Positions 1 to 64,000 of a stretch of 64,000 nt of DNA are shown here, in pieces (position 1 is the first letter of the stretch; each line of letters starts with the position of its first letter). The notes beneath the pieces are model-generated. The model was not told the origin of the DNA, did not search any database, and worked only from the letters and a program-made list of their open reading frames with translations. The translations under genes were made by a program, and so were the position numbers. Location of the stretch: the NCBI GenBank assembly GCA_053919585.1, contig CM132786.1, one strand, 5' to 3'. The stretch comes from Euprymna scolopes. Taxonomy: Eukaryota.

Positions 1-94
1 ACAGTGAGGAAGTGCTGCCTCCAGTTCTTCGAAGAAGCACCCGGCAAAGAAGACTTCCCCATACCCCGTTTGTGATCATGAGATCAGGGGGGAG
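1..94 (+). mobile_element. 3' end of a Ty3/gypsy internal region with polypurine tract
   Basis: Encodes PVLRRSTRQRR, typical of gypsy pol C-termini. PPT AGGGGGGAG at 86-94 directly abuts TGTAG. Confidence 0.7.
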
Positions 95-439
95 TGTAGC
101 ATAATTAGTAGTAACCAAAATGAGAAATAGAGCTTACCTCGGATACGTCTTTTTTGGGTTGAGCGAAAGAGAGATTCCCAAGATGGCGTTCATGGGCTTT
201 TATTAGCGTTTACCCAATGTGATTATCGTTGAATCACGTCTGCTCTCGCGAGATTGTGCAAATATGTCGTTCCCAGCCGCTATAAAGGCAGGACACTGGA
301 AAGGAGAGGGGGCGTTCTGCACATTGTGTGTAGGTGATTCTGTCGAGTAGATTGTGCTTGTTACGACCCACGTGTCTGCGAGAAGCGAGTTTTTGTTCCG
401 TCTGTTTTTAGTTGTATTTTTTTTGTTTTGTCTACTACA
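95..439 (+). mobile_element. 3' LTR of a gypsy-type retrotransposon
   Basis: Starts TGTAGCA right after the PPT and ends TACTACA (terminal inverted TGTAG..CTACA). TATA-like CTATAAA at ~281. Confidence 0.75.
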
Positions 440-469
440 TTTTTGTTTCAATTTCAAAAGCTATTTCTC

Positions 470-2070
470 AGAAGGCACCATCGTAATCAGATTCATTGAC
501 CTTGTGTAATATTATTGTCAGCTTACCAGCGGTTGATCTCGACGAATATAAACCATAATGTTTGTCATTGAGTTAGTGTTTTTTTTTTTGCTGTAATGGT
601 TGACAAATAATTTCTCACCTTCGAATCATGCAATTACAATGCAAAGGACATTTGTTTAGGTCGGAAATAAAGAATTTTATTCCCCCTATTTGGAAAATCA
701 TTTAAACCCGATGTTTTAAAAATATTGAGATTTATGTACTATAAAGGCAAATGTTTAACATCGTTGTAACAATAAGCTAACCCTTTTCTTAAAGTGTTTA
801 TTTAGAACTAAGATCAGAATGTTGCCACGGCTAATATGGAAACATAGTGATCAGATATATAGATGTGACTCATGGTAGTTCTATTTCTGAGGGGATATTG
901 AGCAAGTAGAGAGACATGGTTTCACAGGTTGGAGTTTGATACAAAAGTTCTTAGCGAAGAGGTTTGTTCGTCGTATTCTGATATAATCACATAAGGTTCA
1001 TTCATGATAGTTGTGCTTGAGGATACATATATGTTTCGGACTATGTTTATAATGTGCCCAAACTCGTGAGGAATAAACATATGCTCGGCTATTTTAGGCT
1101 GGACAGTCTGAGCAAAATATTATCTAGCGTTTCGTGTAAAATATTAGCGGTGGTTTTTAAAAGTTCTAAAGACGGATTTTGTTCCTGAACATCTATTTCA
1201 TTGAAAGCAGATTAAATACTAAGTCCCTCATGCAATGATCCCGACAAATTCAAAGGTTTTAACAAATGGTTAAAATTGTTGTAGGGCACGTAATTGTCTA
1301 TATCGAAAGTTAGCAAACTTATTAATTCGGAATCTGTGAAAGGCACGTCGTCTTCTAACATACATCGTAGGGTTATTTATGATATAAACGTAAAGAATCT
1401 GTTCCAGTCAGCCATCAAATAGCAACACATTGTGCAATGTAGAAAGATGTCTGCTTACTTGTTACACTTTGCCTTAACTCTAATCGTGATAAGAGAGTGG
1501 TCAGAAGATCCAGCAGAGATAAAACAAACAATGATTACAGTTCAAGGCTCATTATCAAAAAAAAAATTATAGATTACTTGTAATTTGCTACTCAGCACCG
1601 GGAAGGTGGATGACTTTATTAGCACCTTTGGGTAGATCATAAGGAATGCACAAATAATAACATAATACCTTTTCATAATCTGTATTGTTTGGATTGGCTG
1701 GCGAGCCATTATGCGATATTAAAATCCCCACAGGCTGGAATGTTAGAAAGGGGCGAGTAGTCAGAATATTGCCAATAAAGATAGTGACTGAATCATTATA
1801 TGTGCGATGCAGGGAAACTATAGAAAGTTGTGCTACAAGTAAGTGCAACATATAAGCACATGCAGGGTAAGGTATATATTTCTTTGGAGATGTTTCCTGC
1901 CTCTAGGGAACTCGCTTTTAATCTAAGCACATATTATATGTCTATGACAATTTTGATAATCATTGATAGAGAGGAATGTCTAAAATACAGTGGGAGCAAA
2001 AGAAAGTTTCGAAGGGGCACACATGTTTGATATTTTATAACTGGATTTCAACATTAGGAATATTTGAATG
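470..2070 (-). pseudogene. Old degenerate copy of the CR1-group LINE (endonuclease region)
   Basis: ORF 1588-1851 SLHRTYNDSVTIF and PNNTDYEKVLCYYLCIPYDL align with TLYRSHNSGVTIF and SNKTDDEGRFCHDFSIAYDL of ORF 20767-21852. CGDFN and GSSDHS motifs are recognisable in the DNA. Confidence 0.75.
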
Positions 2071-2358
2071 TTTACTATTTCTGTTAAAAAAAAGATAACA
2101 TACAAGTAAAGGTTTACGTTTGAAATTTAAGTGGTGATTTAAATCTTTTTAACCCGATTTTGCTATTTATAGTAAGTTTAGAAATGTTTATAAGAATAGT
2201 CAGCAGGATTGTAGGTAGCCGTTCAAGGAAAACGTTCCAGAGAGATAGGGATTAAAGGTTATTTAGACATGACGAAGGAAAAGACGTAAGAGTCTCCACT
2301 TATATGGCTGTAGAAGTCCCCGATTGATCTAGAAAATCGCTTCACAAAATTGCATATA

Positions 2359-3959
2359 CACAGGCGGCAAAAAGAAAGGTTGCACTTGGATTTTTTTAAA
2401 ACCGGACAAATTTAAGCTAAATTTAATGTAACTGTTTAAACAAACTGTATCTCATTTGATTCACCTTTATTCTTCTATAATTTTACTTGCTCATATTTGA
2501 CGTTTAATTGAAATAGTTTAGTGTTCAAGTCAACTAAAAAAATGTACTTGAAATTGAGGAGGCAAAAAGAAAGTCCGCACTGTGGAAAATTGCTATTTAA
2601 ATGTAAATTTATGACATTAATGCAACACAAGTACAACAGGAACACAAGTTAATATTTAGTAGCATAGCCCTTCTGCAATTTGACAGTCTGTAATCTTTTG
2701 GGAATTCCTTTAATTAGACTTCAGCAATACTCCGGGGAAAGGGTATCACACTTTTTTAAATTTTTGTCCAAAGTTCTTACAAGTTTGAAATTTAATCAAT
2801 GCGTAGCTGTTGCTTGATGTAATGTCATACGTTTTCGATAGGATTGAGGTCTGCAGATTGTGCAGATCAATCCAAACACGGAATATCATGCTCTTCCAGG
2901 AACCTCTTGACATTGCCAGCTGTGTGAATGGGAGCATTATCCTGCATGAAGATGGGATTATCATCCAAATGCGACCAAAGTAGGACAGAAAATGCTCAGT
3001 CAACATATTAATGTACTTGGTAGAATTAATTTGACATTGCAAGCGAACAATAGGCCCTGGATCATTGATACTAATAATGACCACGTTAAAACTGAACTTC
3101 CACCACCTTGCAACGTTGAAACTAAGCATCTAGGATTAAACTCTTGGTTTTCCTCCGACGGACGTACTGCCTATTGCGTATCCTATTGAACTTGCTTTCG
3201 TTGCTAAAAAGCATTTTTGACCAATATGAAGAGTCATGATATTCATTGCATCTGACGAAGTCGTGGCGGCGCTTTCTGTTCTTTACAGAAATCATTGGCT
3301 TACATCTTTCAACATATCCTCGCAAATGAAATTTCTTAAATCTGTTCTTGACAGTAGAAAGAGGACATTTTTTTAACAAGATTGCACTGTTGTTGTATTA
3401 GGAGAGCCGTTTAGAATCTGTTTCTCAGGCTGCGGATCTTGATAGCATTGTTTTCTCAGTGAGAAGTTACTCCAGTATGACAAAATTGAGGGGCATCACG
3501 AACACTGCCGGTGTTTTGGTGCTTTTGCACAGTCTTTCGTACCGTTTTCTCATCACATTTCAATCTGCAGCCGATTTCTCGATTGGAAAAACCAGAAAGG
3601 TGGAGCTTAATGAGCTCCTGACGATCATTAAGAGTAAGTCGTGGGAGATGAAATAAATGTTACGCTGTATAATCTGGAACAACAACAATTACGATAAGAG
3701 ATGCTTTGTTGCCTGTTCATGGATTTTTTAAACTGATTCAGAGGCGATAATTTAAGCTGGATTTAAGCGAATTTGTTGCTTCGGACTTTTTTTGCCTCTT
3801 TAATTTGAAGTTATTTTTTTAAATTAACGTGGACACTAGAATATTTTAATTAAATGTCAAATATCAACAAGTAGAATTATAGAGGAATAAAAGCTGAATC
3901 AAATGAGGTATAGTTTGTTTAAACATTTACAAGTGCGGACTTTCTTTTTCCAGACACTG
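2359..3959 (-). mobile_element. Tc1-like DNA transposon with long IR/DR-type TIRs and a degenerate transposase
   Basis: ~200-bp inverted repeats at 2359-2582 and ~3780-3959, each with AAAAAGAAAG(T/G)(C/T)(C/T)GCAC-like motifs at both ends. TA flanks. Transposase remnants WSKMLFSNESKFN, YVRRRK and INSTKYINML. Confidence 0.85.
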
Positions 3960-4058
3960 TATAGCAGCCCCAGTTTTTTTCACTTGCTTATGCGAGAGCA
4001 ATCATTCGATTTTCCGAAAGATTCTGGTTCCTGTCTATTAGATGGAAAACGGAAACCC

Positions 4059-4098
<40 letters not shown>

Positions 4099-4099
4099 G

Positions 4100-4600
4100 A
4101 TATAATTATTACTATAATAAATATTTTAATACCTTAAGACACTAGTGTTTTATCCTTCACGAAGAACATTGCAGTGATTCGAATCAGACCATGCATCCAT
4201 CTCTGATTTTCTTAGCAAAGAACACGCCGCTTGGCCAACGTTAGCCGCGATAAATATAGATTAAATTAGTATTTACATGATGTGTTAATATCATTCAAGA
4301 CAGCCGCCAGTGGTCTTCTGATTTTGAACGTCAGCTTAAGCGACTCACTTATTTCATTCCAACGTAAAGTGATCGAAAGTATAAAATTATTTGTTAGAGC
4401 TATGGAGATAATAATTAATACAATGATTATTTTTAATACCTACAAACACTAGGGTTTTATCTTTTCGGGAGTTATCTGTGCAGGGTGTTACGATTATCGC
4501 CGGTTGGGTACTCTATTAGAAAAGGACAGACCGCTGGGCCAACGTTCACCGTGAGAAATATCGTTTAAATTTACATGTACATGAAGCGTAAATGTCATTG
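4100..4600 (-). mobile_element. Two tandem degenerate tRNA-derived SINE-like copies
   Basis: 4100-4290 and 4415-4600 share TTTTAATACCT..ACACTAG.GTTTTATC and CCGCT.GGCCAACGTT. Minus strand has A-box-like TGGCCAAGCGG and B-box-like GATTCGAATC. Confidence 0.5.
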
Positions 4601-4620
4601 AATACATTTTTTTAAAGCGG

Positions 4621-4664
<44 letters not shown>

Positions 4665-4708
4665 ATTGAATACAATTCTAATCAAGATCCGATAATAATC
4701 GCTATTAC

Positions 4709-4759
<51 letters not shown>

Positions 4760-5639
4760 GCACAGGAAATAAATAAAAAATAATGATATAAAACAAAAAC
4801 AATAGAGTAAGAAAAACAAACTGATATTTTAAGATTATAGCAAGTATAAAAATGATGTAGATGACCGGTTAAAATTCATATTCCACGAATACCATTCAGA
4901 GATCCAGAAATTTCATCATAGAGACAAGGTGAACGTTATAATAATAATAATGATGTAAAGATAAAATTCCCTTGAAAATAGATACAATCTCATGCCCTTT
5001 AATCTGTTATATTTTATATTGTTGGCCATTTATTCTAAATATTTTGTTTTATAAATTATACATTCTATACTCATTTAACCTGTCACTGAGTTATTTGAAG
5101 AATATATTGTACATAGCCGGTAGATTTTTTAGGTGTCTGATTTTATAGTTGGTATTACTTAGATATAAAAGTCTGTGTTCTTCAATAATCCATGACCCTA
5201 TTATGTCATGCGTGTTTGAGTCTTTGAAGTTCCTTATAAATTGCGTTCTGTATTTTTTATCTTTTACCAAAGGTTCTTATAATAAACATGCAATATATTT
5301 TAGTTATGTAAATTTTCTGATACGAAAAGATTAATCTTCAAACACAGAATTATTTATTGATTGAAAACAAAGAATACCATTTAATAAATCTATCTCCTGA
5401 ACCCAGGAGTTTGCGATGCTTATTCATCTCATCAGGGAAAAGAGATTAGCAAATGTTTTTATTGGGTTGCACTTTATTTGCTAAAGGCAATAAACATAGA
5501 AAATAAAGATATTTTTAACATAGTAGATACATAAAATAAGGAATTGGATATTGAAGCAAAAGAAAAAAAGATATTGAACTTTAAATTCAAAATGGATGCT
5601 AAATCTTGAAATGGAAAATCCTGGTAGTAATGAGATATA

Positions 5640-6355
5640 GAAATCCAACGCGAAATGTCTTCTTCCCTTCTTTTACGCAACAAGAACGAGGTGTTACTCG
5701 ACGGGGTTGTGAATTGCAACGAAAAGTGGGTTCTTTCCGCGAAACAGCAACACTCAGCGCATTGGTTAGACGCCGACCAAGCTCGACGAAACTTCCTGAA
5801 GGCAAAGTTTCACTAAGAGACATTGATGTTTACTGTTTATTGATTTGCGACGCGTCTCATCTATAACAGTGTTTGGAATGCAGGCGAAACAATTACGTCA
5901 GAGAAATACTGCCAACAAATGGATAGAATGCATCAGAAACTTCGACAACGACGCCCAGCATTAGTCTACAGAAAAGGGCCAGTTCTCAACTACGACAATG
6001 CTCGATCGCACGTAGACAAACCGAATCTGCAGAAGTTTAACGAATTGGGCTGCGAAACTCTGCCTCATCCACTATACTCTCTTAACCCTTTTCCTACCAA
6101 TTACCAATTTTTTTTCAAGAATTTCGACATTTTTCTGCGTAAGAAATGCTTCAAAAACCAAAGCGATATTAAAAAGGTCTCCAGCGACTTCATCGTTCCC
6201 AGAACGAAAGATGTAAACTTTACTTGCATAGAGTACGCTTTTTTGCGTTGGCAAATATGTGTTGATTCTGATGGTGCTTTTTGCGATCAATTTTATTTTT
6301 GAGTCGATATGTTCAAATGATTTTTAGAGTAAAAGATCTCAAGACTTTTCTCGTT
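5640..6355 (+). mobile_element. mariner (DD34D) transposase remnant
   Basis: VVNCNEKWVL (~TCDEKW), YDNARSH (~HDNARPH), HPLYSLNPFPTNYQFF (~HPPYSPDLSPTDYHFF) and RWQICVDSDG. Frameshifted. Confidence 0.9.
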
Positions 6356-6356
6356 A

Positions 6357-6387
<31 letters not shown>

Positions 6388-6405
6388 CATATATATATAT
6401 ATATA

Positions 6406-6647
6406 TATCATGTTGACACATCGGTTTCCACTGGATAACCTAAGTTAAGCAACGTTGAACCTGGTCAGTACTGGATAATTTCGGCATTGTTTCTGGTCGT
6501 CGTGGGCTTCTTCTTGCCACTTGACTCAAACAGTGCCGATTTAGAAGAGGTGTGGCTAGTTATTGCGCAATTTTTGCCTCACAATTATACACGCAACTGT
6601 TCTTACAGGAGGTATGTTTTGTCTTTCGAGACGGAACGAAGGTATCA

Positions 6648-6648
<1 letters not shown>
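6406..6648 (+). mobile_element. 5S rRNA-derived SINE (SINE3-type), copy 1
   Basis: Head CATGTTGACACATCGGTTTCC..AAGTTAAGCAACGTTGAACCTGGTCAGTACTGGA resembles 5S rRNA including box A. Non-5S body and tail TTTGTCTTTCGAGAC are shared with copies at 8358 and 53325. Confidence 0.8.
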
Positions 6649-6721
<73 letters not shown>

Positions 6722-7137
6722 AAATTTTATTTTGTGCTTCCTTTTTAAATTAAATATGTTTTAACTGTTTTTCAACGTGTTTTTCCATGTTGTATTAACT
6801 ACTTGTTATATACACACACATATATATATATCTCACACACATGCACACAGACATAAGGCCCACTTACACACACACTCATATATATATACATATATATACA
6901 GCTATACATATGCGTGTGCTTGTGTGTGTCTGTGTGTATGTGTGTGAGATATTAGTTTGCGGCAGTGTAATGTTATCATAATGTTTTGTAGTTCATGCAA
7001 TAAGATCAGAGTCTACTTAGTTTTAATTGGCAACTGTTATTTAATATATTTATTAATTTTTTGAAGTTTATTCTCTTTTTAATATGGTTTGTATACGTTT
7101 GCTGATGCAGCATAACTGCTATATATTCTATTTTAGA

Positions 7138-7440
7138 TCAAACATGAGACAAATGAACGTGCCTTTTTAATACAAAACAGGAGTAATGAACGAAAATGGC
7201 ATTGCAAACTAAAGTAGGACAGAACAACGAAAATGCTATTTCTGATGCAAAACATGCGAAGCAAAGAAAATGCTATTTCAATGAAAATAGGATTTAACAG
7301 TAAAGTTACTCTTATCTAAAGAGTGAACTACTTAGGATATTGCTATTTCACAATGTGAACTATCAATAAAACTGCTAGTTCAATCTAAAGGAGTACAAAC
7401 AAACGAAAATGCTATTCCAACCTCTATCAGGACAGTTCCT
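7138..7440 (+). repeat. Degenerate ~36-bp tandem repeat
   Basis: Core AACGAAAATGCTATT(T/C)C or variants recurs about 6-7 times. Confidence 0.6.
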
Positions 7441-8276
7441 ATTCTTACCAGTATATTGTATTGCTGGGACCTTATCAGATAATATCGCTAATAGCTCCAT
7501 AGAAAAGAATCAGTAGCTTTCTATAACTAAAGCTTAAAGCATTAAAAATACACTCCAAGCAACATAAATAAAGATATATTACAGTTTCCGCCTTTTATTT
7601 TATACATTTAAAATAGTAATTTGTGGTCGCAATTGTTGCTTATCGAAGGTTTTAAGTGGTTCTTACCTATCAGTAGTTTTGTTTCTTCAAACTTGTACGT
7701 TTCTCAGCACTTAACGTAATAGTATTATATAGAAGCGCATCCTCTTAACTTAAAATGTAAAAAGAGTTCGAGTTTTAGTTAAGGGCAATGTCAGTAGGTA
7801 AAATTCCCTGCACACTAATAAGGATATAAAGCCAAAGAAGAGAATGCCCTTGCAGTACGGTGACTAGATGATAAGTGCTTCCATTGTTATAATCACGAAT
7901 CAACCTAAACTGGATATATTGACAATGTAAATATTGCGATATATTCGATAAATAAATGAAAATAAAAGTATCACACATATCGAAACAACGTAGCGTATTG
8001 ATGAATTTACGCGGAATAATTCATGGAACCAAACGATGTATGATATTGCATGATTGATTATTCAAAGCATTTTCCTTTGTATACATGTTTTTTAACATTA
8101 TGGCTCGGAGGCCATTCGAGGATAAAGATTGATTTGTGTACGCTAGTCAATGGATCAATATTGTATTAATTGTTAGCAGTGCAAAATTTTGTAAAGTACA
8201 TTAAATATTATTATTTATTAAATATTATATATATATATATGGAGAGAGAGAGAGTCTTTCGAGACTGAGGAGAAGA

Positions 8277-8282
<6 letters not shown>

Positions 8283-8357
<75 letters not shown>
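8283..8357. repeat. (TA)n microsatellite, representative of many (e.g. 4059, 4710, 6673, 10545, 23104, 25159, 29890, 35931, 37996, 46307, 46862, 52417, 53258, 63553)
   Basis: Directly visible. Confidence 0.98.
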
Positions 8358-8360
<3 letters not shown>

Positions 8361-8585
8361 TGATTCATCTGTTCAGTCACGAAAAATAAAAATGCCTCTT
8401 GTATCGGTAGCTGGGTGTGTAAAGCTGAGACTATGATTGCGCAATCACACCTATTCTAATTGACACTGTTTGAACTCAGCGGCAAGAAGAAGCCCGTGAC
8501 GACTAGAAACAATGCCGATATAATTCAGTACTGACAAGATTCAACGTTGCTTCTCGGTGGTCCAGTGCAAACCTGTGTGTCAAAG
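8358..8585 (-). mobile_element. 5S rRNA-derived SINE, copy 2
   Basis: Reverse complement of 6406-6648 (CAGTACTGACAAGATTCAACGTTGCTT; AAGAAGCCCGTGACGACTAGAAACAATGCCGA). A tail fragment of an opposite-strand copy lies at 8255-8282 across the (TA)n. Confidence 0.8.
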
Positions 8586-8659
8586 TAAAGTACTAAAAGG
8601 GACGGCTCATCAGGCAACCGTTTACGTTGGATTTGAACAACAACCATATTGTAGTCAGT

Positions 8660-9850
8660 TTGAAAGCAAGTTAACCTGACAGATTCCTAATAGGCGTAGA
8701 GTTCAAAGAAAGATATTTGTTCATAAACTCCATGTTTAGGTTTACGCACAGATTAAGAGTGGTGGGAATTATTGATAGTGGTTTAAGATAGACGAGCATT
8801 TCTCAAGAAAGTTTGTAAGGGCGTGGTTTAGATTGAAGCTCACACAAGCATTTACCATGAAAATAAAAATAGGAAAGAGACAGAGTCGCAATGTTTCTTC
8901 TGTGGGAAAGAGATAGCAACGAAAAGAAAAAAAAACTGTATCCTACTAGTTTGCAAATTCTATTTTGAACTGTTTTATGGTAGAATAGAGCGCTTTGAGC
9001 AGCTTCTGTCTAGATATGACAACATAATTCTATCATAAAACTTCTTTGATTCTTATAAAAGTAGAAAATAGCATCAACAGTGAGATATTTATTGAAGCAG
9101 TAAAATGATCCCAACATTTTTTTCAGCGACTTTGTGATGTGAAAATAGACGTTTTGTTTTATAGGCCTTACAATTAAGCATTCATCCCATTTTACATTGT
9201 ACTACGCGACTTAGGTCAGCGGAGAGAGAGGACCAGGGAGATCTTCATAATTCTAGCTTTTAAACTGTTGCCATAGATTGTAGTGCTGTAATCATAAATT
9301 TCTACGAATTATCTCAGAAGGTGATGAAGATTGGGAAGAGAGTTGGGTATTGGATTTGGGTGAAGTCAGCATTCATATTGTGAACCTTTGATTCTGCTCA
9401 TTGACCACTACACTTGTAAATCTTTCAGAGAGAATTGATGTAATCATTGAGATGACATTTCCATTTATACCGTAACTGGTGGTTTTGTGCAGTAAACTTT
9501 TATCCAATGCCCTGTGAAATGGCAAAAGCAATTACCCTAGAAACTAAGTCCTCGTCGAGAGATTTCTTCAGTCTATGAGATATTACAGTTAGCGCATCTG
9601 CTGTAGATTTATCAGAAAGACATCATATTGCATGCTATTGAGCAATTTATATTTGTAGAGGGGTTGACCACTTCTTCCATTTCACACAGATTCTAGCAAC
9701 TTATTCATAACGCACAGGAGTCCGATTTGTCTGTACTGACAAATAGATGACTGATCACTTGCACTTTTAAATATGGGACATACTGCTGAGGCATACGACG
9801 TTGTTGGGAAAAATTTCCCATTAAAGCAGCGTTTAAATAGCTTTGAGGCA
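8660..9850 (-). pseudogene. Degenerate copy of the CR1-group LINE (RT and C-terminal region)
   Basis: Colinear with 19060-20360, e.g. GAGTGG..GGAATTATTGATAG, GCAATT.CCCTAG and CATCTGCTGTAGAT. Confidence 0.85.
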
Positions 9851-10540
9851 CATTAGGTTGAAGCTATAGAAACTAGTAAAGACAAAATGGCAGGAGATTC
9901 CGAGCGAATGCAGCTGAAGCATTAGTTAAACTGTAATAAAGTGCCTTCATATTACTATATGAATCAGGATTGAAGTGTAGAATGTAATCTATTTAAGCGC
10001 GTACAAAACAATTCAACCAGTATTAAACTGTCAAAGCATATGTTTTTGTCTGGGCGCTACGCAGAAAATGCTTTAATTCGTCGTTATTGGACCGTTACGA
10101 ATATGACAAAAACACACACACAATAGAATACGCCAACACACTTACTGAGAGTATACATACCTCAAAAGACATGCATTGGTGTCTACAGATGCGTCCAACG
10201 TCTATGACAATGCATTTTATACATACATTTTTAGGACTGCATATATTTTATATGACCCTAATGTTTACGGATGTATATAGCATACGCGTATTTGTAGACA
10301 CCTTTAAAGGGACACGGTGGTCGAGGTACACACCCATATGTAACAAGAGTAAATAACAGGAAATTCTTACATGTAGCATTTGAAAATTGATAATTTCTTA
10401 CATCCATATATTAAAAAAAGAAATAATGAAACACTAAAAATCAAGGCATATGATTAATACCGATCTTTATAAGCAGTTTTTTTACTATCTCAACAGTTTT
10501 TATATGCAAAAAATCTCTAACAGAATTTGAATACGTATAG

Positions 10541-10589
<49 letters not shown>

Positions 10590-10830
10590 GAGCAAACAGT
10601 CAATAAAACATGTAAAAACACACTTTGAAAAAGGGTTAAAACATATTTAATCTGAAAAGGAAACACTTGATAAGTGGACAGTCCTTAATCCGCGGAGTTT
10701 CGAAAGAAATACTTTCCTTCTCATCAGAGGCTAGGAATTAGCAAAATGCCTGATCGGATTTTGCATATAAAACAACAAGTAAGTCAAAGATCTTACTTGA
10801 TAACAAAAATGTGAAGCAGAGGGAATATGG
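10590..10830 (-). mobile_element. Penelope-like terminal repeat fragment with degenerate hammerhead
   Basis: Minus strand CTGATGA-GAAGGAAA GTA TTTCTTTC-GAAAC TCCGCGGA. Homologous to 63765-64000 and 5390-5475. Confidence 0.6.
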
Positions 10831-10879
10831 TGAATATGGTTATTTTATATATATATATATATATATATTCCTATTACTA

Positions 10880-13800
10880 TTTCTTTTGTACCGCATTTTT
10901 TTTATTTGTGGCATATGACATAGTTAAATGGGACCTTAATTGTCTGCCCAGTGCCCAGATTGACTTTCTGGCCTGCCTGCACGCGGAATCGTTATATAAC
11001 TTTGTAATAATCTTGGTAGGAAAGCATCGATTTCCTCCTGTTGCACGCATGCTTTTATGCCCTTCTTTACTGTCTGGACTATCCTTTCCGCTATCCCGTT
11101 ACTTTGAGGGTTTTAGGGATGAGTATTGTAAGATCTGCATCCTATTTTTCTTAACCATTCATACAAATCCGCATCCGAATATGCTGGCGCGTTATCCGTC
11201 ACCAATGTTCTCGGTATCCCATTTTTCGAAAATATTACTCTTAATATTTATTTTACGGTGGTACTTTTTTATCAGGTTCTCTCACTACTTTAGACACACC
11301 TGAATATGCGTCTACTAATATTAATAATAGTATTTTCTTATTGACATAGGCATGATTAATGTGTACTCTGCTCCACGGTATTTTATTTTGCTTAGAATTC
11401 CTGAGTTCTGTTCATTTTGTGTATCTTTTTACATAGTCCTCTACATCTCTTGAGTACTCCGGTCACAATGCTTCCAATTTTAATCTTCTTGGGGAACTGA
11501 CAAGTCTCTATTACATATTACCCCGTTTTCTATAGTCAGTTTATATCTTATTTCTTTGAATGGTCTTTAAGCCATTGAAAAATTTACTCCTGCGATGACC
11601 TTTTATCCTCAACAGTATTTTGGGTCATTTGTAATTTCAGTAGCCATTTTATGTACATATATTACATCGGTTTCTACAAGTAATGCGTCTTCAAATACCT
11701 CGTTGTTTGTGTCGTTATCCTCTCTATAAACCCTAAATGTAGATAAGGCATCAACGTGCGGTATCGTATTCCCTTTTAAAAGACTCAATGTCAAAGTCGA
11801 ATACCATCAGTCTGATCGCATAACGTAATATTCTGGACGTTGTAACTTTCGGTAGTTGTTTTCTTGGGTTGAAAATAAATTTCAGTCGTCTGTGTTCACT
11901 TTTCAACAATAATTTTTCCCATGAAGAACTCCCTTGCTTTGTCTATTGTCCACACTATGGCTAGTGCGTCCATTTCTATATTAGAATAATTGTGTTCAGT
12001 CGTTGTTGATCTCGTCGATAAGTACATTACTGGATGACCATTGTGTAGCAAAATACCGGATAAGGAATGCTCAATAGCGTCAGTAGTTAGGGATAAAAAT
12101 GTGTACTATTGGCTTATTTGCCAGATTCTGTTTTAAGTGTTCAAAGTTTTTTTCTTGGTGTTCTAAACAAATGAACTCCGCATTATTTTCTAAACTTCGC
12201 AAATGGTTCAGTCACTCATTATATTTTGGTACATATTTTCTATAAAAATTTACGAACGCCACTTTTAGAATTTTCTCTATTAGCTCTTCATCTGGAGAGA
12301 TCCCTTCCTTTGATATTGAGTAATCCAAAAATGATACGTCATTACTGTTGGTTACACATTTCTTTGTATTTACTCTCTTGCCAGCGTCTCTTAGCCGGTT
12401 CAGTATATTTGCAGTTTTTTTCTTTAAATTATCTTCATTTAAATCTCCAACAAATATAGTCTCTTGATAGCAGATCGTATTTTCAACATTTTCTGTTACT
12501 TTCTCAATAGCTTTTTTTAAAATTGCACTTGCATTGTTTATACCATACGAAATCTTTTTCCACCTTAACGTCACCTGCTTTAAATTTTCATCTCTGGGAA
12601 TTTGGTGGTAAGCTGATTTTTAGTCTATCTTTGAAATTACTTTAATTCCGGCAAGTTTATGGAAAGCTACTTCCACATTCGGAATAGGGTACAAGTCGGC
12701 GCAAACTTTATGGTGCACCCCTATTTTATAATCTCCACACATTCTCATGTCACCGATTTTTTTAAATACCACAATGGGTGATGCCCATTTACTTTTTTCT
12801 GAAGGGGCAGGCTCTATTTAATCTTTCTTTATTAAATTTCACAACTATTACTAGCGGTAATAAACGCACTGGTACTTTGCTCGCTTCGTAGTAACAGGGA
12901 GGAACATTTTCTTTTAATTTCAGGATAGCTTCATAATTTTTAAATTTTCCTGTTTTTTCCATTTCTATCTCATTAATCAACTTCGTTGACTTTATTTTTA
13001 ATACATCATTCCCCAGTAGTGCATGCGTTTTTCGGCAATTTGTAACTGTAATGGGTACTACCTCATATTTTTTTCTTTTAGTTCTCTTCAACCTTCAAAG
13101 TAACGTATAATTGCTATAACCGAGTCATCAAACTGACGTAATTGTACGTTGCTTTTTTAAGCGCGATTTCCCCATTTTTTCCACAAATTTCTTGGAATTA
13201 TGGTTACTTCACTGCCAATATCTATCTGCACTTCAACAACATAATTGTTGATTTTGATTTTGATTTGTGTATCTCCATTCCTTGATCCAATATTTTGTAT
13301 ATTATTCTTACTTACATTAAAAATTTGTCTATTTTCATCCTCTATTCTTTCCATATTTTTCGATTTACATACTTCTTATAAGTGATTCTTTTTTAAACAC
13401 TTTCAATATATTTTTATAAACGCTAGGTATTTTTCTTTTTACCTTTCATAAATTTTTCCACAGTAAGTACATTTTTTCTTTTCGTTTCTACCGTATACGT
13501 GTCAGCCATTATTTCCTCGTAAGCGTTTTTTTTATTTCTGTAATGTGTATATATTTATTCCTGCTGTTGTATAAATTGTAGACATATATTCAATCGCATT
13601 TTTGTCAGTTGTAACTGTTCCTTTCGCTTATATCTATTTGCCGAATTATGCATGCCTTCAATTAATCCTAGTTGGATTAAGTCTTCTTCTGTTGTCTCTT
13701 CTTCTGTTCCTAGTTTTTCAAAGTCACAGTATTTACTCGCACTTCTTAACCGGTGTAAATATTTTACTATCGGTTCATCAACTTCCTGCTTCATTGCCAT

Positions 13801-14100
13801 TAACTTGGTCCTTTCCGCAATCGCCATTCTTTTATTTGGCCTTATGTTTCCCTTGATAACCTGACTTATTTCTTCGAAAGTCATTTTTTCTACTTCTCGA
13901 GTGTAAACCATTGTAGCAACCGTTACAATTGCTTCACAACCAGCGTTAGCCATGGACAAGTAGGTGAGTTCATTCTCCCCTCCTTGTTTTTTTGTTTTCT
14001 TTCAACTTATTTCTTCTGGCATTAGCAGTAAAACAATGCATCCAAGTATCTACGTATTCTGGGCCTTCAAAGACCAGAGACTATCCTATCGTCGACACCA
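10880..14100 (-). mobile_element. Degenerate Ty3/gypsy retrotransposon (gag, PR, RT, RNase H, IN)
   Basis: gag 13555-13959 (AERTKLMAMKQEVDEPIVKYLHRLR), protease QIDIGSEVTII, RT (RMCGDYK; VSFLDYSIS), RNase H (TTDA; YSNIE; IPHVDALS), integrase (GIPRTLVTDNAP; PQSNGIAER). PBS-like TGGTGTCGACGA at 14100-14089. Confidence 0.9.
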
Positions 14101-14929
14101 TTGATATGTGGTGTATAACGCTTAGCAAGCTTTCAACAACCTGCTGTTCTATTTGGTGTCGGTTTATAAATATGAGCTGTCTGCTCATAAGTAAAGTATA
14201 CTTAATTTGCATATCACTACAAAGATCCTTTACAACAATGGCTATTAATCAGAAAGTTGCCAATTTGTACAAATTTAAAGATACTGTAGTCAATAGATGC
14301 CCTGTTTACCTTTCTCTACCTTTGTCTGTACAACGGTGTTATTTACCATTGAGCTTACGTTGTTTTTTTTTAATAGACATATCTTGCCGTCTATTTCCAA
14401 AAAAAAAAAACAAATTCTGAATAAAGAGAATGGATCCTGACCACAAACCAAGTAATAAAAAACAAACAGGTACTCTATCGTTAACCCTGAAGTAATTAAA
14501 CCCTCGTCAGTCATAATTGAATATATGGCTACGACTGATTTTACAACGGAAAATAAACACTCAGCTACACCAAAACGTGTACTGCTCACAACTATATTTT
14601 TATGAGTATCGTATCTTTATTTACCGACAGTCAACGTCATTCAAGGATATTATGCACATCAGAATTATAGTAACCAAAAGGTTTTTCTACAAAATGTACC
14701 ACAAATAGCAATAAAACTGAAAACTCTCTGGGGCAATATCTCACCTTTTCCAAGCACAGTCTTAGGTGAATTTATTTATCCTTTAGTACCATTCAAGTAA
14801 TAATTCTGTTATTAAACACTCGCCAGTAATATGTTCGGAAAATGTTAATGAATATTATCTTGCAGTTCAAATAAAAAATGCTCTGAACATTTATTTCTTT
14901 AAGAAGCAGAGGTTATTGAAACTAATACG

Positions 14930-15310
14930 ACACAGTGAAATTAAAATAAATACTGATTTGGTCATGATCGACCCAGTGAAGTGAAGTGTACCACAGTTTA
15001 TATACATAGGCTAAGACCTTGACATTTTACTTTTAACTTAGAAGTCAGTGTGCAATATTCTTATATTGGGGACCATGATAATGCCAGGTTTAGTCATGAG
15101 CGGTCCAGTTGTGTGACCCGTAGAAGAGTAAATATAGATAGTCTATGAGCTCATCCTTTGACCATAATCACAATAAATGGTGTGCACACTCCTAAGGTAG
15201 GGGACCATCATCGAGCCACGTTTGCACATGATCGGTCCTGTTGTATGGACTGTAGGAGGGTTGTATACACAGACACACACACGAACGCTTCTACTGTATA
15301 TATATAAATT
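14930..15310 (+). repeat. ~132-bp degenerate tandem repeats ending in a (CA)-rich tract, resembling a non-autonomous Helentron/HINE
   Basis: Three TTT.G.CATGA.CG..CC.GT units at ~14957, ~15088 and ~15221. GGGGACCAT occurs twice. Ends ACAGACACACACAC..TATATATA. Confidence 0.45.
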
Positions 15311-18300
15311 TAACTATTAGATATTTCCGTTTTATATATTAAAAAAACTACGTGTTAATACATTATCGGAAACATTATTCGTTCATTGAAACATATGCTG
15401 ATATGATTTATAAGAACATGTTTTATACAATTTTCCTATATTAATCAGAGAAGCATGGAACATGTACGTAAAATGGTTTTGCACGCATTTTAACCGGTTA
15501 ATATATGACCTGAGCGCGCATAAATCGTTCATCGTTGTCACGTAACATTCTATTACGCGTGATTTAAGTAAACATTTACTGCTTCTAAATATATCAATAA
15601 AAGTAATCGATTGATCAGAAATAACCATAATTCTTCAAATGGATTTGCTCCTGTTCTACTGCGAATGCACCTAACTACCGACTGTAAAACGATACCACGT
15701 CTTTCTGTTTTATGATCTAAGTAAATATCTATATAATCTTAAAAGGAAGTCTATTTTATTTGAAAGAATATTAATAAAGAAAATCGATATATGTTTTGCC
15801 CGAACATTTTAGCATTTATATTCAGGAATATATAGATCGCTGATCTAATATTTTTTTCTAATACTCTTATCCTAATAATTGTACATCTACTACACATCGG
15901 GTAAACAGTGGTTTAAAGAGTAGCTGATAGTTGTTTGTATCGAATGATGCTGTTGATAAAGGAAATCCAACAAAATCTAATGAAGATAATAAAAATGCGT
16001 TTGTCAATTAATATATAGCAATGTTAGTTTTTGTTTTGCAATATTAACCTGCTTAGACATTGGAATTGGCATGCCGTGACTTTTAAATGGGCATAATAGA
16101 TACATTCGTTGATTTTTTTTAACGAGATTTTGGAACACTGTGACCTACCCTCTTAAACTAGTAATCTTCCACAATACTGAGTAAAATAACAACGCAAATG
16201 AGCGTAAATAAAATTAATTAACCTTTATACAACCAAACCATATTTTTGCAAATCACTTTTTGACGATCTCTTATTTATATAAAAGGGGTCAGTAATAAAT
16301 GTTCAGGTATTATATTTTTACTCCAGTTGAATAATATTTGACAGTGCCATTCAAGCTGATTTGTACACGACATATTTCAGTTATCGATTTATCTGACATA
16401 CATATTAATGCGTACTATTTGAGAGCATTTGTTGCTATTAGCGTTCAAATTTAAAAGTATACTATTGATACAGTATTTGTAGATATATACTAGTATATTA
16501 TGGTATTGACAGCATCACATGTTTTATTTCTGAACTAGCCTACAAAATAACATTTTATGTTCTCTTGTTATAAATTATTGAAGCATATTTAAAAGTACTA
16601 TACATTTATATTCTTTGCATACCTCCTGTACATTACTCGAAAATATACAAAACTATTCATCACACAGCACCTGTGTTTTTAAGTGTTGCGTTAGAAAATT
16701 GCGATACAGCTCGTTTAATATTGTCGCCTTGAAGGGGTAAGTTTGTATTTCAAGGAACCTGATGAAATATTAATCATCGCGGGACGGCACCATCCGAGAA
16801 AGGCATTTTTAACATATAATAAATTTAACAGGAAGTTTGCATTTTCGTGTGTATACCGCCCAGTGAACATGACGCTTAAGCTTTTCATTTTCAGTTTATA
16901 TTCTGAAGGGACGTGTAGGTGTACTTAGACATGAGCTGACGTTTACTTACAAGGCTACACATGTGCTAGCTGCAGCGGTCTTACGTCAATGTAATTATGC
17001 CGGACAAAACTCATGGAATGTTATGAAACCACTATATAATTATCAAAATCAGAAAGTGTTTAAATAGTTGTTTACAACGAATAGATATTGCAAGGAATTA
17101 ATAAGAGTAAAATTTTTCAAACATCAGCAGACATACAGAATTGGTACATTAATAGCAGATACGTGCAAATGAAACGCAATTCTTGTGCACTTTGTTTTCA
17201 CAGAACGCTCGCGCTTTCTCGAATGCTCTATCTCTATTAAAGTACCATATACCCATCAATTAAGTATTATTTCTACATCTCGCCTAGAAACCACTTACTA
17301 GTTACTCCTTTTTGGAGAGAGTACACAAATAGTATTTTACGTTATAGAACCTACACTGACTACCAAGCTATGGGTCCTGTCTCATTGCAGCAATAGTGCA
17401 TAAATATTCTGGTTCTACAAGTACTTTAACTGGATAATATTCCGACAAACTCATAGCACTTTTCAACCAACAAAGACAGCCCTCAAGAACAACCAGATAA
17501 GCAGCAAATGTTACCTCTTTACTGTAGAAATTCTCACCGGCAGGAATGATTTCTATTTAATAAAGTTTGTTTAACTAATCGCTTGCTTATTGGACGTTTT
17601 TCTACTCCTAATTTCCGTTACTACATTAATATACTATTATTTAAATGTAATTTGAGACCCCCTTTCAAGCATACCCCTAATAACCTGTTGGATTGATCTC
17701 AGTGTCTCATTTTACCTCAATATACCTTGATAAACTGAATTTAGTAAGAAAATAAGTAAATAAACGAAATAGCTTTAAGAAATAAAGCGAATAACATAAA
17801 AGGATCGGTCGAAAAAAAAAGGAAGTAAGTTTAGCTAGATCGACGAAAGAGAGTCAGTAGTAGTGTTTAAAGTAATTAGTCTCGTTCGACGATAGCAAAA
17901 TGATTGAATAATATATATGCTTTTTTTGTTTACATTGAGAAGTGACTATGCGTAAACGACATTAAAAATGAGTGACAGAAGACAAAGGTGGACTTTATAA
18001 GACTCATTGGTTATTTAGGATAGTAGTTAGTTTGGATTGTCCGGTAGTCGAAATTGAGAGTTCATTTGGATTTGACGACAGTTGGGGTTTGGACGCCGCA
18101 AACACTGACTGTGGTTTGAGGCAGGTCACACTAGATTTGGTAGGTCGAGACGAACTCGTGGCAACATAGGTACCCGCCATATACGAGACGTAAACGTCCG
18201 CCTTAGCATGTACACACATACCACGAACCTAAAAGACATATATGAGAAGCATTTGCGGTTTTTCAGTGTTGTGATAGAAAATTGCGATACGGCTATAAGT

Positions 18301-19563
18301 AGGGTAGAATATTGAGAAACAAGCCACGTCACACAGCGTGTTGCGTCGACGTGTTGTCGAGTCGGCCAGCAAGCAAAAATGTGATAAAGAGATACAAAAG
18401 TTTAGCACAACTAGTCAAAGTTGCAATAAAATGACTATTACTAGTGAAAAATATAGACAAGAATGTCTCACATATAATGCCAGTTTCCGCCATTTTAACC
18501 ATAAAGCAAAATACAGACAGATAGAAACAGAAAGAGGGGCAGACGTGGGTTAAAAAGTAAATAATATAAAGGCAGAAAGAACTATCATACGTAACGGACT
18601 ACATGTAAACAGGAAATAAAAGGAAAAATATAGACTCAAAAACGTTTCACAAATATTGTCATGGAGATAAAATATAGAATGAAAAACAGGACGGAAAAGA
18701 GTGAGTTACCTTTAACAGAAAAACAAGGGGAAACAGTGACCAATCGAGAGCATGATATAACGGCCATAAAAAGATCAGAAGATGGTGAAAAAAGCCACGA
18801 TACAAATTGTTTAGGATTTTTTTTTTTACATAGGCATCACCACATTATCAAGGCCAAGAGGCCACTCAAGGAGAGGGGTTAAAGAGTGTACAGTAGAAAT
18901 TGGAAAATATAGTAATCATGTGTAATGAAAATTTGGTAAATTTGATAACTTATATGGAACGGCTCATCAAGAACTTATTTACGTTAGACTTGAACACAAC
19001 CATATTGTAGTCAGCCGGAAAGCAGGAAAACGGAAGACAATTCCACAGGCGTGCAGTTCTAAGAAAGAAGCTTTGTTCATGGAATCTACGTTTAGGTTTA
19101 GGCACAGATAAAGAGTGGGGGGAATTATTGATAGGGTGTACAGCTAGACGAGTGTTTCTTGTGAAAGTTTGGCGAGGGGGGACCATAGATTGAAGCTCAG
19201 TCGAACACTTTCCATGAAAATAACGATACATCAGAGACAAACTCGCAACATCTCTTCTGTGAGATAAAGGTTGCAAGGAGGAGAAAAGGATATCTCCTAC
19301 GAGGCTACGAAGTCAATTTTGAACTCTATCAAGGCAGGACAAGTCCTTTCTAGCAGCTCCTGCCCAGATGTGGCAACAGTATTCCATCCTTGGACGTACC
19401 TGGCTCTTATATAGATAGAGAATAGAATCAACAGTGAGATATTTACCGGATCGATAGAAAGATCCCACCATTTTTCCAGCGGCCTTGGCAACAGATTTGA
19501 TGTAGTGTTCCATTTAAGATCAGGAGTAATGGTCAAGCCCATAAGCTTGTCAAAACTTGAGGC

Positions 19564-20229
19564 CTACTGAAGACGAGAGCCATTCATTTCATTTGATGCC
19601 AGATGTGGATTAGAATGTTGATGATGTAAAGAGAGAAGCTTGGTTTTAGATGCATTAAAAGTAACCAGCCACTCCTTTCCCCATTGTACTACGTGCTCAA
19701 GATCAGAGGAGAGAGAATTGGAGAGAACTTGGTCGTTTACTGTCTTAGATGTGCTACCATAAATGGTAGTGCCGTCAGCATAAATGTCTACAAATGATGT
19801 AAGGATGTGATTTGGAAGATCATTAATGTAGATCAGGAAAAGAGTTGGGCCCAGGATAGACCCCTGAGGGACACCGGCATTAATACTGTGAGCTTCTGAT
19901 TTTTGCCCCTCAACTACTACTCTTATGAACCAATCAGAAAGAAATGACTTAATAATTGAGAAGACTTTTCCAGCTATACCATAGCTAGCGATCTTATGAA
20001 GTAAACCTTTATGCCACACCCTATCAAAGGCTTTAGATATGTCAAGAGCAATTGCCCTAGAAAGATTGCCACCGTCGAGAGATTTGCTAATCCTATGCAA
20101 TATAACTGTAAGCACATCTGCTGTAGATCTAGCAGAACAGAAACCATATTGAGTGTCACTAAGACGGTTATTTTTGTTGAGATGGTTGATTACTTCTGTA
20201 TTTAACACAGTTTCCAGCAACTTACTCAT
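19564..20229 (-). pseudogene. LINE reverse transcriptase core segment
   Basis: QYGF, LDISKAFD, GVPQGS and YADG (canonical YADD mutated). Confidence 0.92.
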
Positions 20230-20766
20230 GACGCACAGAAGACTTATTGACCTGTACTGAGAGGGGGATGAGCGATCACCTGAATTCTTAAATACAGGGC
20301 ATACTGATGAAATTTTCCAGGGAGATGGGAAACTATTCTCCTTAAGACAACGTTTAAACAGTTTTGTAAGTATGGGCGCTAGTTCAGGTTGAAGTTTTTT
20401 TGAGTACTATAACTGGAATACCGTCAGGGCCAGTTGCTTTACTGGAATCAAGGTTTTTGATTAGCTTGGCAACATCACATACAGATATACGTATATCACA
20501 TAGCGTGTTTTCTGATACAGGATGAAATATTGGGGGTTGGCGGCCTTGGTCGCAAAGGGTAGAATTAGCTGCAAAGTTCTTGACAAAGAGTTTGGCTTTG
20601 TCTGATGCTGACGAGATTACCTCAGGTCCATTGATAATACTTTGGATGGAGCACACGCTTCTGTTCAGGATTCTGTTTGCTATTTGCCAAAACTGGTGGG
20701 AACCAAGCCGCTGCTCAGCTACTTTGGACTTAACAGATTGAGCATACAACTCTCTTGCGTTCTTTA

Positions 20767-21852
20767 TTACTTTCTTACAATGGTTGCTGGCAGTCCTGAA
20801 AGCGGCTTTAGTTTCCATACATCTATTACGTTTGAAGCAGTGGAAAAGTGATTTCTGTGCGCAATGGCAGCAGCACATTCTGGAGAGGACCATCGCTGGC
20901 TGTTAGGTTTTTGCTGAAACTTTTTAGAGGGTATGAAACGGTCAATACCTACAATTAACCATTCAGTCAGGTCTAATACTATAGAGGACACATCCTTTTT
21001 AAACATGGAACACAGAGGTAGATCAGATATAAATGTACGGAAGATATCCCAGTCAGCCTTAGTGTATCGATATACTGTACGATGGAGAGGTACGTCTGGA
21101 GACTTACTACATTTCATTTTTATCTTAATTGATACAACAGAGTGGTCGGAAGATCCAAGAGGCGACAGAACAGAAACTGAACATAGTTCAGGGCAAGTTG
21201 TGAGAAAAAGGTCTAGTAGGCTCGCATACTGGCCGTCATTGTCGGGCACACGGGTGGGTTCCTGAACAATCTGAGTGAGGTCATAGGCAATGGAGAAATC
21301 ATGGCAGAACCTCCCCTCATCATCGGTCTTGTTTGAGTGGGTCAGCCATTCGACGTTGTGAACATTGAAGTCTCCACATACGTGAATGTTAGCAGAAGGA
21401 TAAGCATATAGGACTTGGTCAATTTTCTCAGATATGCTTTGAAAGATAGTAACTCCGCTGTTGTGGGAGCGATAGAGAGTAAATATAAATGCAGTAGTGT
21501 GAGCTAAAGCAACCCGAAAGCACATATAGGATAAGTTAGGATCTTCCCTGGAGATGTCCCTACCACATGGAAAGCTATCTTTAATATAGGCACATATTCC
21601 ATGCCCATGGCGATGTTGGGGGTCAGATTTAGAAGTTAAGTTAGAGTATCCTATAATTGCAAACTCTTCTAGGGAAATGCCAGTTTCACTTAAAAATGAA
21701 AGGTCTGGTTTAGTCTCCTGTAATTGGGTTTCAACCTCTGGAATGTTAGAACGTAGACCCCTGATGTTGGAGAAGGAGACATTGTAGTAGGGGTCTACGT
21801 TGGAAGTTGGAGAACCGGGTTTAATCGTGTATTTTTTCTTGAAACTTGTCAT
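20767..21852 (-). pseudogene. LINE apurinic-type endonuclease segment (5' part of the broken ORF)
   Basis: 361-aa ORF with all APE motifs. Continues by frameshift into 20384-20893. Confidence 0.9.
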
Positions 21853-22949
21853 GATGAAATTTTGGAATTTGTGGACTAGGTCGTCAGATTTAGTTAGAGC
21901 AGGACAGAGACGGCAAACTAAGAGAGAAAAAGAAACGAAGAATTTTTTTTGTAGCTAATGATAAGGTAAAGCCGTAACAATTACCCACTAGTATGGCATC
22001 GAGAGACCCCACCAGAAGCTTCTGCATGGTCCAGATTCCATTCACCAAATGGCAATACAGCAGCCCCAGTACTTTGCACCTGCTGATAGGACAGCCTCCT
22101 TAGTGGTTAATCCAAGGTTCGGGTCCCTGACTATTAGACGGATAACGTCAGCCCAGACAAAACGTTTACCTCCATCACCCTTACTAGTGACATGGCTAAA
22201 AGGATAGACATAGAAAAAGAAAATTTCCACCATCTCTGCCAACTGTTCGCGCAAAATACTGCCGAGTGGGGCTGCGCGTGATGTCACATGTCTGCATCAG
22301 ATACCCGAGTACGTTTGAAAACAATTTGCATTCGATAATAAGTTAATGAAAAACTTTGAAACACGTCCATTCCACATTAGCTTTATATCAGTTCACTAAG
22401 TAAATTGGTTCTTAAAATCAGTCTTTGTGTAATCATTTGAAATATACTTTATTAGAAATTGCGTTGATCAGAAAAATGGATTCTTAAACAAACAGATTTT
22501 ATAGTTATATACTTAAGAACAATCAGTTTATTTATTTAACAATACTTAAGAGATAAAAAGCCTACGGAGGCAATTTTGTCTATGCCACAAACATGTAGAG
22601 ATATTAGACGATTGTTATGTACATTCAAATCGTTGAGAAGACATCTAATGAGATTCGATAAACCTGCCTTCATCATAAGTGTTCTCAGTGCAAGGACTGA
22701 GGTTTGAGTCTTTAGGGAGTACGCCCATAACGTTAGCTAAAAGTATACCCATAACTCTACACTCCACTATTTGATGCTAGTTACTACTGTATTGTACTAA
22801 CGTAGCACTCACCTGAGGAAGTTTTGACCAAATGAATTTTTAATGGGAGTATTAAGTTCAGAATCGGTCTCCAATCGCATGTATATCCTCGTTAGGGGAA
22901 ATTTAGACGTAATCTTTTTGCAGCTCTCAAAAATGTTTCGATGCTCTCC

Positions 22950-23063
22950 TAGATACAGTGCATGCTATTCCTAAATAGTCATCTATCTGGTGCTGACCAA
23001 GCTCAACGTTGCTTAACATCGTGTATCTATTAAAATCCGATGTGTCAAATTAATTATGCCGTA
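22950..23063 (-). mobile_element. 5S rRNA-derived SINE head or 5S pseudogene
   Basis: Minus strand ACGGCATAAT..TTGACACATCGG..GTTAAGCAACGTTGAGCTTGGTCAGCACCAGATAGATGACTATTTAGGAATAGC, a degenerate full 5S-like sequence. Confidence 0.7.
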
Positions 23064-23099
23064 TTCTGCTTGACACTAACTTCACTATTTTTCTTAGGT

Positions 23100-23159
<60 letters not shown>

Positions 23160-23690
23160 GTGGATTACAATATCAGGTAATTTTTAGTTCTATTTGTGCA
23201 ACAATTTTACAAGAAAAATGGTGTAATTTTGTATACGTTTTTGCGAAGTCAGCAGAGAGTGTTATATGTCGCCCAATTCACTATAGAAATGTGCCAAGAA
23301 ATATTACCGAATTCTTACTGTAATTAATGCAGTTATGTTCACAGAAAATATTTATTCCCTCTCTTGAGTAAAAGAACTAGTTACAATATCTCTTCCGGCA
23401 TAACATTCCAAGTTTTTCTTACATCTATGCAATATTTTTAGGGAGCGAATAAGAAATAAATGAAATAAACGTAAGGTTAAGAACTGAGTGTTGGTTAAGT
23501 CAGCGTTCAATTCTGTAAATGAATATAAAATATATTTAGAACTGTTACCAAAAACTACATCTTGAATTTGCAGTAAGTCTAGATCAGTTAATGTAGAGAT
23601 TGTGACCATAAAAAAACAATACTTGATAAATGATTTTTATTTTAATTTGTAAGTTCAGCATTTTACAGTTATCAATCGGAAACTTTTGCA

Positions 23691-23725
<35 letters not shown>

Positions 23726-24876
23726 GTGTATATATATATATATATATAGTGCAGCGATAATTTCCTTTAGTTGAACTATTTGAGGATATTTACACATATA
23801 TAAATAATGACAGAACATTTTACATAATCTAAATTAGTGGTATTTTATAATCAAAATGTAAGCGCATACTCATTGATAGCCATTGGTAGAATATAGATCG
23901 GTAGACATATGTGTGTAAAATTTATAAAAACATCTGCCCAGGCATTATCGAGCATATGGGGAAATAACTCACACATAGACAAAGTGCCTTTCATATATAA
24001 GTAGGCAGGGCATAAATAAGTTTTGTTAAAATAATTTCAAAAATTAAGTTTTTAGTCTTAAAATTAAAGCTTTTTATTCAGTGTTTCAGTAGCGAGCAAA
24101 AGAAAAAAAAACACTAGAATTTACCCCAGTTTTCAATATATAGTTCTCAAACCTATTTCTAAATGCTTATAGTACTATAATAGCTTTATTATCTGTTCCT
24201 ATGCCTGACAATTCTTACTACAGAACGTATCCAATGAAGTAGTCTGAGGTTTTTCGGATTTCAGGCGAAAATAAATCGTCATTATGTCAAAGAGTAACAG
24301 TAATTGAACCTACGTAAGATTGAACGAATGCGCGAATGATAAATTGATTTAATTATAAATGCTTACTTGATGGATCGAATTTACTACATCCTCTGATGTA
24401 ATGCTGCCTTTTCTCCTATTTCATCGTTTCCCAAATCAGAAGATCTGAACCAATAGAAAACGTCGAGTTGTCAGAAAGCTGGAATTTTATTTGTGAGATT
24501 TCTCTTTTTACACTGAAATCCAGAATTACGAAAAAGAAATCACAAAAAGTAAACATATTTTATTCGATTCTAATTTATTAGATGTTAAAACGGTTTTATT
24601 TAAATTTAGGAAACTTTTTTTTTTACAATTATGTCTGCATTAATCAGTAAAAGTTGGACAAGTAGAAAATAGTTTTATTTAAATAAAATGCCAGGAAGAA
24701 AAGAATTTGAGCAAATTTAAATTATAAACGACATTAAACCCCGTTCAGCAGGATTTCAGTCTACCTAGCATCTAATTTGCGACGATATTAATCAAATTTT
24801 AATATGTATATAATGTAAATAGATTATTATGAAAAATAAAAGAAATATAACAAGAAGTCTACGTATACACACATAC

Positions 24877-24940
<64 letters not shown>

Positions 24941-25094
24941 TAACTTCGTACATTTGGGCAGTCTTCTCTCATAATACAGATCTCGTTAAATATCAGCGCT
25001 ATGCTCTGCATAATTTTTATTGTTCATATTTTAAATATGGCGGGCGAATTTTCTCTCGTTTCAGCAGTTTCAGCAGTTTCAGCGACGAACATTC

Positions 25095-25154
25095 ACTATA
25101 CCACAGTACTTAGAACAACCCGGTACGCCGAAAATGCGAGAAACGACCCATTGA

Positions 25155-25227
<73 letters not shown>

Positions 25228-25295
25228 GGCAACAAGTCATTTCCCGTATTTGCGGCGTACCGGGTGATCTCCAAGTATTGTGGTATAATGTTGTT
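25095..25295. repeat. Inverted pair of mariner/MITE-like termini flanking a (TA)n tract
   Basis: TATACCACAGTACTT..ACCCGGTACGCCG..AAATGCG versus CGTATTTGCGGCGTACCGGGT..AAGTATTGTGGTATA. Confidence 0.65.
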
Positions 25296-25509
25296 TATAT
25301 ATGTATTTNNNNNNNNNNNNNNNNNNNNNNNNNNNNNNNNNNNNNNNNNNNNNNNNNNNNNNNNNNNNNNNNNNNNNNNNNNNNNNNNNNNNNNNNNNNN
25401 NNNNNNNNNNNNNNNNNNNNNNNNNNNNNNNNNNNNNNNNNNAATTTTACTGGGCTCACATGATTCAGTAATCCTTCATATTACTGGGCTCACATTATTC
25501 AGTAATCGT

Positions 25510-28500
25510 TCATCTTAATACTTTATGCAAAGCATATTCCTATCCCTTCTAAACAGAAAAAACATTAATAAATGTGTTCCAGCTCTTAATATCTTCCTAA
25601 AATATACGATGGAATGCTTACTTTAGCAACAATTATAAATACTCTAATTCTTCTATTTCTCAATCTCACTCGGAATCCTTAAATAATAATCTAACAATTA
25701 ATTACCAATACATTTTAAGTTAAAAAGAGACGACTAAAACTTACAAAATTATCAGAGATTATAATGGAGCATTCATGTATTATTTTTACAAAAATCAAGA
25801 CATTAAAGAATGGGTCGATAGCAAAAACTAGTGTATTTCATCGTTAGTTACAATTGTTTCAAGACTACTCGGACAAATCCAAACATTATGTCATTTGTAA
25901 ATTTTCACAAGTACAGCCTTTCTTCAGACGTATTGAATAAAAAAAAACTTTAACAATAAAACATTATTGGACACCATTTCCCTCATGAGAAAAAGAAAAC
26001 AAGCGAAAATATTTTACCTATATCGCATCCTTGCAAAGTATTGTTTAAATATTTATCTATTTTCGTATTTCCATTAAAAAATTCAAACAAAATATCATAC
26101 AAAGATAGCACTAATTACCTGTGTTGATTTAATATGTTTTGCTAATATTATTCATTGATTTCTTAAATTAAATATCTTTATTTCTTTATTCTTAGAACTG
26201 CACGCCTGTGGAACTCTATACCGTCTGCCTGCTTCCTACCGGACTACAACTTGGATGTCTTCAAGTCCAACGTTAACAAATTCCTAATGAACCGCCCCCT
26301 TAGGTAGACACTTCGTCAAATCTCCACACTAACGTAATGTACTTGCAATAACCCTTATCCCTGAGTGGCGTCCGGGCCTTTATAAGTGGTGATCACTGTG
26401 TGAAACAAAAATTAATTAACATTATTTATTTTAATCCAGACTAATCAACTCAGTTCAATTGTTACGATTTAATGTTAGTTTTGTATATGGAATTTACTTT
26501 GTTTGTTTACAAAAATATCAGTTAACCACTTTCTGTGATTTAAGGAATGTTTTTGTTTAAAACTTATTGAATAAGGAAAGAAAGTTCAACGTTACTTTAT
26601 ACTTGATTCATTCTCATTCTTCATTTAACATTAAGGATCTAAACCTATTTTTTATTTTTATTTTCTTTCGTTCTTTCCTATTAAGATTAACGATTATCGG
26701 ATAATTTAGATGTAGAAATGGAGTCAACTCTGTCAGTTAGAAATTTTAAAGATTTTGTTAAAATTATTAGTTATCAACATCCTTATATGCATTCATAACG
26801 ATTAAAGGGAAGTAACTACATATGCATATTAGGACTTTATAAAACATAGAAGCATCAAACGGCTTTTGTTACTTGCCTTTTCTCCTTATGGATGCATATT
26901 AAATTGAAGGTGTATTACATTAAATAGTTTCCCTTTTCCTAAGACGGTTGCGGGGGTTTGCAATCGTAGGATTATTGTGCAGGGCGTAGCTATGTTAATA
27001 AATCGGTTGGTTATTACAGTTATTTTTCAGCAGTGTAGATTGTTTTATTGAATATGATTTATTGTTAGTCAATATTATGGGTAATGTGGATGTTAGACGG
27101 CAGGTAACTGAGTTATTATTGTTATATTGTAGGTACAATTATACACTTTATCGTTTAAAAAATACATTATTGAATACTGTTGCGTTTTATTAAAGTTTGC
27201 TTAAATTGAAGAAATTCCTCAAGAGAAGGAGGCTACTATAGATTTTCTAATAGAATAAAGGTGATTGGAAAAGTTGCGAACATAAAAAAAATATTTAAAT
27301 TGAACTGATAGGTGTTTATTGTACGATTGTCTATTGAGTGTAGATTAGTACCAAGACAATTAGATTCTTGTTTTTCAGGTGAAATATTATAGAAAGCCCA
27401 AAATTGTTGAAAATCGTTTTATTATATTCTCTTGATCACGTTCTAGTAGCGAATGGTGCATCATCTTCCTAAAAAAACGGTGATGTGCTTAGTTGTTTCA
27501 AAGGTAAAGGCCTAGCAAATTAATTAGAATGTATTATGATATTATATTATTGGGGTGTCTTTTCAAACCCAAAATTTATTGTGGAAATGCCTGAGCAACC
27601 TTCTAGCTTGGAGGATTAATTAATTTAAACGCTGGTTAAATCGGTGTTTTTCTAAGCAAGTAAGTGGTTTGTTTAAGGAGACAATTGCTGATGTCAACGG
27701 TGAACAAATTTATGATAGTTTTATGTTTTAGGAGAAGAAAACAGTCAATTATAAAGTGTGCGTTTTGCCAGAGATGGAGGCGAAATGTTTTTCTTAACGA
27801 GGGATAATTCTATTTAAAAATTTCGTACTTACGAAACCTAAATCAGACTTAGATGAGCAAATAAATTTAGTAGATTGGTTTTCGTAAGAAAATAGTTTAT
27901 GGTCCTTGAGTGTAAACTAAGGTGTGCCTGATGTAAGTATATCGAAAACTTCATGGATAATCATCGAGACCAATAATATCTTAGCCCCTAAGTTTATACC
28001 ATCCAGAATTTTTCTGTGAAACTATTTCATAAGATTTAATGAGCATTTTATAAATTAGTTTTTTATATAGTAGGTAGTCGAGTTTATTATGATTTTTGTC
28101 TGCTCAATGGGACGAATAATTATGTATTTTTCTTTACTTTTGCAGAAAAGTTGTTAATCTTGTTAATTTGAGATTTTATGGTATTTTTGTATTTAAAAAT
28201 TTGATTTTATTAACAACATTTAGAATAGAGTCTTCAAATTCATCTACGTGGGTTTATATTCAGGTTGGGCCGTGATTTATGTAAATAGAAATTAGTTGCT
28301 ATCTCTTCAATCCTCTTTTGTTCCCAGCGGTAATTAATTAGTATATTATTATTTAGGGAATCCGAGTGGGATTGAGAAACAGAAGAATTAGATTTTCTAT
28401 AATTGTTGCTGAAGCTTAAATCATAATATTAAGCATTTCATCATATATTTAAGGAGGATATTAAGAGCTGGAACAAATGTATTAATGTATTTCTGTTTAG

Positions 28501-28535
28501 AAGGTATAGGAATATGTTTTGCATAAAGTATTAAT
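25510..28535 (-). mobile_element. Highly degenerate Penelope-like element with inverted duplication of its 5' region
   Basis: 25515-25710 is the reverse complement of 28325-28535. Faint minus-strand traces of PLE-type RT (ADK..K.N, CLLKQ) and a possible GIY-YIG region near 26870-26930. Confidence 0.45.
26193..26410 (+). mobile_element. 5'-truncated 3' end of the CR1-group LINE
   Basis: Encodes LRTARLWNSIPSACFLPDYNLDVFKSNVNKFL*, matching ORF 18950-19276. Shares the 3'UTR TGAGTGGC..GGCCT..GTGGTGAT. Confidence 0.9.
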
Positions 28536-29667
28536 ATTCCTTCTTACCATATCTGGAGAGGATGAAAAAGTTAAATTCAGAATGTGCTAAAGTTGAACAG
28601 AAAATGTAATATTGTTCACAAATAGAAAAATCTAAACTAAAAACTAATAGGAATAATATAGAAATATTTATCATAATCACTATCAATGTAAAACCCCAAA
28701 AAGGCAAACAGAATATACAGCTTTAATATAATATAAAAACAAAATTTTGTTTGAAAAAATTATTCTACATGTAAAAAACAAACACATTATAACCCTATAA
28801 GGAAGTTATGAAAAATTTCATTTATCTGACAAAGAGTAAAAATAAACAAGAACAATTTTATTCAATGTAGAGGTTTACAAAAATATACAATACGATTTCC
28901 GTGTTAATGCATTAACAAACTACTTATATTAAATTAAAAATATTTGCATTTGAACAGTTTTTTAATAGCCAGTGACATTTTATAGGGTTTCAATAAGATT
29001 AAGAAAGCAAGAAAAACGAGAAAAAAGATATAGCAAAAATCAACTGAGAATGACGGTAAAATTCAGAACAGGAAAAAATTCGAAATGAGCCTATTAATGA
29101 ATTAATTTAAAATCCATGATAAAACAGAATTTTAAATTCCCAGGAAAAATTTTAATTGCCACACACAAAAAATGAAAACATACAAAAACAACAGGTCATG
29201 GAAAAGTGAACTTAAAGCTTTTTCATAGACAACGTTTTTTTTTTTACAAATAACGGATGAGGCAAATGGAAGTTGAAATTGAAAATGAGCTGATAAGAAA
29301 AAGAAAGAAAAATAAAAAGAGATATCATAACAGAGAAAAGGATGAAAGAATATTATGAAGTCGAAAAAAGAAGGGAGAAAGAAATATAGACATACTGAGA
29401 GAGAAGGAGAGTAAAACACCGGAAAGGGGGCGTATAGAGTATCGTATTTCTCAATATAGTTATAGAACATATAAATACATAGGTCAGCTGAGGTCAATTT
29501 GATCCAGTCAAGAACATAATTGTGTAAAGACTATAATTCAGGTTTATTTATTTCAAATTTCGAAAGAAGTTAAAATAGGTAAGAAGTTTTCTGATCATAA
29601 GTAATGGTTTAATAAATTAATGTATAATTATTATCGGACGCTCACACACACGCACACAAACACACAC

Positions 29668-29732
<65 letters not shown>

Positions 29733-29871
29733 CACGGATGTATTAATGCATGTTCACGCATATATTTAAATAAAAAATGATAATGTAATGTAAATTAATA
29801 AAAGATAAGAGGTGAGACTAAAGGAGACAACTCCCTCAGAAGCAATAGTGACACACATATAATTATATATG

Positions 29872-29944
<73 letters not shown>

Positions 29945-30229
29945 GAGGCAATGGAAAAATGTGTTGCGGTATTTCCTCTTAATATTGTTCGTATTAATGT
30001 GTGGAATAATTAGCAAAAGAATGCTCTGCAGTTTTGCTTATCAACGGCCTCAACTCAATCATACTTGAATTTGATATTAATGTGTTATATATGATGAGAT
30101 ATATGCGTAAATAACAGGAATTTGACAGAATTATTCTTTATAATGTAAAATAGAAAAAAACGATATAAAACTACCTATTAAAAATATTGCATTGGAAGAG
30201 TAATGTTACTTTATTTGGAAATATATTTT

Positions 30230-32200
30230 TATGTAAAATTAATAAAAAAAGTCAGCAGTCAGTGTACATTTTCTTTAGTCGGGAAAGTCCCGCTTGTGCT
30301 TTTTAACGACTTACACCAAGTGCTATTTTTGGTCCACTTGACAGATAATTGATGAGTTGAAATCCTGGGTAAGCGCCAATCCACGTTCTGCTACATCGTA
30401 AACCACCTTTAGTGACTTTATCTCTTTAAAACCATTAGCATACTCCCGTGTAGATTGCCATGTTGCTGGATGAAATTACAGAACACCTTTTGATATTCAA
30501 AGTACAACAACGAATGACTTTGTGTTGCAGATGATATATTTTGAAGATCCAGTTTATTGTTCGATTTAGACGTCAATATTTTCCTGAATTAGGCTGAGCT
30601 TTGTAACTCGGTTTCGCAAACATACACTGCTTTTGTTTCATCACATACTCGACCGTCAAGGAATGCTAAGCCAACACGTTTTTCAATAAGATGCCAGGGG
30701 TTACGTGTAAGCACTTTCAGTGCTTCAGTAAAAACATACTTGTTGATTACTTAGTAGTTTTGAAGATTCTGTACCCAAAGTTAATCATTTCGTGGAACTC
30801 TAGATGTACAGGGACAAGTAATACAGGCCTTTAAATATACTTTGCAACAAACAAATCGAACTGCTGAAACCTTTATAATTGTTTTTTTTTATAACCTAAA
30901 CTGAGATCGAAATACGTATATCTCTAGACAGTAGATTACCTTTGCCATCCACTTAGTTTGATGAAAACCTGGTTTTCATATTTTCTAGTTTGACAGTTGC
31001 TGACATCCAATATATAATAAGGCCAACTCTACAAAGTATTTGTCATCATCCCGGGGCGGGTACATTTGAAGGCGCATGTGTACAAATGCAATGAGTTCAT
31101 TTTTTTTTTTCAGATACTGAAAATTGTTCATTACTGATTCTCTGGTATTCAACAGTATTAATGTTGCTCCAACCTTATAAAAATCTCTTTTTATTTGTAT
31201 CAGCTTGTTGATCTTTCCATAAAACCTTCAAAAGCCTGTGCAACTATCAGTTCATGAAAGTGATGACGATAAGGTAATCCGAGAAGTTGGTTCTATATTG
31301 TCTATTCCAACAATCCACACACATAAGGATTTTTGCCTGTGTTTCTAAAAAGCTGCAAATGATCTCCATGTGATTCGGTCGGTAGCGTTCCATTAATTGA
31401 TAACACAGAAAACAACAGCCACTTAGTCTCCACCTGTAGCACTTGTTTTTGGAGGAACATTAAGTATTTTAATAACCCCGTCTCATGATACATCACTGCC
31501 AATCTATAAACTTTCCTATTTCCAGTGAGTGCCGGAAGAATTTTTCCATCCTAATGCATAGTAAAGTGTACATTAGCTAAAAAAATATTTCCTTTATTTC
31601 ATGGGCTGCCATGGTAATGTCGTCGAGCTTGTCTTGTAGATTTCTTTATTCAGAGCTACCTCTCTTGGATTGTTACCAAATACTTCTGCAACAGCTGCTA
31701 GGATGTATGCTGCATTTTAGTCACTAAATTTTGTTCTGTCAAGGGCAGCTGAAAATTTTGCTGTCATGAGATTCATTGGTCTATGACATTTTCTGCTTAT
31801 ACAGTAGTGACCGTAACATAATACATGTTGATCTGATCTTTCTCAATCATCTGAACTGGAATAACTTCTATCACTATATCCTGCCATGTTGACTGTTGAC
31901 AGTCTTTCTTTCTTTCCGTACCTGCATTCGCATTTCTGCGATCAGTTTTCTCTCGAGACGTCTTCATTCAACAAAATGTAACTTTGAATCAAGAGAAGCC
32001 ATACAACCGCTTCTTCATTTATCTAGTTGTGCTTCTAGACAGTTTGTGTCTTCATCACTTTTGCTTATACTCATAGCATCAGCATGGGCAACATCGAATA
32101 CGTCATCAAATGAATCTGCAAGTTTAGCTTCTCAAGCTTTCTGAGTATTTTTCTTCCTGGAACAGTTCTTTTTCAATAATTTTCATTTATTATGCGAGCC
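30230..32200 (-). mobile_element. Degenerate hAT-superfamily (hATm-like) transposase
   Basis: Minus-strand motifs in order: RNTGKN..CGLLE, PYRHHFHELIV (~ACRHH.EL), GFHQTKWMAKVIY (~HHARWMAK.IY), PWHLIEKRVGLAFLD (~HLWYL.E..V.LAFFD) and VVYDVAERGLAL (~VVND.AERGV). Subfamily name is from recalled motifs. Confidence 0.75.
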
Positions 32201-32779
32201 GTTCATTTTAATAATGATTGTTCAGTAATGCCGTGTTTTGATTTGAGATTTAGTTAAGAACTTCAGCAATTTAGATGTTGTAACATATGGACTGTCTTGT
32301 AATGTGAGTTTTTGATTATTATGCAAATCGAAAAATCTTGCCAGAACTTGGCGCTTAATAGTTAATTTACTCCCAGTTATGCATCCGGAATATGAACAAA
32401 TAAATCAAATACTACGTTGTTAGATTTATGGTGTTTACGATAATCAATTTATGTGATTTGTGAAACGAAAAATTAAATATTTTAAATATGTATTAATAGT
32501 AATTAAAAATGAAAATGCCATAAACAGAAGGATGGAACTTATTTTTAAAGTTATGAAATTTCTGACTCTCACCTCACCAATGTATAAGATATACTTAAAA
32601 AATCACTCGTAGAAAATATTAATATGGAGACGGGCTTCCTGTGATAGAAAAGTTTTACAATATTGTATGACGAAATCAGAGAGCATCGCATGAGGAGCAA
32701 TCTGCTCAGTATAACTGAGTCTGGAAAGGAGGGAATAGAGAGAATCCTATGCCTATTTTCAACAGGTTTAAATGCCCGA

Positions 32780-35330
32780 ACAAACCGCCTAGCTTTTAAG
32801 CCCTGCTCTTCCCTCCATCTCAGAGTTTAAGCATATTTTAAAAATAGTTGTATTAAGCTTTTAAGTAGTTACCTGACTCGGATAGCTTTGTGATTCTTGG
32901 CGACTTTAATACACGAGTGGTAGCAGACTACACCTATTGGCCCAGCGGTCTGGGACGTTTTTACAATAAGATTATGAATGAAAATGTAAACAACTCCTGT
33001 GCGCTATTCAAAAGCTATGCATTATCAACATCTTTCTACAAAGAAAACCTCAACACACCACTTGCAGCACCAAAGACGGTACCACCTGAACCTGATCATG
33101 ACGCGGCGTTCGCAGCAGAGAAACATTTTTCCCAATACCTTCTTACAACAGCGCCGACTGTGACACCGACAGCGATTTGGTTTATAACAAGATTTAGATC
33201 CAAGAAGGAGTTCGATCCAGGCCACAAGAGAAAACCAAATATCAGCACGACTAAAATATAAGATTTTTGAAGTGTGGATTTGCAAACCAAGCAACTGAGT
33301 GAAAACGTAGTGATCAGCCCTATCACTCACAAAGAAAAGCAGAGTGGCGGTCGATATTGCCCCTTAATGTGATTCGTTGCTTGCTCAGTCTTCGGTAAGA
33401 ACCGGAATAAAATCCATGAATAGTTCGCCACTTATGCAGTTAGAATGACTCCACTGCTAGAAGAAAAGCTTACAACCATTTATAACTACAAAAATAGCCA
33501 TCAAAATCTTAGTTGCAAACTAATCGTTCAGCTCGTATCAAAGTATATGATGCTGTAATTTGTATAAACTGATGCTAGACTGACCTCTGACCGAATATTC
33601 AATAGGTTACCGATGCTGGCTATTTCAATGGCGTCTACAAAAAAGACAATTGTGCCGAAAACAACAAAATCACATCTAAAGTCAAACAGTAGCATGTCTA
33701 TAATCATGACAAGCAGATTGCTAGGATGGTGGAGCCTTTCCCTAATCTCTACAGTTAAGAGAGTACCATCTAAGTATCTACGGTAGAGTTCGCCGATCTC
33801 TTTTCAGTTCTGCAGAAACTTGATGAACTGCTAACTTTTGACGACATCACCGAGGCAGATAATGAGCATCCCAGTAAAAAGCTATCAGCCCTTGACGTCA
33901 AACTGGCCGAAGTGATCAGAAGCGGTGTACCCGCTATTTCAGCACCTTTATTAACCACTGTACTCGTGCTGGAAGAAAGGCAATGTATCACAATAAATAA
34001 GATAGTGCTATCTCCTTACACCTTATAAAATAAAAGATACCGTGGTAATTGCAACAATTACAGAGGAATCTGGCTGTTGAGCGGCGTATGAAATCTTTCA
34101 TTCCGCGTGGTGCAGAAATGATTCTACGAGCAACAGTGCGAAATCAGGATAAAACATGATCTTCTCTTTTTTCAGGCAGCTTCAGAATGAATGTCTGGAG
34201 TAAATGCAGCCATTACACGTATCGTTTATCGCCATCTTACTTTTGAAGCATGGAAGGCATGTTAAAGGTTCTGGAAAACACCGGATACCTAGAGAGGCTT
34301 CTAAACATCGTTAATCATGTAAATATGAAGGGTGTTGTACTAGGTGATGTAGAAAAACCATCTTCTTTTTGACAAGTGGAGTGGCTTGAAAGAAGGCAAA
34401 TGCTCACCGGGCCTGATTGACATGTATTTTTTCTAATGTCATACCATCCTCGTTCAAGCGGTAAACTCTACAAAAGACTAAGAGTAAAAATCAAGATATT
34501 TACTGCTTTATTTGTGACTTGCTGTTCACGGACAACGGCGCGCTTACTGCCCACAGCAATGAGGAACTTCAGCAATTTCCTGTGTGACTTTCAACTTACC
34601 ATCAGTTAAACTAAGACTAATATCGTGCGGCAGACAACTGACCATTCGTCTTCAATCACGATCACCAATTACTAAATTGCAGCAGTGAAAGTGTGCGCAT
34701 ATCTGGGGTCAACTGAAACAGATAACCCTGACATAGGACCGGATCTCTACCGACGCATAAGTCATGCAACCTGCACATTTAGCAGAAATGTTGTGAGTGT
34801 GGAAAAAACAATAAATTTATAATTAAACAAAAAAATAGCGGTTTATAACGCTTGGGTTTTGTGTACGCTACTTTACGCCAATGAGTTTTAGATGTTGTTG
34901 GCACATCAACATCGGGAAAAGTACTCATACACCTTGAACATGTGCAATTGCAGGGGGGTTCTGGGTATCACACAAGTAGATCTCATCATCAATAATGAGA
35001 TCATCAGACGCTTGTTGATGTACTTTGTATGAGCACTTTTTTGCGTAAGCGTAGGCACTGCTTGCTTCGTCATGGCTTGTACATGCCCGCCGGATAGATA
35101 GTCGCCAGGATATCCTAAGATATTCTCTTCGAAAAATGTATTATCGGCAATAGAAAAACACGTCGCCCTCACTTTCGATTAAAAGACTCATGTCAGAGAA
35201 GTATAAAAAAATAGGCATAGTTTTAGAATCTGGGAAACACTTGCTGATCAGCTGGATCTGTGGAAAAAAAAGACAGATCACTAGAGAGAAAGAGATAAAC
35301 TCCGTCAACTGTGATAAGAGAAGTGAGCCC
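32780..35330 (+). mobile_element. Degenerate RTE-clade (BovB-like) LINE
   Basis: ILGDFNTRV (EN), RGNCNNYRGIWLLS, LLFTDNGALTAHS (~LFADD), YLGS and LCTLLYANE (~TLLYGSE). Confidence 0.85.
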
Positions 35331-35554
35331 GATACACAGAACGAGTGCGCCGCGTAACACCATTCTCCCTCATTTAGGTCATAGAGTGAAGCTCGGGCAT
35401 GATAAATGGACGCATAAAACATGCATTTTTGTCTATAAAAATTATACGGGAAATAACTCGTACAGCCTTTACTAAGTAAATAAACTTACTTATTTTTAAG
35501 ACAACAAACAAAAATATAGTATAGGACTTTATTATCATTCTATGCACACACACA

Positions 35555-35616
<62 letters not shown>

Positions 35617-35664
35617 TTTATTTAGATAGAGAAATATTACATAACTGCTGCACTGAATATGCTA

Positions 35665-35792
35665 AGGTTTCAGACAATTAGGCGCTAAGGACAACATTTC
35701 CGCGTTAAGCTACGTAATAAAATTAGTGTACTACTTAAAGAACAAGACGTTTAAGTAGTACACAAATTTTATTACGTCGTCTGACGAGGACC
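35665..35792. repeat. Inverted repeat with hammerhead-like core remnants
   Basis: ACGTAATAAAATTAGTGTACTACTTAAA / TTTAAGTAGTACACAAATTTTATTACGT, followed by CTGACGAGGAC. The left arm reads GTCTGAAACC on the minus strand. Confidence 0.55.
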
Positions 35793-35928
35793 TTTTAATA
35801 TGTAATATCAAGCGACTATGCAATATATGTTGATATAAAGAAAAATGTTATATTTTGCTCTTTTTATTGATCACTCTTTATAACTTCGTTTTAATTAACG
35901 TGTTTTCCGTCATGAATATCTTTAACTT

Positions 35929-36021
<93 letters not shown>

Positions 36022-36089
36022 ACTCATGCATATATATCTATAATTAATGTGTACATTTTTTAAATAATGTATATATGTATATATATACA

Positions 36090-36143
<54 letters not shown>

Positions 36144-36769
36144 TTTCTATAGTCAGACCACGACGAAGCTCACACAGAAAATAATTTTAACTTTGTCATC
36201 TTTAATGCTCTGCAAATAACTTTGTCATCTTTAATGCTCTGCAAATAACATATCTAAAATCAGGTTAAGAAAGTCAATTAAACGAAAGCGAAACGTGTAT
36301 TCTGCTACCTAAATGAATTAGAATTTTAATAGTATTATTCATGATTTATTTGTACTTACTCATACCCGCCACTCATACCTGCTTTAAGTGATTAGGCTCT
36401 AAATAAATCCAGTTATTGCTAAGCTTTGTGCAAACGCTTGTACTCATAAAATTCTAACATAAACTGAGTTCATCGTTAAGTTAATTTTAATCAATATATT
36501 TTTTCTCGGTTTGAAATAAGATTATCTCAAGAACATGTTATCATTTTGAAACACGAACAATGAATAACGGAAATATAATTTAAATAATACCGTTTAAACT
36601 AAATATGATAAAAAGCAATATTTTCCTACATCTCATAAGATTTTTAAATCAAAAAAATATTATTAATTTGTGTAATAGACTGATTGAAAAAATAAACAAA
36701 TAAAAGTGATTTATATTGAAACATTAGTTTAATTAGCGTTCCACTATTAAATTATCTTGTTTTTATGGA

Positions 36770-36985
36770 ATACACTTCAGACAATACGTAAGAGGCTGTG
36801 ATGAGGGTCATTGTAAGGTTCACTCAGGAGGACTTCCAGGTTGCCTTAAAAAAAGTTTTAGAACATTACAATAAGTGCATTGCAGCCCAAGGGATTACTT
36901 CCATCTAGACTAGAATCTCATGTGAGTATTGTCAATAAGATGCGTATACGAAATAAGTCAGTGAACTTATTGTAAGCACCTTGTA
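36770..36985 (+). mobile_element. mariner 3' end fragment with TIR
   Basis: Encodes EHYNKCIAAQ-DY. Ends AACTTATTGTAAGCACCTTGTA, a mariner-type TIR plus TA. Confidence 0.65.
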
Positions 36986-37993
36986 CTAAAGATTACATAA
37001 TTTAACAATATACGAATATACATTTTTAATATTTTCTATAGCGTAAACAATATCTTAAACGCAATATATGCACAAAAGTAAATGCACAAAAGTAAATGCA
37101 CAAAATCCCATCTAAATGCATAAGGAAAAACATATATAAAACACACTTGGCTAATATGAGCATATGCGTGTAATTGTTGCATATTTCTATAATTTTTCTG
37201 GTGAACATATGCTATCAGCAAATATGTTTCTATATATTTAATGGTTTCGTAGCGAGCTTTACAGGTATGAATACAGGATACTCGTATACGAAGTGTAAGG
37301 GATACATCTAAAATAACCGTATTTGTTTAGTTTTTGTCCTGGACAGTTCCTTCCTACATATTTTATATTTTTAATGACACTTAATGATATATTCTGATAT
37401 GCATATCGGTTGCTTTACGCGGAATATTAATATATTATATGTATGCGTAACGAGCAGCTGATTCTAGGATGAGTAAGGGTCACATTAATGAAACCTGTTG
37501 CAAAATTGGTACACTCATCCATCTTAGTCTATGAAAATTAAACGCGAATAACTTTACGAGAGAATAACTCTCATAGTTAAAAGAAAAGGCTTACTTCCGG
37601 TTTCACCTCAACTGTCAGCTATAAATAATTAAACATAAATAAATTATATATAGATAAATAAAATGAATGAAAAAATCAATTTAAAATATACTTTTCAATA
37701 AATAAAACGAATAATTAAAATGATTGCATTCCAACAAATAATTACATAGAGCTAAATATTAAAATTGATTATAGACACATTGTTAATGTGTAATTTTGTA
37801 CATATTAAGTAAATTGTGACGAAATAAACACAAAGACAAGAATACAAATATTTTATAATTAGAATTTAGAATAAACATAGAAACTCACTTTTATATAATC
37901 ATACCATGCATGCATGCTTTAAAATTCATGCACATTACGTATTTATTTTAAATCGATTAATATACTAAACTCAATATAGTAATAAGATCAAAA

Positions 37994-38060
<67 letters not shown>

Positions 38061-38062
<2 letters not shown>

Positions 38063-38236
38063 ATAAATTCCACAGCCAAACAACGTCGCATCGTACAATA
38101 GGCATGACGGTCAACCAAGCGGAAGTCTAAGACTCGAGTTTCGCCCTCATTTGGGCTCATCAGTTAGACAAATCCGAACTCAGGATTCGAAACCCGAGCC
38201 TCTTGTATTCGAGGCTACCAACTGAGGAAACGCCCC
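38061..38236 (-). mobile_element. tRNA-derived SINE carrying a hammerhead ribozyme (family A)
   Basis: Minus strand: GGGGCGTTTCCTCAGTTGGTAG (A box), GGTTTCGAATCC (B box), hammerhead, then tail GCTGTGGAATTTATTA running into (TA)n. Confidence 0.85.
38125..38169 (-). ncRNA. Type I hammerhead ribozyme with intact core
   Basis: GUCUAA-CUGAUGA-GCCC AAAUGA GGGC-GAAA-C UCGA G-UC^-UUAGAC. Perfect 6-bp stem I, 4-bp stem II, palindromic minimal stem III and GUC cleavage triplet. Confidence 0.92.
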
Positions 38237-39779
38237 GCACACATGCATTTCTATAAACAAACACAGACCAAGCAAACCACGCCGAAATCCGACTGTGAAA
38301 TGAACCTACTTCGTCTCGACAATATATATATATTGATATATATAAAACTTAGGTTCTATCAGCTAAGAATTGCCTCCCCGTAAGAAAACGGGACGTTAAT
38401 GTTATCAGCCAGGAGCGAAATCGAAAAAAAGTTTTGTAAGAAAAAAAAAATAGAAAATAATGCAGAAAGCCAGGGGCGCGGACTGGAATAACTTTAATGA
38501 ATAATCAAATGAAATGAGAGGACATATTCTCACGACGCAAATTTAGCATTTTAAAACGACGGTTCGCGCACGTGCTGTTTGCAAGCAGCCTCGAAAGCAA
38601 ATGTTTTCATCTGAACTCCCTTAAAAAAGACGGCATTACTACACGAAATTAAGACGATTCTTTTTCCAATTTTTCGATATTACGTGTCCGCGAGATAGCT
38701 TTTTCTAAAGATTCCGCGTGGTGCTTGCATGATGTGGATGGTAAAGGCTTTTAGAGGATATGCGAACTCCTACATACAGACATTTGTGCATTATATTAAA
38801 GATAACAGGAAGGTGCCCGGCGTTTTCCGTTTTTGACAGCGCCGTGTAGAGGGAATAATTTGTAACATCGGGATGAGTAGGCGGCGTGGCTTGGTCGTTA
38901 AAAATGTTACAGCTGGGGCGGGGGACGTTGCCCTGTCGTAAAATCCGTTAAAATACGATAAAATTGTGTGGGGACAAAAAGCTGATAACGGGAGCGAGGA
39001 AATGAAGGCCTTGCCTTGTCATAAAGAAAAAAACATGACTTAGGTGGTAGCAACCAGAAGCAGAAAATGAATGCAAAAAAAAAGAAAAGAAAAAAAGTAG
39101 CGATGCCCGCCGCTCACGTGAATAACTCAACTTAGTAAGTGATCGCTTTATCGACGTACATGAGGACATAGTCGTCATAAGGCATCAATTTTATAATTTA
39201 AAAACGGGGAAAAACATGATTCTCGGTTAGCACACTGCGCTGAAAACCAGGATTTAATCTGACTCCCTTCAAACAAAACGAGGTTTCTACACGAAATACC
39301 GTCCTATTCTTCCCATTTGTTTGATCTATTTTGACCGGCTACATTTTTGCATGTAAAATTCGGACGAGAAAAGATTTTAGCGGACATACAAACCAACACA
39401 CAAATACACAGATGTTTGAAATTTATTTAATATATACAAGGTTTTTGGTTTGCTTTAGTTTATACTTGTAGACCTACGACTTTAGCCATCGGCCAACTAA
39501 AAGATAAGGTTAAAAATTGTGACTGTTTAGACATATATCGCCTCATAGAGGGTAGTGGAAACTGTGTAATCAATTGACAAAAAATTAATTATGGGGTCAT
39601 AATTTTCCTAAAAGACAGCTTTAGAAGAATTTTCTTAAAATATTACCATGCTGCAGTCAGTTGTAAACAAAACTACGTACCTGTGCTCTTTTCGACATAA
39701 AAAAATAAAGATAAGAAAAGAAAAAAAAAACAAGAAAGTGTCACGCCAGCGTTAAAGATTTTGCTGGTTTATAGAAGTA

Positions 39780-40900
39780 ACATTCAAAACAATTGCAATT
39801 TATTTTATGCATATTGTTATTTCCTAAACATAGCACCAGGATTAATGTACAATTGTCATGTTTAAAATTATTACAGAACCAATCCTATTTTTCTGTAATA
39901 TCCTCACCCACCTTGACCCTTAACAATGTACTTTTGACAACAGAAAGAAGACCACCTTCCATCATGATAATGCACGTCTTCATAAAACATTACTCACAAA
40001 ATATGTCAGGATAATTTTGTTTAAAAATCTTGCCCCGTCCTGTATATACCACTTATCCAGTACCCACATTTTTTTCAGTAATTGAGAGTATTACAAAACC
40101 ATTTAGATGCTCACTATAAGAGGAGGTTTGTGATACTATAAAGTGGCCCTGGGGTGGATTTGAGCTACTATGTGCTTAGAGGGGGGAGGGATAAACAAAG
40201 AAATCGGAAATATCCTACAATAGACAAAGAGATAGGAAATAGCTTAGAAAATCAAAGAAAGAGGAAATGTCCTACAATCAACCATGACAATAGAAACCTA
40301 CTGATAAAACAGGGAAGGGCAGCTTCCGCTAACCAGGATGGGGTGGGCGACGAGTGATACCAACATAGAGGGGACAGTTAGTTGAGATCGAGATGCGCTC
40401 GAGAGCGGATGGAAGTTGAACGGTCAGTTGACAACTAGATGCGCTAGACGTCGTATGAGAGTTGATAACGACTACAGTTTGACATTTAGAGTTGATTGTA
40501 AAACAGAGATAGACAACTGTAACATCGATAGAACAGGGGAAAACACACGCACTCACAAGTCCAACAGTCAATTTATATGTGAACATTGGCTTTTGTGTTT
40601 TTCCTTTGTTTGTTCATATTTCTATTTTGTTAACCGCCTGTGTTCTCATCGACAGTCGCCAACGGGAAAAGGAAAAGAAGAACAGTCGAACGAAAAATCC
40701 ACGGTACACGACGTTGGGAGTCGGCGATTGTCAAGGAGCCACACACACGTCGGGTTACAGGTTGAACACGAGTTAGATTCATATTCCACATTGAAAGATA
40801 ACGAATTTATAAGCGAGCCAGCTATTAGTTACTTGACAAATAGGATCAAGTAATAGAAAAGCATGGCAAATATGTTTAATTTCAAGATAAATATTTCAAT
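39780..40900 (+). mobile_element. mariner remnant interrupted by a solo LTR
   Basis: HDNARLH at ~39962 and a degenerate PxYxP region. Transposase-like C-terminal sequence resumes after 40763. Confidence 0.6.
40129..40759. mobile_element. Solo LTR with 4-bp target site duplication
   Basis: TGTGA...TTACA termini. GGTT at 40125-40128 and 40760-40763. Confidence 0.8.
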
Positions 40901-43739
40901 CGGCAAAAACGTTTGCACCAATCTGATATATTGTATGGTATATGTTGTGTCTGTATCAATAACAACACGAAGGCAGAAAGTAATGGTAAAACAAATATAT
41001 TAAGACGAAAATATAATACATATTTTCAAAGGTGCAGTTGTACTGCAGTTGGAAGATTGTCCGTCAGAGGGCGTGTTAAAGTCTTTCATGGAGCAACCGG
41101 CACATGCGTCTTGCCTATCCGGCGTTCGAACACAGCTCTCCGATCTTGTTGATTTGTTACCTTTATCTATATCTTGTTCACCCAGGATGTGCTAATTAGT
41201 GTGCGTCCCCACAACAGTATATTTTGTTACAAAGGCCGGAGACCGCTTGAAATATGAAAAATAAATTATTAAATACAAAAAAATAGCATCTTTTCTATGC
41301 TTCAACAAACACTCGTAACCTTGAAATCACTATTCTAGATTCATACATGTACTTTTGACATTACATAGCAGTATGAATATATTAGCTATTTTGTTAGATA
41401 TTCGCTTTTCAATATTCGGTCGGATTCGTAAACTTAACCTTACAAAACTGATAAGATTACCCATTTTATTGCGACTTACGATAGGTTAGTGAAAGTATTA
41501 AAAAGGGCAGTTCATCTCGTATTAAGAAACTTACAACACGGGGATTAGGCAAGTTTGTTGGATTTATCGCGGTCTATCTCAATACGTTCATTTTGAAAAA
41601 GGCTAAGGTATAAATAACGAGCAATTCGCGCTTGCTACGTTCTTCATTCATGCACGTAAATTTGATTTTTTAATCGTCTCTCTACTAATATAGGCAATTT
41701 AAAAGTCAGTGAAATAAAACGACGCTTCATTGATTTAGATAATAGTAAATAATACCGCTGGATTAACACTAGATACAAATAAACACTTGTAGTAGAAATT
41801 TTATGAACAAATCAAAGTAATCGGGCGGCAATTTCTACATCAGTGTTGTTTATTCAATAGCAGTATTAGTATACTTAGTACATCATCTCTAGGATTAAAT
41901 TAAGTAAAAGAATCATTGAAATTATGCCATCGTTATTCAGAGATTATTTACGCGTTTATCAGTACTTTTCAAGAACTGGGACTCGTTCGGTGTGGATTTA
42001 TTATGCTTGCGTTGGAAGTACAAAAACGTATGATACTCAACTTTGGTTTTAGAACTGTCATTTACATGAAGAATTCCCAATGCCTTAACCAATACGTTAT
42101 TCAATAAAGGTTAATAGATGCGTACCCCCCCACCGAAAAAGGGGTGCTAATGAACTTACTGATCCGCTCTATTTTCTTTAAATCGTATTTCAAAGTTTAA
42201 TTAAAGTTTTATGATATGCTTTTTTTATTTAATTGTAAGGTTAAAGCACTGAATAGGTACAAAACAGCCTCACCTCCCTATGTTAAGAATGGCTTTTTTA
42301 AATAATAGCGTCATTATTTCAGCACGGATCAACAAGTGCACTAGTACAAAAAAAAGAATTATTTACTTACAAGGAGTTTTAGATGGTCTATTACTCGCGT
42401 CCTTGAAGCAAAATATGAATAGTTCGAAAGCAAAACGCAATAAAAGCCCACTTTAGAGTTTTTGGGTTTTAATTAAGAACTTCAAGATAAATAGATTTAG
42501 GACATATATAGATTTGATGTATGAGACATGAGCCACTAAAGCATTAGAACATTCTGACTGCACATATTAAACGTACATACAAGCTTATAAATGATCGGAG
42601 CTCAAATAAAATGTTCAACCATACTCTTTCCGTTATTTCCCTTCTAAGGAACAACCCTAATGTAAAATATCTACTCTCATTTCAACATAAAAAGGCATAT
42701 TGCGACTTGGACAAACATGGTTATTATTTGTGACCAAATCAACAGAGACTCTATGTGGTGAGTTGAGCAGTGAGATGTTATCTTCATGTCACACTTGAAC
42801 CTCTGCATGTTAATAAGTTAAAGGGAGTAAGGACTCTGCAGGGAATAATAACTTTAAGCATGTCAAGCAACGAGACTGTTAAAGTAAGAAGCTATCCGGC
42901 ATTTAGGGATATCCAGAGTATAGGGTACAATTTTGCTGCTTATTGTGCTAGGCTGGGGAATTTTACGTAAAGGTGGTACAAGCACTTCTATTTCCTCAAA
43001 GGACATTTCATTAAAAGAGTTGTAAAACAGACACAGCCATGCAAAGTTTTCAGCGAACGAACACGGCTTTGATTTGGATTGAGTTTGAGAGACTAATTAG
43101 GTTGGGGACTGTTATTTGAACCCTGTCGAAGTCCGAGCACAAGACAATATGTCACAACAATTATACATGCACCGGTGAAAGGTATCATTGTAGGGTCAGG
43201 CGTGGGCAATTTAATTATAATTTGCCAATGAAGTAGGTAGTATTTTTTGTAAAAGATGACTTCGTCCAAATGAAAAACATTATTTTTCAGTACTAATTCA
43301 GAGTGTTACTGTTTAAAAAGCTGAATTTTGGTCCATTACATAGTGACAATGTCCGTTATTTCCCAGGTACTGTGATTATGCCGGCTGTAACTTGCTCATG
43401 AACACATCCAAATAACATCATCTTTTTAATTTCGGATACATGGATAATAAAGTCTCCCTCGCCAATTTTAGTCTGTTTCGATTGGCTAATCTCTGAAAAT
43501 TCTTATATTCCACAATTCAGTTCTTCGCTTTATAAACGAACGCCTTATAACTTTAAACATGTCGTCACTAAGAGACAATTGTTCGCATAGAGTCAGGTTC
43601 ATTTACTGCATAGGTTAGTACGGACATGCATGATTAAAAGACAATATTTTTAACGATAAATAACTTATATACTCGCTTTCTCTTACAAAGTTTAAAATAG
43701 ACAATCCACTATAACATAATCCTTCGTCGTACGACGATA

Positions 43740-44200
43740 CTTTAGGATTATCCTTTCGTCGTGGTCGGCGTCTACGACAACGATAGTGTCTTCGGCAAAA
43801 CAACAAGGAAACTAAGTGGTTTACAAGTAAACACACAGCGAGGTCATTGGTGATGTAAAAATGATGTATTTCATATGTATTTATATAGTGTAGAGTTGAG
43901 CTCCCAAATATTTGCGACATTTTAAGATTTTTCCTATGAACTTAAAAAAACGCCGACGACGATGACGACGATGCCTCATCAAAACATACACAAAACTTAG
44001 TCATTTTACCATTAAACACACTGTGTGTACATTGGCGATGTAAAGAATTGACGCATTTCATATGTATTTATATATTAAAGAAATTAGCTCCCAAATATTT
44101 GCGACTTTATCATTAGGACTTTTCCTAAACACATGAAAAAAAATATTGACGACGTCTTCGTCATTACTTAATCAAAGAGCTTAGCCCCAAAATATTTGCG
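43740..44200 (+). repeat. ~190-bp degenerate tandem repeat (about 2.5 units)
   Basis: AGCTCCCAAATATTTGCGAC at ~43899 and ~44087, variant at ~44183. CATTGG.GATGTAAA..ATTTCATATGTATTTATATA occurs twice. Confidence 0.7.
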
Positions 44201-45450
44201 TTTTTAAATCAGTATGCCTATTAAACGAAAGTTTATTGAACGTAATAAAACGAACTTATTTTTTGCCAACAATTTATTTACGTTACCATATTTATTTATA
44301 ATAAAATTCCGTATTTTATTTATCGGGACAAATAAATAGAAAATATACTCGTGTATTNNNNNNNNNNNNNNNNNNNNNNNNNNNNNNNNNNNNNNNNNNN
44401 NNNNNNNNNNNNNNNNNNNNNNNNNNNNNNNNNNNNNNNNNNNNNNNNNNNNNNNNNNNNNNNNNNNNNNNNNNNNNNNNNNNNNNNNNNNNNNNNNNNN
44501 NNNNNNNNNNNNNNNNNNNNNNNNNNNNNNNNNNNNNNNNNNNNNNNNNNNNNNNNNNNNNNCCACGGTACATTAATTATGGCCACGGGTCCTAGTGTCT
44601 GAGATTATACTGTGCCTGCAGTGGCTATCACTTACAAACGCAGTTATTTATTATTTATATAGAGTGAGGAGCATACTTACACGGTGCAATGCCGGTACAC
44701 GAGTCCATCTAGTTTTAAATGTATTCTGTCTAAGGCATCTAGGTATTTAAACATCCATACTGTTATATGTAATTTATTTGGTAAAATATAATCAACATAG
44801 ACAATAATGTTTAAGAAACCTTTTCCTTAAAATGGAATTATAAAAATGAAATCGTTGATTCCTCTCCATATTAGCATTACATGTGAATGATATATATTGA
44901 ATGATTCTTGCTTACGTCTTTGTAACTCTAGCAATATTAAAGCATTAAACTTCAGGCTATGTATGCAAACAGCGTAGGCTTTATTTCGTGCAGATGGTGT
45001 TCAATTGAAGGATGAGGTTCCTTTTGTTCCTCTAATGCAGATATTTCTCGCTTGCCTTCGGCTTGCTGAAATGAGTGACAGCCAGCGGGAACGCGTGATT
45101 GTGCTTTTCTGTCTCCGCTGAATGCAATAGTTAAAATTGACAACATGACAACTCGGACAGAAAATCGATATTATAAAATGTATAATCGTTTTTTAGCGTT
45201 GGAAAACTCGGAATAAAACGTACTTTTTTTTTAATATGTTGAAAATAATGATCAAAATTGTTGTACTGTTGCTATGCTTAAGCTGATACATATGGNNNNN
45301 NNNNNNNNNNNNNNNNNNNNNNNNNNNNNNNNNNNNNNNNNNNNNNNNNNNNNNNNNNNNNNNNNNNNNNNNNNNNNNNNNNNNNNNNNNNNNNNNNNNN
45401 NNNNNNNNNNNNNNNNNNNNNNNNNNNNNNNNNNNNNNNNNNNNNNNTTA

Positions 45451-45675
45451 TCTGCTTATTTACATGTGTTTCTGCTACTGAATCGTATCAACGATCCATC
45501 AAGTTCTTCAGATTTTAACAGAAGTGGTTATTTAGAATGACAATATTAGGAGAAGACGAAGGAAAATATATATATCTAATATCGTCTTTCGAAATTCAAA
45601 TCACCACTTCTGTTAAAATCTGAAAAAGTTGCTGGATCACTGATTCGGTAACAGAAACATGTGCAACTAAGCAGA
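45451..45675. repeat. Palindrome (head-to-head repeat) with hammerhead-like cores
   Basis: TTCAGATTTTAACAGAAGTGGT / ACCACTTCTGTTAAAATCTGAA. Core CTGAA(G/A)A, 11-bp stem GTTGCTGGATC/GATTCGGTAAC, then GAAACATGT. Confidence 0.7.
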
Positions 45676-45886
45676 AATTACGATAATACAATAAAATATA
45701 TATATGTGCTCTGCGGTGTAATACATCCGGGTTTGTANNNNNNNNNNNNNNNNNNNNNNNNNNNNNNNNNNNNNNNNNNNNNNNNNNNNNNNNNNNNNNN
45801 NNNNNNNNNNNNNNNNNNNNNNNNNNNNNNNNNNNNNNNNNNNNNNNNNNNNNNNNNNNNNNNNNNNNNNNNNNNNNNNNNNNNNN

Positions 45887-46162
45887 AACAGTTACATATG
45901 GTCGCTACAAATAACCATCTGTTTCAGTCAAAGAGACTACATGAGGCGATCTGAAACCTCTAGGCGCCATAAAGAAAAATGAAAAATGCGATAGATTAAA
46001 GAAAAATTAAAAAAGAAAAAAAAAGATGTTTTTCTTTTTTCATTTCTCTCTAATCTATCTCATTTTTCATTTTTATTTTTGGCATCGAGAGGTTCCAGGT
46101 AGCCTGATGAAGTCTCTCTGACTGAAACAGATGGCTATTTGTAGCAACCATATGTAACTGTT
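45887..46162. repeat. Palindrome (head-to-head repeat) with hammerhead-like cores
   Basis: AACAGTTACATATGGT / ACCATATGTAACTGTT arms of ~135 bp. Right arm TAGC-CTGATGA-AGTC TCTCT GACT-GAAAC-AGATG-GCTA. Confidence 0.75.
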
Positions 46163-46182
46163 TACCCCCAAATAATATATAA

Positions 46183-46221
<39 letters not shown>

Positions 46222-46303
46222 TGCATATGTTACTCTTTCTATTGAGCACTATTTAACGACCTCGTTGTCTTCATTAGTTCTGGCTTTTGAACTCCCCGAA
46301 CCC

Positions 46304-46380
<77 letters not shown>

Positions 46381-46384
<4 letters not shown>

Positions 46385-46505
46385 ATAAATTCCGCGGGCA
46401 ACTGCTGCGCCCGAATGAGGGAGAAACTTGAGTCTTGCACTTCTGGTTCGTATATTGTCATAGCTCTTGTGGGTTGCGACGTTGTTTTGCTGTGGAATTT
46501 ATTAT
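46381..46505 (+). mobile_element. 5'-truncated copy of tRNA-hammerhead SINE family A
   Basis: GCAA-CTGCTGC-GCCC GAATGA GGGA-GAAACTTGAGTC-TTGC and tail GCGACGTTGTTT.GCTGTGGAATTTATTA match 38061-38169. Core is mutated. Confidence 0.8.
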
Positions 46506-46519
46506 ATATAATCTCTCAC

Positions 46520-46559
<40 letters not shown>

Positions 46560-46857
46560 AGTGTGTGAATATATATTCATATATCTTTTAGTTTGTGGGT
46601 GTATCTGTCAATTCGACATTTTGCTGGAAGATACTGGGCTGATCTCATTGAGTTTTATGTAGATTTACTATAAGCGCTGCTACCTAAAGCTTATTGCGTC
46701 CGTTTATTTCATAAGGAAATATAATGATTAATATGTATTAGTATTTATTGATAAATGAGCATAACATGATTTTTCTGTCAGTTTAGCATAAAATACTCAT
46801 TCTAATTCAACAGGCAACAACTTTTTGCCGTTTGTTACGGTTTAAATGTCTAGTATG

Positions 46858-46920
<63 letters not shown>

Positions 46921-47639
46921 CCGATATTAATCCATAATGTAGTATGTGAAAGTGCCTACTGTTTATGTGAAATATCTTATTTCTTTTCTATAATTTTATG
47001 TGCATTTAAGAATTATACATTTACTGCAATGTGTATTAGTATTAATCGTACTACTGTGTAACTTGTCGAAATCGGGAATGTTTCTGTCAAACTCGGGAAT
47101 TTGGACGGAATTTCGAGCGGAAACTTTTATTTACTTCACGGTGGTAGCCTGCCCTAGCTTAACAATTACACGCTCAGCTGGCCCTACAGCGGGTATCTTT
47201 GTCTTTCGAGTCTGAACGCAGGCATCGATAATACAAGAAAGCTATCGTAAAATAAATTCCACTGGAATCTCTTCGGTAGTTTCCTGGATCTGTTTAGCGA
47301 TCCCAGTATTTTACGAAATTCAATGTATTTTGCACGGAAGTTTATTTCATTTTATGTCCGTCATATGATTTTGTTTCTAGTCCTTTTTTTCAAAACAATT
47401 CACCTGGCCCTAAAGTTTTTGCAAAGAAAAAAAAATGTCTGCGGNNNNNNNNNNNNNNNNNNNNNNNNNNNNNNNNNNNNNNNNNNNNNNNNNNNNNNNN
47501 NNNNNNNNNNNNNNNNNNNNNNNNNNNNNNNNNNNNNNNNNNNNNNNNNNNNNNNNNNNNNNNNNNNNNNNNNNNNNNNNNNNNNNNNNNNNNNNNNNNN
47601 NNNNNNNNNNNNNNNNNNNNNNCTCAGCCGATAAACACA

Positions 47640-50600
47640 ACATCCTATCAAACAATAAGCGTATTTTTTTATGTGAACAATAACATTGCCGGCGGTAAAA
47701 CTGGGGCCGTATTAGGGTTTGGCGTGATGCTGTAAACTTCCAAAAGATTCTGAATACTAGTTTCATTTCTCTACCCACTTTTCAGAGCTTGTTCTGATGT
47801 GTCCACCAATTTTTCTGTCATTCGTTTTTATCTTGTATAATAAACTGCCGTTGACACTTGCTAAATAGACAATGATTTTCAGTATTCCCATGAATCCGGT
47901 TTTGTTGTCGCTGACTAAACATTTCGAGACTCCAAAATGACTTAAAATCTCGACGAATATTTGTTACCGTCGGATGTCTACACTTAACAGCTACTAGTAA
48001 CTGACTCAATAGGTCATGACTAGGAAATAATTAATCAGGTCAATAAGATATCTGCTTTTGGTCACCGTTGAATTCAAGATGTGAATTCCCTGCTGCCAGT
48101 TGGCATCATCTGCATTGTTTGATAACATTTTTCTATATGCTGGTATATCCTAAGTCAATGCATGTAAATTTTTTTAACCATTTTATTTGTGAAATATCTA
48201 GATTGTCCGTGTGAAATTGTTTGAGTATTCTCCCGTGCAGTAGAACCGATATTATTAGTCTGCGTATAGTAATACCTGTTTAGATATTGATATTGATGAC
48301 ATATTATTTCCCAATTTTAATTTTTCTAGTTTAACACAGTTTTCATATTTACTGATCACATCATCCTTCTCTAGTGTTTTTTTCAAATCTTGTATCATAA
48401 TCTTATACTCTCTAATAGCATTGCGTAGCAGACCCAACGATTCACTTTTGCCTCCGTGCGCAGATATTACGCTTTCGTTGAGTGGTTTACTATATTTAGT
48501 TGTTCATCTTGATTATCTATCAACGTGAGATAATTTCTTTAAAAATACGTATTATATTTAAAAATGATATTACAATAGATATGCACTCCTGTAGTCGATT
48601 AGTTGTGTGAAGTATTTTATTGAACAAATTTTTGTTATCAACGGAATGTTGTCTGTATAATAAATACTCTTCTGTATAACTTGCTGACTTTTTACAACAG
48701 AAATTATTTTTAGACTGTCCTTTCGGGTTCACTGCGATTTAATTCCGCTAGCAGTATCAATTCCGAGGTATGTGCTATTGGCTTTGTAGATCGATTCTCG
48801 AATTTGTGAAGAAGTACAGTTCCCAGTACCTTATTATAATCATTTGCGTCACAATAGTTTTCTTCTTCGGGTCAAAACATACTAAAGAATATGGTGCTCA
48901 CAACTATAAGCCTTTTTAATTTTTAAAAACTTTGTTCGCAACTTACTGACCATATTGGTTTTAACCGCTTATTTAACGGAGCTTCAAATCCTTTACTTTG
49001 AAAATATACATGCTATTGTAAATTACTAACCAGGGAAACCAGTAGTCTAACAACGTTATCATGTGAGCACATGTTGTTAATTTGCTGAGTTTAATCTTCC
49101 TCTTTTACTACCAATAATATGTCCTAAATATGTTATGCTTTTAACAAGAATTTGCATTTTGCAAAAATCAAATGTAATTTGTATATTCTTATTCTTAGAA
49201 AAAATGATATAATATGCGCCTTGTGTTGCGTTTCGGTTTTGCTTTTGATCGAAAATATCAGCCAAATCTAAAATTGCATCTTCCATATCAGCTAAGATTG
49301 TGCCTAATATTTGAAGCTATATTCGATCAAAATACAATTGAGTTTTAAATGTATCTTTATTGTCACTTACTAAAATAATTTTCCCCATCTGTTTACCGAG
49401 GTTAAGCTTCAGATAAATCCAAATTTGAAAAATACATTAAATACAGGAAATATCTCTTCTGGATATGAAAGAATGTGCATTATCTTTTAAACAGTTATTT
49501 TACCTCGTCGAATAATCTGCGCAAACCCTGATTTATCGGCTTTTCTTTTTATATATACAATTGCGGTCGTCCAATTAGAGTAATTGACTTTTGGAATTAC
49601 GCCATATTTTCTAATTTTTCTCGTGCCTTATATATTTTATCAAGTGCTAAAAGTGTTACTTTTCATTTAGGTTCACCAATCAAGCAAATATGTTCTTTTT
49701 ATTTGAATTCAAATCTTGTTTTCGTGTACATAGGCGGCATTTCGGAAGAAAAACAGAATGGAATTCCTTTTTCACATCGGTGATATAGCTTTTCGTTATC
49801 TTTGAATTCTTTCTACGATTTCAGACCGAAAAAAATTAAAGTGCGTACACTTTTTTTTATTATTTATGACAGTATTTCGATTAACGATCTCTTGCATTTT
49901 AACAAGCATTGCCGCTTGAATTTTGTGGCTGATACGCTCTTGTCATCTCTGTGTACGTTAATTGTGAAAAACATTTTTCAAAGTTTTTTTTTTCTTTTGT
50001 TAACCAGACATCATTTCCTGAATCGAGTAACATTTTGGACGTCTGACAATTACTTACTCTATTAAAGTTCTTTATTCTTTGATCTTCAATGTGTTCGTTT
50101 ATAAACAAAACTATGTTCACTTTCGAGTGCAACATTGCTTGCGCTTGTCATTGTGTCGACCTACACGCTCACAATTAAAGCATATTTTCTCCTAGAAGTA
50201 GCAATCCTTTGTAGATGAATACGAAATTCGCATTGCATATGACATTTTTCCTTACTCTTATTTGACTTTTGTCTTACAGTATATTCCTATGATATAAGAT
50301 TATTACATGTTTTGATTTGTATTAAACACTGGCATTCAATCCGTTTCTTTCTGCAGCAAAATATTTGAGCCCTGTTCCATGATACAACGAATTCCTGAGC
50401 TAATAACTTTGTACTTTCCTGTCGTACAAACCGTAGGCAAAATTAGACATTTGACGTGTTGCTTAATAGGTCTGTTTATGTCGATGCCCCAAGCTGTATA
50501 TAAACCATTCATGCATCGTCGAAAAAATTCATTGTCTACTTGTTGTACAATATTGAAAAAAAAATACTTCGCTTATAAAACAGATCATCTGCTGTTTCGA

Positions 50601-50900
50601 AAATTTCCGACAAAATTTTTATTGTTTCATTAAATGTCATATCCTCCAGATATATTGAAAGGATGGAATTCGCTTACTTAGTTATTTTCTGTTCCTAATT
50701 TTTGTAACAATAGCGTGATTATCTATTCTTCAATCCATTTTTCGCATTTTTTGTACATACTGTTTGAAAGCTACGAAAATAATCTAGAAACGTAGAGCCA
50801 ATATCTTCCTTGTATTTAACCGCAGTATTCTACATTTCTTAAGCGGACAAACCGTTGAACTGGTAATTTTGTTGTCTTAGATAATACTAGCATGGGTTCC
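47640..50900 (-). mobile_element. Highly degenerate Ty3/gypsy retrotransposon
   Basis: RT motif SITYLGHII (ORF 49077-49286) and integrase-like (N)TAPV/GPQF region at ~47700. Many stops. Confidence 0.65.
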
Positions 50901-51157
50901 CGGCGTTGTAAGTTTAAGCAAAAAAGAAAAAAAGTGCAGTAGACAGACAGACTCGAACCCGTACTGCGAAGGGAGAAAAGAACTTGAAATAACGTGGCGT
51001 CTTTGCTGTTGCGTTCGTCGCCAAACCTGAGATGACAAAGGTTTAAATTAAGGCTAGTCAGTCGAAAAGTGTGCAGGACTTTCGATAATATCGGCGAAAA
51101 AAGCGACCCCATCCTGTATAAAAGCGCCCAGCTGAGGGTGAAGAAATAAATAAATAA

Positions 51158-51224
<67 letters not shown>

Positions 51225-51226
<2 letters not shown>

Positions 51227-52100
51227 TTACGTATTTCTTTTTCCCATATGTTTGGAGTAACTTTTCAAACGTCTATTATTGGGTTGTCCGCTGCTGTTTG
51301 GTTATCATTGTTTTTTTTTTCTTGTAATTGATGTTAGAATTGTTCGAATTGATATTGTACATATGCTAGAAACACTTTACTTAATACCGAAATCTGTTCT
51401 ATATATTACATATCTACCACAACTAATTATTAATCCAAGTTGTGTAGAAATTTTTTAGTGACTTTTATAATAATAAATAAAAAACAATATTAACGTGCAA
51501 GTTCTTTGCTTTTCGTACGAATAGACTATGAAATCTTTTAAATATATTTTTTATATGTACATTTCCAGTTAAGTAAAAAAAAAAACTGAAGAAACAGTTT
51601 ACCCACTTTGTGTTAGAACCAAAAAAGAGCCGGAGACATTGAACCATATCCTTCAGCGGACAAATCGTCGAACTGGTAAATTTGTTATCTTAGATAATAT
51701 AACTTACTTATTTCCTTTTTCCATATAGTTGTAGAGTAACGTTTTAAACGTCTGTTGTTATTTTGTTTTTATTGTTCAAATCTTCGCTGTTTAGTTCTTC
51801 TAATTGTTGTTTGAATTGTTCGAATTCATGTTGTAAATATACTAGACGCACTTTAATTAATATCGAAAGCTGTTCTATATTTTTCATATCCACCACAACA
51901 AATTATCACTCCAATTTTCGTAGAGAATTTATTAAAGTGCCTTTTATGAGTAAAAACAATATTAAAGTGTAAGTTCTTTACTTTCTACAATATTTGTATA
52001 AGAAATCTTAGATATATTTTTAAATACATACGCTTCTGATTATATTAAGGAAACAAGGAAAAACTTGAAAAAAGCAATTTACTTACTTTCTCTAAGAACT
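51225..52100. repeat. ~480-bp diverged tandem duplication sharing a segment with the gypsy leader
   Basis: 51230-51610 is similar to 51705-52100. AGCGGACAAA.CGT.GAACTGGTAA.TTTGTT.TCTTAGATAATA occurs at both 50842 and 51655. Confidence 0.7.
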
Positions 52101-52414
52101 GATGAGCCTTCTAACGCTTAGTCCATCTTTCTACATTTTTCTAGACTCATAAGTATAATTAAAATTTAAATGCGCTAATGATATTATCTCTCTTAAGGGA
52201 TATGTATCGTTTGAAATAGGTAATCAGTATTATTTCAGTTTAATGAAGCTGGCAATTCACTATGATGAACGGGTGTTGTAGTCGACTCTTGTGATCCTAT
52301 TTTGAGGCTTGCGAATTTTCTTGCGTCTCTATGAGGTAGTTCAACTAGTCGGCATTACACACACAGAGACACACACAGAGACACACGCACGCACACACCC
52401 ACACACACACACAG

Positions 52415-52477
<63 letters not shown>

Positions 52478-52637
52478 CAAAAGTTCCCGCCGTTGAATGG
52501 GTTCAAAAACAGCCTATGGACTCTGATTTATGAAAGTATGATTGGTTATGAAAAGAAAAGGATGTAAAGAGATAGCTTCGAGCTTGGGGGTATCAAAACC
52601 AAAGAAAAATATGATGAAAGTAAAAAGAAAATAGATA

Positions 52638-53065
52638 AACCCCATCATTTATTATACCATACCTGTCCACACTGAAACACTTATAACAGTATTCTGTGGA
52701 TCTATATTAAAACACCTTGTTTTAATATAGTGTGACATATTTCAATTCTATGGAGGGCAGGCGCGAATGAACACACACTAATTTTATTATACCATATTTC
52801 TTCAAACTGAAACATTATTATCAAAGTATACTTACCCAGATAGATATGAAAGGTATTTATATAAGTGTGTGCCTATTTCCTTTCTATGGAGGCCAGGCGC
52901 AAACGCATACCCCACTATTTTATTATACCATCCCTATTTAAGTTAAACCATACTTATCAAAGGATTCTTATGTACATCAATATCAAAAACATTTGTAACG
53001 TTTTTTTTCCATTTTTAAATTTGTTATTTTCATACTTTGGGGCCAGGCGCGAAGGCAGACCCAAC
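52638..53065 (+). repeat. ~135-150-bp degenerate tandem repeat, 3 units
   Basis: TTATTATACCAT occurs three times and GG(G/C)CAGGCGC(G/A)AA three times. Confidence 0.7.
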
Positions 53066-53235
53066 AATTAACACTCGTTTAATGAACCATCGTTCTGCCA
53101 GATCAAACATACCCATTCCTGTGTCTCGATACATCTTCTATCATTATATGTGATCAGTGTTCTAAAATAGTCAACCATATAGGAGCCTATTCGTGACCAG
53201 ACACACACACACACATAGATATTCATCTTTATACT

Positions 53236-53316
<81 letters not shown>

Positions 53317-53324
53317 CTGCTCGG

Positions 53325-53610
53325 AGGATGGCGGAATGATCACGTCGACACACCGGTTCCGCTGCATCATCGAAATAAGCAACATTGAACCTGGTCAGTA
53401 CTAAACGTGTACCCATCTTGGACTTCCGATGCTGTGTATGCTGTCCGCTTATCCCGGCATTGCTTCCACTCGTCCTGGATTTCCCCTGTCCTCTAGACCC
53501 AAGCAGTGATGATTCAGGAAATGCGGTTAGAGATTGCGTAACCATTGCCTCACAATTACACGCACAGCTGCTACAGGGAGTATCCTTTGTCTTTCGAGAC
53601 TGAAAGGATG
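53325..53610 (+). mobile_element. 5S rRNA-derived SINE, most complete copy
   Basis: CACGTCGACACACCGGTTCCGCTGCATCATCGAAATAAGCAACATTGAACCTGGTCAGTACT..GATGCTGT (5S-like), plus the shared body CGGCATTG..GCCTCACAATTACACGCA and tail TTTGTCTTTCGAGACTGAA. Confidence 0.8.
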
Positions 53611-54086
53611 CTGCATTTATGGTTTATTGCTTGCGGTGCGACTTCTTGTACATTCGCAGACCCCAATCTTAGTCGAGATAGTTATTGTCATTAATAACAC
53701 CATATCCTAAGCGATATTATGCTGATTATTGCACTCGAATATGAACTGGAAAATGAACTAGTGAAGAGTTTATAGAAGAAGCTGATGTTAATTGTATGAT
53801 GCTTATTAAGTCCATATTGACATTAAACTATTACATTGCTTTTAAAAACGTTTATGATTCTAATACATAGTTGGCCTCTGCTGTCGTAAAAGAAAACAGA
53901 AAAAAGGGCTAATTGATATATAACACATACATTTCTAAATTCAGAACAAAATCACAAAAATACACTTTTTTAACGGTGTGTGATGAAAGGCAGAAAGACT
54001 GGTGTCATTCAAAAAGTAAATTCGCAACTTTTTTTAAATATTAAATATTGGCAACAAATATGTAAATATGTAATTTAGGCGTAAAT

Positions 54087-54935
54087 ATACAGGTGGAATA
54101 TTAAATTGCCACCTTAAAGAAAACAGCAAAACAGTTTATTTTAAATCTTTATTTAAAATTAATTTAGATAACTTGATCATGTAGTTGAGTTGTCATCTAT
54201 TTAATGTTGCCACATTCAACCTCTATCACGTCCTCGATATGGGTCCGTAATTGGGAGCATTCCTTTTCCATAAGTGCCAGCTGGAGCTCGGCGAAGTCTC
54301 AATGGATGGCAGCGATCAAGCTGGCTTTGGTGTTTTAAGACATCATGTTTGTGATGTTCTCAACGTATGACCAAACGAAGTAGTCGACTGAGAGAAAGGT
54401 ACAAATCATAGCACTCCATCTGAAGCTAGACCTGGGTCTCTAAGGGCCGGCGCTGAATCATAGTGTCATACGTATGGTCTGCTTGCAGACAGCTGATTGC
54501 ACCGGGAGATTACCACACTTGTCAGCACATTCAGATACATTTGGTGTGGACTTTCAAGCCGATTTAAAGATATAATATGGCACGATGTGATCCCCACTTT
54601 AAACCACACCAAATACCCTAAATGTAGCCGGAAACTATATTGATGTGTGCCCCCAAGCATTGAACTGTCTGGCCTCTAGTTTGAAGGTGTTGGCAATGGT
54701 CCTGTTGTCATAACTTGGATCGATAGAGAGCATTGGTTGCAAAGCGGTGCAACTCCGATTTTGCTCATCGAACGTTGTGTTGATTTCAGACATGAGAGGC
54801 GGCTACGATCGCCCCTGTGATTTGTACACAACTGGCGAACTATTAAAATATCTGAAAGAAAAAAAACGGTTTTCATCAAACGAAAGTTAAAACATGTCCT
54901 TTTTTATGGCGACAATGTTATCGGTCCACTCTTAT
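54087..54935 (-). mobile_element. Internally deleted Tc1/mariner-superfamily (maT-like) element
   Basis: Imperfect TIRs TACAGGTGGAATATTAAATTGCCACC / GGCGACAATGTTATCGGTCCACTCTTATA. Motifs DYFVWSYVE and IEDVIEVECG. Confidence 0.65.
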
Positions 54936-56361
54936 AAGTTTATTACAGTTTTGAATGTTCACTTTAGTAATAGGAATGTTGCTATTATGTAATAGGTTTT
55001 CTGCGATATATCGTTACTAATTATCTGTCGTGCGACCGAGCCGTAAACTAATCATAAACAAACTACTTAATATCAATAAACAATAACATCGCATTAGACA
55101 AAATCTTGAAGTCTTATCATGAGTTGATTGAACGGCTTAGATTGTGATATCACAGCGGCTGTTCACGCATAAAATCAATTATTCCTACTTCGCAGGTGGT
55201 ATTTTCTTTCATAATGACATAGAAAAGAAAGATACGTTTTCATCGGTCGAATCATATGAAACTCGGTGCTTTACAATTTATCAAAGACAGTTAATTAATT
55301 TGATTATATAACTATTCTAAAAAATTGTATGGAGGTATTACACAGTTAAAGGTGACTTGTATGTGTTTTAAACAAAAACGTATAATTAAATTGGTATATT
55401 GATTAAAGATTGCGTATTTATGTATCCAGAAAATAATCAGTATAATTCAAAACATTTTCAATTTTGAATAGAAAAAATGTGTTTATTCTTATACAGAAAT
55501 GATAAAAGTAATTTATATTTTGAGTGAAATTTAAAATTAATTGGTTTGAACGGAACGGTAAGATATAAGGGTGATGAATCAGAAAATGGAGATGTATTGA
55601 ATAATAACAGGTGTTCACTTAAGTAATATTAAAGCGTTGAAGAAAAGAGATGCCTGTAGTGACCGGGATACACATCTAGATTACCTGGTTCTAATCCTCA
55701 CCGACCTTATAGCACATGTTTCATTTGTTTCATCTGAACTCTGTTAAAATTTTGATTCTATTTCACAAATGCCTGATAGACCACAACACGTACAGGCAAA
55801 CGAGCGCTTCCACGTAGATTAGAAAAACGCAAATAGCTATCAAGGTTATTTTTAGCTGTGTTAAATTATTTTTTCAAACGTTTACAAATTACTTAAATTT
55901 GCTTTCAGGTTAATTAATGACATGCGTAAAATCTATCTCTATTACGTTAACGTCTTTATTACGCACGCACGNNNNNNNNNNNNNNNNNNNNNNNNNNNNN
56001 NNNNNNNNNNNNNNNNNNNNNNNNNNNNNNNNNNNNNNNNNNNNNNNNNNNNNNNNNNNNNNNNNNNNNNNNNNNNNNNNNNNNNNNNNNNNNNNNNNNN
56101 NNNGAAACTAATTAACCGAAGATTACGAATTTGGGAAAAGCGCACCATGATATAAGGAATCCAAATGTGTACTATATCTAGTACAGTTTGATTTTATACA
56201 GACGGTGTAAATAACAGTTTCCCTTCAAGGAAATGTAATATAGCCTTATACTACACTAGATCCCCGGGATAAGGCATTAAAAATTAGTAACAAAATACAG
56301 TATATTATATAATACACATGTATATAATCAAATCATTATAAATAAGGCAGGGCAATTATAG

Positions 56362-56709
56362 TTGGTTGGTTGGTCGTTTTTGTTTTACGGCATATCAACA
56401 CTTTTCGGGTTAGTTAATGCCGAATCCAAAGATTTTGAAGACAAAATTTTTTAATAGAATATATTTATTGTTTTCACGTCGGTTTCTATTTAACCCATAG
56501 TTGGGACCCTTACAGGTACTACCGCTCCGGGTCAGAGTGGACCTGGGAGCAATTATAATTAAAGGGAGGCTCCACACTCCCCAAAGCCCACAAGCTGGGG
56601 TTTCACCACTGGATATAGTTTAAGGTCATATTCAGGCCCCCCGTTGAGGGACTTTTACCCTCTGCAAGGGAGGGCAGTCGGCTTATTCTAATGCTCCACC
56701 GACAGGGCC
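56362..56709 (-). mobile_element. RTE-associated non-autonomous element or SINE
   Basis: Minus-strand 5' end GCCCTGTCGG..AGAATAAGCCGACTGC..GCAGAGGGTAA resembles RTE-type 5' ends. 3' tail GTTGATATGCCGTAAAAC..(CAAC)n. Confidence 0.55.
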
Positions 56710-56748
56710 TGCAATTATAGTAACCAGAGCTGGAACAAATATTATTCC

Positions 56749-56766
56749 ACACCGTAATCTGAAAAA
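56749..56766 (+). promoter_or_regulatory. snRNA proximal sequence element (PSE)-like box
   Basis: ACACCGTAATCTGAAAAA resembles the TCACCNTNA..TNAAAAG PSE consensus and sits at about -66 to -49 from the U2-like start. Confidence 0.55.
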
Positions 56767-56814
56767 AATCGTATCCTAGTAACATTGTAGCAACGGGTTC
56801 TACTGTTGATTACA

Positions 56815-56861
56815 ATAACCTTCTTGGCCTTCGGGTCAAGATCAAAGTGTAGTATCTGTTC
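56815..56861 (+). ncRNA. U2: U2 snRNA 5' portion (variant), interrupted gene
   Basis: ATAACCTTCTTGGCCTTCGGGTCAAGATCAAAGTGTAGTATCTGTTC versus metazoan U2 AUCGCUUCUCGGCCUU.UGGCUAAGAUCA(A)AGUGUAGUAUCUGUUC. The invariant block AAGATCAAAGTGTAGTATCTGTTC, including GUAGUA, is exact. Confidence 0.88.
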
Positions 56862-57273
56862 CGGCAGATACTGCAAGCAAAGACCATATGTGGGGGCGAC
56901 CCCACATATAAGACCTTGGTCAATGTAGGGGCAACCCTTCATACCAATTGTCACTATCCAGCTCCCCTACTCCCCGGGGAGCTGGTCCCCATTTCCCCTT
57001 CACTCCTCACATTAAAAATCGGCCTTGTGCCTAATTTGCTCGGTGGGGGAGCAAATAAATACCATCTGTTCCGGCAGATACTGCAAGCAAAGACCATATG
57101 TGGGGGCGACCCCACATATAAGACCTTGGTCAATGTAGGGGCAACCCTTCATACCAATTGTCACTATCCAGCTCCCCTACTCCCCGGGGAGTTGGTCCCC
57201 ATTTCCCCTTCCCTCCTCACATTAAAAATCGGCCTTGTGCCTAATTTGCTCGGTGGGGGAGCAAATAAATACC
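56862..57273 (+). mobile_element. Two tandem 202-bp units inserted in U2 (candidate Utopia/Keno-dependent short element or truncated 3'UTRs)
   Basis: ATCTGTTC at 56854-56861, 57064-57071 and 57274-57281 (period 210). Units differ at 2 nt, end in AAATAAATACC, and U2 resumes as ATCTGTTCTT. Confidence 0.75.
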
Positions 57274-60269
57274 ATCTGTTCTTCAGATGCTGCACTTCCA
57301 TTTCTTGTTCTCTTTCGGTGGAGGAGAAATCATTCACGACTGAGACAATTTTTTATTTTTGTACCTTTTCTCCACGTTACAAAACGACCCTGGTGACTAA
57401 CTCTGTCCCGTGGGGAGGCATAGTAAATAGGTAGGTACTGTTGATTTTTTTCCTACAAACTCTGGGCAAAAATGAAACTTAGATGGGTCGACGTCAGGGT
57501 TATATTGTGGATAATCTTTAATAGAGTAGACGCCTTGCATTTTTACTACGTCACTTTTTCAGCAGGATGTAATCGAAATAATACAAACTATTTTTACTGT
57601 TAACGAGAGACATATTTTCTAAGGCTTTTGTCCATAAGAATTGTTTCACATGTAAGTTTCAATAAAATTTTTATTGAAACCCTGATATATCATGAGTGAT
57701 TATTGTATAGGCATATCATTAAAAGTACAATAATATATGGATTTATTGAATCTAAGGTATCGTGGCAGCGTGTAGAGATTGCACTAAAATTTATTAACTT
57801 TTCCTGTGTATAATGTTATATATCTAACCTATTGTCCTCGCTTGTTATAACATGATCAGGAATAGTTTTAGTTATTTGCATGGAAAGTGTAATTTATCCG
57901 ATCGAAACATGTTTCTCATATTTTTGTCGCGTAAATCTGCTAACTTTTACTATCTTTTCTAAGTTGTTGCATATTTTGGAAGTAAAGTTCCACGGCCAAT
58001 TAGACAATGACCATTCTTTACAGGTAAAGTTTATAAAGGGATTTCTCACTTCTCGATCTGTTATGAGATCTTGACGCTGCATACTGCATATATTAAATGC
58101 TTATTAACATATATACATAATTAACTTTATATGTGCAGATTTATTTCCACAGGAAGTAATTGATCTCATTCTTAACGTACATCTACTCCAAGTATGCCAA
58201 ACACGATACGTAGCAGTGCGGGCTATCCCTCGATGCGAGTTATGAAAAGTAGCTGAAAAAATTCCCTGCATTTTGAATGTTTTCTTCGCTAAAATATAAA
58301 CAAGAGATTAGAAAGAAATCTACAGGTCATCTTCATTCGGTAAAGAACTCGACGACGTCTTATTAAGAAACCAAACTACAATTGTAGACTAGACATAGAA
58401 ATCTCTCCTCTGATTCACATATTCTCCAGTATCAGAAGTAGCCTACTATCATTCGAAAAGAAACCGAAAGGCCTTAGAACTGTAATTGGGCTGTAAAAAG
58501 TTGCTAAAAATAGATACGACTACAAACCCAACAAACCTTGTGTGAATATGCAGTGGATGAACTTAATACGAAACACTACTTTTCCACAGGCCTAATGCAC
58601 AGCCGATACAACTGAAAGGGTTTGGACTATAACTATAATGCAAAAATGCATCAAATTTAGTAAAGTGCCATATGTCGTCAAATATACGATTAGGGGACCA
58701 GGTAATACACGGCCTGGTACTCTTTTTTTTAAATACACTTTTTTTAATCGTAAATCTAATACTTTGAAATATTCTCTGAATTTTAAGAGAAAATTAATAA
58801 TGAATGAAATAATCTTAAATATTTTTTAAGTTTCATGGAAGAAAGAAAATATAACCAAAAGAAAGAATTCATCAACAAGGAATGGAGAATGGAGAACCGC
58901 GCGGTAGAATAGCCACACATAATTCCATTCTCTTTTATAAATAAAACTTCCAAGTAACACATATTTATTGATGTTATAATCTGTTGCTGGTTACCATGAT
59001 TTGCTTCCAAGCAGAGGAATGAAGCAACCTATAGTGCCATATTGGTTGCTGTTCCGAAGACGTTCCTTTTAACCATAGTGTGATCACACTAAACCCATAG
59101 TGTAATAACTGTTCGAATCTGGGCATTTCATACTTTCGAAGAAATGGAAGTTACGGTCCTAAAGTTTGTATAATGGTGAAGCCACATGCAATATGCTTAC
59201 CTTTATCGATGCACAGCATTCAGTTTACATAGATCGCTTCTTTTATTTAATATGTGTTATTAGAAACATATTCTGTTTTTACAAACATGTTTAGAATTAA
59301 ATATGTTGACAAAAATTAACCGGTAATGCCATAAAAATGGAATCGATTTTGCCACAAGATCTGTTTTTCTTCAAATATACTTAGCATAAAAAAAATCACC
59401 TGATGGAAAGAAACAAACACTGTCTCCTAATTCAGCAGTGAAAAATAACTTATATCAGTTATATAAACATGTAAAAACGAAAAAGAAAAAAATAACCTAT
59501 TATCCTATTTAATTAAACAATGACTGAACGTATCCGCTAGAGGAAAGTGTGGATCATCAGTCTAGAGAATAGTTCATGTTTACTTGGGGTTAACTGCTTA
59601 TCAAAGCCCGGGAATACGATCAGAAATCGTAAAGCTTGGCTACTGTTTGATTATATTAAAAGACACATCATCAATACCCTATTTATATTTAATTTGAAAA
59701 GGATTATGGGAATAATTTCACGGTATTCGTTTAACAGACAGTTTTAGAAGAGAAAGTCTGCTCACGAACGTTCCCTTCGTTTTAAGCACATATGAGGAAG
59801 TCAGGAAAATTGCCCATGGTTGTTTTAGCTGAATGTTTATTTGTTGCGAAAGTTTTATGTGCGTAACAATAGATAAAAACCCAGTAGATGAAATACAATG
59901 AAACTAACCATAGAACACTGATAGACTCCCGACAGCTTTTTTGTGAGAAAGAGGAAGACCAGAAGGGTAAATGTCCTCGGCTACTAGATCTTGAAGATTA
60001 TTTTGTACCATGTTAAAGCAGGAAACGATACGTTTTGGAGTTACGTCAGAGACGTTTTCTACGTCCCCCCCATCTTAGTACGCATTTGGCTCTTGTACAG
60101 GTTGAGGATTGAGAAAATTTTTAAATTGGTAGAGTGAGGGCACAATATCTTTAAAGTGTGTTTTTTTTGCAACGGGTCTGATTAATGTATCAGGTTTATA
60201 ATAATTTAATATAATTTCTTGAACGAAATAAGAACTATCAGAATCCACACACAATGCAAACAAGTGTAC

Positions 60270-61380
60270 TCATACTAGTAACGTAAACTATTTCGTTCTG
60301 GTAGCGATGAAATCGCTAATTGCATTTTTAATATTGCTTACTTTTTGAAGCATTCCTCACGCAGAAAGTTGTTGAGGTGATTGAAAATGTGGTAGTCTGT
60401 TGTTGGTAGGTTTGAAGAATATGCTGGATGATGCAGACTTTCGTTGCCCAATTCGTCCAACTAGTGTAGGGTCGTGCATTGTTGTGGAGGAGTATTGCCC
60501 CTTTTTCTGTTGACTAATGCTGCGCGCGTTTGTCGAAGTTTCTAATGTTTTTCATCCATTTGTTGTGTGTACCTTATTGCCATACAGTTTTGCTTGCATT
60601 AAAAAAAGTTTAATGGAGGAGGCCGGTTATAGTTCATAAAACAATCAGAATTCACCCTTTTTGGTGCAACTCCGACTTCGAGAAATGAGTGGAGCTTCGT
60701 TGGCGTCTAATCATTGAGGTAAGAGTCACCAGTTGTCGGACATAGCCCATTTTTCATCGCAAATCAAAACCGTGTCTAGAAACGGGTCTTTCTTTTTTTC
60801 GTAAAAAAAGGAAAGATGACACTTCATGAGGTTTGTTGTTGATTGTCGTTTAATTTGTGAGGCACCGATTTACCAATTTGTTGTCTTTCCACTCTTTCTC
60901 AAGTTGTTAAAAATCGCCGTATACGTCACGTCTAATTCAGAAGCAAGTTCTTGAACATTTGTGCATGGATTAGCTTCGACTAACGCTCTTAATTGATCAT
61001 TGTCAACATTAGATGGCCGACCAGTACGTTCGTAATCTTCAAGATTTATTTAACAATCATTGTGCTGTGCGTTCAGTAGTGGTTCCTGTACAAAACGATT
61101 CACTGATATCGCGAGTTGTTTCAGCGGCTATTCGGGCTAGCTTGAATTGAAAAAAAAATTGTGCAAATGTGCTTTGTTTTTCAATCTTGTATTAAACATT
61201 CTGAAAAGAAGACATACTTCTTTTTAAAACGATTGCAATTTAAACGATTATATCAAGTAAATGTATAATAACGAAGTCGTATTCGAAAATACACCATTTG
61301 AAATGTAAATTACAAACCCCGCAAGAACACTCTTTTTCAAATGATTAAAAGGGCATTATTTTTTTGTCAAACCCCAAGTT
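60270..61380 (-). mobile_element. Degenerate mariner element
   Basis: Minus strand: RTGRPSNVDNDQLRALVEANP, FLDTVLICDEKWA and GAILLHNNARP. Confidence 0.85.
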
Positions 61381-62619
61381 CTCCGTAGAAACACACACTT
61401 ACGTTCAACTTTTATGATGTAACCATGAGAAAAAAATCGGAAATAAATTCAATGCGAGTGTACAGAGCAATGTTTTGTAAATCATGCGACGAATCTAAAA
61501 TAATATGCATCGGAATTTTCCTTTCTAATGCATTATTCTATTTACAACAGTAGATATTATACATGAATAAGTTCGCATACAGATTTGTCTGCTGATGCTC
61601 CGGGTTGATTAAGTGTAAGGACGCACCAATGGCTCCATACTATTGTTTTTCACTTCGAAACGGTTGCTAACACAATTGAATATTAATATAAATGCACATC
61701 AATAAAACCACAAAGGTTTTTTTTTCTTAATTCCAATCAGTTTTCGATCCAATAATTCGTGCAAAGGCCTGTGCACGAAAGATTGTCTACTATAAGAACA
61801 TCAATCATGATATTTATATATATTCACAAGTTCGGAATATTTCGGAATTTTTAAGTATCTCATATGCATAGGTACTGTGCTTATTTGTAAAACAAGCAGA
61901 TTTCTCAATAAAACTTATATGAAATGAAAAATCTTAATAAATCATATATTTGTATGTGTATATGCGTATAGACTTACATATAAAACAGCTAATAAATCAT
62001 AATGCTTCTGGGGATGTTAGTTGCCAAAATATTTAGATTCTATCCGTTGGAATTTATACTTTATAAGCAACAAATGAAGTTGCTCCTTTGTTAATATTAA
62101 CGTACATTATGGTTTGTGTAACGAGAGGTGTTCGAAATATCATACATTATCATTTTATTCCGTGCTGATGGAGCAGATAGAAGTAAAAATTAAAAAAAAT
62201 ATGATGATTGAATTTTAGTATTCAACCTGAAAGTTTCATCTCGCTCTTGCAGATACTTGTGCTGTGGAACTCTAAGAAACAAATCCCTGTTATGTAGGTG
62301 CAGCAGAAGCAAAGGTGTCTGACAAAAGCGCATTAACTATTATGGTGAATATGAAGAAAATAGCGACAAGTATAACCGTCTTATAATATTACAGTTGCAA
62401 AACCTTCTGCATAAATAATTAGAAGGCTTAACTTTTAGGACGACCCTCATGAGATTTTTTCAAATGTTGANNNNNNNNNNNNNNNNNNNNNNNNNNNNNN
62501 NNNNNNNNNNNNNNNNNNNNNNNNNNNNNNNNNNNNNNNNNNNNNNNNNNNNNNNNNNNNNNNNNNNNNNNNNNNNNNNNNNNNNNNNNNNNNNNNNNNN
62601 NNNNNNNNNNNNNNNNNNN

Positions 62620-62800
62620 CTTTCACGATAAAGATAGAACCCAGAATTAGATAGAATCGAGCAATTGCATCGACAACAGACAACGCCAGACCCAAATGGG
62701 TTTAAATGTACTGCATCTCATCAGTGACGTGCTCCGACATAGGCGCGAACCCAGGTCGTCGCACTCATGACGTGTACAATACTGACGACCTAACCATACC
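62620..62800 (-). mobile_element. tRNA-derived SINE with hammerhead (family B)
   Basis: Minus strand TATGGTTAGG (A box) and GGTTCGCGCC (B box), then CGTCA-CTGATGA-GATG CAGTA CATT-TAAA-CCC ATTT GGG-TC-TGGCG at 62729-62684. G12 is mutated. Confidence 0.7.
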
Positions 62801-62913
62801 TGCATACCAGCAGTAACCATCTTAGTTGTATGACGCGTTGCTTGTCACATCGTAGAATGTAGAACTGGATAAAAGAAAGAACTTAAAAAATCGAGGCATT
62901 GTCAATAGATTGC

Positions 62914-63000
62914 GCCGTGGCCCATATGATTAGGTCGTCAGTATTGCACACTTCCTTGCTCGATTCTATCTAATTCAGGGTGCTATCTTTATCGTGAAAG
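62914..63000 (+). mobile_element. Internally deleted inverted copy of SINE family B
   Basis: TATGATTAGGTCGTCAGTATTG head joined to TTGCTCGATTCTATCTAATTC..TATCTTTATCGTGAAAG tail, the reverse complement of 62620-62665. Confidence 0.75.
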
Positions 63001-63550
63001 NNNNNNNNNNNNNNNNNNNNNNNNNNNNNNNNNNNNNNNNNNNNNNNNNNNNNNNNNNNNNNNNNNNNNNNNNNNNNNNNNNNNNNNNNNNNNNNNNNNN
63101 NNNNNNNNNNNNNNNNNNNNNNNNNNNNNNNNNNNNNNNNNNNNNGACAGATTATCATTTTTTTCCAACTTCTCTGGATACATTTTCGATTCGCCGAGCG
63201 TTTTGTTTTTAAATTTCAATCGGCATTATGTACAGATTGGCAAACAAAAGTTGTTGTTTAGCCATATGTGACTCAAGCGCTTTCTATCGGTGCGTCCGAT
63301 TATCATTAGCTGCGTTTTTTTGTTTTCTTTTTCTTTCATTTGAGGCTTAGTGTATTTATAGTTTACTTTTTAAACATCCGGCACCACCCTTTAACAAAAA
63401 AGAAAACAAAAAACAAAAAAAAATACAAACTATAAACATATTAAACGTCAAAGGCAAAAAACAGGAAACAAAAACAACCGCTCCTAATGATAATCAGACA
63501 CACCGATGGAAGCGCTTGTGTAGAATATAGCTTAACAAAACTTTTGGGCG

Positions 63551-63612
<62 letters not shown>

Positions 63613-63764
63613 TACAATAAGTTTACCAAAGTAATCAAAATGGTAAACTTAAAATATATTATAAATATTAAAGAGTTAATATTTACAAGTAAAGTAATCT
63701 CAACCAGATGTAAAAGCTCAATAAAACCGAAAAGGAAATAGAGCATATAATATGAACAAATGAT

Positions 63765-64000
63765 TAATAAAACACGTTAAAAACATCTGGAAAAAGAGTT
63801 AAAAACATATTTTATTTTAAAAAGGAAGCACAAGATAAGTGGATAGTCCTTAATAAACGGAGTTTCTAGCAAATTCTCTTCTTCTCATCAGAGGGCAGGA
63901 ATTAGCAAAATACGGGATAGGATTTTGCATGTAAAAGTATTTAATTAAACCACAAGTATGTCACAGATCTTACTTGGTTAAATAAAAGGGTGAGGTAAGG
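63765..64000 (-). mobile_element. Penelope-like terminal repeat fragment (same family as 10590-10830)
   Basis: Shares GATAAGTGGA.AGTCCTTAAT, GGAGTTTC, CTTCTCATCAGAGG, GGAATTAGCAAAAT and AGATCTTACTTG. Confidence 0.65.

What the first reader, a model, noticed from the sequence alone, without database searches (positions are those of the whole stretch)
38061..38236. tRNA-headed SINE with a perfect hammerhead ribozyme
Seen: a ~176-nt element with Pol III A and B boxes, then a type I hammerhead with every core nucleotide intact (predicted cleavage between 38131 and 38130), then a tail running into (TA)n. Stem III is the palindrome ACUCGAGU. Known: schistosome Sm-alpha repeats combine a Pol III promoter with a hammerhead, and minimal hammerheads with palindromic stem III in Penelope-like elements and retrozymes work as dimers. 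Inference: an Sm-alpha/retrozyme-like family, probably mobilised by a Penelope-like RT, possibly undescribed in this lineage.
Basis: partly seen in the sequence, partly recalled or inferred. Interest (0 to 1): 0.8.

Follow-up and report, generated by a model that had tools for sequence, protein, structure and literature searches.

The report
Hammerhead-ribozyme retroelement copy in (TA)n
This is one solitary, somewhat worn copy of a very abundant non-coding jumping element of a mollusc genome that carries an intact-looking self-cutting hammerhead RNA motif next to a tRNA-like piece. The kind is already known from blood flukes, mussels and other animals, and this scan has met the same family many times in this genome.

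Summary
The hammerhead is real. Rfam Hammerhead_1 (type I) matches 38169-38125 on the minus strand at 45.9 bits (threshold 34, E 1.3e-8). Every core nucleotide is present, cleavage is predicted after C38131, and helix III is the palindrome ACUCGAGU.

Two parts of the description need correcting:
- The repeat is about 261 nt (38061-38321), not 176 nt. (TA)n lies on both sides, so the tRNA-like piece is internal, 85 nt from the 5' end.
- That piece is degenerate in this copy. Neither ARAGORN nor Rfam calls a tRNA, about 8 nt are missing, the A box is damaged and the B box has an extra T.

Contigs from two species show the hammerhead/B-box module at summed depths 10^4-10^5 times the unique flank.

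A second copy in the window (46400-46504) is 5'-truncated and has a dead ribozyme. It also sits in (TA)n, and a short inverted copy of its own 3' end precedes it. That is the insertion style reported for Penelope-like elements.

PolyA RNA reads showed no ends at the cleavage site and no circular joints.

Verdict: a new member of a known kind (Sm-alpha SINE-like elements, animal non-LTR retrozymes). This scan has already found the family repeatedly elsewhere in this genome. Interest is low to moderate.

The parts
37996..38060 (.). (TA)n microsatellite abutting the 3' end of the element. On the sense (minus) strand it is followed by CGTTTT at about 37990-37993, the first T4 run downstream.
38061..38124 (-). 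3' tail of the unit, ending ...GGAATTTATTA next to (TA)n. The terminal part (38058-38086) is high-copy. The middle of the tail differs from most family members.
   Evidence: (depth 395,876 against 14.3 in the flank; loose ends at 38090 and 38112-38122)
38125..38169 (-). Type I hammerhead ribozyme motif. Helix I is 6 bp and can extend by 4 bp after a 3/1 internal loop. Helix II is 4 bp with the loop AAAUGA. Helix III is 2 bp plus UCGA, i.e. the palindrome ACUCGAGU.
   Evidence: 45.9 bits, E 1.3e-8; folds; the dimer cofold forms an 8-bp intermolecular helix III, -43.3 kcal/mol
38130..38131 (-). Predicted self-cleavage site, GUC^U, after C38131.
   Evidence: Position in the Rfam alignment. Cleavage itself is not shown: no read ends pile up here in polyA RNA.
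38170..38236 (-). Degenerate tRNA-like module. A-box-like site at 38229-38218, hairpin GCCUC/GAGGC, B-box/T-arm-like site at 38195-38183 (GGGTTTCGAATCC).
   Evidence: No tRNA by ARAGORN or Rfam. Majority family members read ...GCTCAGTTGGTAGAGTGCTT... or ...GCTCAGTTGGCAGAGTGCTCGCCTCGCATG... at this place (loose ends).
38237..38321 (-). 85-nt leader that belongs to the repeat unit, upstream of the tRNA-like module. It pairs with the tail in the predicted rod-like fold.
   Evidence: depth 98,000-270,000 in 38261-38318, and contigs from two species span 38216-38305 and 38229-38309; 261-nt fold z = -2.9; not a copy of the tail in either orientation.
38322..38345 (.). Short interrupted (TA)n at the 5' side of the unit. 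With 37996-38060 it brackets the insertion.
   Evidence: single-copy depth begins at 38348
38189..38203 (-). T-arm/B-box segment that can form a 15-bp helix with 38130-38144, the hammerhead GAAAC, helix III and cleavage site. This alternative fold hides the ribozyme.
   Evidence: duplex -24.4 kcal/mol; the hammerhead-enforced fold is 10-11 kcal/mol less stable than the MFE; 47 of 1000 shuffled heads pair as well.
46400..46504 (+). Second copy of the family. It is 5'-truncated inside helix I and 80% identical. The ribozyme is dead (CUGCUGC, AGAAAC, helix III ACUUGAGU). It lies inside (TA)n.
46382..46399 (-). Short inverted copy of the element's 3' end (ATAATAAATTCC...), joined head-to-head to the truncated copy.
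   Evidence: 21 of 25 positions match the reverse complement of the copy's own tail

Best explanation
The locus is a single, moderately diverged insertion of a very abundant non-autonomous retroelement. It spans about 261 nt, 38061-38321, on the minus strand. The unit reads leader, tRNA-related module, canonical metazoan type I hammerhead, tail, and it sits inside a (TA)n microsatellite.

Shown:
- the ribozyme motif;
- the unit boundaries;
- the very high abundance in two species;
- the (TA)n context of both copies;
- the inverted 5' piece on the truncated copy.

Inferred life cycle:
1. Source copies, probably multi-unit ones, are transcribed. Transcription may start from the tRNA-like A/B boxes by Pol III. 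The sense strand has no T4 terminator in the whole unit.
2. Hammerheads of neighbouring units pair through the palindromic helix III and cut the multimer into unit-length RNA. In mussel, coral and axolotl retrozymes, a tRNA ligase circularises such RNA.
3. A Penelope-like reverse transcriptase/endonuclease copies the RNA into nicked (TA)n, with the UA-rich 3' end pairing to the target.

This particular copy is solo, has a damaged A box and an 8-nt gap in the tRNA-like part. Its most stable fold hides the hammerhead. It is most likely an inert relic whose ribozyme sequence happens to be still intact.
For: - Rfam type I hammerhead at 45.9 bits, the only one in the window. Its architecture of 6 bp / 4 bp / 2 bp plus palindromic loop is the 'canonical metazoan type I HHR' said to act as a dimer (PMC4209133). 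The dimer cofold forms the 8-bp helix III.
- The repeat extends over 38058-38318, and unique depth of 14.3 starts at 38348. The hammerhead bin sums to 1.29 million in the DNA run of the same species and 0.83 million in another species. Thousands of contigs were laid.
- Hammerhead core positions show only minor variants among the laid copies (table 3).
- (TA)n lies on both sides of copy 1 and around copy 2. Copy 2 has an inverted 3'-end piece at its truncation point. PLEs show (TA)n insertion bias and inverted 5'-truncated copies (PMC8557442). Animal retrozymes are argued to be PLE derivatives (10.64898/2026.07.22.740005).
- There are ten runs of exactly TTT and none of TTTT in the sense strand.
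- Copy 2's ribozyme has decayed, as expected for neutral relics.
Against: - No direct evidence of cleavage or circles. In polyA RNA raw reads no ends pile up at 38130/38131 and there are no back-joints. Reads fall on both strands, which looks like passenger transcription. PolyA libraries would miss Pol III or circular RNA anyway.
- Only a few 'goes back' contigs hint at tandem copies.
- No PLE is present in the window. The only reverse transcriptase there is an APE-type LINE.
- The tail could not be compared with any pLTR.
- tRNA ancestry is weak. No tRNA is called in this copy, and a rebuilt majority head is called only at a lowered ARAGORN threshold.
- The unit GC of 47.5% is slightly above the <45% quoted for retrozymes.
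- Summed contig depth is not a true copy number (the tool's own caveat).
Confidence: 0.72

Rival explanations
1. It is a classical tRNA-derived SINE mobilised by a LINE. The hammerhead is a passenger in its body, and (TA)n is the target or tail preference of a microsatellite-specific LINE.
For: An APE-endonuclease plus RVT_1 LINE lies in the same window. LINE twin priming can also make inverted 5' pieces. A/B-box-like motifs are present.
Against: The repeat unit begins 85 nt upstream of the tRNA-like part. There is no A-rich or recognisable LINE-like tail. The combination of hammerhead, (TA)n and an inverted truncated copy is the published PLE signature (PMC8557442, PMC4209133).
Confidence: 0.12
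2. It is a solo fragment of the pseudo-LTR of an autonomous Penelope-like element, not a dedicated non-autonomous family.
For: PLE pLTRs carry hammerheads and insert in microsatellites (PMC4209133, PMC8557442). Xenopus retrozymes are sister to pLTRs.
Against: PLE hammerheads are mostly the 'minimal' type with a long helix II and no helix III, whereas this one is the canonical type found in retrozymes and Sm-alpha. Contigs from two species share the same short unit bounded by (TA)n. The unit has a tRNA-like module.
Confidence: 0.1
3. It is a host-functional hammerhead, a cis-acting RNA-processing element of a local gene, or part of a satellite amplified by recombination rather than retroposition.
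For: The core is intact despite roughly 5-7% divergence elsewhere. Some conserved intronic hammerheads exist in animals (my own knowledge).
Against: Abundance is 10^4-10^5 fold over the flank, with dispersed solo and truncated copies. The flank is absent in the second species while the element is abundant there. With 1 of 45 hammerhead positions differing from the majority against about 16 of 216 elsewhere, there is no significant excess of conservation (my estimate P about 0.16).
Confidence: 0.04

Closest known systems
Schistosoma Sm-alpha / Sj-alpha SINE-like elements (Ferbeyre et al. 1998; Laha et al. 2000; as summarised in PMC2770079 and PMC8490949)
   Same: A short non-coding high-copy element that combines a tRNA-related Pol III-type module with a downstream type I hammerhead having a very short helix III. 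It occurs as dispersed copies in the thousands to tens of thousands.
   Different: The phylum differs (mollusc, by run labels and earlier notes, against flatworm). The unit is about 261 nt against 335 nt. In Sm-alpha, tRNAscan calls a tRNA-Gln-like gene, whereas here no tRNA is called and the family head looks Ala(CGC)- or Ser(CGA)-like at best. The tRNA-like part is internal to the unit. Insertion is in (TA)n. Sequence homology to Sm-alpha was not tested, because no Sm-alpha sequence was available to the tools.
Animal non-LTR retrozymes (Cervera & de la Pena 2020, PMC7229834; review PMC7761336)
   Same: Non-coding units of 170-400 nt carrying the canonical metazoan type I hammerhead. A highly self-paired rod-like fold is predicted. 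They are found in molluscs (mussel) and are thought to depend on PLE machinery.
   Different: Retrozymes are defined as tandem repeats that release circular RNA. This locus is a single unit, and no circular joints were seen in the one RNA data set laid. The described retrozymes are not reported to carry tRNA-like A/B boxes (no such mention). GC is 47.5% against <45%.
Penelope-like element pseudo-LTRs and their minimal hammerheads (PMC4209133; PMC8557442)
   Same: Hammerhead-bearing terminal sequence, (TA)n insertion bias, and an inverted 5'-truncated partner copy.
   Different: The hammerhead is the canonical type (helix II 4 bp, helix III present), not the minimal type. There is no RT/GIY-YIG ORF nearby. 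A separate repeat in this window (10587-10850 and 63610-64000) does carry a minimal-type motif.

Membership tests
Hammerhead ribozyme, type I (Rfam RF00163) | Covariance-model score at or above the curated gathering score, with the full model matched | tested here: met
   45.9 bits against 34, model positions 1-45 of 45, E 1.3e-8
Hammerhead ribozyme, type I (Rfam RF00163) | Conserved core CUGAUGA ... GAAA, and an H (not G) before the cleavage site | tested here: met
   CUGAUGA at 38163-38157, GAAA at 38142-38139, GUC^U at 38133-38130
Hammerhead ribozyme, type I (Rfam RF00163) | Self-cleavage activity | not testable with these tools
   Needs in vitro transcription. PolyA reads show no ends at the site, which is not informative for a non-polyadenylated RNA.
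Canonical metazoan type I HHR (dimer-active; PMC4209133) | Helix I 6 bp, helix II 4 bp, helix III 1-2 bp capped by a small palindromic loop | tested here: met
   6 bp / 4 bp / 2 bp plus UCGA. The dimer cofold makes an 8-bp helix III.
Sm-alpha-like SINE | tRNA-derived region with Pol III A and B boxes, recognisable as tRNA-like | tested here: inconclusive
   This copy has no tRNA by ARAGORN or Rfam, the A box has C at position 10, and the B box has an extra T. The family majority has a better D-arm/A box, but it is called as a tRNA only at a lowered threshold.
Sm-alpha-like SINE | Hammerhead downstream of the tRNA-like region in the same orientation | tested here: met
   The B-box-like site ends at 38183 and the hammerhead starts at 38169, both on the minus strand.
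Sm-alpha-like SINE | Sequence homology to Sm-alpha outside the ribozyme core | not tested
   No Sm-alpha sequence was available in the tools. Ferbeyre 1998 is not held.
Animal non-LTR retrozyme | Tandem arrangement (two or more units), each with a hammerhead, so that a monomer can be excised | tested here: not met
   There is one unit and one hammerhead at this locus. At family level only a few 'goes back' contigs were seen. Earlier scan notes report 283-337-bp arrays elsewhere; I did not check them.
Animal non-LTR retrozyme | Unit of about 170-400 nt, non-coding, with a highly self-paired fold | tested here: met
   261 nt. MFE -88.6 kcal/mol, z = -2.9. No ORF of 130 aa or more overlaps it.
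Animal non-LTR retrozyme | Expressed as circular RNA | tested here: inconclusive
   No back-joints in raw polyA reads. PolyA selection is the wrong library for this test.
PLE-dependent non-autonomous element | Insertion bias for microsatellites, with target-site duplications not discernible | tested here: met
   Both copies in the window are embedded in (TA)n. Compare PMC8557442.
PLE-dependent non-autonomous element | Inverted 5'-truncated partner copy at the 5' side | tested here: met
   Met for copy 2 only: 46382-46399 is the reverse complement of its own 3' end. Not seen at copy 1.
PLE-dependent non-autonomous element | Terminal sequence shared with the pLTR of an autonomous PLE of the same genome | not testable with these tools
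Classical LINE-dependent tRNA-SINE | tRNA-related head at the very 5' end of the retroposed unit, and an A-rich or LINE-derived 3' tail | tested here: not met
   The 85-nt leader upstream of the tRNA-like part is part of the repeat. The tail ends GGAATTTATTA followed by (TA)n.

The most novel reading that the evidence does not exclude
The family is a true hybrid: a Pol III-driven, tRNA-derived promoter module built into a Penelope-dependent hammerhead retrozyme, kept at 10^4-10^5 copies in several cephalopod species. In this reading the T-arm/B box, with its extra U giving GUUUCG, doubles as a complementary 'attenuator' of the hammerhead core (CGAAAC plus helix III plus the cleavage site). The same 15 nt would then serve as TFIIIC site in DNA and as a conformational switch that controls self-cleavage in RNA.
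Probability: 0.12. Interest if true: 0.55.

Novelty: new member of a known kind. Interest (0 to 1): 0.3.

Why it matters
Hammerhead-bearing retroelements are the main home of self-cleaving ribozymes in animal genomes, and how they are transcribed and copied is still largely inferred. A family that carries its own tRNA-type promoter module next to a canonical hammerhead would be a convenient system for two questions: whether Pol III drives retrozyme RNA, and whether Penelope-like enzymes copy it. The family is hugely abundant, shared between species and inserts in (TA)n. This single locus adds little beyond another example. The value lies in the family, which this scan has already reported from other parts of the same genome.

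Tried and rejected
1. My first motif search used the wrong helix II spacing and found nothing. It was superseded by Rfam.
2. ARAGORN at default and relaxed thresholds on this copy gave no credible tRNA. At ps60 it returned only a nonsense 84-nt call.
3. I tested whether the 85-nt leader is an inverted or direct copy of the tail. Local alignment was no better than shuffles (p 0.30 and 0.51), so this was rejected.
4. A scan of metagenome contigs for B box plus hammerhead gave 3 hits. All are GC-rich bacterial coding sequence matching by chance, so no extra family copies were obtained. No covariation analysis of the helices was therefore possible.
5. A protein-atlas search with the window's LINE RT, meant to pin the taxon, was uninformative.
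6. Ferbeyre 1998 and Lunse 2017 are not held.
7. I looked for evidence of selection on this copy's ribozyme. One of 45 hammerhead positions differs from the majority, against about 16 of 216 elsewhere. This is not significant.
8. 'Copies ending at the cleavage site' in organism C (loose ends at 38129/38130) turned out to be diverged but homologous tails, not ribozyme-cut ends.

Full report
**1. The observation**

On the minus strand, Rfam's type I hammerhead model (RF00163) matches 38169..38125 over its full length. The score is 45.9 bits against a gathering score of 34, with E 1.3e-8 for the whole 64-kb window. It is the only hammerhead hit in the window, even at E<=5.

Reading the strand gives:
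- helix I GUCUAA/UUAGAC (6 bp);
- the core CUGAUGA;
- helix II GCCC/GGGC with loop AAAUGA;
- GAAA;
- helix III A-U and C-G closed by UCGA, which together form the palindrome ACUCGAGU;
- the cleavage triplet GUC, followed by U38130.

Helix I can be extended by four more pairs (CGGA/UCCG) after a 3/1 internal loop. Two copies co-fold with an 8-bp intermolecular helix III at -43.3 kcal/mol.

This is the 'canonical metazoan type I HHR' of Cervera and de la Pena: helix I 6 bp, helix II 4 bp, helix III 1-2 bp with a small palindromic loop. That type is poorly active alone and active as a dimer when a second copy is near (PMC4209133).

**2. What needs correcting**

I laid contigs and reads of four public runs on 38058-38900. 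The single-copy flank (k-mer depth 14.3 in the DNA run of the same species) begins only at 38348. Everything from 38058 to 38318 is at repeat depth. For example, 38261-38318 stands at 98,000-270,000, and contigs from two species bridge 38216-38305 and 38229-38309.

The inserted unit is therefore about 261 nt (38061-38321). An 85-nt leader lies upstream of the tRNA-like part, and a second, shorter (TA)n (38322-38345) lies on the 5' side. The element splits a (TA)n microsatellite rather than merely ending in one.

The 'tRNA head' is weak in this copy:
- ARAGORN finds nothing.
- Rfam's tRNA model gives nothing even at E<=10.
- The A-box-like site has C where G10 should be.
- The B-box-like site reads GGGTTTCGAATCC, with one T too many.

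The loose-end consensuses show that most family members continue with ...GCTCAGTTGGTAGAGTGCTT... or ...GCTCAGTTGGCAGAGTGCTCGCCTCGCATG... behind 38215 and 38205. That is a proper D-arm and an anticodon-arm-like hairpin. By eye it looks Ala(CGC)-like. ARAGORN calls a rebuilt version Ser(CGA), and only at a lowered threshold. This copy lacks about 8 nt there.

So the family's module is tRNA-related, this copy's module is damaged, and in no case is it the 5' end of the unit.

**3. Abundance, spread and age**

The bin holding the hammerhead core sums to 1.29 million in the same-species DNA run and 0.83 million in a DNA run of another species. In that second species the flanks are absent. Thousands of contigs were laid (8,039 and 5,553).

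The tool warns that summed contig depth is not a copy number, so I take it only as 'order 10^4-10^5'. The hammerhead/B-box module (38120-38215) is shared by more copies than the leader and tail, which suggests several subfamilies.

Runs labelled as four further organisms, and as 'mollusc metagenome', hold 31-mers of the element. This fits the earlier scan notes that call the genome a large cephalopod/mollusc genome. I did not verify the taxon independently (one search was uninformative).

At about 17 listed positions the majority of laid copies carry another letter than this copy. At several of them (38109, 38206, 38255, 38268) nearly all do. This copy therefore has private changes of roughly 5-7% plus the 8-nt gap, and is not young. 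Only one of the 45 hammerhead positions (38128, in helix I) differs from the majority. That is not a significant excess of conservation.

**4. A second copy and the insertion style**

A sensitive blastn of the 261-nt unit against the window found one more copy at 46400-46504 on the plus strand, 80% identical. Its features:
- It is 5'-truncated inside helix I.
- Its ribozyme is dead: CUGCUGC, AGAAAC, and helix III ACUUGAGU.
- It lies in (TA)n.
- Directly in front of it, 46382-46399 is the reverse complement of its own 3' end (ATAATAAATTCC..., 21 of 25 positions).

Microsatellite targets are described for Penelope-like elements: (TA)n for Naiads, and a proposed link for Neptune. So are undetectable target-site duplications and an inverted 5'-truncated copy next to the insertion (PMC8557442). 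The window holds no PLE. Its one reverse transcriptase is an APE-type LINE at 19564-21852, and twin priming by LINEs can also invert 5' ends.

**5. How it most likely works**

What is shown: the motif, the boundaries, the abundance and the insertion context. The rest is inferred from the published families.

The leader belongs to the unit, so the template RNA cannot be a simple Pol III transcript starting at the tRNA-like +1 of a solo copy. It fits better with transcripts of multi-unit copies, or with circular RNA, as in retrozymes.

The sense strand has ten runs of exactly TTT and none of TTTT. By my rough estimate the chance is about 0.02. A Pol III transcript could therefore run through whole units. 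At this solo locus the first T4 comes just past the 3' (TA)n.

The published model then runs as follows. Neighbouring hammerheads dimerise through helix III and cut. Unit-length RNA with 5'-OH and 2',3'-cyclic phosphate ends is circularised by an RtcB-type tRNA ligase (PMC7229834). A PLE enzyme then copies it into nicked (TA)n, with the UA-rich end pairing to the target.

For this copy the predicted most stable fold does not contain the hammerhead. A 15-bp helix (-24.4 kcal/mol) pairs the T-arm/B-box segment 38189-38203 with 38130-38144, which covers GAAAC, helix III and the cleavage site. Forcing the hammerhead costs 10-11 kcal/mol. The extra T of the B box is what makes GUUUCG complementary to CGAAAC. 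Against shuffled heads the pairing is only marginally unusual (47 of 1000), so I report it as an idea and not as a finding.

**6. Expression**

In raw polyA RNA reads of the same species, 1,888 reads matched. They fall on both strands, and none falls on the unique flank. No ends pile up at the cleavage site, and no back-joints were listed. About 1,100 of the reads come from one abundant transcript that contains a fragment like the tail end (38058-38090, with 38084 T).

This looks like passenger transcription of other copies. PolyA libraries cannot test for Pol III or circular RNA, so the negative result is weak. 'RNA?' contig runs hold the family at high depth, but DNA carry-over cannot be excluded.

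**7. Comparison and novelty**

The closest known things are:
- Schistosoma Sm-alpha/Sj-alpha SINE-like elements: a tRNA-like Pol III module plus a type I hammerhead, more than 10^4 copies (PMC2770079, PMC8490949).
- Animal non-LTR retrozymes from mussel, coral and axolotl (PMC7229834, PMC7761336).

This locus fails the tandem criterion for a retrozyme, and this copy fails a tRNA call, so I file it as working like these elements. The family is best described as a new member of that known kind.

I found no paper describing it in cephalopods. The giant squid genome paper only counts 235 Hammerhead_1 hits (PMC6962438). Other searches came back empty. Dfam and Repbase could not be searched.

The scan itself has already reported this family, or close relatives, many times on other DNA of this genome, with the same verdict. 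Examples are s1-288415, s1-244832, s1-247297, s1-263274, s1-279839 and s1-259186.

**8. Verdict**

The ribozyme motif is real and the mobile-element family is real. This individual copy is most likely an inert relic. Interest is 0.3.

Noticed in passing
window 46382-46504: Second copy of the same family, 5'-truncated and with a dead ribozyme, inside (TA)n. An inverted piece of about 18 nt from its own 3' end is joined to the truncation point.
   Followed up: yes
window 10587-10850 (-) and 63610-64000 (-): Two homologous copies (about 71% column identity) of a different repeat. It carries a Penelope-type 'minimal' hammerhead-like motif: CUGAUGAG, an 8-bp helix II, then CGAAAC with no helix III. 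One copy is flanked by (TA)n on both sides and the other ends on (TA)n. Rfam does not call it.
   Followed up: partly
whole window: There are 27 (TA)n tracts of 16 bp or more in 64 kb. Many come in pairs 90-530 bp apart, for example 6357/6673, 10544/10846, 29677/29888, 35558/35931/36096 and 46186/46306/46525. It looks as if microsatellites were repeatedly split by short insertions.
   Followed up: partly
window 38189-38203 with 38130-38144: A 15-bp complementarity joins the B-box/T-arm segment to the hammerhead's GAAAC, helix III and cleavage site. The extra T of the B box creates the GUUUCG/CGAAAC match. In another species the major variant at 38199 (G to A on the sense strand) would turn a G-U of this helix into A-U while breaking the tRNA-like hairpin.
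   Followed up: partly
window 19564-21852 (-): Decayed LINE. It has an APE-type endonuclease (Exo_endo_phos_2) and an RVT_1 reverse transcriptase, split over three ORFs.
   Followed up: no
window 62620-63000: An island between two N runs has CTGATGAG on the minus strand near a B-box-like GGGTTCGCGCC. Another first-reader note calls it a second tRNA-hammerhead family. Rfam gives no hammerhead there even at E<=5, and it has no blastn similarity to the 261-nt unit.
   Followed up: partly
window 38058-38090 (family copies elsewhere): In one polyA RNA run about 1,100 reads come from a single abundant transcript. It holds a fragment like the tail end of the element (T at 38084) and then continues with the majority tail sequence.
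   Followed up: no
contigs laid on 38077-38169 (tables 5 and 5c): Rare family variants lack all or the 3' half of the hammerhead. In one, the tail is joined directly to the 5' strand of helix I.
   Followed up: no
window 56816-56940: A U2 snRNA-like match lies just below Rfam's threshold (40.2 against 46 bits). Other notes of this scan treat it as a U2-headed SINE.
   Followed up: no

What the first reader, a model, noticed from the sequence alone, without database searches (positions are those of the whole stretch)
56749..57284. U2 snRNA locus interrupted by a tandem pair of short structured elements at the known U2 retrotransposon target site
Seen: a PSE-like box, then U2 nt ~1-46, then [202-bp unit + ATCTGTTC] twice, then ATCTGTTCTT. 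Each unit ends AAATAAATACC immediately before (A)TCTGTTC. The U2 8-mer occurs three times like a target-site duplication. The units differ at only 2 positions, so the event is recent, and they have no recognisable coding content. Known: Utopia (RLE-type) and Keno (Tx1-type) non-LTR retrotransposons insert in U2 just after GTGTAGTA, with TCTGTTCTT as the 3' flank. Inference: this is a ~200-bp non-autonomous U2-specific element. Each insertion would regenerate the target, allowing tandem arrays. Alternatively it is one truncated insertion duplicated by recombination between the TSDs.
Basis: partly seen in the sequence, partly recalled or inferred. Interest (0 to 1): 0.9.

Follow-up and report, generated by a model that had tools for sequence, protein, structure and literature searches.

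The report
U2-headed SINE hit twice by relatives
This is not a broken U2 gene but one of tens of thousands of short mollusc retroposons that begin with the first 47 letters of U2 snRNA, and that U2-derived leader has itself been used twice as a landing site by a young 210-letter relative; the habit builds tandem arrays genome-wide and appears undescribed in the papers I could search.

Summary
A U2-like 5' piece is followed by two 210-bp units that differ at 2 positions. Each unit ends AAATAAATACC and is bounded by ATCTGTTC.

The locus is not a U2 gene. It scores below the Rfam threshold, nothing like U2 nt 48-191 follows, and the upstream DNA is unlike this species' real U2 promoter. An 11-bp duplication, TACTGTTGATT, flanks the whole block. 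The host is a dispersed SINE: a U2-derived leader plus a ~160-bp module, with at least 24,000 'empty' copies.

The units belong to three equally young families. They sit between leader and module in tens of thousands of mixed arrays. 91% of sampled unit tails abut ATCTGTTC, the Keno/Utopia site in U2.

- A paralogous empty/filled locus pair supports insertion in place.
- The window's two units share no private mutation.
- Neighbouring units elsewhere are no more alike than random pairs.

The real U2 genes form a 764-bp tandem array that holds ~7-kb APE+RT LINEs. These LINEs carry the same leader junction and a related 3' tail box. They are Keno-like, not Utopia. No unit lies in a genuine U2 gene.

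This scan already noted the same system in two other windows of this genome. I rate it a new variant of a known kind (SINEU/Keno).

The parts
56801..56811 (+). 5' copy of the target-site duplication TACTGTTGATT that flanks the whole SINE block
   Evidence: Exact 11-bp match with 57436-57446. Other copies of the base SINE carry their own 11-16 bp non-U2 duplications.
56812..56853 (+). U2-derived leader (head) of the host SINE: 5 extra bases (ACAAT), then the equivalent of U2 nt 1-38, ending GTGTAGT
   Evidence: Rfam U2 alignment, model positions 1-46. Global alignment to this genome's real U2 shows stem-loop I mutated (CTTGGCCTTCGGGTC against CTCGGCCTTTTGGCT). The same leader precedes at least 24,283 base modules and 18,038 units.
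56854..57063 (+). Unit 1 (210 bp): non-autonomous retroposon starting with the U2-derived 8-mer ATCTGTTC and ending with the LINE-like tail ...GGCCTTGTGCCTAATTTGCTCGGTGGGGGAGCAAATAAATACC
   Evidence: TRF. About 16,388 genomic matches to its 43-mer. One difference from the family majority, a C at unit position 129 shared with 5 of 29 sampled copies. Fold z = -4.1.
57064..57273 (+). Unit 2 (210 bp): second copy of the same family
   Evidence: One private difference from the family majority, A>C at 57212. Family-level RNA reads carry A there in 56 of 57 reads.
57274..57435 (+). Base module of the host SINE. It starts ATCTGTTCTTCAGATGCTGCA and ends with a diverged tail ...CGACCCTGGTGACTAACTCTGTCCCGTGGGGAGGCATAGTAAATAGGTA(GG)
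   Evidence: 91-97% identical (145-155 of about 159 aligned bases) to the terminal modules of 19 of the 21 other base-module loci; the other two are more diverged (138/156) or partly aligned. In at least 24,283 places it is joined directly to the leader with no unit between. Three private substitutions at 57332, 57380 and 57396.
57436..57446 (+). 3' copy of the target-site duplication TACTGTTGATT
   Evidence: An X1 contig of 2,965 nt runs from 57410 into the unique 3' flank, and a 209-nt contig covers 56645-56854.

Best explanation
The locus is a dispersed copy of a very abundant mollusc SINE. Its first ~47 nt derive from U2 snRNA, so it is SINEU-like. It landed at an ordinary non-U2 site and made the 11-bp duplication TACTGTTGATT.

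The leader still carries the U2 sequence GTGTAGT|ATCTGTTC, the site that the U2-homing LINEs Keno and Utopia use in other animals. Two copies of a young 210-bp non-autonomous retroposon later integrated there, one after the other. I infer target-primed reverse transcription by an APE+RT LINE. That LINE lives in the genuine U2 tandem array, carries the same U2 leader junction and has a related 3' tail box.

Each integration leaves ATCTGTTC on both sides, so the site is regenerated and arrays can grow.

Shown:
- the anatomy, the duplication, the copy numbers and the junction statistics;
- the LINEs in the U2 array;
- an empty/filled paralogous locus pair.

Inferred:
- that the units entered after the host SINE;
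- that these particular LINEs supply the machinery;
- the way the 5' junction is resolved (probably homology of the cDNA end with ATCTGTTC..CAGATNCTGCA).
For: 1. Not a gene. The U2 score is below threshold and only nt 1-46 truly match. The flanks are unlike real U2 flanks or the U2 3' part, and the duplication is verified.
2. Family size. Leader joined directly to base module: 24,283 hits. Leader joined to unit: 18,038. Unit tail joined to unit: 30,905. Unit 43-mer: 16,388. All reversed-pattern controls gave 0. Base copies have their own 11-16 bp duplications.
3. Site specificity. 148 of 162 sampled unit tails abut ATCTGTTC. The remainder abut other points of the leader or a 5'-truncated unit, which is a hallmark of target-primed reverse transcription.
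4. Insertion in place. L005 carries two units and L036 carries none. Their flanks are 97.5-99.1% identical over about 1.3 kb on each side.
5. Independence of the two window units. They share no private change and differ at a family-polymorphic site. Four adjacent same-family pairs elsewhere differ by 3-6 nt, while random pairs have a median of 5.
6. Relative age. The host module has 3 private changes in 160 bp, against 1 in 420 bp for the units.
7. Arrays mix three equally young families in no fixed order.
8. Partner. At least 1,201 intact U2 genes lie in a 764-bp array. That array is interrupted by 7.1-7.6 kb elements on the U2 strand. Their ORF2 has Exo_endo_phos + RVT_1 + zf-RVT. Their 5' junction is U2 nt 1-47|CAGTGC. 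Their tails carry GGCCTT(T)GTGCCTAA + hairpin + AAATACC, as the units do. The LINE also forms head-to-tail arrays.
Against: - The duplication flanks the whole block, so the composite could have arrived in one piece.
- The age contrast is only suggestive (Fisher p = 0.066).
- The empty/filled pair could be a precise deletion or an ectopic gene conversion.
- No unit is found in a genuine U2 gene. The four LINE copies I read end against U2 nt 1 or ~24, not nt 39. The shared-machinery link therefore rests on a 14-17 nt tail box, the terminal AAATACC and the common leader junction.
- No LINE with a tail identical to the unit's was found.
- Tx1-clade membership of the RT was not tested by phylogeny.
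- Short-read contigs cannot span the dimer, so the assembly of this particular pair is not independently verified.
Confidence: 0.72

Rival explanations
1. The whole block (leader + two units + base module) was retrotransposed as one composite RNA from a master dimer elsewhere. The tandem pair would then predate this locus.
For: The 11-bp duplication flanks the whole block. Composites can move: L006 is leader + three units flanked by an ~18-bp duplication. Some arrays contain internal leaders directly behind a unit tail.
Against: The base module carries 3 private substitutions in 160 bp, while the two units carry 1 in 420 bp. A paralogous locus pair differs only by the presence of two units. 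Empty leader-module copies are the commonest state, with 24,283 hits.
Confidence: 0.14
2. One unit was inserted and then duplicated at the DNA level, by unequal crossing-over or replication slippage between the ATCTGTTC..CAGAT repeats, or by ectopic gene conversion from another array.
For: Some very large arrays show regular higher-order spacing, for example 218/218/~1,000-1,200 bp at G000:C1:19.35 Mb. That pattern is typical of satellite-like amplification. The two units differ by only 2 nt.
Against: The units share no private mutation. One of the two differences is an allele carried by 5 of 29 other family members. Adjacent same-family pairs elsewhere differ by 3-6 nt, no less than random pairs (median 5). 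Arrays are mosaics of three families rather than homogeneous runs.
Confidence: 0.1
3. One reading: a genuine U2 snRNA gene or pseudogene with its own promoter element, interrupted by a U2-gene-specific element.
For: U2 nt 1-46 are recognisable and the junction is the Keno/Utopia site (PMC4640811).
Against: There is no U2 3' part and no promoter similarity, and a non-U2 duplication encloses the block. The same leader + module occurs at least 24,283 times. Genuine U2 genes lie in a 764-bp array on another chromosome and carry no such units.
Confidence: 0.02
4. The tandem pair is an assembly artefact, caused by mis-assembly of a high-copy repeat.
For: The unit is present in more than 16,000 copies, and the short-read contigs I could lay do not span the pair.
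Against: The two units differ at two positions, one of them private to this copy. Such dimers and longer arrays occur tens of thousands of times in a chromosome-scale assembly. Both unique flank junctions are confirmed by independent contigs.
Confidence: 0.02

Closest known systems
SINEU (SINEs with U1/U2 snRNA-derived heads; Kojima 2015, PMC4494074)
   Same: Short non-autonomous retroposon whose 5' head is the 5' part of U2 snRNA. It is linked to Tx1-type (Keno-related) LINEs, some of which carry the same U2 head. There is no internal pol III promoter. Tandem pairs that sandwich a target-site duplication were interpreted there too as sequential insertions.
   Different: SINEU has a poly(A) tail and prefers a Mariner transposon. 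Here the elements end in a specific LINE-like tail (…AAATACC / …AAATAGGTA) without poly(A). The preferred target is the family's own U2-derived leader, giving heterogeneous arrays in tens of thousands of places. The candidate partner LINEs still sit in the genuine U2 array.
Keno (U2 snRNA gene-specific LINEs of the Tx1 clade; Kojima & Fujiwara 2004, as cited in PMC4494074 and PMC4640811)
   Same: APE + RT LINEs inserted in U2 snRNA genes. The units' 3' junction, |(A)TCTGTTC, is the Keno/Utopia site.
   Different: Keno is reported from vertebrates, lancelet and cnidarians. The four LINE copies read here abut U2 nt 1 or ~24 at their 3' ends, and every one has U2 nt 1-47 at its 5' end. Clade membership was not tested by phylogeny. 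Huge non-autonomous families derived from Keno have not been described, as far as I could find.
Utopia (RLE-type U2-specific non-LTR retrotransposons; PMC4640811)
   Same: Same insertion site in U2. Occasional tandem insertion is reported (Utopia-1_NVit).
   Different: Utopia encodes a restriction-like endonuclease in a single ORF. The LINEs here have two ORFs and an APE-type endonuclease.
Internally deleted non-autonomous derivatives of site-specific LINEs, such as the R2-derived SIDE elements of Drosophila (from my own knowledge, not checked here)
   Same: Short elements that keep the 5' and 3' ends of a target-specific LINE and use its target site.
   Different: Those stay within rDNA and reach low copy numbers. 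Here the target travels with the element, so the family has spread through the whole genome.

Membership tests
U2 spliceosomal snRNA gene (Rfam RF00004) | Covariance-model score at or above the gathering threshold over the full model | tested here: not met
   40.2 bits against a gathering score of 46. Only model positions 1-46 are truly matched; the rest is forced into the unit.
U2 spliceosomal snRNA gene (Rfam RF00004) | Presence of U2 nt 48-191 (stem-loops II-IV and Sm site) and the species' own upstream promoter region | tested here: not met
   No significant similarity of the downstream module to U2 nt 47-191, or of the upstream 200 nt to the genuine U2 repeat.
SINEU (Kojima 2015) | 5' head derived from U1 or U2 snRNA, on a short non-coding dispersed element flanked by target-site duplications | tested here: met
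   The head aligns to U2 nt 1-47. At least 24,283 copies. Duplications of 11-18 bp.
SINEU (Kojima 2015) | 3' poly(A) tail | tested here: not met
   Copies end in ...GTAAATAGGTA or ...AAATAAATACC, directly followed by the duplication or by ATCTGTTC.
SINEU (Kojima 2015) | Sequence relatedness to the crocodilian SINEU-1/2/3 bodies | not testable with these tools
Keno / Tx1-clade U2-specific LINE (applies to the partner elements L061-L064) | ORF2 with an APE-type endonuclease and reverse transcriptase | tested here: met
   Exo_endo_phos 9.5e-13, RVT_1 5.7e-32. zf-RVT 1.2e-4 at 23.2 bits is below Pfam's 27.5-bit cut-off.
Keno / Tx1-clade U2-specific LINE (applies to the partner elements L061-L064) | Insertion inside U2 snRNA genes | tested here: met
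   Four insertions interrupt the 764-bp U2 array on the U2 strand.
Keno / Tx1-clade U2-specific LINE (applies to the partner elements L061-L064) | 3' flank TCTGTTCTT... (the site shared with Utopia) | tested here: inconclusive
   The units and SINE arrays use it (148 of 162 tails). The four LINE copies read here abut U2 nt 1 (three copies) or nt ~24 (one copy).
Keno / Tx1-clade U2-specific LINE (applies to the partner elements L061-L064) | RT phylogeny placing it within the Tx1 clade next to Keno | not tested
   No reference Tx1/Keno proteins were available. The database relatives are unnamed.
Utopia (RLE-type) | PD-(D/E)xK restriction-like endonuclease C-terminal to the RT, single ORF | tested here: not met
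   The N-terminal endonuclease is APE-type and there are two ORFs.

The most novel reading that the evidence does not exclude
The U2-derived leader is a portable homing site. A U2-gene-homing LINE lineage gave rise to SINEs that carry a copy of the LINE's own target in their first 47 nt. Every dispersed copy then becomes a new landing pad for further units and for the LINE itself. This would have built tens of thousands of heterogeneous insertion arrays outside the U2 genes: a self-seeding, site-specific retrotransposition system on a genomic scale.
Probability: 0.55. Interest if true: 0.7.

Novelty: new variant of a known kind. Interest (0 to 1): 0.55.

Why it matters
snRNA-headed SINEs are known only from crocodilians. 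How they acquire their heads and how they are transcribed are open questions (PMC4494074). It holds all the pieces together and apparently young:
- genuine U2 genes;
- U2-resident APE+RT LINEs with a U2 leader;
- SINEs with the same leader.

It also shows a consequence not described before: the leader keeps working as an integration site, so the family targets itself and builds arrays. That makes three things directly testable:
- the origin of snRNA heads, by co-transcription with or homology to the target;
- how much sequence a Tx1-type machinery needs to recognise its site;
- how site-specific elements escape a low-copy target.

A compact, precisely targeted LINE/SINE pair is also of practical interest as a model for site-directed integration. 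For this window alone the result is more modest: one ordinary member of that family, correctly spotted but misread as a U2 gene.

Tried and rejected
- A DNA-mode search of the genome with the unit found nothing, because very common words are skipped. Pattern searches worked instead.
- The Rfam U2 family search of the whole genome failed twice. I located the real U2 genes by pattern. The vertebrate-type GATCAAGTGTAG form has 0 hits. The form with one extra A has 1,201. The extra A in the SINE leader is therefore native to this species' U2 and is not a family-specific mutation.
- Looked for units inside genuine U2 genes: none.
- Looked for named relatives of the LINE ORF2: 77 hits, the closer ones (the full-length matches 50-62% identical) all unnamed, so there is no clade assignment. 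One relative's contig (L065) shows no U2 flanks.
- Laid reads and contigs of four runs. Everything between the flanks is family-level signal. RNA reads come from both strands and mostly carry other copies' letters. I draw no conclusion on expression of this copy or on the assembly of the dimer.
- Tested head-proximal 'polarised growth' of arrays. The support is weak: rho = 0.27, p = 0.036, n = 62. Young units selected by an exact 43-mer lie anywhere in arrays.
- SINE tail hairpins alone are not more stable than shuffles (z about -0.6). Structural homology with the LINE tail hairpin (z = -4.25) is therefore not shown.
- No tRNA was found in the repeat just upstream. The hammerhead at 38.1 kb is not in a local direct repeat.
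The dispersed LINE copies, the LINE tandem arrays and more SINE arrays could be counted but not read.
Full report
**What is in the window**

Reading 56400-57700 shows the following, in order:
- unique DNA;
- the 11-mer TACTGTTGATT (56801-56811);
- ACAAT, then a U2-like stretch ending GTGTAGT (to 56853);
- two 210-bp units (56854-57063 and 57064-57273), each beginning ATCTGTTC and ending AAATAAATACC;
- a third ATCTGTTC that opens a ~160-bp segment ending ...GTAAATAGGTA(GG);
- TACTGTTGATT again (57436-57446).

Tandem Repeats Finder reports period 210, 2.0 copies and 99% identity. The two units differ at two positions. Rfam's U2 model matches 56816-56940 at 40.2 bits, below the gathering score of 46. 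Only model positions 1-46 are convincingly aligned.

The 'U2 locus' is not:
- the downstream segment has no significant similarity to U2 nt 47-191;
- the upstream 200 nt have none to the upstream region of the genuine U2 genes of this genome;
- the 11-bp direct repeat encloses the whole block, like the target-site duplication of a retroposon.

**The host is a SINE with a U2-derived leader**

The genome is 5.9 Gb.

The leader joined directly to the ~160-bp module, with no unit between, occurs 24,283 times at up to 2 mismatches. Ten such copies that I read carry different flanks and their own duplications of 11-16 bp (ACACTATAAGAAC, ATTAACAAGTTT, ACAATAAATAGATCC and others). Their 5' ends are variably truncated within the leader. 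This is a dispersed LINE-dependent retroposon whose head is U2 nt 1-47.

The extra A in GATCAAAGTGTAG is native to this species' U2. The vertebrate-type sequence has no hit. The form with the extra A has 1,201 hits.

**The units are a separate, young, very abundant set of non-autonomous elements**

A 43-mer of the unit has 16,388 matches at up to 3 mismatches.

In 30 sampled loci the units mostly lie in tandem arrays. BLAST and clustering of 188 array members show three families with similar between-locus identity (~0.97):
- family A, about 198-218 bp;
- family B, the 210-bp unit of this finding;
- family C, 194 bp.

All three share the first ~22-31 nt (ATCTGTTC-NNN-CAGATRCTGCA) and the last ~60 nt, but have different middles. 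They are mixed in no fixed order between a leader and, in 12 of the sampled arrays, a terminal base module.

Genome-wide there are 18,038 leader-unit junctions and 30,905 unit-unit junctions of this type.

Of 162 unit tails in the sample:
- 148 are followed by ATCTGTTC;
- 4 are followed by a complete new leader;
- 3 are followed by (G)ATCAAAG (U2 nt ~27);
- 3 are followed by a 5'-truncated unit;
- the remaining 4 are other or diverged junctions.

The dominant junction...GTGTAGT(A)|TCTGTTC, is the site reported for both Keno and Utopia in U2 genes. The paper gives TCTGTTCT... as the 3' flank (PMC4640811).

**Were the two window units inserted here, one after the other?**

Four lines of evidence say probably yes.

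1. L005 and L036 are paralogous loci, 97.5-99.1% identical over about 1.3 kb on either side. L036 has leader + module. L005 has leader + two units + module. The difference is exactly the two units.
2. Each window unit is one change away from the majority of 29 sampled family members, and at different positions. Unit 1 carries a C shared with 5 of the 29. Unit 2 carries a private A>C. They share no private change.
3. Four adjacent same-family pairs in other arrays differ by 3-6 nt, the same as random pairs from different loci (median 5). Neighbours are therefore not recent local duplicates.
4. The host module has three private substitutions in 160 bp, against one in the 420 bp of the units. RNA reads of the family carry the majority letters at exactly those positions. 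The contrast is suggestive only (Fisher p = 0.066).

None of this excludes that a composite was retrotransposed as a whole. L006 shows that leader + three units can move together, with an ~18-bp duplication. Very large arrays with regular higher-order spacing point to additional satellite-like amplification.

**The coding partner**

The genuine U2 genes form a 764-bp tandem array on G000:C9. Gaps in that array hold 7.1-7.6 kb elements on the U2 strand. They have two ORFs, of 766/880 aa and 1149/1145 aa. ORF2 has Exo_endo_phos, RVT_1 and a zf-RVT match that falls below Pfam's cut-off. This is APE-type, so Keno/Tx1-like, not Utopia.

In all four copies the 5' junction is U2 nt 1-47 followed by CAGTGC.... 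The 3' ends read ...GGCCTT(T)GTGCCTAA(T/G)TT-hairpin-...AAATACC|ATCGCTTC (U2 nt 1) or ...AAATAAATA|AGATCAAAG (U2 nt ~24).

The units' tail is ...GGCCTTGTGCCTAATTT-GCTCGGTGGGGGAGC-AAATAAATACC. LINEs and units therefore share the leader junction, a 14-17-nt tail box and the terminal AAATACC. The LINE's pre-terminal hairpin is very stable (z = -4.25). The short SINE tails are not distinguishable from shuffles on their own.

The leader-LINE junction occurs 39 times, about half of them away from the U2 array. The LINE tail occurs 87 times, including head-to-tail LINE arrays of ~7.0 kb period on several chromosomes. The LINE thus shows the same array-building habit.

Database relatives of ORF2 (the full-length ones 50-62% identical) are unnamed, so Tx1-clade membership remains untested.

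**A qualification of 'U2-specific'**

No unit tail is followed by genuine U2 nt 39-65 (0 hits at up to 3 mismatches). No genuine U2 head is followed by a unit: there are 50 hits, all with 2 mismatches of the SINE-leader type, all dispersed, and none in the U2 array. In this assembly the units occupy only U2-derived leaders of their own superfamily.

Two explanations remain open:
- such insertions are purged from the U2 array;
- integration needs the SINE-specific bases after ATCTGTTC (..CAGATRCTGCA). These are shared by units and base module but not by U2.

**Mechanism proposed (inferred)**

- The LINE endonuclease nicks the bottom strand in front of ATCTGTTC.
- Reverse transcription starts at the unit's tail.
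- The cDNA end, which carries the complement of ATCTGTTC..CAGAT, or of the whole leader, pairs with the target. The 5' junction is then seamless and the 8-mer appears on both sides.
- Minor junctions at U2 nt ~1 and ~27 suggest some latitude in nick or priming position.

**Polarity**

In my sample, divergence rises only weakly with distance from the leader (rho = 0.27, p = 0.036, n = 62). Units ascertained as young lie anywhere in arrays. I regard polarity as weakly supported. Internal junctions, each of which regenerates the site, seem to be used as well.

**Comparison with what is known**

SINEU (PMC4494074) is the closest match. It comprises U1/U2-headed SINEs tied to Keno-related Tx1 LINEs, some of which carry the same head, and it includes tandem pairs that sandwich a duplication, explained as sequential insertion.

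The differences are as follows:
- SINEU is reported only from crocodilians;
- it has poly(A) tails;
- it prefers a Mariner transposon;
- it is old, and no LINE sharing its tail was found.

Here the elements have specific tails without poly(A). They target their own leader, form arrays in tens of thousands of places, and coexist with intact-looking candidate partner LINEs in the U2 array.

Searches of the paper library found no description of U2-headed SINEs in molluscs. Two earlier notes of this scan, on other windows of the same genome, describe the same system. My results agree with them, except that I find the polarity weak.

**Verdict**

The finding is one ordinary member of an unusual and apparently undescribed self-targeting SINE/LINE system: a new variant of a known kind.

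Noticed in passing
window 38125-38169 (- strand): A type I hammerhead ribozyme motif: Rfam RF00163, 45.9 bits against a gathering score of 34, E = 1.3e-8. No direct repeat of 40 bp or more lies within about 1.7 kb on either side. It is therefore not an obvious tandem retrozyme. It may belong to a Penelope-like element.
   Followed up: partly
window 56500-56663: Just upstream of the finding lies another very high-copy repeat. It is GC-rich and reaches a summed contig word-depth of about 1e5, against about 20 in the unique flanks. No tRNA was found in it and no Rfam family matched the part of it that was scanned, 56000-58000.
   Followed up: partly
G000:C9:168.87-168.97 Mb (L041-L064): The genuine U2 snRNA genes form a tandem array with a 764-bp period. 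There are at least 1,201 intact 5' regions genome-wide, most of those listed being in this array. At least four ~7-kb LINE insertions interrupt the array, each preceded by U2 nt 1-47 and followed by U2 from nt 1 or nt ~24.
   Followed up: yes
G000:C19:152706159-152792023 and similar clusters on C41, C38, C18, C10, C13 and C30: The tail of the U2-array LINE recurs at ~7.0-kb spacing, with 13 copies in a row on C19. This indicates head-to-tail tandem arrays of the LINE itself, away from the U2 array. The sequence could not be fetched.
   Followed up: no
G000:C1:19353548-19363299: A unit array of more than 10 kb shows regular higher-order spacing (218, 218, then ~1,000-1,200 bp, repeated). This suggests satellite-like amplification on top of insertion.
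   Followed up: no
L001, L003, L005, L014, L030, L033, L036-L039 (3' ends of base modules): The DNA immediately after ...AAATAGGT very often begins ACAAT. In several copies ACAAT is part of the target-site duplication. This suggests a target or priming preference of the base SINE for ACAAT. In the window, ACAAT sits instead between the 5' duplication and the leader (56812-56816).
   Followed up: partly
runs X7, X8, X12 and X16 (organisms B-E): DNA runs labelled as other species hold a third or more of the sampled words of this stretch. Only organism B (run X7) was laid: it holds the units at high depth but almost lacks the last ~40 nt of the base module. The unit families may therefore be shared among related species while the base SINE tail differs.
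   Followed up: no
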